Shown here: positions 1-64,000 of the stretch, in pieces
How the letters are laid out: every line of letters begins with the position of its first letter
Numbering within the stretch: position 1 is the stretch's first letter
Assembly: GCA_002104905.1 (NCBI GenBank)
Contig: MCFE01000007.1
Span: 186,001 to 250,000, forward strand
Reading direction: 5' to 3'
DNA from: Basidiobolus meristosporus CBS 931.73
Taxonomy: Eukaryota > Fungi > Basidiobolomycota
DNA length: 64,000 bases
Notes under the pieces: generated by a model
Seen by the model: the letters and a program-made list of their open reading frames with translations, nothing else
The model's database searches: none
What the model was told of the DNA's origin: nothing
Position numbers and translations under genes: made by a program

Positions 1-3000
1 TAATTGGCTCGAATCTAAAACATGAGGTAGGAGACTGAATACGTGACATGTGCAACCTCGCCCAGAAGCAGCGTCACTCGCCAGTAAAACTGGTGATTTG
101 GTTTTGTGGTGGCCAGCTAATAGCGCTTGGCTTAAGAAAGGCGATGGTTAGCTTCGAGCGCAGAAATCCGGAAACTGCGATACAGAGAATACTTGTCAAT
201 TTCTTTTTGTTGGTGGATTTTATTTTGCACTGCTTTTCAGTAATCGGTTGCTGAAGTCTTTATATGGTATGCGATGTGTGAACTATTTCGTGTCATGAAC
301 AAACTCTTGACGCTTTTACTCCGAGACCCCTCAAATGGAGAGAGGAGTCCCACTAATCCCAATCGTCTGAATATCACCAACTTTCGCGCTATCAGTTAGC
401 CCGAAGAATCCAGCTGGAGTATAATTTAGTATATATGGGGTACTAGGGATTTTTTATTTTTACCTAGTAATAGTGAGCAACGCAACTCCTGATAAACGAG
501 AAATTGCTGGCATTTGATTCTGTCGATATTTCGTATCAAATCATTATTTATGCTACTTTAGAAGGATTCGTGACCTCATTGATGGTCCCTAACCTAAATT
601 ATCTTGGTCTTAGAATTGAGATACCCATGTCCTCACCAAAGAAGGCAGTCACTGAGTCTTATCTCCCTGGCTATATCATGTGATACATGACGCACTCTTC
701 ATAATCAAATCGTTACATCACGTCCTGGTACCGATATGTGTCAGCTAATATCAACAGATATTTAAATGATATTTTTCTTTGTGTTTGGATTCATGCCACT
801 ATGGTGGATACTTTGGTCTGGAGACCTTTGGGATTAGTATCAACCATCATTTCTGACCCACATTTGCTTAACTACGAATCATGCTACTTCGGAGTTTATA
901 CCATATCTCCCTTACCTGCACAGCAACATTCCTATATAATATCCTCTTAATCTCTACGCTATTTCGTGGTCCTAGCGGTATGCGTATGGAATACATACCC
1001 AAAGTATATTTTTACCTTCTATCACAATGCGTATCCTCTAAGACTGATTATGCCTCTTCTAGGTTTGATACCTATATAATATTGCTACTAGGGATTTAGT
1101 ACCACGATTACCCTGTTGTGATTGATTGTTATGGGAATCTAAGACGTAACATCACTTTGACACTGTTAGGAGCACAGCTTCAGTATCCGATGAACTACAC
1201 TGCTGCCGCCCCTTTATTTTCCGACCAGGCAGAGGAAGCATACGGAAAAGCAGTATAAGAGTATTTCGAAAAATTTGTAGTCTTGTAAACAAGGTTCAAC
1301 CGGGTGTATATATTTTCACATTACTTGGCATATTCGAGTTCGGATAATGCATTCACAAATCAAAGCGCTGGAATGCAGTTGCTGTGTATGAGTGGATATT
1401 CTGCAGGGCCATCAACTGTAGGTGATGGTATACATACGCATATTAAAATCAGATATCAGTTAAAATGAACCCCTGAACATGTGTACGCACGGATCCGTTA
1501 TTGCGACATACAAACATTTATAGAGATCTCTTGTACTCCAAGTGGGCTCATACATTAGCTTCACCCTTTTAGAATGATTATCTTGACGATCAAACCTTAA
1601 GTGTGGTTGAATACTTGACTAGACAAAAATAGTGCAATAATCATGATCATCGTTCGAAGTGATTCACTTCGGTATCAGTATGTTTTAAGTCACTGCAGAA
1701 ACAACTATGCGTACCTCAAAAATATCGGATAATTGAGTGATCATTATTGATCCCACATTACACTGAATGGTATTCGAGAATGACAATTTTTAAAATGGCT
1801 TGCTACTTACCCCAATAGGATATTCGAATAGCATAGCGTGTGAAGCAAGCACATCGCACCACCGATTTTGAGAAAAAGGGTGTATTTTTCGGTTGAATGG
1901 GGGCAAAGTACGATTATTTGGCACATTTTGAGCAGAATGGTAGGGGTTCAAGTTGTCATTGCTGAAATTTCAACTGTTGCCAACATTATGTCTCTATTAT
2001 TAGTAGCTCTTCCACATTTGAACGCTATACAGTTGAGGTTTAGGATGTTGAATGGCATATCCTTATAAATAGGGTATAGATCGAAGTATATATAGTCTGT
2101 TCAATTTATACTTGTAATTTGCTTAATTCTTTGAATGATACTGTCAAACCGGCGTATTCTTTTTTTGACTTGGGTCATTTTTCTTGGTCAACCAAGATAC
2201 AGACCTCATTACTATTGTGACGCTAATAAATAACTAATTGGAGAACTCCTACTGATGATTGTGTTCGCTGTACCGGTGCTGAACGGAGTTTTGTAACTCT
2301 CTTCATTCTATGCAGAACTTTCCCCCCTCTACAAGGATTCCCCGTTACCGTAAGGAGCGTTTTATATTTCACACTAGACGACTACTTGCTTACTAATCTT
2401 GCAAGAGACCTATGACTAAATTGTAAGCACGTCACTGCAATTTACGAAATGCCAAGCATTCCCGACGGATACGTATTTCACATCAATCAAGTCGTGCAGT
2501 TTGTGGACCCAGTGTACAACACGGAATAGAAAGGGTAGCAATATCGGCGTGGATTCTTGTATCCCGTGCCCACTCATCTCTTGATCTGGTTCCATGAAAC
2601 AAGATGCGTTACAGATCAAGAAAAAGGTTGGAGTCACCGAGCAAAACTTATGACACCGAAAATGATAGGCTCCTCATATCCATATACAGTTTCATGTACA
2701 TAGCGGTCAACCGGGAATAAGGCCAGCATAAGGCCTCGGGTATATCGGACTGCGCTGAGTGCACATAATAAAGCCGGTATGTGAAGATTCTTATGACCCA
2801 TCGGTTGCAGAGTTAGTGTTTGAAATAAAGCAAACCAAAATATTGTTACATGAAAGTAATGGCTGATCTGTTCCATAGTTTCATATTGCTTGGTGGTTTA
2901 GATTGGTTGGTCATGCAATTAATGTTGTTGTCCTTGTGCTCCACAATTGCTGCTTATATGCATGAGAAAATGAGGCACCTGTCTGTGTATTTATACGTTG

Positions 3001-3355
3001 ATTTGAGTCATTCTTATTATACAACGACCCTTGAAAGTTCCTAGAAAACGTACTCATTTTTGCATATTATAGGTGCTCAATAGAGCTTAGCCGCGGCAGC
3101 ACCACTATCTACCGTATCGCCTTTCTTTATAGAAATCTATTGTGATAGCCTCCAGTTTAGCAAGTAGACTATTATTTCCCAAGGGACCACGCAAATATCG
3201 AACTTTTGCTTTCAGTGCAGTATTACTCAACTACTGGGCAATCATCAATTTCAGAAAGGACTGCAAGCAGAAGCGAATAGTAGCTAGCGGCGATGGCGAA
3301 TGTCCAGGGGTTATTGATACTATTCTAGACATTCAAGTACGGGAAATAGTGCAAA

Positions 3356-5726
3356 ATGACCCATATACAGAGAAGCTTGCTATCGCTTTCACCATTTGAC
3401 TACAAAGTAAATAATTTGAAATATGAGGCCTTTCGCTCTCCCCTCAGCCCGATATCTGCAACGTTTGAAATTTTGAAAGCCCAGTTGGAAGATGAGCAAG
3501 ATATAATTCAGAATTCCACTCTGACAAGAGCCCAAATAGTACACAAACTGACAAGTATCCTGCGGAGAGCCGCCTCTAATGGAGACTCACTCAAAGTAAC
3601 GAAATTGCTGCAAGTGGCGCGTGACTATATTGAGATTGACGGGTCGGATGAAGATGGGACAACCGCATTAATTTTTGCCTCGTGTTTTGGCTATACGAGT
3701 ATTGTTCAGACTCTTTTACAGAATGGCGCAAATCCTAATGTGGCTGATAAAAGTAAGCCTCAGTGATGTATCATTATCGAGCAGTGACAACACAATACTA
3801 ACTAAGTTTTTAAGTTGGCTGGACGCCGTTAATGTGGGCTACGAATGGCCATCAGGATGTTATAGTCGCTACTCTGTTGAAGTATGGTGCCTCCATGAAA
3901 GTCAAGTCGTTCAAGGGCAGGACTGTGACGGACTTCGCAAATCACTCACTTGTTAATGAAAATGGACAATATCAACGGATAATGGAAATTCTATCCGATT
4001 CAAAGGATGGGGCCAGTACTTTTATCAGCAACTGTGAGAGTGGCTATTACACCACGACTCCAGCAGACGTTGAAAGCATAGTAAGCAATAGCGATATCCT
4101 AAAAAAGATGGCAATGAATCAAATGAGAAAAAGCAACAGTCATTCGATGAATTTTCGTTTTAGTTACTACGGGGTAAGTACGACACGCCACAAGAGCACA
4201 GTTGGAGGATGGCTATCATCAACACCGTTGCTAACAACCTAATCGCAACCAACTAGGATTTCGAAGATAGCATATACGATTTTTCATGGGAAACGATTCA
4301 GCCTCACCAGATGTTTGTGTTCACATACGGAGCGCTCGATATGTTGCTTGACAAGATAATAGTGGAGATTCAGCCACAGCACTCAGGAAAACAGAAATTC
4401 CTTCCTGCCAATATACTGTTCCTAGCCGCTCGATATGTCATCTTTTTATCCGACATGGAGCTCCTGGAGGACCTTATGGCTCAATCATTTCAACGGATAC
4501 TGAGTGTTGTCAAGGTACCGATTTTCATTCAGGACTACTTTTTGACTTCGAAATATAACCCGATTCCAACCTATTTCCTCTAGAGGGATTCAGAAGATAT
4601 TTCATCCTTGGCATTCTGGCTTTCTAATTGTACCTTATTGTTGTATTATTTGAAAAAGGACTCCAGTTTTGTCACCACCGTTGTTGAGCATCAATTGAAT
4701 CTTTCGGAAATGGTCCATGAGATCTATCAGATGTTCATCCAACAAGTATGTCAACTTATTGACCATGTATTAGAACCGGCAATGCTAATTCATGAAGCCC
4801 TGCCAGGCATGGGTGATGTGAAATTTGTGGCCGAGCGTCGAAACTTTTTATTCTCTGGCAAGAAGACCTTTACACCCCCGCCCACATCACGAACCAACCA
4901 ATACACATCTCGACGCAAAGCACAAACGGCAAACCGACATAACGGCAATACGCAATCGATACCGACTCCGAAGGCACTATGCTGTGTGTTATCGTCTACA
5001 CTCATAATCCTTCACTCGTACGAGGTTCATCCAACGATCATCCATTCGACATTAAATCAGCTATTTTACTACATATCTGCCGAGATCTTTAACCTGGTGT
5101 TAACAACCAAAGAGTACTGCTGTAGAATCAAGGCTATGCAAGTTCGAATGAATCTCTCGGTGATCGAAGATTGGGTTCACGCCAATCGGCTGCCCCAGAT
5201 CCTCAATCAGCATTTCAACTCTCTTGTCCAGATGCTTCAATTTCTGCAGTGTCTTTCTCAGCTATCGGACTTGATGGAGTTGATTACAACAACAAATGAC
5301 CTTCACTCTCTCAACCATTTACAGTTGTATCGCCTCACTATAAACTATAGATACGAGGTCGGGGAACGGCCACTCTCGGAAGAAATCACGCAGTATTTAG
5401 AGCAGGTGGCTAAAGACACCTGCAACGTGAAAATTCGTGCACAAAACGAGGCTAATGAGTTGGGGAAACGAAAGCCCAATGTCCGGGAGGAAAACGTGGA
5501 CACCATGTCTATTCATGGCGAATCAGGGAGATTGAACGCAAACGCCAATATAGAGGAGCTGGAGGAGCTAATGGATTCAACACATGCACTGCCATTTGCT
5601 ATACCAACCAACACCGAGATGTTATGTGGGTGGGGGCGGAGTGGAAGAGAATACACTCCTTACCTACCCGACAGCTTTTTAGAGGAGTTTGATAGAAGAA
5701 TGAAGCTACTGAAAGCCGATGACTAG
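3356..5726 (+). CDS. Ankyrin-repeat + Dilute (DIL) domain protein, spliced
   Basis: Ankyrin motifs DEDGTTALIFASCFG and, across intron ~3753-3814, DKIGWTPLMWATNGH. C-terminal exon 4608-5726 has DIL-type segments (QLFYYISAEIFNLVL, MQVRMNLSVIEDW, LNHLQLYRLTINYRYE). Further introns near 4150-4255 and 4516-4582. Confidence 0.85.
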
Positions 5727-7538
5727 AAAAGCAAGCATTTTGCTTACCTAATTCTTATTATCTTCTTGTACATTATTTTTGCAAATTATTACTTTGTCTA
5801 ACATAAAAACCATCAAGTCCGTACAATAGGCAACTTAGAGTTTTTTCTTTAATAAGTAGGCTGCCTGAACGGTATCTCTTTCAAATCGTGTATTCTTCAT
5901 GTTTATTACCTAATCTCTTGTCCTTGAGGACCATTAACAATGGACTGTCCAACCTATTAAGATACTAAACTTCGTATTGGTATACAAGATATGCCGGGAA
6001 TATGCTTGTTGCAATACTGTTCAATGTGTGATTTCCAAACTGCTTGTGACAATTTGTATCGATATGGCAGGCCTCCACCCGCAATCGAGGCCCTTTAGAC
6101 CTAGAACGTATGTTTCTGTGCGATAATTGACAAACATGTTGATATGTGGCATCACTCTGCAAATGCCTTCATTCTTTGCGTTTGATTTGCATCCAAAGCT
6201 CCGCAGCCGTTGCTGCCCTGATTGAAGGAAACCCAATATAGTTCTGGAGAAATCAGATCATATGATTCGAGATAAAACGTCTTGTCCAATGGAGTTCTCA
6301 ATGTCGATTTCCTCGATCGTAGTTATGAGGTTGGTGACGAGGGCTGCATCATCCGTTTCGGTGAAATGGGAGATCCATCAAATATCATGAATCTCCTGTA
6401 CATCGTTTCAATCACCTTGATGCCATTGGAAACTACCCAATGATTAATGGGATGAATTGTGCATCATTCCAGCTATCAAGGCGTGCTACTATTCGACAAG
6501 TTTCGAGGACGAGTGCTGGTGAGTGTAGAGCTGACCACCCAGGAGGTGAAGTGCAGCGCGTAGTAGATCCGGCCAAGGGTGGCTCTGCATGCACAAGGGT
6601 CTACAACACCTCTCCATGCTGAATACAGGACTGTTGATGAAAGGATTTCTGCAGTTCCCTAACTGGTTTCAGCAGACATGTTCTACAACTCATTTGGATG
6701 GTGTACCGTGAAAATAGCTTACTTCTGAGCATTTGCGCTTGGTCACACCCATCAGCATTGTTTAAGTAGTCAATCGATTTAGTATGGGCATGCCTTATTC
6801 AGCCACAATAATACATGAGATTCTGAAGAATATCACCTAGAGTACTGATGCACTCAAATCATACGACTAGTTGGATTACAAACCCCAATATTAATTAATC
6901 CTTCATCTTCAAATTTACACAGCATAATGGTTTTGCATGTTACATCACACATTCTATGGTCTTTCCTCAAACCATCTCTCCATAGCGGCCCTGACAATAA
7001 GCCTCCAACAACCTCCCTTCGTTGGCGTTAGAGTTTTGGCTGCCCTGGGCACCATGTGGGCACCTTCTATGCTATCAGACGCCTCTGTCTGTCTTCATAT
7101 ATGACGACAGATTCCATGGCCGACAGCAACTCTGTAAAACTCCTCCGAATCATTCGAGGCGTTTCAATTGCTTGATTTCTTGGAATTTTTCCATGATCTT
7201 CAATTTCCTGACTATTTTATTATTAATAACAAATTGTACTAATTAATTAAAGATTCATAATGAAATAAGCTTGGTCAAAACTTAATTTAGTCAAACATTT
7301 CGATAACCAGGTTTCGGCAGATACTCTGCGTTATCCTTTCCAACTTATCCTTCAACACAGGCTAGATTGCTACGGTCAGTTAAATCACCTCTCCTGCAGA
7401 CATTACTTAGCCTATTGTAATCTTTCGAGAGGACCATAAAGTTAGTCCTTCGTCGATAGCTGTGTTCGTCATCGCTTTGTCTCATTCTTTGTTGTTTCCC
7501 GTCAGCTCATAGAGAAGTAATTCAACGATTTTGCCGAG

Positions 7539-8644
7539 ATGGTTTTGTATAAATTAGTCGTTCTTGGTGACGGTGGTGTTGGCAAGGTAAATGACTATTA
7601 TCCATCTGCCTCCCGTTGTGGAGCCACGGGCTTCCAATCGTCATATTAACGGCCTCTTTCATATGGCATCTTTAGACTGCGCTTACCATTCAGGTTGGTT
7701 ATCCATTTTAACTGGCCAAAATATCTGGATTTCCAGTCCAATGTAGTTTGACCTTGCTTGCTATGACACCAATTTCGTGACTTGACATGCGGAATACACT
7801 AACTCTTCTTGCTTACTTTACTATAGCTCTGCCTAAATCACTTTGTCGGTGAGTACTGTATTGCACTCCGTTTGTTTTTTTCACAAGTTAACTGTGTTTG
7901 TTGATATTTGGAATATGTAAACTTTCAATATGCAGAGGTATGAGCCCTATCATCATAACTATCTTCAGAAATAGCTCGTGCATTTACTAGTGGTCATTTT
8001 AGACATACGATCCTACCATTGAAGACTCTTACCGCAAGCAAGTTGTCATTGATGAGCAATCTTGCATGCTCGAAGTTCTCGATACAGCTGGACAAGGTAC
8101 AGCTAGAGCAATTTTCTCTTCACTCCTTACTCCGCAAGTTATTTTGGTCGCAATCATCTATTTTCCAAGGAAAAAGCTAACTGAGTTTTGCAGAGGAGTA
8201 TACTGCCTTACGCGATCAGTGGATTAGGTTCATAAACAGGTTGAAACTTGCTTTGTCAACCTCTATTAACGCCAGTTTTACTTTAGAGACGGCGAGGGGT
8301 TCTTGGTCGTCTATTCTATTTCTTCCCGTTCTACCTTTGAGCGAGTTGAACGATTCCGCGATCAAATCATTCGTGTAAAAGATACAGACAGGGTCCCTAT
8401 CATGCTCGTTGGCAATAAATGCGATAAAATCAATGAGCGCGAGGTATCTAAAGAAGAGGGCCTTGGAATGGCACGAAGACTAGGCTGCGAATTTATCGAA
8501 ACCTCGGCCAAGACGTCGGTGAATGTGGAAAAGGCATTTTACACGGTTGTCAGAACGATCCGTACAATCCGAGAAGGAAGTAGCCGAACAGGTAGCAACC
8601 CGGGCGAGAAGAAAAAGAAAAAGAGCAAGTGCCTTATTTTATAG
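7539..8644 (+). CDS. RAS2: Ras GTPase (fungal Ras2-type), 7 exons, 191 aa
   Basis: Exons 7539-7586, 7676-7693, 7827-7848, 7936-7937, 8003-8096, 8194-8227, 8287-8644 total 576 nt. They give [43 protein letters not shown]...DTAGQEEY...NKCD...ETSAK...[11 protein letters not shown], with all G-boxes and a CAAX. Confidence 0.95.
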
Positions 8645-10899
8645 TTGGCTCCGTTATTCCGTGGCCAGCCTTGAATTCTCATCCTTCACTTTTTACCCAC
8701 TCTTGAGTTTAGTTTTGACTGTTATCCACCTGGTCACCTTTTTTCTTTGCAAGCAAAAGGTTAATTCTACATAGAAATCTTGGGTTCTTTGACTTGACTT
8801 CGCCTTGATTTCATGACCAAATTTCGTGAGATTCTTTCTCCTACATTTTGTTAATTTACTGGAGCCTTCGACCCTTTAGTCCTTAATCTGTTTTATCGTC
8901 CAAGGCTTTACATCCCATTTATTAACATTACTGATCCACATTAGTAACGTTTTCTTTATCATTACTCCTACAATTAAATCTATGTTTGTCCTTTAAATCA
9001 ATAGAAAACCGAAAAATCAAAAATAATAGACCTTTTAACGCGATTATGCTAATCATGAAAGATGGCTTGGAGAAGCCTGCCACTGATATTGGGAAATCAA
9101 TTCTACAGCGGATTCCACGAGACCTGGCGTAAGATGGTCCCGGGCCTTGTCACTGAGTGGTCTTACCACGACATACGGGCCTGTTTGCCTTGCTAGCATA
9201 TCCCCTCTCACATTTACCCAGATTTAGGTAGTTGTCACCAGCTCGTTGCCTGACCGCTATGGTCATTTAATTAAACAGTTGCTGGAACAGTTGATCACTT
9301 TGATATATCGCAACTTCAGCCGCCTAATCGAGTCTGCGTGCCCGTTTGGTGTACGATGAATGCTCATTCTTGAGTGCACTATGCAGCGCATACGGGCAGC
9401 TCGGAGTGTTTCTCCTTATGCCTGTTCAAGTAACAGTGATGTAAAGGTATTCACACGACTCTTCACTAGCAAATCAGAGGGATGGCTGGACCTCCTAAAT
9501 GCGTGATTTGGTTATCAGAACTATGCATCCAGGCTTGATCACAATGCTGTACTAAACACGACTCCCTCACGCCAATCAGTTCGGGATGCGGAGTTTAGCC
9601 TAAATAAGGACATCCAAATAGATGAATTCGAAGTTTCTCATCAGCATAAATGTGTATTCTTGTCTATGCACACATAAATCATTGCTGAGATCTCCCCAAC
9701 CAAGGGCGTGCTGCCCAGCAGATGCCGTCAATGGTGGATTTCTGAAACCCCATAAACCAAAATTAATTCCAATATACAGACACAACATCGAGAACACATA
9801 GTGATTTCTTTGTTTTGACTATTCAGGCTAGTGTGACAGGTTTGTAACCCACTGGGCACCAATTATGGCTCAGGGGCAATGCCAGTAGGAACTCAGTGAA
9901 GTCGGCATTCCAAATGGTACTCTTCCAGAGCAAGCACTGCGTAGACGTCTTCGCTCTCTCAAGCGCCTGGATCTGGTGCTTATAGAGGCATTCTAGAGAT
10001 GTGCATCTGTCTTGGTCTTAAACGAAAACACATATTAAGCTTTATCTCGCGCAGTGGATGCCGTGCTTGAGATTATCCTCGATGTGTTCCATGTTTATAT
10101 TTGGTCTCTGAGTAATATTCCGCTTGCATCATGATTCCCCGATATTATTCCTAGCTGATAGATCTGGTGATGACTTCGAGAAAGCCAATTCTAACAATCT
10201 TCGGGAGTGTTGCATTAGGATTAGGTTTCATGACTGTATGAGGTTTCGGCCTTGACAACCGTTATGATTAAATTGATACCTGTTCGAACAATGGGAGTGA
10301 CAGCAGTACCTACTGAGCTCGCAACGGCATTCATTCCCGGGATTACGAATACACCTGACTCTATACTAGTTTGGAAACAGTAATACCTAAACGCCAAGTG
10401 GATGTCAGCTTCCATAGCTTGCTTCATCAGCCTCGAAACGACGCATGCGCCACTGATTGGAGAGTAGGCTTAATTAATCTGAGTGGTTTTCCTAATCCTA
10501 AATCGCTCTGGGTAGCCCCTTTCCAACTCTAACCTCCTAAAGCGAATCCAGAGGTGTTGTGAGCATGTGGACTTCGAATCACGAAAACGCTAATTGTTGG
10601 CTGGGTTCTTGACCCCGAGATTCCATTCTGCGTTTCAGGAGAATCCCATCTGCCTATTTCCACTGACCAATGGCGATCATCAGCCACATAGCATCAAGTT
10701 TAATGAAAATCTCTCCAATCCGGCCAATGCTCCAACCTAGTGGTGCGAAATGCATTCGAGACGGTGCGCCCGAGTATCTTGTAAATACTACCCGTTTAAC
10801 CGATGGGATTACAGATTAGACAACAAGGGTTGTTCAAGGTAATTGAGCAGACACCGCTACACTTGGGTCGCTGGCTGCAAAATCAATCCCTATCTTGCT

Positions 10900-11200
10900 C
10901 CGTGGCCAATCAAGGCACAGGCGATCTTGTTTGTAGGCTAAGCCATCAGCGAGGTGGTGATACACGGTTCAGGCTGCACATGACCGGCCTTGACGTTATT
11001 GTTGCTGGATGAGCCAAGGCTTATAAAATTATTAATGAACAAGCTGAGTGGATACGCCCCTAGGGTTATGCTCCTGCCGAACGTAATCCCGACTCTAAAC
11101 TTCCACTCATCGTAATGCAGGGGAACGGAGCTTCTTTTCTCGAGATAGATCACAAGAGGCAGCAGGCCTGCGGTCACGTTGCGTGTGCTCATCAGCCCTC
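10900..11200 (-). mobile_element. Possible highly decayed non-LTR (LINE-like) reverse-transcriptase remnant
   Basis: Minus-strand peptides RSITLGAYPLSLFINNF and, in a shifted frame, HLADGLA loosely resemble LINE RT motifs (RQGCPLSP..F..FIND; ADDL). No intact ORF. Confidence 0.25.
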
Positions 11201-11895
11201 CAATCCAGTATTGTTAGTTTAGACTTTTGGCTTCCGAAGAATAAAATAACTACCTAGTCTAATAACATATCCCTATAATCTCGTTGGCTCTCGCTCAGCC
11301 AAATATGAAATCTCCTTTATGATTGATCATTCTGTATATCAACAACACTGACTACATGATTAGAGTTTGATAAAGCCTGGCCATTCAATTTGGCGAGATC
11401 CCGGTCATTCCATGCCAAAGCACAAGTGTTGTATCTGGCAAACCCATTCTGGGCGGCTGCCTTCCTCTCCATCATGTCAACGCATTTTCAATCGGGCCAG
11501 ATCGAATGGCTTTACAGGTTCCTGATCCCAAACTCGCCACCACCACTGCTACACGCCCTTAAATAATTTGCCGGCTATTTTTGAGGATAGCCCCTCACCA
11601 ACGCTTGATCATTTGGCTCTAATAAAGCCCCTAAATCAACGCATAATTCCCAATTCCTAAATATCGAGGTATCCCTATATGTAGAGGGCACTCATTCTCG
11701 GATTCAGAATCTCTTATATAAGCCAGCCTTGCTTATTACTCCCACCAGATCCAGATCCTCACAAGGCCATTTACACGCACGCTCCCCGCGCGAAGCCGCA
11801 CTCCGTGAATTCTATTCTCAGGGCGATAGTTGACTTCGATTTATCCTTGTATTACCTCACTATCATTCAGTAGACCCGCAGCCAGTGATATCAAA

Positions 11896-12965
11896 ATGAT
11901 GTCTCCGTGTTCTCCAAACGCCTCCATCTCTCATAGCCCGCACGTCCCTTTTCCTTGCGAAAGGCATAAAGTCCACTGTGCCAAATACTCCACTTCCTTG
12001 GACTCCAGAGGATATATACCCGTATACGAATTCACCTTCAGTGAACAGCCCATCCTGTGGGATCGCGAAACCGGCTATGTGTACTGGACTGGCATTTGGA
12101 AGGCAATGGGGCGGGAGAAGAGTGAAATCGCCAAGCTAGTGGATTCTAATCCCGAGTTGTCGAGGGAGGTAAAGAAGATCCGTGGGGGTTTTTTAAAAAT
12201 CCAAGGCACATGGTAAGTGATCTATTGTTTACCGTGATTCAATTCTCTCTTCTGACCCTGCCCATGGTTAGGCTTCCGTTCGATCAAGCATACGAACTGG
12301 CTAGAAAGACTTGTTGGTATATTCGCGATGACCTGGTTCCAGTCTTTGGTCCAAAATTTCTTCAAGATGTCCTAGAGCCATCCCACCCAGACTCATCATC
12401 CCGGGTACCGATATCGCTGACGGAGCGGAAGACGAAGGCTGCTGAACTGGCACTAGCAAAGCATAAAGCCAAAATGCTCAAGGCCAACATGGTGAGCCCT
12501 CCAGCAACGCCAATTCTTAGCGGGGAAGAAGGCTACGTACCAAAGAAAATTGCCAACAATCCAAAAAGAAAGCGAGTCTCCAAAAAGTCCCTCATTATCA
12601 ACAATGAAGGGGAGAAAGGATTCATTTCGGTAATTGCGAACGATGTGACACAAACCTCAATTTCATATCAATCACCGGTGACATATACCTTTCATGCCTC
12701 CGTATTCCCAAAGACAAACGCCATCAAGTCAAGACCAAACAAACATAGAAGAACTACTGATGAGGTTTACAACCAAGAATTCATCGAAGATCCTAAGGAG
12801 CTAAATGAGGCGGTAATAGCTAGCCTCTGTCTACAGAAGCTCTCACAAGATGACGGTTCGCGTCCACTGAATGAGATCATATGTGTAGCACCAAGCTCGT
12901 TTGTTATTGGACAGCATGAGTTCCGCTTTGTCAACGAACAATATCGCCTAAAAGCTCAATGCTAA
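11896..12965 (+). CDS. APSES/KilA-N DNA-binding protein (Xbp1/Afp1-like transcription factor)
   Basis: KYSTSLDSRGYIPVYEF...ILWDRETGYVYWTGIWKA...KIRGGFLKIQGTW, then intron 12213-12271, then LPFDQAYELARKTCWYIRDDLVPVFGPKF. Basic NLS-like KRKRVSKK follows. Confidence 0.88.
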
Positions 12966-13941
12966 ATCCTTAGCAATTGTTTATGATATTTTCTGACCAC
13001 GTCTGCAATTCCAAAAGTATTGCCTGATCTACCGATGATGACCCACTGTATATACTTTGTTCCTTTAATTTGGTTATCTAGTGTCTGTTGTCATGTTATA
13101 ATATGTCCTTGAACACTTAGAAAGAATATTGAAGTTTCACTTGCCAACAAGAACACTTAATTTCTACTGAGTATGTAGTTACATATCATTTGACAATTTC
13201 TTGTACGTACACACTCACCTTTTGACACTTAATAATAATCTTCATATTATACATTTTTGAATATTATTCACATTTTCGTGATCCCTCACTAGAAAAATCA
13301 TTTAGTGCCTACCCACATCCAATTGTGGCTTCGAACAAGACGAACTATTAAGTGCATCAGCTTCAACTCCCAGCCAAACCTATTGCAGTATTGTATTGCA
13401 ATTATTGATTTTTGACAAATTCCTTATATATTATAAGTTTGCTAATTCATAAGTTATGGATTGTTAACTTAAAGTTTAGTTCGTAAGGTACTATAGTTCT
13501 TTAAAAATTCTGAAAAACTTTTAGAACTTTTCTAATTCAAACTCATCCAAATGCCCCTTAACTTGGTACACCAGCCCCTGGGACCCTCAAAATATTCTTA
13601 TAATTAGTTTTACGAAGTTCTCCTAAAGTATAAGTTCGATTTATTTATCATAAACCAAGTGAATAACATGCAAGTCCTACAGTTCTCCGAATCCCTTGCA
13701 AGCAGGTAGCAATGAATGTGAATACCTGTTTCAAAACCGATGGAAGTCTGAGGGAATATCGCTGGTGATCCTGACTAATTGGGATTTGTAGGAAATTTTC
13801 TCCAGTGGACATCAGTGATGACATGGCTTACAACCTCGTACATTTTCAAAGAAATTTATTCATAAAATATCACCAAAATTTCAACAGTTGGCATTCATAA
13901 CGATAGGAAAAAATGGAAAAAAATTCAAATATTCAAAAACT

Positions 13942-15738
13942 TTAAGCACACACAATACTATCTCCAGCGGGATTGCATTTAGTTCCAGGAGCACATGGGC
14001 GGTTTAGCCATTGACCAACGACACACTGAGCATAGCCATCACCAACACATCGTAATTGTCCACTCTTACAGTTTCCATTAGTTGGTTCAGGCTTACCTGT
14101 GTGCGATTGTGATCCTGAGCAATCTGTAACAGTGATAGTAGTTGTGACAGTTTTAGTCGTGGCCGGTTTACCGTGAGGTTTGCCCCCATGTGATGGTCGG
14201 GGCTTATGAGTAGGGTGACCAGTCGAGTGTGGCCTATGAGTTGGCTTGGTGTATGTTGCCGAGTCTGATGTATTGTTGGATGTTGCCGAGGCTGGTGGAC
14301 TACTGGATGTTTCTGAAGCTGGTGGACTGTTGGATGTTGCCGAGGCTGGTGGACTGTTGGAAGTTTCCGGGGCTGGTGGACTGCTCGATGTTGCCGAGGC
14401 TGGTGGACTGTTGGAAGTTTCCGGGGCTGGTGGACTGCTCGATGTTGCCGAGGCTGGCGGACTGTTGGAAGTTTCCGGGGCTGGTGGACTGCTCGATGTT
14501 GCAGAGGCTGGCAGACTATTGGAAGTTTCCGGGACTGGTGGACTATTGGATGTTTCTGAAGCTGGTGGACTGTTGGATGTTGCTGATGCCGGTGGACTAT
14601 TGGAGGCTGCCGAAGTTGGGGTTTCTGTAGGTGCACCACTAGCATTCGTCGATTCGGTCATTGTACCACTAGTTACAGTAGTGACTAGTGTTAAGGTATC
14701 ACCTGTTGATGCCCCTTCTGGGGCGCTGGAAGGCTGACTAGCAGATTCGGTGGGTGAAGTTGCCACGCCAGATCCTCCTCCTTGGTCCGATGTGACAGCT
14801 GATGTAGCAGAGGAATCAAAAGTGCCAGTCTCAGAAGACCACACAAGAGAGCTTTGTGAATCTGAATTTACCGGAGGTGGGATTATTGGTGGAATGACGT
14901 CAGTTGCGGTGGTGCCCGGAGTAGAGCTAACATCTGGTTGACTAGTCAAAGTAGTTGAGCCAGTGGCAGTGGCCTCTGCTGAAGATGACACATCGGTAAC
15001 CCAGACTGTGGAATCACTAGACTGTGGATTTTCTGTTGCAGACGGGGTAGATCCCGCAGTTGGAGAGCTTCCTGTAACAGTTATAGTAGATTCAAGAGTG
15101 GGTGAACTCTCAGTAACAGTCACGGTAGATCCAAGAGTGGGTGAACTCTCAGTAACAGTTACGGTGGAATCAAGAGTTGGAGAGTTCTCTACAACAGTCG
15201 TATCAGAGTTTGTAGGAGAAGCAGAACTTTCCGTAACAAATACAGTGGTGTCTTCAGTTGTAGAAAAATCAGTGACAAACACAGTAGATTCTTCAGTGGT
15301 TGAATACTCTGTTACGGACACAGTAGAATCCTGGGTTGTTGAATAATCCGTGACGAACACTGTGGAGTCTTGTTCGGTTGATAATTCAGTAACGAAAACA
15401 GTGGAGTCAGATTCCGGAGTTCCAACAGGTGCGACAGATGTATTGTCAGTACCACTGGTAGCCTCCTCAGTATTAGAAACGCTCGTCACAGTTGTAGTAG
15501 AATCAAAATTGGTACTGCTACCAGTTGATGTAACTACTATGACACTACTTGCTGCCCCATCACCACCTTGGGTTGGAGATCCACCATTATTTTGTCCATT
15601 TCCACCGTCACCTCCGCCTTGACTGGGTTCGTTAGTAGCAAAAGTGAATCCACCATCCACAGTAGATTGTGCCTTTACAGGAACCAATAAAGTGATAGAA
15701 AGTAGTCCTATACATGCTAAAGTGGTTTTACTCAACAT
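13942..15738 (-). CDS. Secreted Ser/Thr/Pro-rich mucin-like protein with C-terminal Cys-rich carbohydrate-binding module (CBM19-like)
   Basis: Hydrophobic signal peptide MLSKTTLACIGLLSITLLVPVKA, long S/T/P repeats, and terminal CKSGQLRCVGDGYAQCVVGQWLNRPCAPGTKC...VC. Intronless 598 aa ORF. Confidence 0.8.
   Translation of the reverse strand: MLSKTTLACIGLLSITLLVPVKAQSTVDGGFTFATNEPSQGGGDGGNGQNNGGSPTQGGDGAASSVIVVTSTGSSTNFDSTTTVTSVSNTEEATSGTDNTSVAPVGTPESDSTVFVTELSTEQDSTVFVTDYSTTQDSTVSVTEYSTTEESTVFVTDFSTTEDTTVFVTESSASPTNSDTTVVENSPTLDSTVTVTESSPTLGSTVTVTESSPTLESTITVTGSSPTAGSTPSATENPQSSDSTVWVTDVSSSAEATATGSTTLTSQPDVSSTPGTTATDVIPPIIPPPVNSDSQSSLVWSSETGTFDSSATSAVTSDQGGGSGVATSPTESASQPSSAPEGASTGDTLTLVTTVTSGTMTESTNASGAPTETPTSAASNSPPASATSNSPPASETSNSPPVPETSNSLPASATSSSPPAPETSNSPPASATSSSPPAPETSNSPPASATSSSPPAPETSNSPPASATSNSPPASETSSSPPASATSNNTSDSATYTKPTHRPHSTGHPTHKPRPSHGGKPHGKPATTKTVTTTITVTDCSGSQSHTGKPEPTNGNCKSGQLRCVGDGYAQCVVGQWLNRPCAPGTKCNPAGDSIVCA
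14262..14610 (-). repeat. Coding minisatellite, 27-bp units alternating into 54-bp units (SSPPAPETS / NSPPASATS)
   Basis: Repeated plus-strand gatgttgccgaggctggtggactg and gaagtttccggggctggtggactg units inside the mucin ORF. Confidence 0.9.
15000..15410 (-). repeat. Degenerate ~33-bp coding repeat (STV[F/T/S]VT[E/D]xxxTxD/E)
   Basis: About ten copies of STVFVTE/STVTVTE visible in the translation of the mucin ORF. Confidence 0.75.
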
Positions 15739-18700
15739 TGAGATTCTTGAGATAAAAAGAGAAATAAGTTATAACACGAGAGAAGATGGATGAATATTCA
15801 GAGACGAGATGACTTTTAGAAGCAACCCTTTTTATATTAAAAATGTTACGCCCTTTCCGGTTGACGTTTATACTAGTATCCTACGTGTCCATTTCTGAGT
15901 CTTCCTGCAACATTTTTCTAAAGTTCTTAGACCTTTTCTCTACCATCTCAACCTTTTACCAATCCCAACCAATACGACCGATTCATCAGTGCACCTAGTC
16001 ATTCTCCTATAGGGAAGGATTCTTCGTATCGAAGCTTTTATGACCTTACCTTCTTCGTTTGGAATTGACATTTAACGTATGACTAGACCTGTAAACTCGG
16101 CTACCTCTTGTACGTGAACAAACCTCCTGTCAGGCTATCTGACAAATCAACTTCTGAATGGTAAATCCCCCTTCCTACCACTAGGAATTAGGCAGGTGTC
16201 TCTTGAAAAAAAATGTCAGCAAGAGACCTAAGCCACTTCCAAAAACGGCACAAAACCCCGAATACCAAAACTCGTACATCAGCAGTACATATGGATTCCT
16301 GGATGTCATGTATAGACGGGCCACTAATATATGTTGCCAAGAAAATGCCATCTTTGGGTGAATTGTTGTAAGATATTCGTGTTTTCCGAGCGTGCTAGAT
16401 ATACGGATGCAGGAAAATACACGAACGACTTGCTAAAAAGATCAGTCGAAAAAATAACTTCATGGCGAATAATATGTGCCTATGGAATTGTATGTGCGTT
16501 TAGATAATCAAATACACCTGGGGTCATTACACAGAGCTAATCACTAATACAGAACAATACCGTCCATATCTTAATGCTAAGATGACTCCAATGCCACCAC
16601 GGTATTACCATAAAGAGGACTTGAGATTTTATGTCAAAAACCCTTGTGGCTTAAACGGCAAATAAAATATCTCGAAAAGCTACTGGTTGGTTTTTAATTT
16701 ATTCTTGCTCTTAATCGTGCCAATAGCGTGATCGTTGTCGATAATTCAGTCACCTCAGTGACTAGTGCAGGCGGGGCCTTTTTGTTCGACTCCCTTTCCA
16801 ATGATGTAATTTTTAATTCAGACGGAGAGATTTAGAGTAATAGACCAATCGCCGGCCATTCAAAGGGCATTTAGGTGTTTCCATCTTGGAGTAGAGATCG
16901 CATGGAAGATCACTGAATGCGGAGAACTCTGGATTAGCTAACTACCATGAACAAAAAATATGCCGTGTGCAGAAACAACCATCATTCCTATTCGTCTGCC
17001 AAGTCATTCAGCGATGATCATCCAATACACAGATCCTACACTGCCAGCGTATCAGACAACAATCAAGTTTAGTCGCATTCTGATTTCACTCAACGCCAGA
17101 AACCTTTTCCCGACGATGGCGAATGGTTGGTATTTATGGATGAGAGCACGAAGGGTCGTTTCTACGAGCTGGGCTTAACATTAGTGTGCAAAATCAGATG
17201 GCAAAGATCAAAGGCATTCTCGCTCGCTTCCCACCAGTTTCGTTGTAAGTGCTAGTGGATACAATTATAAGCGGCATTAGGATCGCTGTAGAATACATTT
17301 ATAAGTGCGAAGTACCTAATATCTATCCTACCGGAGTACCTCAAATTTTGGCCCTTTTCATACTATACCTGGTCGTAAGCTAGATCTGCTGTTATTCATG
17401 ATTATCGACCCATGAATACCCTTGATGATAGGTGCTTCACTTCAATACTAATGCGTGATTTGAATATACACCACTTGTCATATTGAGCATAGCAATTTTC
17501 TATACAAGTTGGAACGAACGATTAAGATGTTACATAAGTGTATTGGAATCAGGGTATTTCAGTTAAGTATCGGGTACCAGATCCTGCAAACTCATTCACA
17601 TCAACTTTAAGATACAGCCCAGCAAATCAAGCTTTTATGAGAGCAATGGGAATGAGATTAAAGCGGGAAGTGTTACTTTGAGCATTGGTGCAAATATTAA
17701 AGGCTAAATACGAGAGTAGCGGGTGATCATATCCCCAAAATGTTTCCAGTTCCTATTAAGCTATGTAATGGTGGCAATACAGATTCACTATCTGCTGGGT
17801 AGTTGCTCTGGCTATTACCGGAATTAACACTCAAGCGCTTAAAGTCTTTACCTGTAGGTATAGAGCCTGGAATATCAGGCCCCTCGGACAGGAAAAGTTC
17901 TCCTGATTCCAGAGTGCCTACTTCAGAATGCAGGTGTAGGATCATGGCAATTGCTACCTCCGACGTCCCAAAGGGTTTCACCATATAAGCAACCAATCAA
18001 AGCCCCTGACTGACATTAAAAGTGGTACGTTATAATCACAATCTCTGGTAATAGGTTATTCTAGGGCTGCCTTATTGCCTATCTTTTAGGATACAAACTT
18101 GATAACTCGGATAGTACAGCTACCAGCACGGACCTTACTGCTCGGTGTATACACGCAACTTCTATCAGTACATCAAGCAGTTTTACTGTCATGAGAATGA
18201 TTTTGACCAGTGGGCGAGCTGAGCCCTGACATGAGTGATGACTCCATACAGAGAACGGTGTGCCTGTTTGTTACTGACAATACAACTTGATGGGAACATG
18301 GCTTGGTTTATTTGGAATCATTTGCGTGATGCAATAGATATTTCTCAACATGGAGACCTGTTAAGACTGGTTAGAATACAGCCTTGACCTGGTAGTAATG
18401 CAAATCTACTAAGATCTAGATAGATAATAAGCCAAAACCCACATCTCCAACTTCAAAATGGATCACAACGACATAAGCCAGCTCGGCTTGATAAGTGCAC
18501 CGAAAGTTAGCCGAATTCCTCCCTGATCTAATGATAAGACTGAAACTACCCAAGGGGCCTACATGGGCTTATAACGTATCATTTTAGAGTGCGATCTAGT
18601 TTCAACCAGTTGTCCCCTCAACTTGCTTCAAGCGTTTCATTGATCCCTAAACCTATCAATTGAACCCATTATAACTGTTATTAATTGGCACGTCCTAGTG

Positions 18701-19076
18701 ACAACTGTGGGAACTCTCCCACCATTCATTGTGTGGAAAATGATTGTTTACCACGATGTTACTGTGGAAGGAGTTTTCACACGGCTATTGAATTGATGCG
18801 TTAAATAGCCTAGTAATTGCTATATACCCTTCTGGATTAGGATCATGTGAATGTGCTACTCCTAGACATTTGAGTGAATCCTTTCGTATTGTTTCTGAAG
18901 TTGTTTTTCGACTATATGTATATATAATACAATCAATATGATAGCTGAATTATATACCCACGGGCACGTGATTGTGCCAAAAGATTATATACGTAAGGTT
19001 GAATCATCTCTCCCAATACAGTTGTTACTGAACTTCTCATACCCCCCCCCCATCAAACCGTCGTTTCCTTTAGAAA

Positions 19077-20390
19077 ATGCACCAAGATGATACAAAACCC
19101 TCAAATGGAGTCACTCCAATGCGCGTTACTCTGCTTTTTTCTGTAAATGACAGGGTTGGGGTCCTTGATGAAGCCCTTAAAGCGATCAATGCTTTGAATG
19201 TATCACTAACTCGAATTGAATCTCGCCCATGCAAAACTAGTGATTGGGATTACGATTTCTTTGTGGACTTCTTTACCAAGAATTTGGAGACGGTACAAAC
19301 CGTAGTACAATCCCTTGAGAAGGTTTCAGGCAATGTCAAAGTGGTTAGTACTGGTGCCTCGAATTCGGCTGGAAATAGTGTACCCTGGTTCCCAAGAAAG
19401 AAGTCAGACCTAGACAGCTTCGCCGATAAAGTTTTGGAAATGGGTGAGGAACTCAGTTCTGACCATCCTGGTGCCAAAGATCCAGCCTACCGTGCCCGCC
19501 GTGCTGAGATTACCAAGATTGCCCGTACTTATCAGCACGGCCAACCATTGCCGAGGATCGATTATACTGAACAAGAGGTTGCCACTTGGGGAACCGTGTT
19601 TCGCAAACTTACAGCAATGTATCCAACTCATGCTTGTAGAGAACATCAATATGTGTTCCCTCTATTGATTGAAAATTGCGGTTATCGTGAAGATAATATC
19701 CCACAGATTGATGACATATCCCGCTTTTTGCGCGAGTGTACAGGTTTTACTCTCCGCCCAGTGATGGGTCTATTAACATCAAGAGATTTCTTAAACGGCC
19801 TAGCTTTTCGTGTATTCCACTCCACACAGTACATCAGACATCACTCCAAACCGCTTTACACTCCTGAGCCAGACTGCTGTCATGAGCTTTTAGGGCACGT
19901 ACCCCTTTTTGCAAATCAGGACTTCGCAGATTTTTCCCAGGAAATTGGTCTCGCTTCCCTGGGGGCTAGTGACGAAGATATTGAAAAATTGGCAACAATT
20001 TATTGGTTTACAGTCGAATTTGGTCTTTGTCGCCAGGGCGAGGAAGTGAAGGCATTTGGTGCTGGGTTGTTGTCGTCTTTTGGTGAGTTGGAATACTGTT
20101 TGTCCGAAGAACCAACCAAAGTGCCATTTGACCCTTCGAAGGCTGCTGTTCAAAAATACCCAATCACTGAATACCAGCCAGTCTACTTTGTTGCTGAAAG
20201 CTTCAAGGATGCAAAAGATAAGGTTCGGGAGTTTGCCCGCAGCTTGAATCGCCCATTTGATGTTCGTTATAATCCGTATACCGAAACTGTTGAAGTGTTG
20301 GATACTCGTGAAAAAGTTGTCCGTTATGCTCACAATATCAAGAGCGATCTTCAGAATTTGGTTAACGCATTGGAGAAAGTCGAAATATGA
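19077..20390 (+). CDS. PAH: Phenylalanine-4-hydroxylase (biopterin-dependent aromatic amino acid hydroxylase) with N-terminal ACT domain
   Basis: ACT motif [31 protein letters not shown], iron ligands [12 protein letters not shown] and TVEFGL, and [14 protein letters not shown]. Intronless 437 aa. Confidence 0.95.
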
Positions 20391-21635
20391 TACTCCGATC
20401 AGCTAATGAAGCAGCATACCATCATGGCCTTTAAAATATCCTAGTAAATTCCAATTTTGCACTCCAGCTATTCTGTAGTTGACTACAATAAACTTTCAAA
20501 TCTTAAAAAACGTGATCATTTTGCTGGTAGAAATATAGGTTGTATATCTTCGTGATTAAGTAACCTCGGGAAGCAAGGTGGATTCTATTCCATATAAGCT
20601 AAATACAATAAGGGTACCTGGTGAATAATAATACTCAAGAATAACTGTTCCGTCAGCGTTATCGGTATTATTGTTCCAGACATATATATTACGTTTAGTC
20701 GTAAATAACGCTCATATAAGTTTCAAGTGTACCCAGTTTATGACTTAAAGTACACATTGTTACATAGATTTCCCTACATAGATTACCTTTTATAGTAGAT
20801 ATTGCGGCCACTGTTCTCAAGACCATTTACTATAATGTATTGCAGCCTTTAGATAAGGCATTTTGCACCAATAGCTGGCCATGGGACCGTTGCGTTTTCA
20901 AGTATATTCCCTTTTAAGAAAGCATAGCACCCATGATAGTCATCGGGAATTTGCAATCTACTCTTTGGTCGTATTAAAGCCTAAACACGAAACAGGGATT
21001 CTTTGTGCCGACACCGATTGATTCTTGTTCGTATTTTTGAATAAATGGGATTAGTGGAGTATTCTGCAAGACGGTAACTAGGGCAATACTTCTAGGCACA
21101 TCCCTGACATACATTGCAAGTGATTGGAATGGAAGCGTGAATACAATTCTTTTCTCCCAGATTGAAATATCTCCATTGTGATTTGAGTGTAACTAATTAA
21201 TAGATGTACCACTTGAGCCAATGGTTCTTCAGGATGTTTGGTACAGGATAACAATGCTTGCAGGAAATCTAGTCCTGATTAAGGATTGTACAATAGTAAA
21301 ATGTATACTAATGTTGTCTTACATCTCGTGGTTGATTGTCACCCCTAACTTTATGCAGCATAAGATTGTGAAACAGGTCTCTTATGGTAATTTGGTAGAA
21401 TACTAATAGACTGGGTACCATTCTCGAAGCTTGCTATTTGTAGAAAGAACGTTCTATCACATGCTTTTCATATCACTCAATATCAAACACTTAATATGTA
21501 GAGGGGATTGAAACGTTTGAATCAGCTGCTAAGAGCCTATCTGCAAGCGGTTTTGCTATCACCCGAGTTACATAACTACATGTATATAAGGAGTTATTTA
21601 GCTTAGAACCCATCATCTCATCAGGGCATTTTACC

Positions 21636-21857
21636 ATGAAATTGAACATCAGCTTCGTCCTTGTAATCATTCTCTCTTTAATCGCCATGGCTATGGCACA
21701 CGAAGGCCACGATCATGGAGCTACCAACACCACTGTACCAAGCAACTCAACTTCTGCTGCTCCAACCTCAGAAGCTAGCCTTCCATACAACGGGCAATTT
21801 ATTGCACTTGCTGTGATGTTTTCTCTTGTAACCATGTTCCAACGTTTCTTTGAGTAA
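21636..21857 (+). CDS. Small secreted, probably GPI-anchored peptide with N-terminal HEGHDH motif
   Basis: Signal peptide ending AMAMA, then HEGHDH, an S/T/N-rich stalk and a hydrophobic C-terminus. TATA-like tatataa lies about 50 nt upstream. Confidence 0.75.
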   Translation: MKLNISFVLVIILSLIAMAMAHEGHDHGATNTTVPSNSTSAAPTSEASLPYNGQFIALAVMFSLVTMFQRFFE

Positions 21858-22768
21858 TGCCAGTAGCCGATGCTACGGTTAGAATGTGCTTGAATCCTGA
21901 GTTGTCAATTTATTTTCCAATAAACAAGTATTGCTTTAACAAATGCAATCTATAGCTCAAGTACGAATACCTGCAACGAAACTCGCTAATGTGCATCCAT
22001 CTTTTATTCGGGCTATTTAGCGTTACCAGGATTTAAAGGCTGATTAAATCTTCAAAAACAACAATGACTGCTACAATTAATTGGCTGTTTGGCCAGTCCA
22101 TTGGAGGTAATATATGCCACATAAAGTGCATAACGATACGACAATATTGAGATATAGCACTCTCTTTATTGCGAAGTTGATGTTTATTGGCTTGGAATAT
22201 ATTTTGAAAGATATTCACTAATTCTCTAAAATACTCCGAAAAAGAATTTGGCCAAGGAATACCCAAGTTTACAGACTAGGATCCAAGTAACGAAGTTAGT
22301 GTAAGTTTTTTAAATTTATGAAATATACAACATCAGTAAGGTACCAAGATTTTCGAATTTTCCAAGGTATTCCAACCAATGCATGTAGCTTCCTGGGACC
22401 TGCTTCGAGAACTAACTTGATTGCTTCTACATTCTACGAATGCATAGATGCATTGTTTGAAATCAGTAAGCTAAACACCAATACCATTCATATCTTCTAG
22501 CCCTCCACCAAAGTTTGATGTGTATCAATATAATATCATACGGAAATCACCAATAGTTATTTTACTTCTCTCGGATTAAGCTTATAGCTCCAAAGATACA
22601 GAATTCCAGGTTATATCTAAGTATAGTCCTAGACGTAGGTCGCAGAAAGAATCAGGAGCCGAAAACAAATCAGATTATCGAAAGATACAGCCTCTTTGCT
22701 GGCCGCTTTATTTTAAATTTTAAGCTTGGCTCCAAATACATATTCATCAAAATGATGTTCTTTCTTCC

Positions 22769-23183
22769 TTAACATACGGAAAGTGCGGGGCAGACATCCA
22801 GAGGGAGTGTACCGCCGATCACTAATTGAATTATGATGTCAGCATATTCGTATATAAAGTCATTGCAATTTTTGGAAAAACTTGTAGGCAGATAATTGCA
22901 CACAGTATGAACAGCACTCTTGACATCACTCTCAGTTGCATTGTTTTTCAGCAATTCATCAATCTGTGTCATAGCAAGTTCACAGATGGCGCAGTCCGGT
23001 GAGACCCCAATTGTTTCAGCATTGATCGGAGAGCTTCTGGCATTAATACCGATAGCAGCTCCACTTACTGTAAATTAATGATGATCAGTAGGCGGCTCTT
23101 TAAGAAAGGCAGAAAGCAACAACTGTACCGTTGGATAGGAACAAGGCACCAATAGAAGCAATGAGAGGTAGACTGAAACGCAT
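22769..23183 (-). CDS. Secreted single saposin-B-domain protein, 117 aa
   Basis: Exons 23183-23129 and 23067-22769 give MRFSLPLIASIGALFLSNVSGA...DCAICELAMTQIDELLKNNATESDVKSAVHTVCNYLPTSFSKNCNDFIYEYADIIIQLVIGGTLPLDVCPALSVC, the canonical 6-Cys SAPLIP pattern. Confidence 0.88.
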
Positions 23184-23899
23184 GATTCTGATATAGCAAA
23201 CTCTTCATCATCGCAGGTATTTATATATCGTCGCCATGGGAAGGTACAAAGCTGGTTAAGCAAATATCGGTTATTTCAAGGAATAGATCATCTTCCTTGA
23301 AAATGATCCGTTTCCTAGTTACACGCACGACATACACCTATGTGGAATCGGCTACAACTCAAGAGCGGTTAAACATACGATGAAATTGAATGGTTATTTG
23401 TGTGCTTGTACTTGAAATTGATTTATTAAATCAGCTTTCTATTTTTAGTGCAACTTGTAACGTGTTACATGTATACGAAAAAACAATCATTCATATAGTA
23501 ATATCTATTACGTAAATATACAAATGCATGTATTTGGGCGGCTACATACTATTAACTCTGGGATCCCCACTACTTATTATATATAATACCAGGCTACTAA
23601 GATTAGCATCGTAACAGAATGGTGTCAGGTATCTTTTGAACAACGTTGAATTAATCAAATTTAGCTTCAATACAACGCACTGTGTGCTCTTATACATGAT
23701 AGAGTGGGTTAATTGAAGGAATAGCTGATTAGTACTTGATTAAAACTGCACTCTACCTCATGGATAATTTTATACCAAGACATTTCTCTGATTCAAGTTC
23801 TTCAATAATCAAAATCATGTAAATAGACGATCAATTTGTAGACACAAGAGGAAGTAACATTTGTCTGACTTCCTTTCCAGCGGTTCGCCCCATTATTCT

Positions 23900-24200
23900 C
23901 TGTACTACTCGGATGTATTGTTGGGTACCAGTGCGTATGACTATGTTATAGAGTGCGATAACCAAACAGCCAATGATGCTACAGTGGCAACAGAAAATCT
24001 ACAAAGCTGATGATGATTTGAAAGCCCTTACATGGTACTTGGTGAAGCACTGCTAATATTCTTCAGAGGCCAGTATATTTTAGTGCCTGTTGGATCTCAT
24101 ATCAATTGGGCCGATATCGATATCTTGGTACTACCCACTGATGATGGTCAGCATTATTAAATTAAAAGCCGACCGGCTACATTTTATTAAGTACCTCTTT
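23900..24200 (+). mobile_element. Possible decayed LINE-like RT remnant
   Basis: Broken frames give KADDDLKAL and GRYRYLG, resembling the LINE RT (F/Y)ADD and YKYLG motifs in the right order. Many stops. Confidence 0.3.
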
Positions 24201-25449
24201 TGGTTTTAAACCAAGTAAAGTATCTGGTTATCGACTCTATGACCCGATGACATATGCCTTACCATGGGGTGAACTTTCAATTATAGCAACTGCAAACCAA
24301 AATCAAGATACAGCAAGTCGAGCAAATAGGGCTAACGCATGACCTCGGACCTCACCGAAGGCTGAATCTGTACTTCCTTTGGGGCTATCATTACCATTAC
24401 CACTTCATAAATATCTTAATAAGACATTAACAGCCGCTAAATACGTCACCATGTCTATCGTTCACGCCACTAGATGTATATATGGTATGAAGTTGCGCTG
24501 CCATTCCAGTGCTTGTGGTTGGTCAGGGAGGTTGGAATCGAACTTTTTTGATATGTTGTACGGATGTACTAATGTGATAAGACACGAAGTTAAAGCCCTC
24601 CAAGTTTACAACAGAATGTTGATATACCTAAGTTAAAACATTAATCATATTATAGTGACCGAAGCCTAATATGCTCTTGTACATGTGTCGATTCTTTCCG
24701 CCCCTACCATTTGTGAGACATTTTAATAATTTATACATGGTAGAATGTTGACGATAAACCAAATATAGAAGTGATGTGTTTAGATAGTTTGGTGTCAAGT
24801 TGTGCATTCTTCTAAGTGGGAATATTTAGAATGCCTTTAGATGCCTTATTGCTCACGGACCATTGATTCAAATTAGTAAGCTAGATGAAAACTACAATTG
24901 CCACATATTGTTGAGAGTTATCTATAGTTGTGGAAGATTGAGTATTCCAAGAATGAGCAAAAGCCCCTTGACTATGTATTCCTCTTTTATGAACTTCCCA
25001 AAGCGCATACTTGTGTGTACAAACATTGCAGATAATGCAATATTAAATAAACATCTAATTCGAAACCCTTTAAGCCCTAGCCCGGTCTATGGTCCTATAC
25101 AACATTTGGTTCGGCAGCTATTGCCCCGTATTTTAGAGTTACAAACGCGAAAACATTTACTGCACCTATGCATTAGCTACGGCCGTGGCGCAAGGCAAAT
25201 GCCTACTACAGAATGATTTTCTATTTCCCTACTAAACCAGAGTTCGTTGGCGGAGTTACACGCTTAGAATGGTAACTGGCTCACCATCTCATAGTATTCG
25301 TGGCCCGCCATGGTTGGTTTCTTACTTATCGCAACTCAAAGGCCTTCATCTCCTGATTGAAAACAACACGAAGACATGGGAACGGGGATCCAATAAATAT
25401 GTGGTGTCAACAACGTACAATCCAGTATTCAGCTGCGAATTTCCAGAAC

Positions 25450-27243
25450 ATGGCCTCTCAACTAGTCAAGGATATATTCACGTCTTCTCTCAGCAACTCT
25501 ATTACTATTAACGAATTTGTGTTGGAAATGCGAAATGCTGGGATCAAGGCGAAATTCGGGACCTTTGTCAAAAAATGTAATTTGGTGACCGTATCGAAAA
25601 GAATTACACTTGTAAAGCCAATTCTGGAAGATATGGAGAGATGTTTCAGTACCGTCGAGCTCAAGGCAAATGCTGGAATCTTGCTGCCTCAGGGAATCAG
25701 TCTCTTTTACGTAACTGATAGAGACTTATGCGACTTCAACAGCATGGAGAGTCAAGAAAGCTATGGCATCGGTATGGAAGAAAGTGGCTTGCTCCTAGTT
25801 TATGCATGGCCAAGGAATAGCGTACACATATTGGACCTGCCGCAACTTTCAGAGCAATTGGATAAGATCACCCAAAGGCTAGCTGTATTACTGGAGTCAA
25901 AATCGCCCAAGTACGTGTATAATTGTCATCAGCTATTCGAGCGCCTCAAGCAATTCCTTTGGCTAAACTACAGAGACTTCAACAACATTTCCGACATCCA
26001 AGAGACAGGCCAGGAGCTTTCGTCGATGATCAAAAAAGCTGGTCTTCACCATTATCTAAAGGACTCAATGAACCCGAGCATTGTCCGGAATAGGGATGCC
26101 TGGCTTCATAGGCCTATCCATCGGGACCTGCTCACCTGTGCAGCGCTGGATGCTTATTGTATTCATCAGATTGCCCAGGCCACCAATACCACCCTAAGAA
26201 CAGAAGACGCAGTTTATAGAAAAAGTGACTTCTTTGTGACACAGGTCAACCTAGAGATTGAATGTGACACAGAAGCTATCAGTGAAAGCTTATGGCCTGA
26301 GCTGTTACAAGAGATCGAAATAACTGATACTGATTTATTTCTTGATATTGGAAAGAAGATCCGGTTGAACAGGCATTCCTCCACCAGAGTAATCCCGGCT
26401 TTCGAGGTTAGTGAGAAGCTGGTCCACGAAATTCTTGCAAAGCATTCTCCCGGAAAGCAAAATAGGGCCATAATAGGAAGTTCTTTTCATCGACTCTCCC
26501 GGATGATGTATGACGATAAGATAGCCGGGTTGACATGGAGAATAGGGAGGAGAATCAAGGGACTCGAACCCATCTTCCACGACAAGATAGGTGGTGCAGT
26601 GAACGTACTTCTTTGCGGCCCGCCCAACGTAGGAAAAACCTCACTCATAAGGGCATTGTGTCAGAATATGGCAAGAGAACGATCCCTCTGTTTAATTGAT
26701 ACATCAGGCGAGGTTTGTGGCGGTGGTCCATTGGGCGATGCTAGAGTATTCAAGCCGTGTGATCCACATAAGCAATACGAATTGATGATAGATATCATCA
26801 AGAATCACTCCCCCAGTCACATGGTAATCGATGAGATCCATACTATGGAAGAGATGAAGTTATGCTCCACCATATCCAAACGGGGGGTTAAAGTTATAGC
26901 ATCAGTTCATGGACTATTCGAAGAGCTGATATATAATCCACAACTCAACGTGTGCTTTGGAGGTATACACAAGATAGTTTTGTCGGACAAAAGGGCAGAA
27001 GCGTCTGGTAGAAAAACTCGAATTGAGCGATTAGAAAAATCTCTCTTTGATGTGGTTATTCAGCTAGATTTCAAGGAGGATCGCTTTCAATACTGCTTTA
27101 TTACTGAAGTAAATGATGCGGTAGATAAGGTACTAGACAACCAGCTAGTTCATGCTACATGCCGTTATCTCGTTGGAGATAGACTATATGAGAAAACGTT
27201 GCATATTGGCTCGAGCGATGAATACCTTCATCTTCCAAATTAG
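25450..27243 (+). CDS. Intronless fusion: short helical (HTH-like) N-domain + degenerate DEDDy 3'-5' exonuclease-like domain + ycf45/SpoIIIAA-type P-loop ATPase
   Basis: ExoIII-like AWLHRPIHRDLLTCAALDAY. ycf45-type motifs FHRLSR, GLTWRIGR, Walker A GPPNVGKT, IDTSGEVCG, HSPSHMVIDEI (Walker B), GVKVIASVHG and NPQL...GG. The ORF is open from 25357; the ATG at 25450 has the best context. Confidence 0.8.
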   Translation: MASQLVKDIFTSSLSNSITINEFVLEMRNAGIKAKFGTFVKKCNLVTVSKRITLVKPILEDMERCFSTVELKANAGILLPQGISLFYVTDRDLCDFNSMESQESYGIGMEESGLLLVYAWPRNSVHILDLPQLSEQLDKITQRLAVLLESKSPKYVYNCHQLFERLKQFLWLNYRDFNNISDIQETGQELSSMIKKAGLHHYLKDSMNPSIVRNRDAWLHRPIHRDLLTCAALDAYCIHQIAQATNTTLRTEDAVYRKSDFFVTQVNLEIECDTEAISESLWPELLQEIEITDTDLFLDIGKKIRLNRHSSTRVIPAFEVSEKLVHEILAKHSPGKQNRAIIGSSFHRLSRMMYDDKIAGLTWRIGRRIKGLEPIFHDKIGGAVNVLLCGPPNVGKTSLIRALCQNMARERSLCLIDTSGEVCGGGPLGDARVFKPCDPHKQYELMIDIIKNHSPSHMVIDEIHTMEEMKLCSTISKRGVKVIASVHGLFEELIYNPQLNVCFGGIHKIVLSDKRAEASGRKTRIERLEKSLFDVVIQLDFKEDRFQYCFITEVNDAVDKVLDNQLVHATCRYLVGDRLYEKTLHIGSSDEYLHLPN

Positions 27244-27805
27244 CTGGAGTATAAATTGATAGGTTATAATGCAAACGTCAGAAGCTCTACAATCACCTTC
27301 GTTTCTCTGCAAACTTTCCGCTCTTTTAATACTCGCACAACCATAAACCATTGACAAAAAGCTCTGTGAAACTGATGTAGATTTGGATATCAATTACGTC
27401 TTAAACCAGTAGGTTTTGGTCAATATTAGAGGGAAGAAGATACGAACGTCATCTGAAAGCATTAGATTTCTAAGCTTTCCTATTTGAACTAATCTTTTAC
27501 GGGATTTAAATAACCTGTCGCAGCGGGTAGTTAGAAGCAGAGGTACATAATATAGTCACTCAACACATGACGTTGATTACATTTAGAAGATAGTAGGGCC
27601 CGGCTTGAGTAATTGGTATTTATCATATCTTCTGCTACAGCATTCATTGGCATTCGTGTAGGAGTTCCGCAATGCGAGCGATCATGAGCCATTTTAATCA
27701 AGTATTACTCAGCCGCGAGCACCAACATTCAATCAAGTTATGTGATCAGAATTAGTAAGCAGAAGATGTGTATAAATGGGCGGCTGTTCAACCTATTCAC
27801 AATCA

Positions 27806-28939
27806 ATGAGTTCAATCACAGTAGCTTTGGCAGGAGGATCCGGTAATACTGAAGGACGGACAGGTCATTTATCCACTCACTAATTGTCTTTCAATAGGTG
27901 GCTTGGGAAGATATATTCTGGATGAGCTTCTATCTCAAGGGAAGCATCGTGTAGTGATTCTTGCTAGAGAGGTAAATTTTATCTGCTTCTTGCCATGTAG
28001 TTGCTTAGTGCTGAAATCTTCCGTGAAGCCTCGACCTGATCTGGAAAAATTAGGGGCTACGGTGGCAGTTGTCGACTACGCAAACTCCGAATCACTGTTG
28101 AAAGCGCTTCAAGGTGTCCACACAGTACTCTCCTTCATTTGGAGTGATGATGGAGGCCTGAAAGATGCGCAGATAGAGCTACTAAAGGCAGCCGAGAGAG
28201 CAGGTGTCAAACGTTTTGCCCCAAGTGAGTGGGCTTTGGATTCGGTTTCGTAAGTAGTACCGGATTTACCATGCTGCCGCGTAAGAAACTAAGATTACCT
28301 CCAAGATATGATGACGTTCCTCAGTATGCAGATAAAAAGCCAATCCGAGAGCTCCTAAGCAAGAGCAGCATTGAATCAACGCTGTTCTTCAATGGGCTAT
28401 TCTTGAATTATTTTGGGAAAGAAAAGGGGTACCTTCGAGAGGTCAATATAGTCTATGACGTTGAAAAGGGGACAGCTGTGATCCCAGGTACGGGCGAGGA
28501 ACCCTTGAGTGTCACTCACACTACAGATGTTGCACGGTATGTAGTCGCATCACTAGAGCAGCCAAAATGGAGACCTATCACAGGTATTGAGGGTGAGCGG
28601 ACTACTTTCAATAAGATACTGCATTCATTGGAAAGGGCAACTGGTAAGGCTTCATGACTTTGTCGGACTGTAGAATGGCGGCATATTGATGGAAAAGGCT
28701 GATCTATTTGTGATACATTCCTACTAGGCAAAACATTCCAAGTGGATTATAAGCCTGCCTCTGTGTTTGAGGCTAACATCCAGAAGAATCAGGGCCCTAC
28801 GATGGCAACATTCATGGACTATATCTGCCTGAGCTGGATCAAAGGCCATGGAGTTGTGACCCCATCTGTGAAAGAAGATTTTCCCCATATCAAGCCTGTA
28901 GGTGTTGCTGAATTCATTCAGCAGGAATGGGGGAGCTAA
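27806..28939 (+). CDS. NmrA-like / isoflavone-reductase-like NAD(P)-binding protein, spliced
   Basis: MSSITVALAGGS|GGLGR Rossmann motif, VDYANSESLLKALQGVHTVLS, AGVKRFAPSEW, NGLFLNY, THTTDVARYV. Several GT-AG introns. Confidence 0.88.
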
Positions 28940-29419
28940 ACCTGCGATTGACATTCGAAAGCTTTGATAGTATTATATATATATATCAAATAAAAGCGGA
29001 TTATGCTAGGGATTCACAATGATACCAGACTCTAGACTGCTCACACCAGTTGAGGTGCGGGGTGAAGTATATTCTATTTTGCACATGGTTTTGGGCTTAA
29101 TGTGACTGTATCAGCATCAACAGGCGGCACGAGTCAGGCCCTGAAATTTACCAAGCATGCTGAAGTGAATCATTCACCTGGTGGCAAGTGTTCACGCAGT
29201 TACACCTATCGAATTACTAAAGAGCACCTAAACTTTAGAGTGCTCATAATGCTCAATTGGGCAAGCATTCATCAAACAATGTCAAGTAACACCATGACCT
29301 ATGATGTATTGGCAATAGAGTTCACACGCAAGTATTCTTGATATATAATTTGTTTACTCTCATTCATGAATCAGAATGTTATTAAAATGACGAATAATGA
29401 ATTACAGTCTCCTCTAGTC

Positions 29420-30526
29420 TTATGCGGAAATCTCCATGGCATCTTCACTCACCTCAACTAAACTATAGATGTCGGTTTTCAAGACAGCTAGACAACGGAA
29501 CATTAGCTGAAACTGCGCTTACGATCCATAGTAGTCGGGATATATACCTGTAGTTCCAGCCTTGAAGGTGTAGTTCAACTCCTTGACACCACGCTCATTG
29601 GGCTTCGCATAATTACGCAACATCTCATGTTTGCCCTTTTCGATTACACAAACATCTACGTTGGAACCGGAGCCAAGGTCGTTGAAAATACCGGCCTCGA
29701 TAGCATCTTTTACGAGCTCGATAGCTTCCTGACGCTGTTCGAACGAAAAAACAATTAAAATGACTGAATGGTAATGACTGCATACTGTATACTCACCTCC
29801 ATATCTTTCTTCCAACGGCTTTCGAATATGGACATCGCAGCCAGAGAACCTGAACCCATCGTGACAAATGGAAGCTTATCAGTGCTACCGTGTGGGTAGA
29901 TGGTGAATAGTTGTGGTCCGTGAACATCGAATCCTCCTAGTACAAGGGCAGCGCCAATATGACCTTGATATCTGGATGAGACGAATCCATTAGTTCCCGT
30001 TAATTTAGATTTGTTGAAGAAAAAATCACGTAATTACTTGAACAATTTTTGCTTCAACATTGTCATGGCAGTAACCACTCTAGCCTCACGTCCAGTTGAG
30101 AGGCGATGCAACTCAAGCTCACTGCTAATTAATGCGGTGGTAAACTCGGTATCAGCAGCAGTACCTGCGCCGCAGCACCACATATTAGGTGCGAGGTAGT
30201 GAATTTTTTCACAGTTTTTATCAGCGACAATGGGACCTTCAGTGGCACGAGTATCGGCACCAAGTACAACACCATCCTGAAAAGAGGTTAGAAGGCGGGA
30301 TGGGAGATATTCAACGGACTAAGAGTACCTTAAATATCACGCCAACGATGGTGGTACCAGTCTTGGTGGCCTTGGGTAAGGGTAGACCTTTGGATTCAAG
30401 AACGGCATTTCTAAGAATTTGCCCTAAGTATTCTCCTCAATACTCAGCGGGAAATATCAAGCCAAGTTACCTTTTGAAGTTGTCGAAGCTAAAGCCGCCT
30501 TTGGGTAATTCGTATTGTTGCTCCAT
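29420..30526 (-). CDS. PUP1: 20S proteasome subunit beta type-2 (trypsin-like; PSMB7 orthologue), spliced
   Basis: Propeptide GGFSFDNF, catalytic [53 protein letters not shown] and [13 protein letters not shown]. Confidence 0.93.
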
Positions 30527-30813
30527 ATTGAAAAATGGTTGCTAGTGAGAGAACTATCAAAATGAATTGCTGTGGAAACCCGCTATTTCACATCCAAATA
30601 CGTATGCGCTATGGAATATTGGAAATCAAGGTCTGCCCCTCATGTCCGGAGTGAAATCCTCTGATTACGTGTAGTATTGCTAAGGTTTCCTATTCTATGT
30701 GATTAAATGGGTGATTTATTCCGAACACGATTTTCTGCAACTTTGAATTCTGACAGTAAAGGGGGATAATTTAAGTAGGTTGGTGGAGATATGATATATG
30801 GTACGTGCATGCT

Positions 30814-31422
30814 CTAAATAGGGCAAAATATTAGAGTGTTGCGGGAACAGAAAACGAAGAAGGCCACAACAAAGACGATCATTAGAAATATTATGGAAAG
30901 CATAATGTATACAACGTTCTTGACTTTATCCCATTTGCTCGACTTTTGACAAGTCCCATCCTTACAAGTACTAGAGTCCGAACATTGGATGGTGTCTGAG
31001 CAAGAACCCCCAACTTGAATTTTCTCTTTGCACAGATTGTCGGTGCCACAGAAAAGGGTGTTGCTTGCGCAATTCCCATAATATGGTGACAGAGTCTGTT
31101 CATTAGGTCCAAAGGCCCATTTAAGAAATTGGTTCCGGAGAGAGGGATTGGCTGGTGCTTGGCAATGAAAGCAAGTAGCGTTGACGGCACTGACTACAGG
31201 TTGAAATATGACCTTGCTAGAGGTGACCACACATCCTTGAGAGTTTCCAGGCAGACATAAAAAGCCTTCGGTTTGTACAAAGCATTTCTGGCCGACCTGA
31301 GGGCATACTGGTCCCGTTTCTACCACAGATATATCACATTGGGTGCTTTGTGCAAGGCCTGTGGGTACCAGAGCCGATATAATGACCACAACAAAGTAGA
31401 TTAGTTTATCCGGATGCAGCAT
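30814..31422 (-). CDS. Cys-rich single-pass membrane protein (signal peptide + Cys-rich ectodomain + TM)
   Basis: Likely start at 31422 (MLHPDKLIYFVVVIISALVPTGLA). About 14 Cys including an EGF/EB-like CKEKIQVGGSCSDTIQCSDSSTCKDGTC, then a hydrophobic VVYIMLSIIFLMIVFVVAFFVFC. The 3' end may be spliced further. Confidence 0.72.
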   Translation of the reverse strand: MLHPDKLIYFVVVIISALVPTGLAQSTQCDISVVETGPVCPQVGQKCFVQTEGFLCLPGNSQGCVVTSSKVIFQPVVSAVNATCFHCQAPANPSLRNQFLKWAFGPNEQTLSPYYGNCASNTLFCGTDNLCKEKIQVGGSCSDTIQCSDSSTCKDGTCQKSSKWDKVKNVVYIMLSIIFLMIVFVVAFFVFCSRNTLIFCPI

Positions 31423-31716
31423 TATGCTACTCTTGTTGAGAGGCAACCTGACTTTATGTATTTTAGGCTTTGATCCCCAAACATTACACCACATGAAAGC
31501 TTGGCAGGTATTGGGTAAAGAAGACCACTATTACGCACCTTTTCATCATAAGAGCTTGGCTACGCACCCAATTTTGGGTTTTGCATCACACCTGGTAAAG
31601 TGGTTGTATTTAAAGATCTCCATTTATAGTAATCTCGTGGGCTAGATGATTTACGGTTGAGGTATTTATTTTGGCAGAGATATTTACAGCGGAATCCGTC
31701 AATCTGCAATTAGGCT

Positions 31717-32715
31717 TTAAGATAAATCCAGGGTGAGAGTTTCATTCAGATAAAGATACGTGTATTCTTCCTCCGTATATACATCAACCTGACCACCAAC
31801 GACATAAACCTTGTTTTGCAAACCCAGTAACCGGGGCGAGATTCTTGGACTTCCTGGCAACTGGGGTAAGTTTTGAAGCCATTTCTTATTGGTTAAGTCA
31901 TAGGCGTGGGGCTGTGTATCCTCTGATGGGACAAAAAAGACCTTGTCTCCAACCACAGTGGCAGAGAATTGCTTGAGGTTACTCGGCAAATGATCTCCCT
32001 TCGACCAAGTATTCTTGGTTGTGTCATATATTTGAATTTCATCAGAGTACTGGTAGTCCACATCATAGTATTTCCCGCCGAAGAGATAGATGTCCGTGCC
32101 AAACGCTACGCAAGTCGCCTCCCCAACAGCAAGCGGCAGTGGGCTTCCTTGGCTCCATGTATCGGATGAAGAGGAGTATATGAGGGTGGTATTGTACGGT
32201 GTGGGGGTATCATCACCAGTGGAGTATCCTCCAAACAGGTAGATCGTCTTGTTCAGGCTGCAACCAGCAGCATCATAATACGTGTTAGGTAAAGAGGCAA
32301 GTTCACGCCACGAATCGGTGCTGGGGGTATAGGCCCAATTGTTCGCATAACTGATTAGCTCCTCGCCAGCCTTTGCCCCACCAATCACATAAAAGGTGTT
32401 TTCAATTACCACAGATGCAGTACGTTCTCGAACATCGGGTGCGTCTTTGCCGAGAGTCCAGGTGTTGTTAAGCGGAGAAAAGATTCGAGTCAATTTCGTG
32501 TCGAAAACGTCTCCACCTGAAGTGCCTTCTTGTCCCGCAACAAGGAGAAGTTGTCCATTAATTACTCCACCAGCCATGGAGGAGATCCCCCGACCAGAGA
32601 GTCTCATCTCAGTCGTAGTGGGTAAGTCAGCCAATCTTGTCCATTCAGCAGCATTGGCGAATACAGAGCCATATGCTACTGCCAACCAGGAGTGTAACGA
32701 GAAGGACAGCTTCAT
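31717..32715 (-). CDS. Secreted Kelch-repeat beta-propeller protein, intronless
   Basis: Signal peptide, then Kelch repeats FYVIGG...YTPSTDSW, IYLFGG...YSSSSDTW, IYLFGG...YDTTKNTW, VFFV...YDLTNKKW and VYVVGG. Confidence 0.88.
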   Translation of the reverse strand: MKLSFSLHSWLAVAYGSVFANAAEWTRLADLPTTTEMRLSGRGISSMAGGVINGQLLLVAGQEGTSGGDVFDTKLTRIFSPLNNTWTLGKDAPDVRERTASVVIENTFYVIGGAKAGEELISYANNWAYTPSTDSWRELASLPNTYYDAAGCSLNKTIYLFGGYSTGDDTPTPYNTTLIYSSSSDTWSQGSPLPLAVGEATCVAFGTDIYLFGGKYYDVDYQYSDEIQIYDTTKNTWSKGDHLPSNLKQFSATVVGDKVFFVPSEDTQPHAYDLTNKKWLQNLPQLPGSPRISPRLLGLQNKVYVVGGQVDVYTEEEYTYLYLNETLTLDLS

Positions 32716-33419
32716 AACGTAAATGTGGAGTACAGGCTTACATCAACCAGCGCTTATATATTGAAAGCAAGGTTCTGACACTGGCATGGATCACTGCTGT
32801 CGAAATCCCATGCAATAGTGACATGGCTAATTGGATCATATTTCTTGGGAGGCCACTTTGATAGGGCAGGATTGGTTCAAAATGGTCTCGGGTGGAAAAT
32901 GCCTGGATTAGAGGTGGAGTTGCCTTAACATATGTCCCAAATTGTCCAACAGTGCTTAAAACAACCGATTGACTCATAAATACGTCACTTCCGTGATTCT
33001 CGGTCAATGGGCATTCAGAGCTGGCATTTATACTATCTCACGGCCACCCTTGGCGCCTGTTTTCTGGCACAATGAGAATATGGGCTTGTCGGATCATTGG
33101 TGTCCACCGCATATGGCCTTCACCACAGGAGATGTGACTCAGAAATACGGCTTCCTGATCCTATCCCCAGTCCGTTGTGTTAGGTCCTTTGGAGTGGTAC
33201 TCGTTACACAGCAAGATCTATATTTCTTAACTCTGTGTTCCACACCTACGCCTGAAGGTTTACAATTGATAAGATAAATATCAAGAAACTCCACACGTTG
33301 TATGCATGGTGAGAGGAGACTTATAGATGTAGCAGTAACACTTCAAGATATATCATTTGAGGCGATATAAATCAGTTGGTGTGGTCCCCAGGATGTCCTG
33401 GCGTTGTAGGTGATCAGAG

Positions 33420-34200
33420 ATATAGCGTTGTGTGCTAATCGGGTCATCTGATTTGCTCTATCAGTAAGGGGGAACGAAGTGAGATTTGGAGATAAGCCTG
33501 GATCGATCAGTTTCAGCAGTATCGTCGTTCATTTCGATGTAGAGCATATACCACGCATGCCAAGCGTTGCTGTATATACGAGAGCCTAGGGACAGGCACC
33601 TCATTGGGTTCTATTCCAGTCTGGCTGAGGGCGGTGTGCTATACCCTTGGTGATCAACCCTGTTGAACTTCAGCCATACTACAACATCACCTGCCAATGC
33701 TCCGTCTTGCTACTTGCCTCATTCCTAACAAAACCTCCGAGGGTGCCAGAGGCTGCTTAAATTTGCCTATATTGACCATCAGCATCCTAGAACTTTCCAT
33801 GCTCTACTCAAGATCATCATTGGCTGTGTAACCAATGCAAATCTGATGGTTTGCTGTCAACGATGCCTGCTTATATGGTGCAAATCACCTCGATACTCAT
33901 ACCAGTTGAATCGCAATACAGGATTCTCGATACATCTTCCTTTTAAAATATCTAGTGGCTGGCAGCTTTGTTCTGCTCGACCTGGGGTGTGCATAGGCTC
34001 AAACAAGGTTATATTCAAGCACCTTGGCCACAATGTTTCCCCAAATGTCTTGATTGGCCATCCGAGTACTAGAGGCTCCATTTATGCAGAGGGGGAGATG
34101 CTTCAAAAATTCATTCGGTTTTCAGCAAGTGGCTCTGAATTTGAGTCACTTATACAGAGCTCCACCGATGCTCAAGTGCGGGAGGTGATCTAGGGCTAAT
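33420..34200 (+). mobile_element. Possible decayed LTR-retrotransposon fragment
   Basis: Broken frames with AWIDQFQQY (gag-like) and FKHLGHNVS (resembles Ty3/Gypsy RT YLGH.IS). No intact domain. Confidence 0.2.
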
Positions 34201-34478
34201 CCAGCCAGCAAAGGTAGAATTAGAGAAGCGTACTCCATGCCATTAAAATTCCGAACCATACCAACCCCCCACTTTTGGAGTGCCTCTGGTAGGTATGCAG
34301 TAAAGGAGAGGGCATCCAAAATACACTGCATATGATGTACTTGCACCCTCAAGTGTAACCAATAAGGTTATTGCTTAGAACCACTTATTAACAAGCTTCG
34401 AAGCTCAACTAGTGACGACACCACTATCGTTCTTCAGACCATTGTTAAAGATCCTTGGATATCCTAATACTTAGTGCA

Positions 34479-35405
34479 ATGCCATCACAATCAATTACTT
34501 CAACTCGAGATAGTGGGCTAGAATTGGCAGCATCTTCCTTTCAGTTGCCCAATCTACGTTCACTTTTTCCGGATTTGCTGGAGTCATCTAACTCTCTTGC
34601 TTCTCCGCTCCCCAACAGCAAACATCATAACCCATTCGATTTTCCTTGGAATTCTAAAGACCTTTGCACGTTCCCAAATGAGCCCTCTAACCATGGCTCA
34701 GCTAACTGCTGCAAGCCAGGTTGTAGCTGCGACTCTAACATGCTGGGTGATAACATCTATTTTTTCTCCAAACGGGAGAGATTACCCAGTATATCTTCAG
34801 CAAGCTCCTCCCCCTTATTAGCTACCCCGCAATCAACCACTGCCGGTCTTCCTACAGAATTCGTCGAGGTTGCGGAAAGGGCAGGATTCGAGCCTCCAAT
34901 ATCAATGACAAAGCCGTTTAGTTATTTAGGAAAGTCGGTGGGATTCGATGAGGGAGTTGTTAACTGGGCCTTCTCTGCCAAAAGGCCTCCGGGGGAACCT
35001 CATCCAGGCGTCTGCCAGAAATACCCCCAACCAGAATCAAGAATTACTTGGCAGGCAGAAAACCAGAGGCCTCTCGGCTCAGGTACGAATGAGCTTCTGG
35101 GGGACATGCCCTGCTCCATCAGTAAGTCCATTCCTGCCACTATACATAAGCCCTATCGATGCACCCATTGCGGCAAACGATTCGCCAGACCTAGCTCCTT
35201 GAATACTCACATTTACTCTCACACTGGGGAGAAACCATTCGAATGTGAGGAGGAGGGTTGCAATCGCCGCTTCTCAGTCCTCTCTAACTTAAGGCGTCAT
35301 GCGAAGCTCCATGTAAGAAGCCAGAGGGGACGCCATCTCCACAACAAAACTCTCGGTTCACCAATGAAACCAGAGGTTGGAGTGGCATATGTAGGACATT
35401 GGTAA
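34479..35405 (+). CDS. C2H2 zinc-finger transcription factor (two tandem fingers)
   Basis: YRCTHCGKRFARPSSLNTHIYSH-TGEKP-FECEEEGCNRRFSVLSNLRRHAKLH, with a low-complexity N-terminus containing LPSI-type repression motifs. Confidence 0.9.
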   Translation: MPSQSITSTRDSGLELAASSFQLPNLRSLFPDLLESSNSLASPLPNSKHHNPFDFPWNSKDLCTFPNEPSNHGSANCCKPGCSCDSNMLGDNIYFFSKRERLPSISSASSSPLLATPQSTTAGLPTEFVEVAERAGFEPPISMTKPFSYLGKSVGFDEGVVNWAFSAKRPPGEPHPGVCQKYPQPESRITWQAENQRPLGSGTNELLGDMPCSISKSIPATIHKPYRCTHCGKRFARPSSLNTHIYSHTGEKPFECEEEGCNRRFSVLSNLRRHAKLHVRSQRGRHLHNKTLGSPMKPEVGVAYVGHW

Positions 35406-36228
35406 ACAGCCTATGTCTCCTCGTACGACTCCCCTATATTTTCTCGGCTGTATATACTGCTTAATTCCTGCAAAGAACTTCGTATCATTTCTCACTTATT
35501 TATTTCAATCACATGCTTGAAATCCTCATTACAAGCCACACTTGACGCTGTAGATTCATATTTATATGTAGAAAAATGGATGTTTCCATTAGCGTTGACC
35601 CACTTTCCCTTACTCTCGATTAAAATATATTGCTAGCCTTTATTCCTATCTCGCATGATTCACCTGATCCCCATCCCAAAGCCATGATGGTAGTAGGTTT
35701 TGACGGTATAATGGACTTTTGGGCTCAGTTCGCACTAACTAGCGTACGCTGCTGCTATCTTTTACCGATCTGCGCCATAAGAGAACTATATTTACCCCGC
35801 AAGCCTCCCCTCCCCCAAGTAATGAACAATAGGTTCGACGAAAAATGGCATGTGCTATTGTGACTAGATTTGGACCCACTGGATATGATCCGGATCAATC
35901 TCCACCTATACGCAGGTCTAAAAATTGTAAATAGGGGGTCTGGGGGGTGGATAACAGCAAGATGCTTAATCGAATAGAAACTATTAGGGATGCTTTATGG
36001 TTTAACCTTATACGACTTAAGCAAAATATCTAAATGGCTGAAGAGACTATGAAGCTGACAACAAGAAAGATTCAATCGGATTGGATACGAATTGAGAGAA
36101 TTTGTTGTTATGGAAGGGCCAATAAGTAAACGAGTCATCTTTGATGAAATGCCCGATAAACAGAAAGATGGATGGAATCAAGTACGAAACTGGTGTTGCT
36201 CTAACCGCGACAAGGCTTCAGAAGAGCT

Positions 36229-37334
36229 CTAGTTGCTACCAGTGCCATTGAATTTGGCCCATAATTTTTCAAACTCATTACGGAATCCACTGATGGCTTC
36301 CGGAGCGTTGGTAATGATGATGTTTTCTTGGTTCTGGTACCGGGCACTAAAGGTGTTCCGAGGTGAGTTTTGGTGCCGGGAGGAAGCTTGTAAATGATGC
36401 TCGCCCTTACCCTTTTGTCCAGTTGTAGGATCCATTGACAACATAGGAATCATCTACGATGGCAAACTTGTTGTGCATATGATATGTACTGGAATTACAG
36501 TTAGAAATTATCCGCCCAGATGCACTCTATCTCTGAACTACCTGCTGTCTGTACGATAAGGAATACCAAAGTCACGGTTGAGTCGAAGTACATCCGAGCC
36601 AAGAGATTTCATTTGGTCATCATCGGTGATAATTCTCACTTTCACTCCGCGCTTATGTGCGTTCGCTAGTACACTAGCCAATGAGTCGTCAGTGATGTTG
36701 AACACACACACATCCAGGGTATTCCGGGCACTCTCCAACGATTTGATGAGATTCTAAAACAAACTGGTTCATTAGGGCACGGAGGGGGGAGGCTCAAAGA
36801 TATATTACAAGTAACCTTGAAACTGTCTTCTGAAGGGAAGAATAAAGGTTTGGCATAAACGCTAGAGTTAGGATGGGCTTCGGCCGCTGGTCTAACCACT
36901 GCTGGAGGTCCACCCTGGCCGGCCACCGCGGCCCAGCTTTGGTTCGTGTTGGGATGAGGTTGTTGATGGGGTTGAGGCTGGGGCTGAGGCTGATAAGAGA
37001 CCTGCGGAGCTTGTTGACCATGGGATGCTTTGGCCAACAAGTTCTCAACAAGGACTTGCATGTAATCAAACACTGCCCGGTCGCGATCGACAGCACAAGC
37101 GTTCTTTGCCGCATTGAACAACATAGGTAGCATGGCTCTGGGATCCTGGTTGTTTGCCATTAGATGGTTCTGAAAGATCTTGCCCATCTCATTACGAGTG
37201 TTAGAGTCCAACGAAGGGGAGGCATTGAAGGTTTTTTCCACGAACTCAGGAACAGAGACCTGCCCGGCTTCCTGCACCGAGATGCTGTTGGAGGGAACCA
37301 AAAAGGGAATCAAACAGTTTAGAAAATCTGCCAT
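36229..37334 (-). CDS. Single-HKD phospholipase D-family protein (Nuc/PLD6-Zucchini-like), spliced
   Basis: LFFPSEDSF...ARNTLDVCVFNITDD...AHKRGVKVRIITDDDQ...HNKFAIVDD..V.NGSYNWT...NQENIIIT...FRNEFEKLW. N-terminal helical region plus a Q/P-rich linker. Start at 37334. Confidence 0.88.
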
Positions 37335-37870
37335 GTTAGCTGCCTGTTGGACTCTAGGAAAATGGATGAGAGCGAGTTGTGAGGTGAGGTTAGTTGACCA
37401 AAGAAGCAAATTGGGGTTGGGTTCATTCAAATAGTAACGCAGAGGCTATATTTAGAGACCCAACCAGATCACAGCGGTGAAAAAATCCCGTCGTCTCACA
37501 CTCCGCTTTGAGACATCCAAGAAAATCGATCATTGTTTGTTGTCGATTCAAGCCAATCCTAGGGATGATCAAGTGGCATGAAGGGTGGATTCTATCAATA
37601 CCGAAGTACCCGAATGTAGATTGGTTGAGACACTGTTTGTCTGATATTCCCCTGAATGCAGGGAATAGGCGGGCTCCCTTGCTATCCGCATCGTCCTTGA
37701 AATATATCTCTTCCCATAGTCGCGTCAGATAGCAATCGAAATGGCAACTGGAGGTTTCTAAAGAGCTTTAATACTGATGGAACAATTGAGTGGACTAGGT
37801 TATCTACATGTATTTTGAGTTTGAGCTGGAACGGGGGAGTAGTGGGTCATCAAAATGTATTTTACAAAGT

Positions 37871-40261
37871 CTAAGTGATGGGATGGTTGGGGTCATGACC
37901 CATGAAAAATTGGTAGATGCGCTTGGACAATGCTGGCCCAAGACGCCGTGCCGCGACACCAGCAGAAGAACGGCCAATCTAAGTGAAGACGTTATTTAGT
38001 TCTATGAGCAAGCAAGTGGCCAGCAGTAAAAAAGACATACCGCCACATCCTGAAGCATCAGTTGTGCTTCATCAGGGTTGGGCATCAATTTGTAAGCGTC
38101 GTACAGGCTCTTCAAGGTGGGATATTCATAGATAATTGACCGAGCTACATTTGGAGTGACCAGGTGGATTTGCTGCAGCATCAGCTCCCAAACCTCTTTT
38201 GCACTAGTCCCGGACTTAACCTGGCCCTCTACACAAAATTTGAGCTGAGTATTCCGTTTTCTACAAAAAGGCAAAGGTCAGAGAGAAGGGGCCAGGAAGG
38301 GTGTCTTTGAACAAATATTACTTGTAAGGAATGGTGGAGATATCCTTAATAAGAACGGCGATCATAGTATTCGTCTCTTCAATCGACTTCGTATGGACCA
38401 ACAAGCATTTCCCCACCATTTGCAGCCAGACCAGCTGTTGTTCTACTTGCTCGATGTCCGGTCCCGTACTGACATCTCCTTTCTTTGGTTTGCCTTTTCT
38501 CCTAGTGACCTTGGGCATGGGCTCCTCATCTTCATCAGTGGTTTGGGTGAGAACTTGGTTAACAAAATTCCGGGATTCCACTCGTTTTCTCTTCTTAATA
38601 AATGTGCTCAGCCCCTCAATAATCACGGCAATCCGTTTTCCGGGATGTACTTTGTAGATATCATGAATGAAGCTGTACAGTTCCTGCTTTCCGACTTTCT
38701 CTATGAAGTTTTCCCAGGTGAGAACGACAAGAATTGTCTTTTCCTCTTGAACTCTGGGCACGATGGGGATCCACATATCTTTGGCTTGATCAAACTCGGC
38801 CTGGATTCGCCGCTCGAGTTCGATGGAGTTGGGGATTTGACACGCTTTGGGGTTGACTTCAACCAGAATTTCCTCTAGGGCCACTGTAATGCCTGCTCGT
38901 TCTGTATTGCTCATAAGTGCTTCATCAATGTTGACGATCATCTCCTTGCAGCAATCCAGCTTATCGAGGCGAAGGTTGTTTACCTCCCGTAACTGACGTT
39001 CTTTGGCTTTCTCACGTTCTTTTTCTTCCTGTAAATGGTATGAAGTGCCTATTAGCGTTGTTCTGGTGTCACGTGCTGAGCAAACGAAGCCACTACCTTT
39101 TGCTGTTGCTTTTCGAGTTTTTTTGCTTCTCGTTCGAGCTTCTTTTGTTGTCTCTCATACTCCTGATGCAAAGCAACCAGTGTAGGGTAAATATGATGCC
39201 CGTTGGCCTTAGAAAAGAGTCACTTACCTTATCGGATCGCCCTACACTCTTGAGTGTACTCTCCGACTTCTTCCTTCTAGCCAACTCTCTCCTCACCCTC
39301 TCAAACTCGATCTCTTGTAGCGAGGTGTCTAATTTACGGGCCTCTCGCTCAAAGAAGGAAATTGGCTTATTCGAGGCGGCATAACGATCAGGATGCCGAG
39401 AATTCTCGTTGACTCTGGGTCTATTCTCGTCATTCACCAGCCTAAGACGTACGCAATCTGGAGATGTTCTTGAGGGTTTAGATACGCTATGCGATACGAG
39501 TTTCTGAAGGGTAAGCGATTCCAATTCTGTATCATCCAGCGGGTCGCTCGATGTAACAATTATGGTATCGTGTTTCGTTGGGGTTACGTGAAGCGAGTAA
39601 GAATCACTCGTTAGATCAAAGCTAATTTGGCCTTCAAATTCTGGAGAGTCTCTTGGGTGCAAGGATTGTCCAGGGCTGATATCGACAGTTTCATCGAAGC
39701 TGTTTTCCATAGTTAAATCAAAGTTAGCCTCTATTTCAGTAAGCTCGGAACTACGCTCGACGTAAGAAACCCGAGAGGGAGATTTTATAGGTGAGGTGAG
39801 AGGAGCCCACTTCAAGGGTGAGGTATCAAGATGAGTCTAAATCGAACAAATATTTGCTAAGGCACAGTCGCTAATGCCACAAATCTGAATCAAAGGTCTA
39901 CCTGATCCATATCTTCACTTTTCTTATAGCTTCCGGCCAGTCTACATATGCGGAACCCAGTAATTTTAGTCATAGAAGGAAATTAAATCAACACATGCTT
40001 CTACCTTCTAGACCAGGACGAGCCTAACACTTGCTTCTCTAATTCTTCCAAGTCATCCTCGTCGTCAGAGATCAGAAACAAAGGTACAGGACTAATTTGG
40101 TTGAGCTCCGCATCTGCTCGAACTCTCTTGACTGTCTCCGGAATAGTCCAGTCGTCATCTGCGTAAGCGACTGTATGGGTATGTGAGGTCTGTGGGGAAT
40201 CCAAAACTATGACCGCAGGTTCAGTTGTGCTGAGTGTAGGTTGATCGTCCGTAAAACCCAT
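37871..40261 (-). CDS. EME1: Crossover junction endonuclease non-catalytic subunit EME1/Mms4, spliced
   Basis: Disordered N-terminus and coiled coil (39093-39815). ERCC4-like exon (EKTILVVL...LVWLQM...DISTIPYK). C-terminal HhH-like region (WELMLQQIHLVTPNVARSIIYEYPTLKSLYDAY; RRLGPALSKRIYQFF). Confidence 0.82.
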
Positions 40262-41069
40262 GACTAAACGGGGTTTGGCGAAAGGAGATTTCAGGGAGGG
40301 GACGAGAAGCTTGGTGCTCCAACCCTATAGTCTAGCTTGATTTTTTAGCGGACTGTTTGTTTTGATTTTCCCCCGTTTTGATCCTATTCATTCACATCAC
40401 TTAAATTAAACAAGATCGATCTTTTCGAGGTAGTAACTTTAGTCAACTCAACAGATGGCTTTTACGCATCTTATGGGTGTCAATGAGAGTTACAGATCAA
40501 TGATTGATTCCCCATTGCACTGGGAGATCACCTGGTTGAGCTGGCCTAGCCATCTGATCGGAGAGGGGCTCCTCGGAATTGGATATCTGAAACCATATCA
40601 CCTGGATGGTATGATCACTTGAACTGTGTTTATTTTCTGCACCTCCGATTGGTATTCGCTATGGGCTCTATCAACTATTGAGGCAAACCGCATTGGGCGA
40701 GTTCAAGGTGAATCACTTGTCTGACACATGACAAGTTACAAAGTCATATTGCTAATGAACACCATGGAGGGTCAACTCAGGCTGGCCACAGAGCCGATGG
40801 CCATTTCATAGATAGTACTGCATGACTGACATACCAACGACGGTAACAAAATACATAGTGTTTACCACTTCATTATGTACGGCAAGCCATACACAAGCTC
40901 ATCCGAGGGTCAGAGCTATCTGCGCAGAGAACGTTTACTCTCAATAAATGGATAGGAGAAATGGCCGAGGAGCCCATAGGCAGAGGATACACTATTGAAA
41001 AGAGCTGGCGTGTTGCTCCGCAAGATGATAGAGTAAAGAGTCTACTCACTCTCGTCTCAGTGGCTTTGC

Positions 41070-42149
41070 TCAAACTACCTTCGAGAGTTCTTTATTCTTC
41101 TTGTCGGAGAAGTATTTTTTATGGAGAACAGGGGATATGGCCAACAGTGATGTTACGACAATGGTGGCAATGGTGGTAAAGTTAAAGAAAGTGAGTTTCG
41201 CTCCCGCCGATAATTGGTGCAAGGCCAACCCCGCCTGCACATGCAGATACGACAATGGACCAACGCCTATGCAAAACGCATGTTAGCTCCTTGTTGTGGT
41301 GTGCTGCTACGCAATCTCCAATCACTTACCCAAAGATGTTCCGAAAAAGAATGGCCAAACCGGAACATCCAAATGTGGCGATGCTATGTTAATAAACCAG
41401 TTTGGGCAGATCGGTGCAATACGTAGAAACATGATAAAGTTAAACAGATGGTCACGTTCATCGTAAACCTATGCCACTTGTTAGTAGAAAGCAGTAGATA
41501 GCTAGAATGTGACTTGATATACACCTTGCCTCGCCAATGTTCTAACTTGCTACTAAAGTATGTTCTTATAATATCCCTACCAAGGTAGCGTGACAACAAG
41601 TAGCAAAAGGTCGCTCCGATTCCTGAGCACTATAGGCGATTTCTTTGTTAGACAAACAGGAACTCCACTGTTTACGACAGTAGAAAATGTGTACCAAACA
41701 GACGAGAAATAAAGCCAACCACGGAGAGAAAATGGCACCGGAGAGAACGCTCAACCACATGCTTCCCGGAACAGCAAAGGCTTGTAAACTACAGAAACGG
41801 TCAATCGACCAGGGGGTCTAGGTATTGAGGAGGAATCATACGTACTATATGTATAGAACCCCATACGCAATCATCACTTGTTCCTCATGTTTTTTCATAA
41901 TTGCAGTTAGCTCTACGGCCAGCTCACGCAAATCTGAAACATCTCTTGGCATTCTCAGGGAATGCTGAAGGCTACAAGCACAAGAAGGTAAGCAGTGTGG
42001 TTTGTCCCACAGTCAGGGAGAGTCCGTTACCCTTGGTTTAAGACACAAGTTTTTAACACAGAATAGACCACCCCGCTGGAAACCAGAAAAGCGGCAGCCA
42101 ACAGAAATAATGCTTTTATGTTGTGCTGAATCGAAGATTTCGTTGCCAT
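41070..42149 (-). CDS. TMEM41B: TMEM41/VTT (SNARE-associated, DedA-like) membrane protein, about 6 exons, poorly covered by the ORF track
   Basis: Spliced translation: MATKSSIQHNIKALFLLAAAFLV...MPRDVSDLRELA...LYIY|LQAFAVPGSMWLSVLSGAIF...ATFCYLLSRYLGR...FLRIAPICPNWFINIASPHLDVPVWPFFFGT...SYLHVQAG. These are diagnostic VTT motifs. Confidence 0.85.
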
Positions 42150-43199
42150 CGTGTGTTTCGTATATATACTTTGTACGGACTCCGCTGAGTAATATAGTAT
42201 CTAGAGGTAGCAGAGGGAGGGGTGGTAGTGGCTTAGTGAAAAAGAGCGTTGCTTGCTCGAGCAGTAAAAATACCCGGATAAGAAGGAATTTCTTTTTATT
42301 TATCCCCCCTTCCCCTACATCTCTAATGTATTTACTCCTAATTGCTCCAATGCTATTCGAATATTTACACAAATCAGCGCTAATTCATCCACAGGCTACG
42401 ATCCGGACTCAACTAATCGAGCCCTTTGTTTCCTTGAGTGCACTGATGTTGTTGCTACACTTGGCATCACCAAGGCCCGCCGAAGTTCCCCAGACACAGT
42501 TCTCTAGAGATGGATGGATGCCGTTTAGGTATTAGTGCGACACAGCCAGCATACAGACAAGGATCATATGGATTCCATAATCATCAAGATGATCAGTCGA
42601 CGGCATGCTCCATCCGCGGTTGATTCAATTACCAAACCAGTGATGCCAACCCCCTGCGAAATAATTTGGAGCATCTGGACCAAGTGGTTCGAACCATCTA
42701 GAAATGGCGATGCTGCTCAATGGCATCATGTGATGGTCAGGGTGTTTGAAAATGAGGGGCTGAGTACTCAGACAGCATTAGACAAAAATCCAGAGTTGAT
42801 GCATTAACCACAAGAGGAAATCGTCATCTTGATGGACCACGTAAACTGCCACTATGTGATAGAATCAGCTAATTAACCTCCCAGGAATTACGCATTTTAT
42901 GATGCACGTGAGAACTGCGCTACGTAATTCCCAGCCATTGTTTACCGTGAAAAGAAGGTATCGACATTTAACTACTGGGATAGATGGGTGTGAGACGGAA
43001 TTGGAACTACCGCAGAATACGTCAACTGAATTGGTGACATGTCGGTCGTAAGCCCATGGAGTTCCTCAGCAGGTTTCATTATGAGTTTTGGGAAGTATAA
43101 AGAGGCAGATTCTCCCTTGACGCTAGGAAAAACATTAACAATACTACTACACAACAAGTTCTGTATCTACACCCCATCCCACCTCCTTTCCAAGCTAAC

Positions 43200-43415
43200 A
43201 TGACCCCACCTGAAAAAAAGAACACTGAACAGAACAACAACCACGATCGCCACCTGTCCCGCAACGGTGCTCCAGTCGACCCAAAGTCCCTGAAAAAGCA
43301 AGGTGCCGGCCGTGGAAACTGGGGAACATACGAAGATGAGATTGAAGATGCATTGCACGATGCACCCTCCGGCCAGAAGAACCCCAGCAAAATCAATGTT
43401 GTTCGCAAAGATTAG
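43200..43415 (+). CDS. Small Stf2/Tma10-like (HABP4/PAI-RBP1-related) hydrophilic protein, 71 aa
   Basis: Motif DRHLSR...KKQGAGRGNWG..EDE. Upstream tataaa at ~43096. Confidence 0.75.
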   Translation: MTPPEKKNTEQNNNHDRHLSRNGAPVDPKSLKKQGAGRGNWGTYEDEIEDALHDAPSGQKNPSKINVVRKD

Positions 43416-44637
43416 CTAGTAGCCGATGGCAATTGCTCCGCGCACCTCAGACTAATGTAAAAACAACCTTATTCCTTCCTATTACTTATGTACATTGAGG
43501 AAATCTTCGAATAAACTGTTATAGCTATACTACATTAATCGATGCCATCCCATACACGAATGGGTTAATAATAATGGTTGCTTAGAAATGCTACCTGTGT
43601 CGAGCCTGTGGATATATGTTGAATATTCTACTTAACCAGGGATTAGTCAAGTCCAATCCCAAGGTTAAAATATCTAATCGAGAAGCTAATCACCCTGGAG
43701 CGTCATAGCACATACACAGTAAGGTCAAGATGGCTCAATTATTGACCCTTAGAATCTCACTAGTTCACAAAGAACCTTGCATTCCAAACAATTCTACCCC
43801 ACCTCTAATTAGTAGCAGGTATTAAAAATAGCTCCAACTACGACCTGCCAATGAGTACATACACCTTCTGAAATGAGTGATGACGGATGCAATCTATCCC
43901 AGATTATTACGAGCAGTTCATATCGTCAGGTGATACAATGTGGGCAGCCTTGCATCGCAATACATGCAATCGCATAAACTACGATAGTGTATATTGCAGT
44001 CAAACTCGACACAAAATCAACCAACATCGTACGAAATAAATGCAGAATAATATTGGCATCAATCAATATCGGATCGGGGGAGTAATTGGCTGTGTATGAA
44101 TTCAATGAAGGCCTACAAGAAACCAAGAAAAACCGGTTTTGGATACCCACTTTGGCCACCAATGAGCAATGTCTAGAAAACCCCCGCGATCGGTTAGCTC
44201 GATGCAAATAGTGCCAATTGTGTGTTACATTGACAGGACTCGCTCGCCTAGCATGAGCGAATATAATCTAGTCGCTTAGATTCGTGTCACAAGGAGTTAC
44301 GCTAGAATTCAAGCAAAGTAGGTATTCACAAGAGCTAATTTACTCATTTAGATGAAACTTGCTCTCAGAATGTTAAAGGTGAGTTCAGTTTGCCATATTA
44401 CGAACAAGAACCTGGGCTGTTGAGCTGCAGTACAATCTGGATGAGTTGCTGAATGATAAGCTTCTGTTGATTCAAGTGTAACCTACTTTGGCACCGTGGA
44501 CACACAGTAAGCAAGTGAGGATTGACATAAAAAGGGTGATCCATCTTCATAGTGAACCAGTTCCTACTGCTCATTCATCTTCTCCATTTCATTTCTCGAA
44601 GAGATTTCCAACCAACTTCAGTCCCAACATTTGGAAA

Positions 44638-45427
44638 ATGATCAGTATCAAATTAATCAGCACTGCTCTTGCTGCTCTCTTAGTGTTCGTCACATTGGCC
44701 GAGGCTCATTCTTGGGTAGACTGCATGGATTGGAGATTCAAGAATCCCTCGAAGAAGAGCTTCGACGATAATGCCGGTGACTGCTATGGCTTCGCCCGTC
44801 GTTTCCCAGTGAAACAGAAGGGCGGAAAATACATTGGTCAATATGCCTTTGGTTCCCTTGACTCTACTGGCGCAAGTCGCCACTACAAACAAAACGAGAA
44901 GAGCCCTGGTATGTACAATACCACACAACTTCAAATCATTTATGCTATAGAGCCTAATCATCATCGTTCAATCTGTAGATACATGGCCTGCTTGTTCAAC
45001 TGGCAAACGTCTCGGTGGTGATGAGGAGGTTGGTACCGATGAAACCAAAGCCAACCCAGTGACCAAAGCCTATGGAGGCAAGTGGGGACCAATTACTGTT
45101 GCCAAAGCTGGCCAACAGCTCTGTGTCCGCTGGCCCGCAAAGAACCATAAGAACGAGCCAAACAATATTGTCTACATTAACATGCCCCCTTCCCCAACCT
45201 CCAAGGACCCTACCCAAAAGGAATTGAACAAGTGGAACATTGCTAAGCTCCAATACGGCAACTGCTTCTCCGGCGGCTCCGACAAGGCTCGTTGCGGTGG
45301 TTGCTTCACCATCCCCAAGGATCGCAAGCCTGGAGACTACCTCATCCAATGGAGATGGATGCTCAAGGGTGATGATGGCAAGGCAGAATGGTACACATCC
45401 TGTTCTGACGTCCAAGTCACCAAATAA
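44638..45427 (+). CDS. Secreted His1 copper-protein / LPMO-like family, paralogue A (239 aa, no tail)
   Basis: Exons 44638-44908 and 44979-45427. Signal peptide ...LAEA then HSWVDC; WPAKNH; GDYLIQWRW; EWYTSCSDV; 8 Cys. Confidence 0.88.
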
Positions 45428-46330
45428 GCATTATCTTGCAGTAGTTCATGAGACATGGCATTAATAAGTAGTCATCTATCTAATTAGTCTAATAGTACGT
45501 AATACGGTTTTGAACGAACAGGTGTCGCATCTATATTTCCTTGCATAATACATTTGGCTGTCCCCCTCCTAGCCGTAATCAAATAAATGCCTGGTTTAAT
45601 TTAGCCTCTTGAATTTGCATCGTCCATCTGGTTTGTGCTATTTGAGGATGAATGCTATTTCCGACAAGTATCCACTAAACATAGCTGGAAATCCAAGTCA
45701 CGGAAATAGGATCATATCCTAACCTACCTGAGACACGTCAGGGATCTGCGGTATGGCTATTTATACAAATTTGACCGTTAATCAGCCAACCTTCATCCTT
45801 GGGTGCACAATTATGATACATGGGTGTGCCAAGTCGAAGGTCCTGCGACGGACTATTATCTAGGAAGACAAACACACACGTTCTTCAGGGAGCATCAATA
45901 CCCAATTGTAGTGGAGGCACACTTATTGTGATGGTGAGATATGATATTTACGCAAGTAGCTTGCTTTCGAACAGAGCTCCACAGGTCTTAAATAGCGAAT
46001 ATCATGGGATTAATACTGATATATTGAAAAATCAACCTCACGTTTTGGTAATAAGTTTTTATTCTTGCAATGGAGTGCGAAGCAATCATAGAGAGTACGA
46101 GACGTGGCATATAAGATCGTCAGGTTATCATTTATTGCTTTGCAGGTGTTAGAAAATATATACTGTCAATGGGCCATGCCATATTCTCTTGGGATACAGC
46201 CCATCGAGTATCAAATAAACCAAGTTATATAAGAGAATGTTGAATTTGAAGATACAATCGAGTCTTTTTTTGGGTAAATTGATTGGGGCAACACTTGGGA
46301 ATCCTTCATCTTTGTCCGTAGATGGCCAAG

Positions 46331-47491
46331 TTATCTTCTGAACAACTTGATGTTGCGACGAAGGTTATAGACGGATTCCTGATTGTAGGAGCGTTTGAAT
46401 CTCCTGTCATCCTCATCGTCATTGCCGTTCTTGCCTTGTCGATTTCCTCTACCACTGTTGTGGCGATTTCTCCCACCATTGCGATGGCCCTTACCATCAT
46501 TCCCATTGTCATTCTCGTCATCATTGGACTGTGTTGGCTTGGCCGGGCGCGATTTGGTGGTGGTAGGGGCTTCATTATTGTCCCCATCTGTATTGGTGCT
46601 CGTAGGTTGTTTGCTATTTCCCTTGTTACCCGAGGGTGTGGGTGTAGGTGTAGATGAGGAGGTTGCCCTACCTGGGGCATTCCCACCATTGCCATTGGTG
46701 ATACGGACATCCGAGCAGGATGTGTACCATTCTGGAACATTGTCGGAGCCATTCAGCTTCCATCTCCACTGGATCAGGTAGTCACCAGGACCTCGATTCT
46801 CTGGAATGGTGAAACAACCACCACAGCGAGCCTTGTCAGAGCCACCAGAGAAGCAGTTGCCATAATCCAGCTTGGCAATAGTCCACTGGTTGAGCTGGCG
46901 CTGAGTGGGATCCTGGCCCATTGGGGTTGGGGGCATATTTATATACACTATGTTGTTTGGCTCATCTTTGTGGTTCTTGGCTGGCCAGCGTACACACAAT
47001 TGTTGACCAGCCTTAGCTACAGTCATTGGGCCCCACTTTCCTTGGCCATACGCTCCGTCCACAGGGCTAGCCTTAGTCTCGTCGGACCCAACCTCTTCAC
47101 CTTCGCCGCCTTTGATGGCCTTTCCAGTAGAGCAAGCAGGCCAGTCATCTATAGCGGGAAATGAATGGAATATTAGTCGTTGTTTCTTACTACTTTGTCA
47201 TATAATAGCAATAAAATTACCTGGATGTTTTTCGGATTGCTTGTAGTGACGGTTTGGGCTGGTACTGTCCAGAGTACCGAATGCATATCTGGGAGATATT
47301 TGGTTTCCATCATACTTGACGGGGAATCGACGTGCATACCCTGCGCAAGTTCCTTCAGCGTCATCAAAGCTCTGCTTGCTTCCTTTAAACCTCCAGTCCA
47401 TGCAATCGACCCAGGAATGGGCTTCAATCAATGCGGGTAGCATCATGACGGTGCTAGCAATTGAGGCGACGATGAGTTTAGCGTTGACCAT
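46331..47491 (-). CDS. Secreted His1 copper-protein / LPMO-like family, paralogue B (362 aa, long G/N/D/R-rich tail)
   Basis: Exons 47491-47221 and 47148-46331. ...LIEA then HSWVDC, with the same core motifs and the same intron position as paralogue A. Confidence 0.88.
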
Positions 47492-49323
47492 GTTGGAATA
47501 CTGGCGGTTTGTCAGTAGAAGAGTTCTCCAGTGAGTGAAGGTAGTGCTTTGCAGTTAGAAGATATTCCAAGATTCGGTTGACCAGCGACCTTTGTTCCCT
47601 TGGTAGAATGGAAGACAAAATATTTGATGTCCTTAATGTCAGGCAGCAAGGGTTATATATACGTTGTAGTGGTGGGTAGAATTCTCAAATTTCAATACAA
47701 ACTCAAATCAATGATTCCCTCCAATAGATAAGCTTATCGAGCCATTGTCTGGAGTTTGGTGGAAATTGAGTTTGCGCCCTTTAATCACCCCCAACCAAAG
47801 AGGCATTAAACAACCTTCTAAATATATTCTATTCCCTGACAACGAACCCAATTGCACTTGACGATTAAATCGGCATTTTAGTCGAAATCAATAGGATTCA
47901 ATGACCCTCCAGTATACCAGTTTTCACTGTCCAGCGTAGTTTACACGCTGTTTGGCCATCCAATCAATGAGTACGGTTTCTATTAAATCATAAACTTACA
48001 ATTTAATAGTTGTCATCGAACTTTCCTTAATTATCTATCGACTCTGAAGAGGTACTACTTCTCCCGTATTGTGATGGCTTCCCTCTCAGTCTCACCCATT
48101 GTTTGTCCTACGCTAATGTATAGATTGGGTTTGGATAGGTCTTGAGGTTCCATTCTCAAATCCCCTAGAAGTCGGGTCATCAATTCATATATGGCCGTGA
48201 ATCCTTTACGCCCAAGTATCCTAGTCTTACTTTCAACTGGATCATAAGCCACTTGTAAAGAAGCCCTAATATAAGGTTTGAGAGCCATGGTACACAAGCA
48301 TAGCAAACTGGATTCTGGTGCTACAGCCGACATGCAAGATTGATTGCTATTATCTGGAAAAAATCGATGCTAGCTTCCACTTAAGGGAATTCAGCACATG
48401 GTGATGGTGCTCATCCCTACCATTATTAGTATAAGCCCAATAGAGGCCGTGGTACCACCATCTCATAAAGAGACTGGCCCAGCATTATTCTGGGAAGGGA
48501 AGTACTCAGACAAGGAAATGGTGTGAGATTGGTAACCCTAGAATGATATCTGGCGATTCAATCGGTAAGCGCAGCTTACAGCTGGAAACCGAAACTCAAA
48601 ATCACCTTGCTCCTTCAAGTAGGAATAACGAGAAAGCCTTGTTTTCATTATATCGTTGTACAACCTCTCAGCTAGGATATACGTGGGCTTGATAAAGACA
48701 TGCTGTGACACAGGTCACCCACCGCAATTATTCAAACACCATGGGGCAGTTCTTTGACTGAAAAACTGCACATTGCGGTATTCCGGGTGGGAAAACTTAT
48801 GGTTAGTTATTACTCATTCCAGTGGCGATATACACCTGTCAGACAACTATCATGCTTCTCAGGGACCCTATTTCTCAGATAAGTCACATCTTAATTGTAC
48901 AAACCCCAGGATACATCTTTTCTAATCTGTGGAACATTTTCCAAGAACTCGCCATTTTTTAATATGGTGGAGGAGGACTTACGAATTCATTCCGCGACCT
49001 ATCTACTTGCTTAACGGCTAACAGAACAGAGTAAAGCAATATCGAGTGCACCGATATGCCCAACCTCAATGGCCAGGATCCCACTCAGCGCCAGCTCAAC
49101 CAGTGGACTATTGCCAAGCTGGATTATGGCAACTGCTTCTCTGGTGGCTCTGACAAGGCTCGCTGTGGTGGTTGTTTCACCATTCCAGAGAATCGAGGTC
49201 CTGGTGACTACCTGATCCAGTGGAGATGGAAGCTGAATGGCTCCGACAATGTTCCAGAATGGTACACATCCTGCTCGGATGTCCGTATCACCAATGGCAA
49301 TGGTGGGAATGCCCCAGGTAGGG
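46666..49323. repeat. 253-bp perfect inverted repeat (arms 46666-46918 and 49071-49323, ~2.15 kb spacer)
   Basis: Base-by-base comparison by eye, from ggccaggatcccactcagcg to gccccaggtaggg, found no mismatch. Confidence 0.85.
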
Positions 49324-49391
49324 AAACTTCCTCACCCACTACCTTAACCTCACCCTTACCTAACATTACCCACCCTTACATCTTCAGGTAA
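49053..49391 (+). pseudogene. 5'-truncated fragment of paralogue B (3' half of the core domain plus a diverged, frameshifted tail)
   Basis: No signal peptide, no His1 and no WPAKNH. 49071-49323 is the reverse complement of 46666-46918, and similarity decays on both sides. Confidence 0.85.
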
Positions 49392-49999
49392 CAATGGTAA
49401 GCACAAGCAATAACGGAGCAAACATCAATAAACTTGCAACAACATTCGAACCCTACTACACACCCTTCTTTTTATCAGAGACACATCCAAACAAGCATAG
49501 GAGATGCCAGCGATTGGTTACTGTTGGGTCTGCCTTGCCAATTCAAGTCTCGAGATTACTATTAGAGGTAAGCAGCTACAAATTGGTCGCGCTACTTCGC
49601 TGGGTACGTAGTAACAATCCATTGAAAAGTCCCTTCTGGCACTAACGTCACCTCCGATCTCTCAACACCATCGGCCGGATGCCAAACCAGTTTTGGTTGG
49701 AAAATAGCTACCAACTGTTTGTAAGATAGTGATTATACACCCCCTAAGGTATCAAATGGAGTGCCGATGATTCCATGCACCTAATTGAATTCAAGCAGCA
49801 TAGTTTGAGACCGCATTTTATTCCAATGGATCATCCAACTGGGCTTAATTCTGGTTACCAAGGGCATGCAGGAAAATTTGGGAATTAATTACCTAAGAAC
49901 GAGTAACTGTCAAAAATTGATTCAGAAAGATGGGTGGCATTGATATTGCCCGAATGGTCATTCGATCACGAGCGCTTTCCTGGCTTACTTGCTGCTCGT

Positions 50000-50971
50000 T
50001 TAGTGGTTAGACTTCTTATGGGTCTTCTTCTTTTGGAGCTTGTGGTGACCCTTGGACTTGTGGGTTGGGGTGTGCTTCTTGCGAGTGCTGGTGGTTTTCT
50101 TGGTAGTGGGCTTGGTGTTTTTCTTTGAACCGGACGTCTTACTAGGGGAATTAGGCTGCGCAGGGATTGTCGTATTTCCTCTTCCTTCACCATTGCCAAG
50201 GCGAACGTCTGAGCAGGAAGTATACCATTCAGGAATGTTATCCGACCCGATGAGCCTCCATCTCCATTGAATCAAGTAGTCCCCTGGGGCACGATTTTGG
50301 GGGATGGTGAAGCATCCGCCACAACGCGCCTTATCAGAACCGCCAGAGAAGCAGTTGCCGTATTGGAGCTTGGCAATGGTCCACTGGTTGAGTTGACGCT
50401 GGGTAGGATCCTGGGAGGTTGGAGCGGGGGACATGTTGATGTAGACAATATTGTTAGGTTCATGTTGATGGTTCTTGGCTGGCCAGCGAACACAAAGCTG
50501 CTGCCCGGGCTTGGCAATGGTCATCGGACCCCACTTGTTTTGCCCGTAGGCGTTGTCCACTGGGTTGGCCCGAGTCTCATCTGCACCAACCTCTTCATTT
50601 TCACCATCTTTATATTTGTGCCCGAGTGAGCAAGCAGGCCAGTCATCTAGGAGAGAATAAGTCATCAATTTTTGCCCTTATCACCAAATTAACCATGGCA
50701 TACCTGGATGCTCTTCCGATTGTTTATAGTGACGGCTAGCTTCGGTGTCATCCAGAGAGCCAAATGCGTACTTGGGGCTAATCTTCCCTCCCTTGTAAAC
50801 CACAGGGAAGCGGCGGGCATAGCCGAAGCAGGTTCCAGCATTGTCATCAAAGCTTTGCTTGCCACTGTTGAAACGCCAGTCCATACAGTCTACCCAAGAG
50901 TGGCTGTCTACCACTAGTGGAAGTGCCATGGAGAAGGCGAAGATAACTGCAAATGATTTTCCGCTCAACAT
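50000..50971 (-). CDS. Secreted His1 copper-protein / LPMO-like family, paralogue C (304 aa, Lys/His-rich tail)
   Basis: Exons 50971-50704 and 50646-50000. ...VVDS then HSWVDC; WPAKNH; EWYTSCSDV; tail ends KKHTPTHKSKGHHKLQKKKTHKKSNH. Confidence 0.88.
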
Positions 50972-53900
50972 GAAGAAGATTGATGGGTGCGATGAAAAGT
51001 AAATTGTTATGTAGCCCTGCAACTGCTCAACAGAAAGGCTTGGAGTAAACTGAGACACATCGCTTGCAGGGCGACCGGCTTTTATAGAGTCAATGGGGCT
51101 CCGCCAAGCCCCTATTAACCACAATTAATTTTAGTCCGTTCCATGGAGCCGCCAACTTTTGCCGTGTGGATCCTGTGAGATGGGGGATTGTTTTTAGATG
51201 CACATTGGAGATCTAGCTCTCCGTCCTCCCACTGACCCTTCCCCGTTCTAAGGATTATCCAGCGTTTTCTCTAGGTCAACAACCAGTTGACCTAATTTGT
51301 TAATTTTGTCATGAGTGCGCACACTGAGCACCACGCTGGCTAACACTTGTGTTCCGTACGATGGAAAAATCGCAAAGTTTGTACCTCCAGGTGCTACGAC
51401 ACAATTGGACAGGTTTCTGACTACTTTATACGGTGTGAAGAACAGATGAGAAAAGACCTTAAAGCGGAACTAGGTGTAACCGTAGGGCCAATCTACGGAA
51501 ATTGAGTATCTGCAGCCTTTGCACCCGAAAGAGTTGCAGGAGACCAAATCAGCATGATGCCACCGATTTCTCTTCTCATGGATTTACACTTAATAAAATG
51601 GCTCAATCAACCGCTGATGAATATGTGAGACATCCCAAGCATGGAATAGGGAGAATCAGCCAATCTGAGTCATGAGATCCGGTCTACCTTCGATGGTTTA
51701 TCTTGGGAGCTAATAGCTACTCCAAGAAATCGGTACTTCTTGGACCAATGAAATCACCGATTTGCGGTTGGCCTCGGTTAGCCTCAGCGTCGCATGGTCT
51801 TCTTGTGAATACCGATGAATAGCTTTCGGTCTAGTCATTGGGTGAATGGCTGACCTCTCCAACTGCCGCTCATGGCGACTCTTGGGTTGGGGTTCAGGAT
51901 ACTCTTGGCTATATGGATGTTGCGTCAGTTGCCCTCCATTGGCCAACTCACTGGAATGTCGTGGCAATACTCGCACTGGCATTTGGAGCGATAACCGTGC
52001 ATCATAATGCACTAATGAAGGTACATACATTTCGTAATATGTGCCAATTTCTGGAGTGCAACTAAGCATCTTAGTGGTTTGGCACCGGCCCGATGATTGA
52101 CCCTTGAATACCCCACATGTTTGGGTACAGTTACTTTTGCCCAGCTGAATCGCGCACTGGGTAATGGTGCTGTGTCTGCAAACTTCAGGACTGGCGTATG
52201 ATTAACCCATCGAGAAAAGTACAAGCATCAGCGAAACAGGTAATCAATCGAATGGTCATTTGTTTGTGCATAGGGGCGAATGGTTAAGGTTTAGTGCTTC
52301 GTGGGTCTTGCAGTAAGACTAACTCATGTATGAATGGGGACAGCACTAGCATAAATTTCCAACTCGACTTCAACCGTCAGGCCTCTGGAGTATGCGTGGA
52401 GTACTTCATCTGACAAGGGAATCTTCCCCCACAATTGGCCTGATAACTGTAATGAAATCACCATACTGGGTGTGATTCGATCCGTGGTCATTTCATGCTA
52501 ATGATGCTTTATCGGATGTGCCTAGGCTGTTATGAGGTATTTTCACCAATTGTCAATCTGGCGTAGGTAGTTGAGAGCCATCCTTTGATACCGTCCGTTG
52601 CGAGCCAGATGTTAAGGTCAGACCAGACATGACATCTGGCCCCTCTCTAAATCCAGGTAAATGCTATGACCTCTGGCTTCATAGTTATTATGTAATGGCA
52701 TGCCACTTTTATGCAATGCAGTGTGGGCTTTGGACTTACTTCCCCACTTGTTAGCTCGCCATCCTCTATGTACCGATCGACCAGGTATGGTAAAGTTGCC
52801 GGGTAAAGTAGCAACGGCTGCACCGTTCCAAACATCCACAACTCCAATCTCGATTCGGTGGCCCATATAATACATCTCCTCTTACAGAAGTAGGTAGAAA
52901 TCTAACCGGATGTTTCGGCTAGGCCGATATCATTGCGGCGAGTCAAGTTACGTCCGATTGTGCCTATAACGTATCCATCCATCAACGTAGGTTGATCTTT
53001 TCCCTCAATTCTTAAACAATCTACACACATTATGAAGCTTAGGAGTTTGGATAAATTCTTGGCAATTTGACTAGATACGGAGTATGGATAGATTACCTTT
53101 GGACGCATCAGGAGTCTTTCGCTGCTGTAATGTGTTCAGATCTGCAGTGCTGCCTGTTTGCACCATAAATTCCAAGTCTGGACATGTTTCAGTCATAGGC
53201 ATGAATCAGTAAAATAATATGGGACTTGCATCCCAACCAAGCTTTGAAAAGACTGAGTGGTACTTTGTGATTCCTAGATCATTTTCCCGTACGTGATGAA
53301 AAGGCAGATATAGCCCCACTAGATATTTCTAAAGCCGTGGATAATTGGGGGAGAGTTGAGGGTTAAACTACCTAAAGCCAGCAGGGTATAATAGACCCAA
53401 GATTCAACCCTCACTATACCCCTTGCTGATGTTTCGCTTTGCTTAAGCCGTACTATTTCACCAACAGCACATGAAGTATTGCCTGATAAGAGTCAAGATT
53501 CTATCAAGAACTGCAGCTTGCCTTTATCAAGAGTACCACCATACAAAAGCATGAGTTTAGTTGTATTGGCTTATTTCCTAGTTGGTCATTTGTTAGGATT
53601 TCACACCCAGTAATTGTATTGGAACTCAGTGCGGCTTCTCCTACAAGTATAAAGACTCTATTGGAAGTCAACAGGTGAGCATCGTGTAGATGTTCTAGCT
53701 TTACAAGCAGTATAAGCATCTTGGTACCAAAAAACAAACATTCGGGCATCATACAAATCTTCTAACATTACAGATCATTTCTAGTGTTCCCAACACCTTG
53801 CAACATAGTTGCTGAAAAAAATAATTCAGCAAATGAATAATTTTGGAAGGGTGAGATATATGGTCTAAAGTCTCAACCATTTCCAGGCTCTTACCTTTGC

Positions 53901-54690
53901 ATAGAGTTTCTAGAATACCTCTGCAAATATCTAGTAAGGGCATGAATACATTGTTTCTACTAAACAAACAAAAACCACAGATATGTAATGCATCTGGTAC
54001 ATATCATGATGATGTTAAAACTATGACCGCAGATCTTCAAGCCTAACATGCCAAGGAATTTGGAACTTTAAGATGATGTGGTTTTCACTTGTTGGTTTAC
54101 AACGGTTAGAGTCTTCTTCACCTCCCTGGCAGATTCACTATTGGCCGTTTTTTCTTCTATCGCACATTATACTATAGACCCTAAAGATCAATGATTTATT
54201 ATGCAAACAATAGTAAGCATTTTCATTCAGAGTTTGTAGAGGTTTTTTTGTGCCCCTGCAATAACTCAGCTAGTTCAGGTCATGGCAATTGTTGAATATT
54301 ATTGAGTGTAAGTAGACTTACAATTGATCCGTTGTATGCAGGAAGGCCTTTTCCGACAGTTTTGACTGATCCGCAAGACTATAAACACATCTCGGCCATT
54401 CTGTCCACGCTACCATACCCTCGTCTTTAGGTGGCCGAACGACCAACTTCTGCCCTGTTAGGACAGCGACCCAGATATTACGAATACCGACAATCAGCCA
54501 GGTTTGAGAACACCCCGCGTTTCCCAATGGAATACACACCTTTAACAACTAAGATAGTTATGGCATATTTACCCTTTTCTACTCCTTCTGAGAACTAGCT
54601 GTACCGTGGTCTTTCAGGAATAATCTAGATATACATGGATGTATATGTGAAAGCTCACTTGAGGGTGGAAGTTTATTGGCCAATCCTTAT

Positions 54691-55068
54691 TTAAATATCA
54701 AACACCCCATCACTCTCACTAACCAATGCGCAGCGATTGCTGTAGGTTTTGGTGAAGTGGGTAGGATGTCCGTAGCCATTCCCTTCCGCGGTGGCAGTGA
54801 TAGGCTCAAAGTTGTCGGTGCAGAAGGCCCCATTACTGGAAAGTTTATCGAAATATCCATTGGCCTTGTCGAGGGCGGAGCAGGCTTGTGCAGAATGAGG
54901 ATGTGTACCGCCCATAGGATGGCAGTCCAATACAACCTGTGACAGCCTCTGCCCAGAGGGACTTGACCCGCTGTAGATGGCAAGTGTGTAGTGTGCCGGT
55001 CCTTTTGTCGGTGGAGTCGCGGCCTCCAGTACGAGTGGATACAGAAGTATGATAGAGAGGGACTTCAT
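54691..55068 (-). CDS. Secreted Streptomyces subtilisin inhibitor (SSI, MEROPS I16)-like protein, intronless
   Basis: LDCHPMGGTHPHSAQACSAL...FCTDNFEPITATAEG...FTKTYSNRCAL....VFDI follows the SSI pattern (LxC.P.GGTHP....AC; C....Y/F.PVT.T..G; TF.N.C; VF.F) with four Cys. Signal peptide present. Confidence 0.85.
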   Translation of the reverse strand: MKSLSIILLYPLVLEAATPPTKGPAHYTLAIYSGSSPSGQRLSQVVLDCHPMGGTHPHSAQACSALDKANGYFDKLSSNGAFCTDNFEPITATAEGNGYGHPTHFTKTYSNRCALVSESDGVFDI

Positions 55069-58044
55069 TGGGATTATTACAGCACTACTGGGATGTTTGG
55101 CCAGGTTGGCAAGTATTTATATGAGTCAGTTCATTTGGTATGTATGTGGGGGTAGATTTCCATGCATTGTGCATAAGTAGAGAACGCACGCCTAGAGTTA
55201 CACAATGCTCCCCACCGCTAAATATAATGGTGAAAACTTCAAGGATATGTATTTTGCTGATACCGGAATTTAGGGCTATGGCTCGTAATGTTGCCTCATC
55301 TCAACAAGATAATCCGCATTTGCACCAAAGTAGGATTGCAGAGGATCATCTAAATCTAATTCAATATAACCAGCGGACGTCGAAGCACGGTAGAAGTAGA
55401 ACTTTTGAGCTCAGGCATTGGCCAGTGGTATCCCTGTCCGGATACAACGTCATGGTGGTTGGATGAGTCACGAAGATCCCTTTGTGTTTGTTGCGAGGCT
55501 AATGTAGTTAACCCCTAGTGCTTGCTTTAGGATCCCCTGAAATTCAATCATGGCATTCTTCGAGATTTCCCGTACAATGCATAAATTTTCTCACCAATGG
55601 AAGCCAGGTGTATATTATCTTATAACATGAATTCTTTTAAAGGCTGGTTGATTTGATGCCAAGAAGCCTTACCAGGAGTTAGTAGAGAAGTCAGTTACTG
55701 AGGCACTAGTAAAGGGGACATCCCACGCCCACCATTTGGAGGGGTTCCAATTCTATGTGAGCTGTCGTAAGAGGGTGGGTAGCAGCTCACAAAAAAAGGA
55801 AGTGTATTATCAGTACCTGCCTGTGGAATGTAGGTGTTTCATTTCCTGGAGTGTCATCATCCTTATATCCGATAGAGAGCAGCGACAGTCAATAGTGCCT
55901 AAATCAGCCTCAACCTTGGGCCAGTACTCCCCTAGCGCCTCATTAAATGCTTGGCTCTGGACATCCCATTGGCATTGCGCATTAGAAAATATACCAGCCA
56001 CTGTAGGAGTAGGATGACTTGTTGGATGTACGGATTATTCGATAATGCCTGTTTATCACTCACAATAAGGTATTATTTCCCAATTATTCATGGAGTGGGT
56101 TTGAAAACTAAGCATTATGAATCATGATATGGATTATATTTTAACACCTTTGAAATCGGTATCTCCTCTTTCAAGAATATGTAGATAGCTAGATGAATCA
56201 TGATCTCAAGTCGGATGTGTGTACTTATTGCTAAATAAAGGATGTATGAATGGAGCTCCATATCCTTACCTAATTATTTGTTCCATGATTTTGAAGCAAT
56301 CAGCAAAGTACTCCCGCTGCATAGGTAGCTTTTTTTGTTTCAACTAATTGGGACAGCCAGATATTAAAGGGATCGAACTTCACAGTAACAGTAAATACTT
56401 CACTCCAAGATGCTAACTTGTTTGCTGAGAATATTCTTTACCCGACTTGTATTCCAATCATGTTTATAGGTTGTCATGATGAATATGCAAGGTTTTTCGG
56501 GCTTGTAACATGAGATAAAGCCAATCACCAGGTTTGTAGCATGCATGTGCACTATCATAATATAATATTGACCTTAATCTCAAATCTGCACAAGCAGAGG
56601 GTGTGATTGAAGTCGATTATTACTGATAATTACATATTTACTCCTGGTGTCCTACAAGAGTTTCTCCATGCATTTCCTAAGCTATAGGATGGCTTTGCTC
56701 TTTAGAGGGGTGAAAGTTGCAGCTGGAATGCAGATGCATCTCAGAGTACTCCAAAATGGGTGGCTTTCACCCAAAAGTGAGTAGATTGAATATAGCACTT
56801 GTACTTCCAAATGATCTTTGTAAAAACAGTATGATATAAATACTTTGAGGAAAGCCCCAGAAATCTGTGCGCAAAGCCAGTTTCATTAGGGTGTATTTGA
56901 TTTTCCTACTCCTTACAGCTTGACAACCTCAACCCTTTCATCTTGCCTTTAAATTTTAATAAATACGTCGTGGGGCTGTAAGCTTCTAGTGCCTGTGTAC
57001 AACATACCGGATATTTTGGAAAACTTTGAGAATCCTTGTGCTCAGAGTACCTGAGATGTTGGGGAAGACATTAATTTAGTAAGTTGTGATAAAGAACTTA
57101 GCCAAGAAACAAAGCTCATGAGCTTGCATCAAAGTGACTAGTCTAATACTACAATCATGGTATAAACGTGAAATATACAAAATACATTACATTCAAACAG
57201 CTATATATGAGCATCATATTATATGAAGTATTTGTCTCATCCAATGAGAGACAGTAATTACTCGGTCAGAAAGTATTCCCAATCGCCAAAAAGCAGAATT
57301 TAGGCTAAGGGCTTCCCATCTTCATTCTGGAACAGATTAAGATATGTAACTTACATATATACGAATAGTATCAAGCGTTAACAGTCAGATACTCTGCACA
57401 TCCATTCATTTTCATTTAAAAATCAACTAGGCTCGGCATAGCATCCCCCTATGATTCTGTTGAGAGAGTGGTAAGAGCTTCTATATGATGTTTTTCAGCA
57501 AACGCCATACTTATTCAGAGATTTGCCCTGCCATCAGAATGAGAATGATACGATCTCAACACAAAATAGCAGTGTGTTTGCAACATTGCTTACAGCTATA
57601 AAACTATGCACATACCTGGTTGCGAGTAAGTTTACTATACTTGTGGTGGAATGCTTCATTTCCTATATCCGTTTTTGGTTTGCAATCATTCGGTAGTTAG
57701 TCGAAGCAGGGGGATTACATAAGTGCACATTCTACACCGACCCCCAATAACCGAAACTACTGCCATTAAATCGAGTGGGGGTAGGGCAAAGGCTTGAGGC
57801 TGGTGTTCAGCTCGACTACACAGAGTGTCTTCCCAGTAGCATGATTCAACATCATCAGTGGTATATATTCAGTGAGACCTTCACCTGGTTGAGCCAAAGC
57901 CATAATAATATCCTGTACCATTAATGCAATTATGAAGTGTAGAGCCCATATCAAAATTCACCCCCAACACCACATGTAGACCAAACCGTCATATTTTGCC
58001 CAGGAATAATCCAAATTCCCGCTGATGATATCAGATGAGTTCGA

Positions 58045-58712
58045 TTATCAGATGACTGAGTAATGGGCAATGGATGGTGAATGTTGATGACCAGGGTTTA
58101 GGGCCAAATTTGGGGCCGGGAAAATCCTGTCGAACCCCGTGGTCGATGTTCGAAATGGAAGCTCAGCAAGGGAGGGGAACATGGCTCCAACCTAAGGATT
58201 CACATGATAGAGCGGATCCCTTACCGTCATTACTTTCTTCCTCTCCGTCATCAACAACCAAACCGCCCTTACCCCACCACAGCTAATACGTAGATCCGAT
58301 GGAGATTGGTAGAAAAGCTTAAATGGGATTTAGTTCGATCCATCTGGCCAGGATTGGTCATATGAGGGTGGTACGAATGGTGCTGACAGCCAGTCAGTTG
58401 GGTGATTCTTATCAGATTAGCAGGTAGGTATATGGAGAGAGGATGAGTCGAATTTCTTACCCAATTCCACCGTTCTAGAACCGGAGAAAGTGAGCTCACA
58501 GAAAGAAAATTCATCGCTATGTCGAGTAAGTTATCTGATTATCAGTTGGGAATTACTCCATGGGTTGAACAAGCGGCTGGTGTAGCCTTAACCTTCATCC
58601 AACCGTTGTTGTGTTCTACGACAGTGATAGCCGACTGTGGTTGGGTGAAAGTGAAGTGGGAACAGACTAAATTGGTCCTGAATGATGGCTGATCAGTGTT
58701 ATCTGATTATCC
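58045..58712. promoter_or_regulatory. Second cluster of ATCTGAT(A/T)A GATA motifs
   Basis: Perfect TTATCAGAT at 58045 and 58409. Near-perfect ATCTGATTA at 58533 and 58701, each embedded in TTATCTGATTATC. Confidence 0.5.
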
Positions 58713-58865
58713 ACATCAAACCTGAGCCATGGTGAACTGAAGAATACAAACCAAACTGGTTCAGTGTACCTACGATTGGGTTACGAGCATTGAAATTGGG
58801 ATTTATTGGGATGATTGACAAATGAATGGGGGTTTCTAGAATTGGTGAAGGGCGTCGCGAATATA

Positions 58866-59401
58866 TTAGGCAAGGTTGTAGAGCACCATCAAAAGACCGG
58901 AAACAAGAGTAGCGGCCTGCACGGAGAGGGAGCTACCAGTATTGGACTTGGTGACGGGGTCATCCTTGTGAAGATCGTACCATTTACAGGTGGAAGGATA
59001 AAGCGTGGCATATTGCATCTGGTCATCACTGCTGCAAGAGCTCATGCACAGACCGGCGTCCTTCATGAATGTCATACGTCTTGGGCCTTGCTTGCATTCA
59101 AGCTCGAGGGAATTGATGAAATCAGAGCTCTTGGGATCCCTGGTGTATTCCGCCATGAGGCCCTTTCCAGCTTTCTACGAATACAAGGGTCAACAGGAGG
59201 GAAGCTGGGAAAGCAAATGGGCTAACTTACGATGTTACAATTTTCTATGCACTGAGGCATGGGACTGACAGGATATGCACCACTGTAGTCGTAATCACCA
59301 GCAGTACTGTTGGTGGCAGGATGCTCGAAGCCACCCTTTTCGTCAGCAAGGGCCAAACCAGAGAAAGAGGCAAGAGCAACGAGGAGAGCAGCAAAACGCA
59401 T
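58866..59401 (-). CDS. Small secreted, probably GPI-anchored 6-Cys protein, 159 aa
   Basis: Exons 59401-59231 and 59174-58866 give MRFAALLVALASFSGLALA...QCIENCNI|KAGKGLMAEYTRDPKSSDFINSLELECKQG...FMKDAGLCMSSC...TCKWY...SNTGSSLSVQAATLVSGLLMVLYNLA. Confidence 0.85.
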
Positions 59402-59721
59402 TTTAGAATATTACAAGGTGGATGTTGGTTTGAAGGCGCCGTATTTCGCTTATATACTGAACAGGGGCTCGCCTACGGATTCTGCTTGCCGAGTACCACC
59501 CAGTAGAGGATCAGAAAGTTCGGTGGGATTTTTGTAGAACAGTGAAGTTTTAGAAATCACCCAAAATGGACCGTACACCTGCCGGGGTGAGGAAAGTTGG
59601 CCACAATCCTGGAGAAATTTTGCGTGTGGTTTGTCTATCGCTCAAGAGAGGCCGGATCTGATTGGGCATGGGAGAGGTGGCCAAAAATGGAAAGATCGAG
59701 ATTGCAACAAGAAGAAGAAAT

Positions 59722-59747
59722 ATCTGATAAACTTATCAGATTTATCA
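59722..59747. promoter_or_regulatory. Clustered ATCWGATAA iron-GATA (SreA/Fep1/Urbs1-type) sites upstream of the 6-Cys GPI gene
   Basis: ATCTGATAA (59722-59730), inverted TTATCAGAT (59733-59741) and a further TTATCA, about 320 nt upstream of the ATG at 59401. Confidence 0.65.
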
Positions 59748-61699
59748 CTTTGGTAACAATGTAGTGGTGAATGCCATGAGGGTATTCTCCGTCAAGTTAA
59801 GGTGTAACACAAATTTGTGCACGCCAATCATTTGTGAAACATCAAAATTTAGTATTATGTGAGATAGAGTTCTACAGCTTTCGAACGAACGCTAGCTATT
59901 CACCCGTTTAATCCGATTCACCATTCTTCCGTCAACCAACTCCACCGCAGATCGATTTCATCTTCGATATACACTGGTATCTACTTTACTCTCATGAACC
60001 ATGTCAGCCATTCTCAACCACTGGCAACTCTCATTAGATGTACCTGCTCGGCTAAAGCTGTAGTGGTCGGTCAGTAAGTGTGTGTGCCATTGAGCCCATA
60101 TAAGTTAATGCCTGACTCCTCGCATATATCGTCAACAGGAAATGAATCTTTGTCGATCGATTTTTAATTGGGGTGCTAGAATCTTGATATTATGCGTATC
60201 GAAGGAATTCCTAACTTTTGAATGTTTTATGATATCATGGTAGATGATTTCCTTTGTATTAGGAGCACTAGATTATCGATTAACCACCTACTCATGATTA
60301 ATTTATTCCGCTTAGAAAACGATTGAGGGTGCTAAATTGGATTAGTGATGGCTCGTCTTCAATTTTGTCTACACCTCAAAGCATCAAAGAATTGTAGTTA
60401 GAATATTATCTCGTAGTGTGGTTTGGGGACTTCCAAGGATTTACCAGAGCTCTGCAAAGGCTAGCGAAGTAGAATGCTCGTTGATATACTACTACTTGAT
60501 GTGCATGGTGGAAGTTTCTTCAATAACACCCATTCCATATCAATAATGATTGAATGCATTTCATCACTATCTAGATTTGTTGTCCAATGCACTATGATTG
60601 CAAATCATGTGCATGTAATACTTATGTATTGCACCTAAGCTCTGAAAATTTATCAGACAAAATCAGCTTTATCTGTATATACTATATTAATCAAATAACT
60701 CACTATATATGCACAGTTCTCCTAAACAAACACTCGAATACTGCCATCCTTATATGTCTATATTAATACTACTTGTAAAGTCAGACAGTATTAGGAACTT
60801 CAAAACTAATAGTGCTACCACCGATTTAAAAAAATGCTCCTGGAGGCTGTGTACAGAGGTATGTTTATCAATTCTAAAGATCAGTAGATATCCAACAACT
60901 AAAGCAGAAGCCAATATTCAGTATTCCAACAGTTTAGTAAATTGTAATACAATAACTTCGATGCCAAGCTAAATTATTTCACCAGCGGCTTCATAGCCCT
61001 CGCCCTAGCTCAAACTATACCCAGCCATTATTCAGTATAAATTAAAGACCTGTAAATGGTACTTGCCCTTTGCATTTATATGAGCTTCAAGTTAGTAAGT
61101 CATCTTATTTCATACTAATACACATTTTATGGGTTGATGCAACACATAATGGACAGGAGTGTTCCTCACTACTGCTGTCCAACCCGTATTGAGAGTAGTA
61201 CAATATTTCACTTTTTCAGGTCATTCCGGTACAAACAAATAACCACACCATCAAAATATATATGCATACTCTGACCGAATGATTGAGCTTGAAGTTCTTT
61301 GGATTCTAAGAATCCTTTGGAATGTTGTCTAGTATTCTGGTTCTCAAATTCAATACTGAATGATAAATTCCTAGAAGTTTCTGATGGATATCCTAGGAAA
61401 AATATCCTAAACCATGCTAAGCCTACAACTTCTATTAGAGTGTTGTATTTTATGAGACAGGTAGGCATTTAGCTACACAATCCATATACAATCTGCGAGT
61501 CCAACCTGAAGACCCGCCTTATCATACCGACACCCACAGGGTGGTGGGATTCCTAAGCTTCCTGAGACTCTCTCTAAAGCCGTCCCTAATCGCATCACTT
61601 TTCAGTCATCAACAGAGAACAGCCTCCAATATATGGTCGACTTTGGGATAATTTCAGGTTATCAAACAGTGCATGAGTACCAGTATGTTTGTATGTTGA

Positions 61700-63990
61700 T
61701 ACCACCATAGATGGCATCACTTGAGAGGAGATTTGATGGAGTGTATAGGGCGGGTTTCGATTTCGCCACCTCCAAAGATTACGTTTCGGTACTAATCAAG
61801 GGATATGCCAAAGGGGAGAGGAAAGAAGGAGCTTCCACAAGGAAAATTTTCATAATTTGCACGTCGGATGAGTTAATCTGTCACCGACTCTGTGTATCTA
61901 CGACCGCCAAACCATCTCAAATCCTAGGAAGGTGGGTACTCGCCCTTACGTATAGGTGTTCAACCGATTATCTGACTATCGAATTCCAAATTCCTATTTA
62001 TGTAAAGGCTACTCAATCAGGAGGGAACTCCGGTGTGACCAGCTGTTGGCCTCATGATATGCTACCCAATGGACCGCATGGAGTGGCCTCGCTTCAAGCA
62101 ATCATGGCCAAAACACTTGAACCATACTGGGGTTAGGGAGGAGGGATTTTGGAGAGCATTAGGAGACTGGACTGGTACCAAAGGCCGTTACACTCATCCC
62201 CTTTTTTAATTACCATTGCGTTTCTACTGCTGGTTCCAAAACAAGAACCGAACACATTGGTTACTTATGTCGTGCAACGGGTGGTGGTAGTGGTTGACCA
62301 AGTGATCAGTCAACATCGGCGATCGCCGTTGGTACATAGGGAGTGGAAGACTGATCGCTTGGATCGCTGACATCCTGCTGGGTCTGCCACCAGGACCAAT
62401 ATAGAGGTAGCTCGGAGGCATTTGCACACGGTCGAATCAAATGACTCTACCAGCAATGATCCCCATGTCGCACAAGGGTATTTTGGGGCCAGTTGGACAA
62501 CTAGTACACTCAATATGTATGTGGTTACCAGATCATATTGAACCTTGCTTGAGCTATATCATCTTATTGGTTCCGCTAAATGTCCCAACCGCGTATTTTC
62601 ATGTACCAAATCCAGACATGGATCATCCATGCTCGAACCAGGAAGCAAAGGAGGTTGATGAGTAGCTCAAACAACTTCCAGCTGCGCAGTGGTAGCATAA
62701 TGGCGTTGACTATATCGCTTTTGGGTCAGATGTTACAAAAGCGGTGGTGCCTAGCAGCCTCGAGGGCCCCATTCATTGAATGGATCTTGGGTGTCGAAAA
62801 CAGCAAGTACATGTTCCGGCCGGGTTCCTCGAGAACGATACATCCCGACCCGCTCGCGGTAACGAAGCGTATCCAACACCAGGTCTAGGCTTGGGAAGCC
62901 TTTGTGAGGTTGTACAAGGTGATGCTAAGGGGTCTTTGGAATAGTCATTCGTCCAATCCACAATTGGATGGTTTTGGCGGGTCAGTGATTGTCACAGGAT
63001 ATCCAATTTTCCAGGAGATTTCAAAAATTCTTCACAACCGGTTTGTTGAACCATCCTCTGGCGATCCATTGGGGGTAGGGATGATCTCTACCAAAAACAC
63101 AGTGGAGGGTGCACGCCAAAGAATACCTGATTCTGCTTAATCTTACCGACAAGGTGGTCGGATTACTCGTAGGCCATTCAATGATTGGATCCTATTCAGA
63201 AGTTATTTGCTGTATCTCTCGCTTCATTGATAGATGCCTCCAGGTCGGATTTACCCATCCATACTGGCGCATATTTGGCTTCCATTTCGTAGCATCGCCA
63301 CCTCATGAGGTCCCCGAATTCACCTCAAATCTACAACCACGCTTCCCTGTCGTTTTCAAGGGTTGGCGGGTTAAGCAAGCTCTCGAATACAGTAGTGAGG
63401 AGGAAGAAAATGTGTAGTAAACTGGCCATGAGCAATTGGATTTGAGCACACGACAATTAATAATGAACAAAATTGCAAATCATCATTCTGGTTTCTGCCG
63501 CAATCAGTAATTTTAGCATGCGGCCGATCTTCAGCATTGACTGGTGTCCGCCGAAGTCATTAGCGGCATCCCTTGGTTGTTGGGGATTCACACAGCCATT
63601 CTAGAACCACATGTAGCTATATTCCATTCACTTGTAAGCTAATACCTGCATCGGCTGGTTTTGATGGGGATCCCACTGTTGCTAGAAGCCACAGATGTAC
63701 TGTGACCCAAAATTCCCTATTCCGAACTATGTCCGATGACTTCGGCTCGTAGTGGCGTTGTTGCGATGCACAGGTAATTTCCACGCCACTTTACCACTTC
63801 ATCGCCCCTCAAGAGGCGCTGACTCCTCCCTTTTCGCCATGGTTTGAGCAGCCCATATATAAGCGGTCCTGGAAGGCAGCATTCCGATATTGATATCACC
63901 GCTCCAATACCCCAGAGTGTCAACCTATTAGATATTACGTGGGGGTATGATGTGGCCATAGGTGAGCTTCTTCTATGCAACATCCGCTTA
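61700..63990. mobile_element. Possible decayed retroelement-derived sequence
   Basis: Fragmented ORFs on both strands with no splice-consistent gene model. HRLCVSTTA...ILGRW...YR loosely resembles DIRS-type tyrosine recombinase motifs. Confidence 0.2.
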
Positions 63991-64000
63991 TGAAGTATCT

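Follow-up and report, generated by a model that had tools for sequence, protein, structure and literature searches.

Do the clustered paralogues in a 64,000-nt stretch of Basidiobolus meristosporus CBS 931.73 DNA (the window) encode LPMO-type proteins, and if so, do they fall within a family that already has a name? LPMOs (lytic polysaccharide monooxygenases) are copper-dependent enzymes that cleave polysaccharides, and the proteins of their superfamily combine a copper-holding histidine brace with an Ig-like beta-sandwich. A first-pass annotation of the window had interpreted the cluster as a candidate family of this kind, and its interpretation is largely supported by the analysis presented here. 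We compared the encoded proteins with AA9, AA10/AA15, AA11, AA13, AA14, AA16, X325/Bim1, and DUF7492, using Pfam models and/or PDB structures for each.

Three transcribed paralogues and a truncated fourth copy

The cluster contains three genes, which we call A, B, and C. Gene A (K493DRAFT_332704, 239 aa) lies on the forward strand at 44638-45427, with exon 1 at 44638-44908, an intron at 44909-44978, and exon 2 at 44979-45427. The other two are on the reverse strand. Gene B (K493DRAFT_332705, 362 aa) spans 46331-47491 (exon 1, 47491-47221; intron, 47220-47149; exon 2, 47148-46331), and gene C (K493DRAFT_332706, 304 aa) spans 50000-50971 (exon 1, 50971-50704; intron, 50703-50647; exon 2, 50646-50000). 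The single intron of each gene is a GT..AG phase-1 intron (70 nt in A, 72 nt in B, and 57 nt in C) that interrupts the same codon after its first base. Spliced translations of A, B, and C are identical to NCBI proteins (P0009, P0003, and P0001, respectively). The paralogues share 69-82% protein identity, a likeness that, judged from the sequences, is far beyond chance.

The three proteins differ in what follows the LPMO-fold domain. Protein A consists of a signal peptide and the domain, with no tail. Protein B continues past the domain with ~120 aa of low-complexity tail that is rich in S/T/P/N/G/D and has a basic end, and protein C with a basic tail of ~65 aa in which Lys, Thr, and His are abundant. 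All three C-termini are hydrophilic. Because a hydrophobic C-terminus is absent from A, B, and C, none of them looks GPI-anchored.

A read-run search with one gene as the query returned runs labeled 'DNA?', among which run X3 was transcriptome-like. X3 covers exons only and so behaves like a transcriptome. In X3 contigs the intron of B is cleanly removed (joint 47148/47221, 72 nt skipped), as is the intron of C in a contig with a depth of ~150 (joint 50646/50704, 57 nt skipped). Exon 2 of gene A is covered by X3 at a depth of ~225-412. An RNA-run search that used the whole cluster as the query listed no runs. We conclude from the transcriptome-like run that A, B, and C are transcribed. The first-pass annotation had claimed three intact paralogues with one phase-1 intron at a shared site. 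Both claims were borne out, the first by the agreement of all three spliced models with NCBI proteins and the second with transcript confirmation of the introns in B and C.

The cluster also contains a truncated fourth copy, which does not appear in the earlier list of paralogues. It is an ORF on the forward strand (49056-49391) that is annotated as a 95-aa gene, covers the C-terminal half of the domain only, and is missing both His ligands. An inverted repeat (295 nt, 95%) relates 46624-46918 in gene B to 49071-49365 in the fourth copy. A 253-nt contig represents the copy: in the two DNA runs (X1, X2) its depth is roughly double, and in X3 it is zero. The genomic neighbors of the cluster are SSI inhibitor, HABP4-like, VTT, and EME1/MUS81 genes. 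None of these neighbors has a carbohydrate, CAZyme, or copper context, and they offer no functional hint.

A conserved candidate copper site behind a predicted signal peptide

We examined the residues that could form a copper site. The hydrophobic N-termini of A, B, and C end in AEA, IEA, and VDS, each followed directly by HSW, and the -3/-1 rule for signal-peptide cleavage predicts a mature start of HSWVDC. In protein A, the first residue of this mature start is His24 (mature His1; codon at 44707-44709, forward strand), which comes after A-x-A at -3/-1 and which we propose as the first, N-terminal ligand in the brace. The proposed second ligand, His147 of A (mature His124; 45146-45148, forward strand), lies in the motif RWPAKNH and occupies a near-invariant column. 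Glu227-Trp228-Tyr229 of A (45386-45394, forward strand) would provide a second-sphere Glu and an axial Tyr; these residues align with E-M-Y in the Aspergillus oryzae AA11 structure 4MAH.

The same arrangement is found across the family. In 109/131 relatives, a conserved His is found 14-39 residues downstream of an initial Met and follows a hydrophobic core. Of these 109, 105 have A, G, or S at position -1, and V, A, or I predominate at -3. The His1 column holds His in 131 of the 132 family sequences that are not gapped at this position, the His124 column holds His in 170/171, and the Tyr206 column (Tyr229 of A) holds Tyr in 164/165. Position 227 of A (mature Glu204) is Glu or Gln in 133/165 sequences. 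An alignment of 102 divergent domains has a mean column identity of just 21%, and its only invariant columns are H1, C6, C26, C73, H124, W194, Y206, and C209. The mature domain of protein A contains eight Cys residues (C29, C49, C96, C139, C186, C196, C199, and C232), of which seven are invariant and one is nearly so in an 18-sequence alignment. The W-x-W strand lines up, in the 102-sequence profile, with WTW in AA11 and with WYW in AA16.

The LPMO features found in the family are therefore a His1 behind a predicted signal peptide, a second His, and a Tyr with Glu/Gln two residues earlier. Reading the sequence alone, the first-pass annotation had picked out a signal peptide directly before an invariant His, a second invariant His in RWPAKNH, the C-terminal strands GDYLIQWRW and EWYTSCSDV, and eight conserved Cys. 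Each of these holds in A, B, and C. It had also suggested that E-W-Y fits the LPMO pattern of an axial Tyr with Glu/Gln, which agrees with the AA11 alignment, and that the W-x-W strand echoes LPMO families, which is correct for AA11 and AA16.

The predicted fold is that of an LPMO

An AlphaFold2 model of protein A (pLDDT 84.4, pTM 0.82) is an LPMO beta-sandwich. We compared the model exhaustively with 48,161 PDB chains. LPMOs and LPMO-like copper proteins account for nearly all of the best 25 chains (Z scores of 11.6-6.9), and unrelated beta-sandwiches rank below them at Z ≤6.2. The highest score was 11.6 for AA10, 10.9 for AA15, 10.1 for AA13, 9.9 for AA9, and 9.8-10.0 for AA11. Nearly all of the LPMO alignments start at His24 of the model, opposite the N-terminal His of the target, which is its first mature residue. 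Phytophthora sojae 'Oxidoreductase B' (8S71) matched the model at Z 6.9, and no entry named AA17 is among the structural matches listed. Nearly every match that Foldseek returned from the PDB, AFDB clusters, and Swiss-Prot was an LPMO, a DUF7492 protein, or a 'Chitin-binding type-4' protein. The LPMO-like fold expected from the sequence is thus what AlphaFold and the structure searches returned. Z scores of ~10-12 at 9-17% identity indicate a shared fold, not a shared function.

No structural family stands out within the LPMOs, since the model matches all of them at Z 7-12. AA13 (4OPB) aligns at Z 10.1 with 10% identity. AA14 (5NO7) aligns at Z 7.3, and A, B, and C have no match to the Pfam LPMO_AA14 model at E ≤1. 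AA16 (7ZE9, an entry itself titled 'LPMO-like') also aligns at Z 7.3, and its match to the profile has an E value of 0.48.

Relationship to X325/Bim1 and to defined CAZy families

Sharing the LPMO fold does not make a protein a polysaccharide oxidase. X325/Bim1 proteins have this fold and are not polysaccharide oxidases, which counts against assuming catalysis for A, B, and C. We therefore considered whether A, B, and C are non-catalytic proteins for copper binding or acquisition that, like X325/Bim1, hold copper in the histidine brace and serve at the cell surface to take it up, store it, or buffer its redox state. Such proteins would share the fold and the N-terminal His, and the secreted fungal protein LaX325 (6IBH) matches the model at Z 8.3. 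The lack of CAZyme neighbors is compatible with this role, multi-copy arrays, in which the family occurs, could suit metal homeostasis, and C could bind metal with its basic, His-rich tail. However, AA10, AA15, AA13, AA9, and AA11 all match the model better than X325 does, and A, B, and C do not match the Pfam BIM1-like domain (PF20238) at E ≤1. X325 proteins are GPI-anchored, whereas A, B, and C have no hydrophobic C-terminal GPI signal. The domain described here is also larger (~215 aa, against ~135 aligned), its second-sphere Glu/Gln is conserved in 81% of the family, and some of its relatives carry a fused GH5 cellulase or CBM1 module. We consider a role confined to copper handling unlikely.

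We also weighed whether A, B, and C form an outlying clade of a defined CAZy family that Pfam has missed, most likely AA11, or AA10/AA15 through LPMO_10. AA11 proteins are fungal and secreted, like A, B, and C, and AA11 entries (AoAA11 4MAH/4MAI, AfAA11B 9EXJ/9HDG, and 7P3U) gave the sole significant PDB sequence matches. With a single sequence as the query the E values were 0.004-0.02, and with the family profile they were 2e-4 to 5e-4. The two groups share a C-terminal strand pair, P-G-x-Y-x-x-x-W-x-W ... E-x-Y-x-x-C, in which the Glu and Tyr are aligned. The folds are also alike, with Z scores of 9.3-10.0 across 136-143 residues from His1. The sequence likeness is nevertheless confined to the last 40-75 residues at ~15-18% identity. 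PDB searches with a single protein and with the 18- and 102-sequence profiles recovered the AA11 C-terminal motif only, and no alignment reached the second His. The AA11 brace has a His1/His60 spacing. In A, B, and C, ~123 residues separate the His ligands, about twice the AA11 spacing, and this region includes four extra conserved Cys; the H-S-W N-terminus is a further difference. Structurally, AA11 is no better a match than AA9, AA10, AA13, or AA15.

The case for AA10/AA15 is similar. Among ScLPMO10C (4OY7), CBP21 (2BEM), and TdAA15A (5MSZ), we found the highest structural scores of any family (Z 11.6 for 4OY7 and 10.9 for 5MSZ), with ~155-164 residues aligned from His1 at 9-17% identity. 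UniRef automatically names A/B/C-type proteins 'Chitin-binding type-4 domain-containing protein', a name tied to LPMO_10, and the nearest feature-space clusters include LPMO_10 proteins. LPMO_10 (PF03067) touches 1/114 relatives (E 9.7e-4), but it does not match A, B, or C even at E ≤1. Membership in AA11, AA10, or AA15 is, in our judgment, improbable. The family is about as far from AA9, AA10, AA11, AA13, and AA15 as those families are from one another.

Pfam scans of the exons and full proteins returned only sub-threshold matches to DUF7492 and AA9. The AA9 model (PF03443) matches across ~110-145 residues at 11-19% identity and scores 16.8-21.5 bits against a cut-off of 27.8 (20.2 for A and 16.8 for B, with no match for C). 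AA9 structures gave many Foldseek matches (E ~1e-5 to 1e-6) and Z scores up to 9.9. The motif in A, B, and C is Glu-x-Tyr, in contrast to the Gln-x-Tyr typical of AA9.

DUF7492 (PF24320), a fungal domain with no known function that our literature search found mentioned in no paper, is the best Pfam match of the family. It matches 42/114 family representatives at E ≤1e-3 (best 6e-17). A (23.1 bits) and B (23.4 bits) fall below the 27-bit gathering cut-off and C has no match; the Basidiobolus paralogues P0004 (27.6 bits) and P0005 (29.5 bits) just pass. For proteins of the window, the match covers ~50-60 C-terminal positions of the 265-position model. DUF7492 proteins in AFDB match the model of A at TM 0.55-0.60. 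Since some paralogues and relatives match DUF7492 while A, B, and C fall short, we regard DUF7492 as a related, overlapping family.

These comparisons bear on the earlier claim that the core is unlike any named AA family. The claim holds among the families compared: A, B, and C pass no Pfam threshold, and the Pfam and PDB sequence searches gave no strong full-length match to a characterized family, AA11 being matched at the C-terminus only. The novelty that the annotation attached to this claim stands in part. The family is not wholly unseen, because UniRef already carries a name of the LPMO_10 type, which suggests an earlier automatic assignment to LPMO_10, and because Pfam DUF7492 touches the family through a weak overlap.

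Two other candidates were discarded. PAKNH gave a weak match to a glutaminase-asparaginase (E 0.06-0.8), a protein of unrelated fold in which it lines up by chance with 'PAKRH'. PxLPMO1 of Podosphaera xanthii was rejected as a relative; the protein has a His1/His52 brace, and its structure is modeled on X325 or AA11 (PMC8035642).

It is very improbable that A, B, and C are enzymatically inactive structural, adhesive, or host-interaction proteins (carbohydrate binders or effectors with an LPMO-like fold): the Magnaporthe effector NIS1 is among the structural matches (Z 7.5) and the long, disordered, charged tails of B and C could mediate adhesion, but His1, His124, and Tyr206 are strictly invariant across very divergent sequences, which points to a metal site that is retained and not degenerate.

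A widespread family with a proposed oxidative function

The family comprises 476 representatives at 50% identity. Its members occur in Basidiobolus, Mortierellomycota, dictyostelids, and marine protists, with one gene within a liverwort genome. Relatives P0108 and P0161 are fused to a GH5 cellulase, and P0088 and P0165 are fused to CBM1. These fusions link the domain to polysaccharide breakdown. We searched the literature on DUF7492, on Basidiobolus, Mortierella, and Dictyostelium LPMOs, and on AA18-AA21, and found no paper on the family and no experimental study of it. Passages of PMC13431639 and PMC13353379 mention an AA18 family.

We think it likely that A, B, and C are secreted, copper-binding members of the LPMO superfamily and that they belong to a distinct eukaryotic family; copper binding and catalysis are properties that we infer for them. 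In the mechanism we propose, signal-peptide cleavage at the predicted site would expose His1. The amino group and imidazole of His1, together with the imidazole of His124, would hold one Cu in a histidine brace, with Tyr206 predicted to be axial and Glu204 to be second-sphere, as in AA11. Once reduced, the copper could use O2 or H2O2 for the oxidative cleavage of glycosidic bonds in an insoluble polysaccharide. Chitin or another cell-wall glycan is our leading guess for the substrate in Basidiobolus, and cellulose or beta-glycans are plausible substrates for the relatives that bear GH5 or CBM1.

More tentatively, and with somewhat less than even confidence, we suggest that A, B, and C are founding members of a new and ancient CAZy LPMO family with a long, four-Cys, L2-like region between the His ligands. 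This family would span fungi (including the DUF7492-type proteins, mostly of Ascomycota), Amoebozoa (dictyostelids), and marine protists, possibly with a substrate or regioselectivity beyond those of AA9-AA18. Every LPMO family added so far (AA11, AA13, AA14, AA15, AA16, and AA17) is known to have brought either a substrate or a biological role not seen before.

For recombinant work the Basidiobolus genes are convenient: they are short and transcribed and lack extra modules, gene A above all. The family is large, is easily defined by its motifs (an H-S-W N-terminus, W-P-A-K-N-H, and W-x-W...E-x-Y-x-x-C), and is present in lineages where little is known of polysaccharide biology. If active, A/B/C-type proteins would provide a further class of enzymes for processing biomass or chitin, and the family could bear on the feeding of gut- and insect-associated zygomycete fungi.

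Gene structure and transcription of the three paralogs

The paralogous genes A, B and C (K493DRAFT_332704, K493DRAFT_332705 and K493DRAFT_332706) each consist of two exons, as read from the open reading frames and the sequence. Gene A lies on the forward strand (44638-44908 joined to 44979-45427) and codes for 239 aa. Genes B (47491-47221 joined to 47148-46331; 362 aa) and C (50971-50704 joined to 50646-50000; 304 aa) lie on the reverse strand. Every intron has GT..AG borders, splits the same codon behind its first base (phase 1) and leaves an open frame when removed, and the spliced translations agree letter for letter with the NCBI proteins from Basidiobolus meristosporus CBS 931.73. The first-pass annotation had proposed a new family of copper proteins resembling lytic polysaccharide monooxygenases (LPMOs), and we found all of the sequence features on which it drew: a hydrophobic N-terminus ending in AEA, IEA or VDS and followed by HSWVDC; the motifs RWPAKNH, GDYLIQWRW and EWYTSCSDV in the spliced translations; and eight cysteines in the mature domain. 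Protein A lacks a tail; B and C end in disordered tails, which are common in LPMO families. Inspection of the B and C protein sequences revealed no hydrophobic C-terminal signal of the GPI type.

Four public sequencing runs were compared with window positions 44990-50989. In one run, X3, coverage was confined to exons, depth was zero over both intergenic stretches, and contigs skipped exactly 47149-47220 in B (72 nt) and 50647-50703 in C (57 nt). The skipped segments have CT..AC ends on the forward strand, equivalent to GT..AG on the gene strand. X3, which contains no mismatches, thus behaves like transcriptome data from this strain. Word depth in X3 was about 225-412 over exon 2 of A, about 150 over C and about 7-18 over B. 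A, B and C are transcribed; because contig depth reflects expression poorly, our claim goes no further than that.

Predicted mature N-terminus and fold

Signal-peptide cleavage was judged across the family by the -3/-1 rule, with a hydrophobic core defined by a mean Kyte-Doolittle value above 1.8 over 8 residues. The conserved histidine could be located in 131 relatives, and in 109 of them it stands 14-39 residues after the Met start, behind a hydrophobic core. Of these 109 proteins, 105 have A, G or S at -1 and 102 have V, A, I, S or T at -3. Most of the remaining relatives have truncated or over-extended models in which this hydrophobic stretch again precedes the histidine. The -3/-1 pattern and the hydrophobic core make it a well-supported prediction that this histidine (His24 of protein A) is residue 1 of the mature protein.

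Structure prediction and structure searching, both suggested in the first-pass annotation, point to an LPMO fold. AlphaFold2, given protein A and an alignment of 18 sequences, produced a model with a mean pLDDT of 84.4 and a pTM of 0.82, in which pLDDT fell below 50 in the signal peptide only. Foldseek returned 58 PDB matches at E ≤ 1e-3, and those listed were almost all AA9, AA10 or AA11 LPMOs. A Foldseek-independent comparison covered 48,161 PDB chains, and the best 25 were almost exclusively LPMO or LPMO-like. Structural Z scores were 11.6 for AA10, 10.9 for AA15, 10.1 for AA13, 9.9 for AA9, 9.8 for AA11, and 7.3 for both AA16 and AA14. Fusolin scored 10.5, the LPMO-like copper protein X325 8.3, the effector NIS1 7.5 and a Phytophthora sojae oxidoreductase 6.9; unrelated beta-sandwiches lay beneath the LPMO-type matches, from Z 6.2 down. 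Almost all LPMO matches align from model residue 24, opposite residue 1 of the mature target protein. No LPMO family stands out by structure, and identities are 9-19%. Clusters in the AlphaFold DB matched better; they comprised a "Chitin-binding type-4 domain-containing protein" (E 1e-13, TM 0.63), two "DUF7492 domain-containing proteins" (TM 0.55-0.60) and several proteins without a name.

Distribution and conservation of the family

A word-based search recovered 19 relatives, in Basidiobolus and Mortierellomycota. Profile searching of 1.84 billion cluster representatives extended this to 476 matches at E ≤ 1e-3, with 199 at ≤ 1e-10 and 45 at ≤ 1e-30. Named members come from Mortierellomycota (Mortierella, Podila, Gamsiella, Dissophora, Entomortierella and Actinomortierella) and from the dictyostelids Acytostelium and Heterostelium; others come from MMETSP and Tara marine eukaryote data and from many soil and water metagenomes. 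The searchable literature yielded no paper, experimental or descriptive, on this family.

Mean column identity across 102 aligned mature domains is 21%, and the sole invariant columns are His1, Cys6, Cys26, Cys73, His124, Trp194, Tyr206 and Cys209. Over a set of 183 sequences, His24 is kept in 131/132, His147 (mature His124, in RWPAKNH) in 170/171 and Tyr229 (mature Tyr206, in EWY) in 164/165, with Glu or Gln two positions ahead of Tyr229 in 133 of 165. Such conservation is the pattern expected if a histidine-brace copper site were retained, with an axial Tyr and a second-sphere Glu/Gln. We consider it very probable that A, B and C are secreted LPMO-fold proteins with a histidine-brace copper site, as predicted.

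Five Mortierellomycota members (P0011, P0012, P0014, P0015 and P0016) share a conserved C-terminal peptide, G-S-T-S-V/L-F-A-x-L-A-E-D/E, after a Pro-rich linker; the Basidiobolus homologs do not have it. An intact, intronless member (P0034, 239 aa; locus L003:10001-10720) occurs in the liverwort Marchantia paleacea (GCA_014180765.2) on MUAA02000019.1, a 2.98-Mb contig. Its profile E value is 9e-64, both His and the Tyr are present, and a plant-type aspartic protease gene (TAXi_N/TAXi_C) lies about 5 kb away. P0034 is a candidate for fungus-to-plant gene transfer, or else for assembly contamination.

Domain partners and relation to named families

Two relatives, P0108 and P0161, carry a GH5 cellulase domain C-terminal to the family domain (Pfam E 4e-45 and 6e-50), and P0088 and P0165 have a typical CBM1 at the C-terminus. 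These fusions tie the domain to polysaccharide breakdown. They argue against a pure copper-handling role, and we regard it as unlikely that A, B and C handle copper without cleaving polysaccharides. We lean toward these proteins being genuine, if still putative, oxidative polysaccharide-cleaving enzymes. Among 114 family representatives, seven (P0069, P0079 and P0094 among them) have a C-terminal WW-like module, with E down to 5e-12; such a module would not be expected beside an LPMO-like domain that is secreted. One relative contains TSP1 and EGF modules.

The first-pass annotation had also judged the core to be unlike any named family. This stood up in comparisons with Pfam models and with PDB sequences and structures. 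Against DUF7492 (PF24320; cut-off 27 bits), A and B scored below threshold at 23.1 and 23.4 bits and C gave no match; Pfam AA9 scores of 16.8-20.2 bits were likewise below the cut-off of 27.8. The LPMO_10, LPMO_AA14 and BIM1-like Pfam models did not match A, B or C at E up to 1. Two further Basidiobolus paralogs barely pass DUF7492 (27.6 and 29.5 bits), and 42 of the 114 representatives match it at E ≤ 1e-3 (best 6e-17), so the family and DUF7492 overlap. Sequence searches of the PDB found only AA11 enzymes, over the last 40-75 residues only (E 0.004 with a single sequence; 2e-4 to 5e-4 with the 102-sequence profile); AA16 came next at E 0.48. In these alignments the family W-R-W faces W-T-W in AA11 or W-Y-W in AA16, and E-W-Y pairs with E-M-Y at chain positions 138-140 of the AA11 structure 4MAH, in which Tyr140 is the axial Tyr. 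The strand and E-x-Y resemblances noted in the first pass therefore hold.

The lack of fit to a named family is qualified by automatic names, which are already LPMO-like. UniRef calls A, B and C "Chitin-binding type-4 domain-containing protein", and ESM Atlas clusters of close relatives bear that name or "Lytic polysaccharide monooxygenase". These labels would favor a divergent offshoot of a CAZy family that is already defined, a reading that we rate as very unlikely. In a comparative study (bioRxiv 10.1101/2022.06.24.497490), LPMO_10 was scored as enriched in Zoopagomycota.

History of the array

A truncated fourth copy on the forward strand (49056-49391) is confined to the C-terminal half of the domain and repeats, inverted and almost perfectly, the 3' half of B (46624-46918; 295 nt, 95% identity, perfect core of 253 nt). 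DNA-run contigs end at the borders of this repeat, and depth is about twofold in the 253-nt piece. Despite its annotation as a 95-aa gene, the copy has no coverage (word depth 0) in the transcript-like run X3.

A second array in the same assembly, on MCFE01000781.1 (5452-12599), holds five family genes (239, 252, 371, 344 and 238 aa) and adjoins another HABP4-like (HABP4_PAI-RBP1-like) gene; the array is thus present in two syntenic copies, which suggests block duplication or a homeologous segment. In a maximum-likelihood tree, rooted at the midpoint only, all Basidiobolus copies form one group (support 100/98). A is joined to the 238-aa gene of the second array (100/99), and B groups with B. 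ranarum genes, with C outside that group (95/94 and 96/97). If this branch order holds, the B/C duplication is older than the split of the two Basidiobolus species, and the array would be old and not a recent burst.

The window cluster is flanked by genes for an SSI-type protease inhibitor, a HABP4-like protein, a VTT-domain protein and EME1/MUS81, and these neighbors gave no functional hint. The SSI (Streptomyces subtilisin inhibitor, PF00720) match, at 54691-55068 and about 3.7 kb from C, is unusual for a fungus. On a 267-kb contig, the cluster (44638-50971) falls at about 222-243 kb, and the array may be subtelomeric.

Candidate substrates and standing of the family

Our leading guess for the substrate in Basidiobolus and Mortierella is chitin or another cell-wall glycan, given the generally known ecology of these fungi and the resemblance to AA10, AA11 and AA15. 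For the relatives fused to GH5 or CBM1, cellulose or related beta-glycans are likelier. We rate A, B and C as members of a distinct, sizeable and uncharacterized family within the well-known LPMO superfamily, set apart by Pfam and PDB comparisons and half recognized by automatic annotation.
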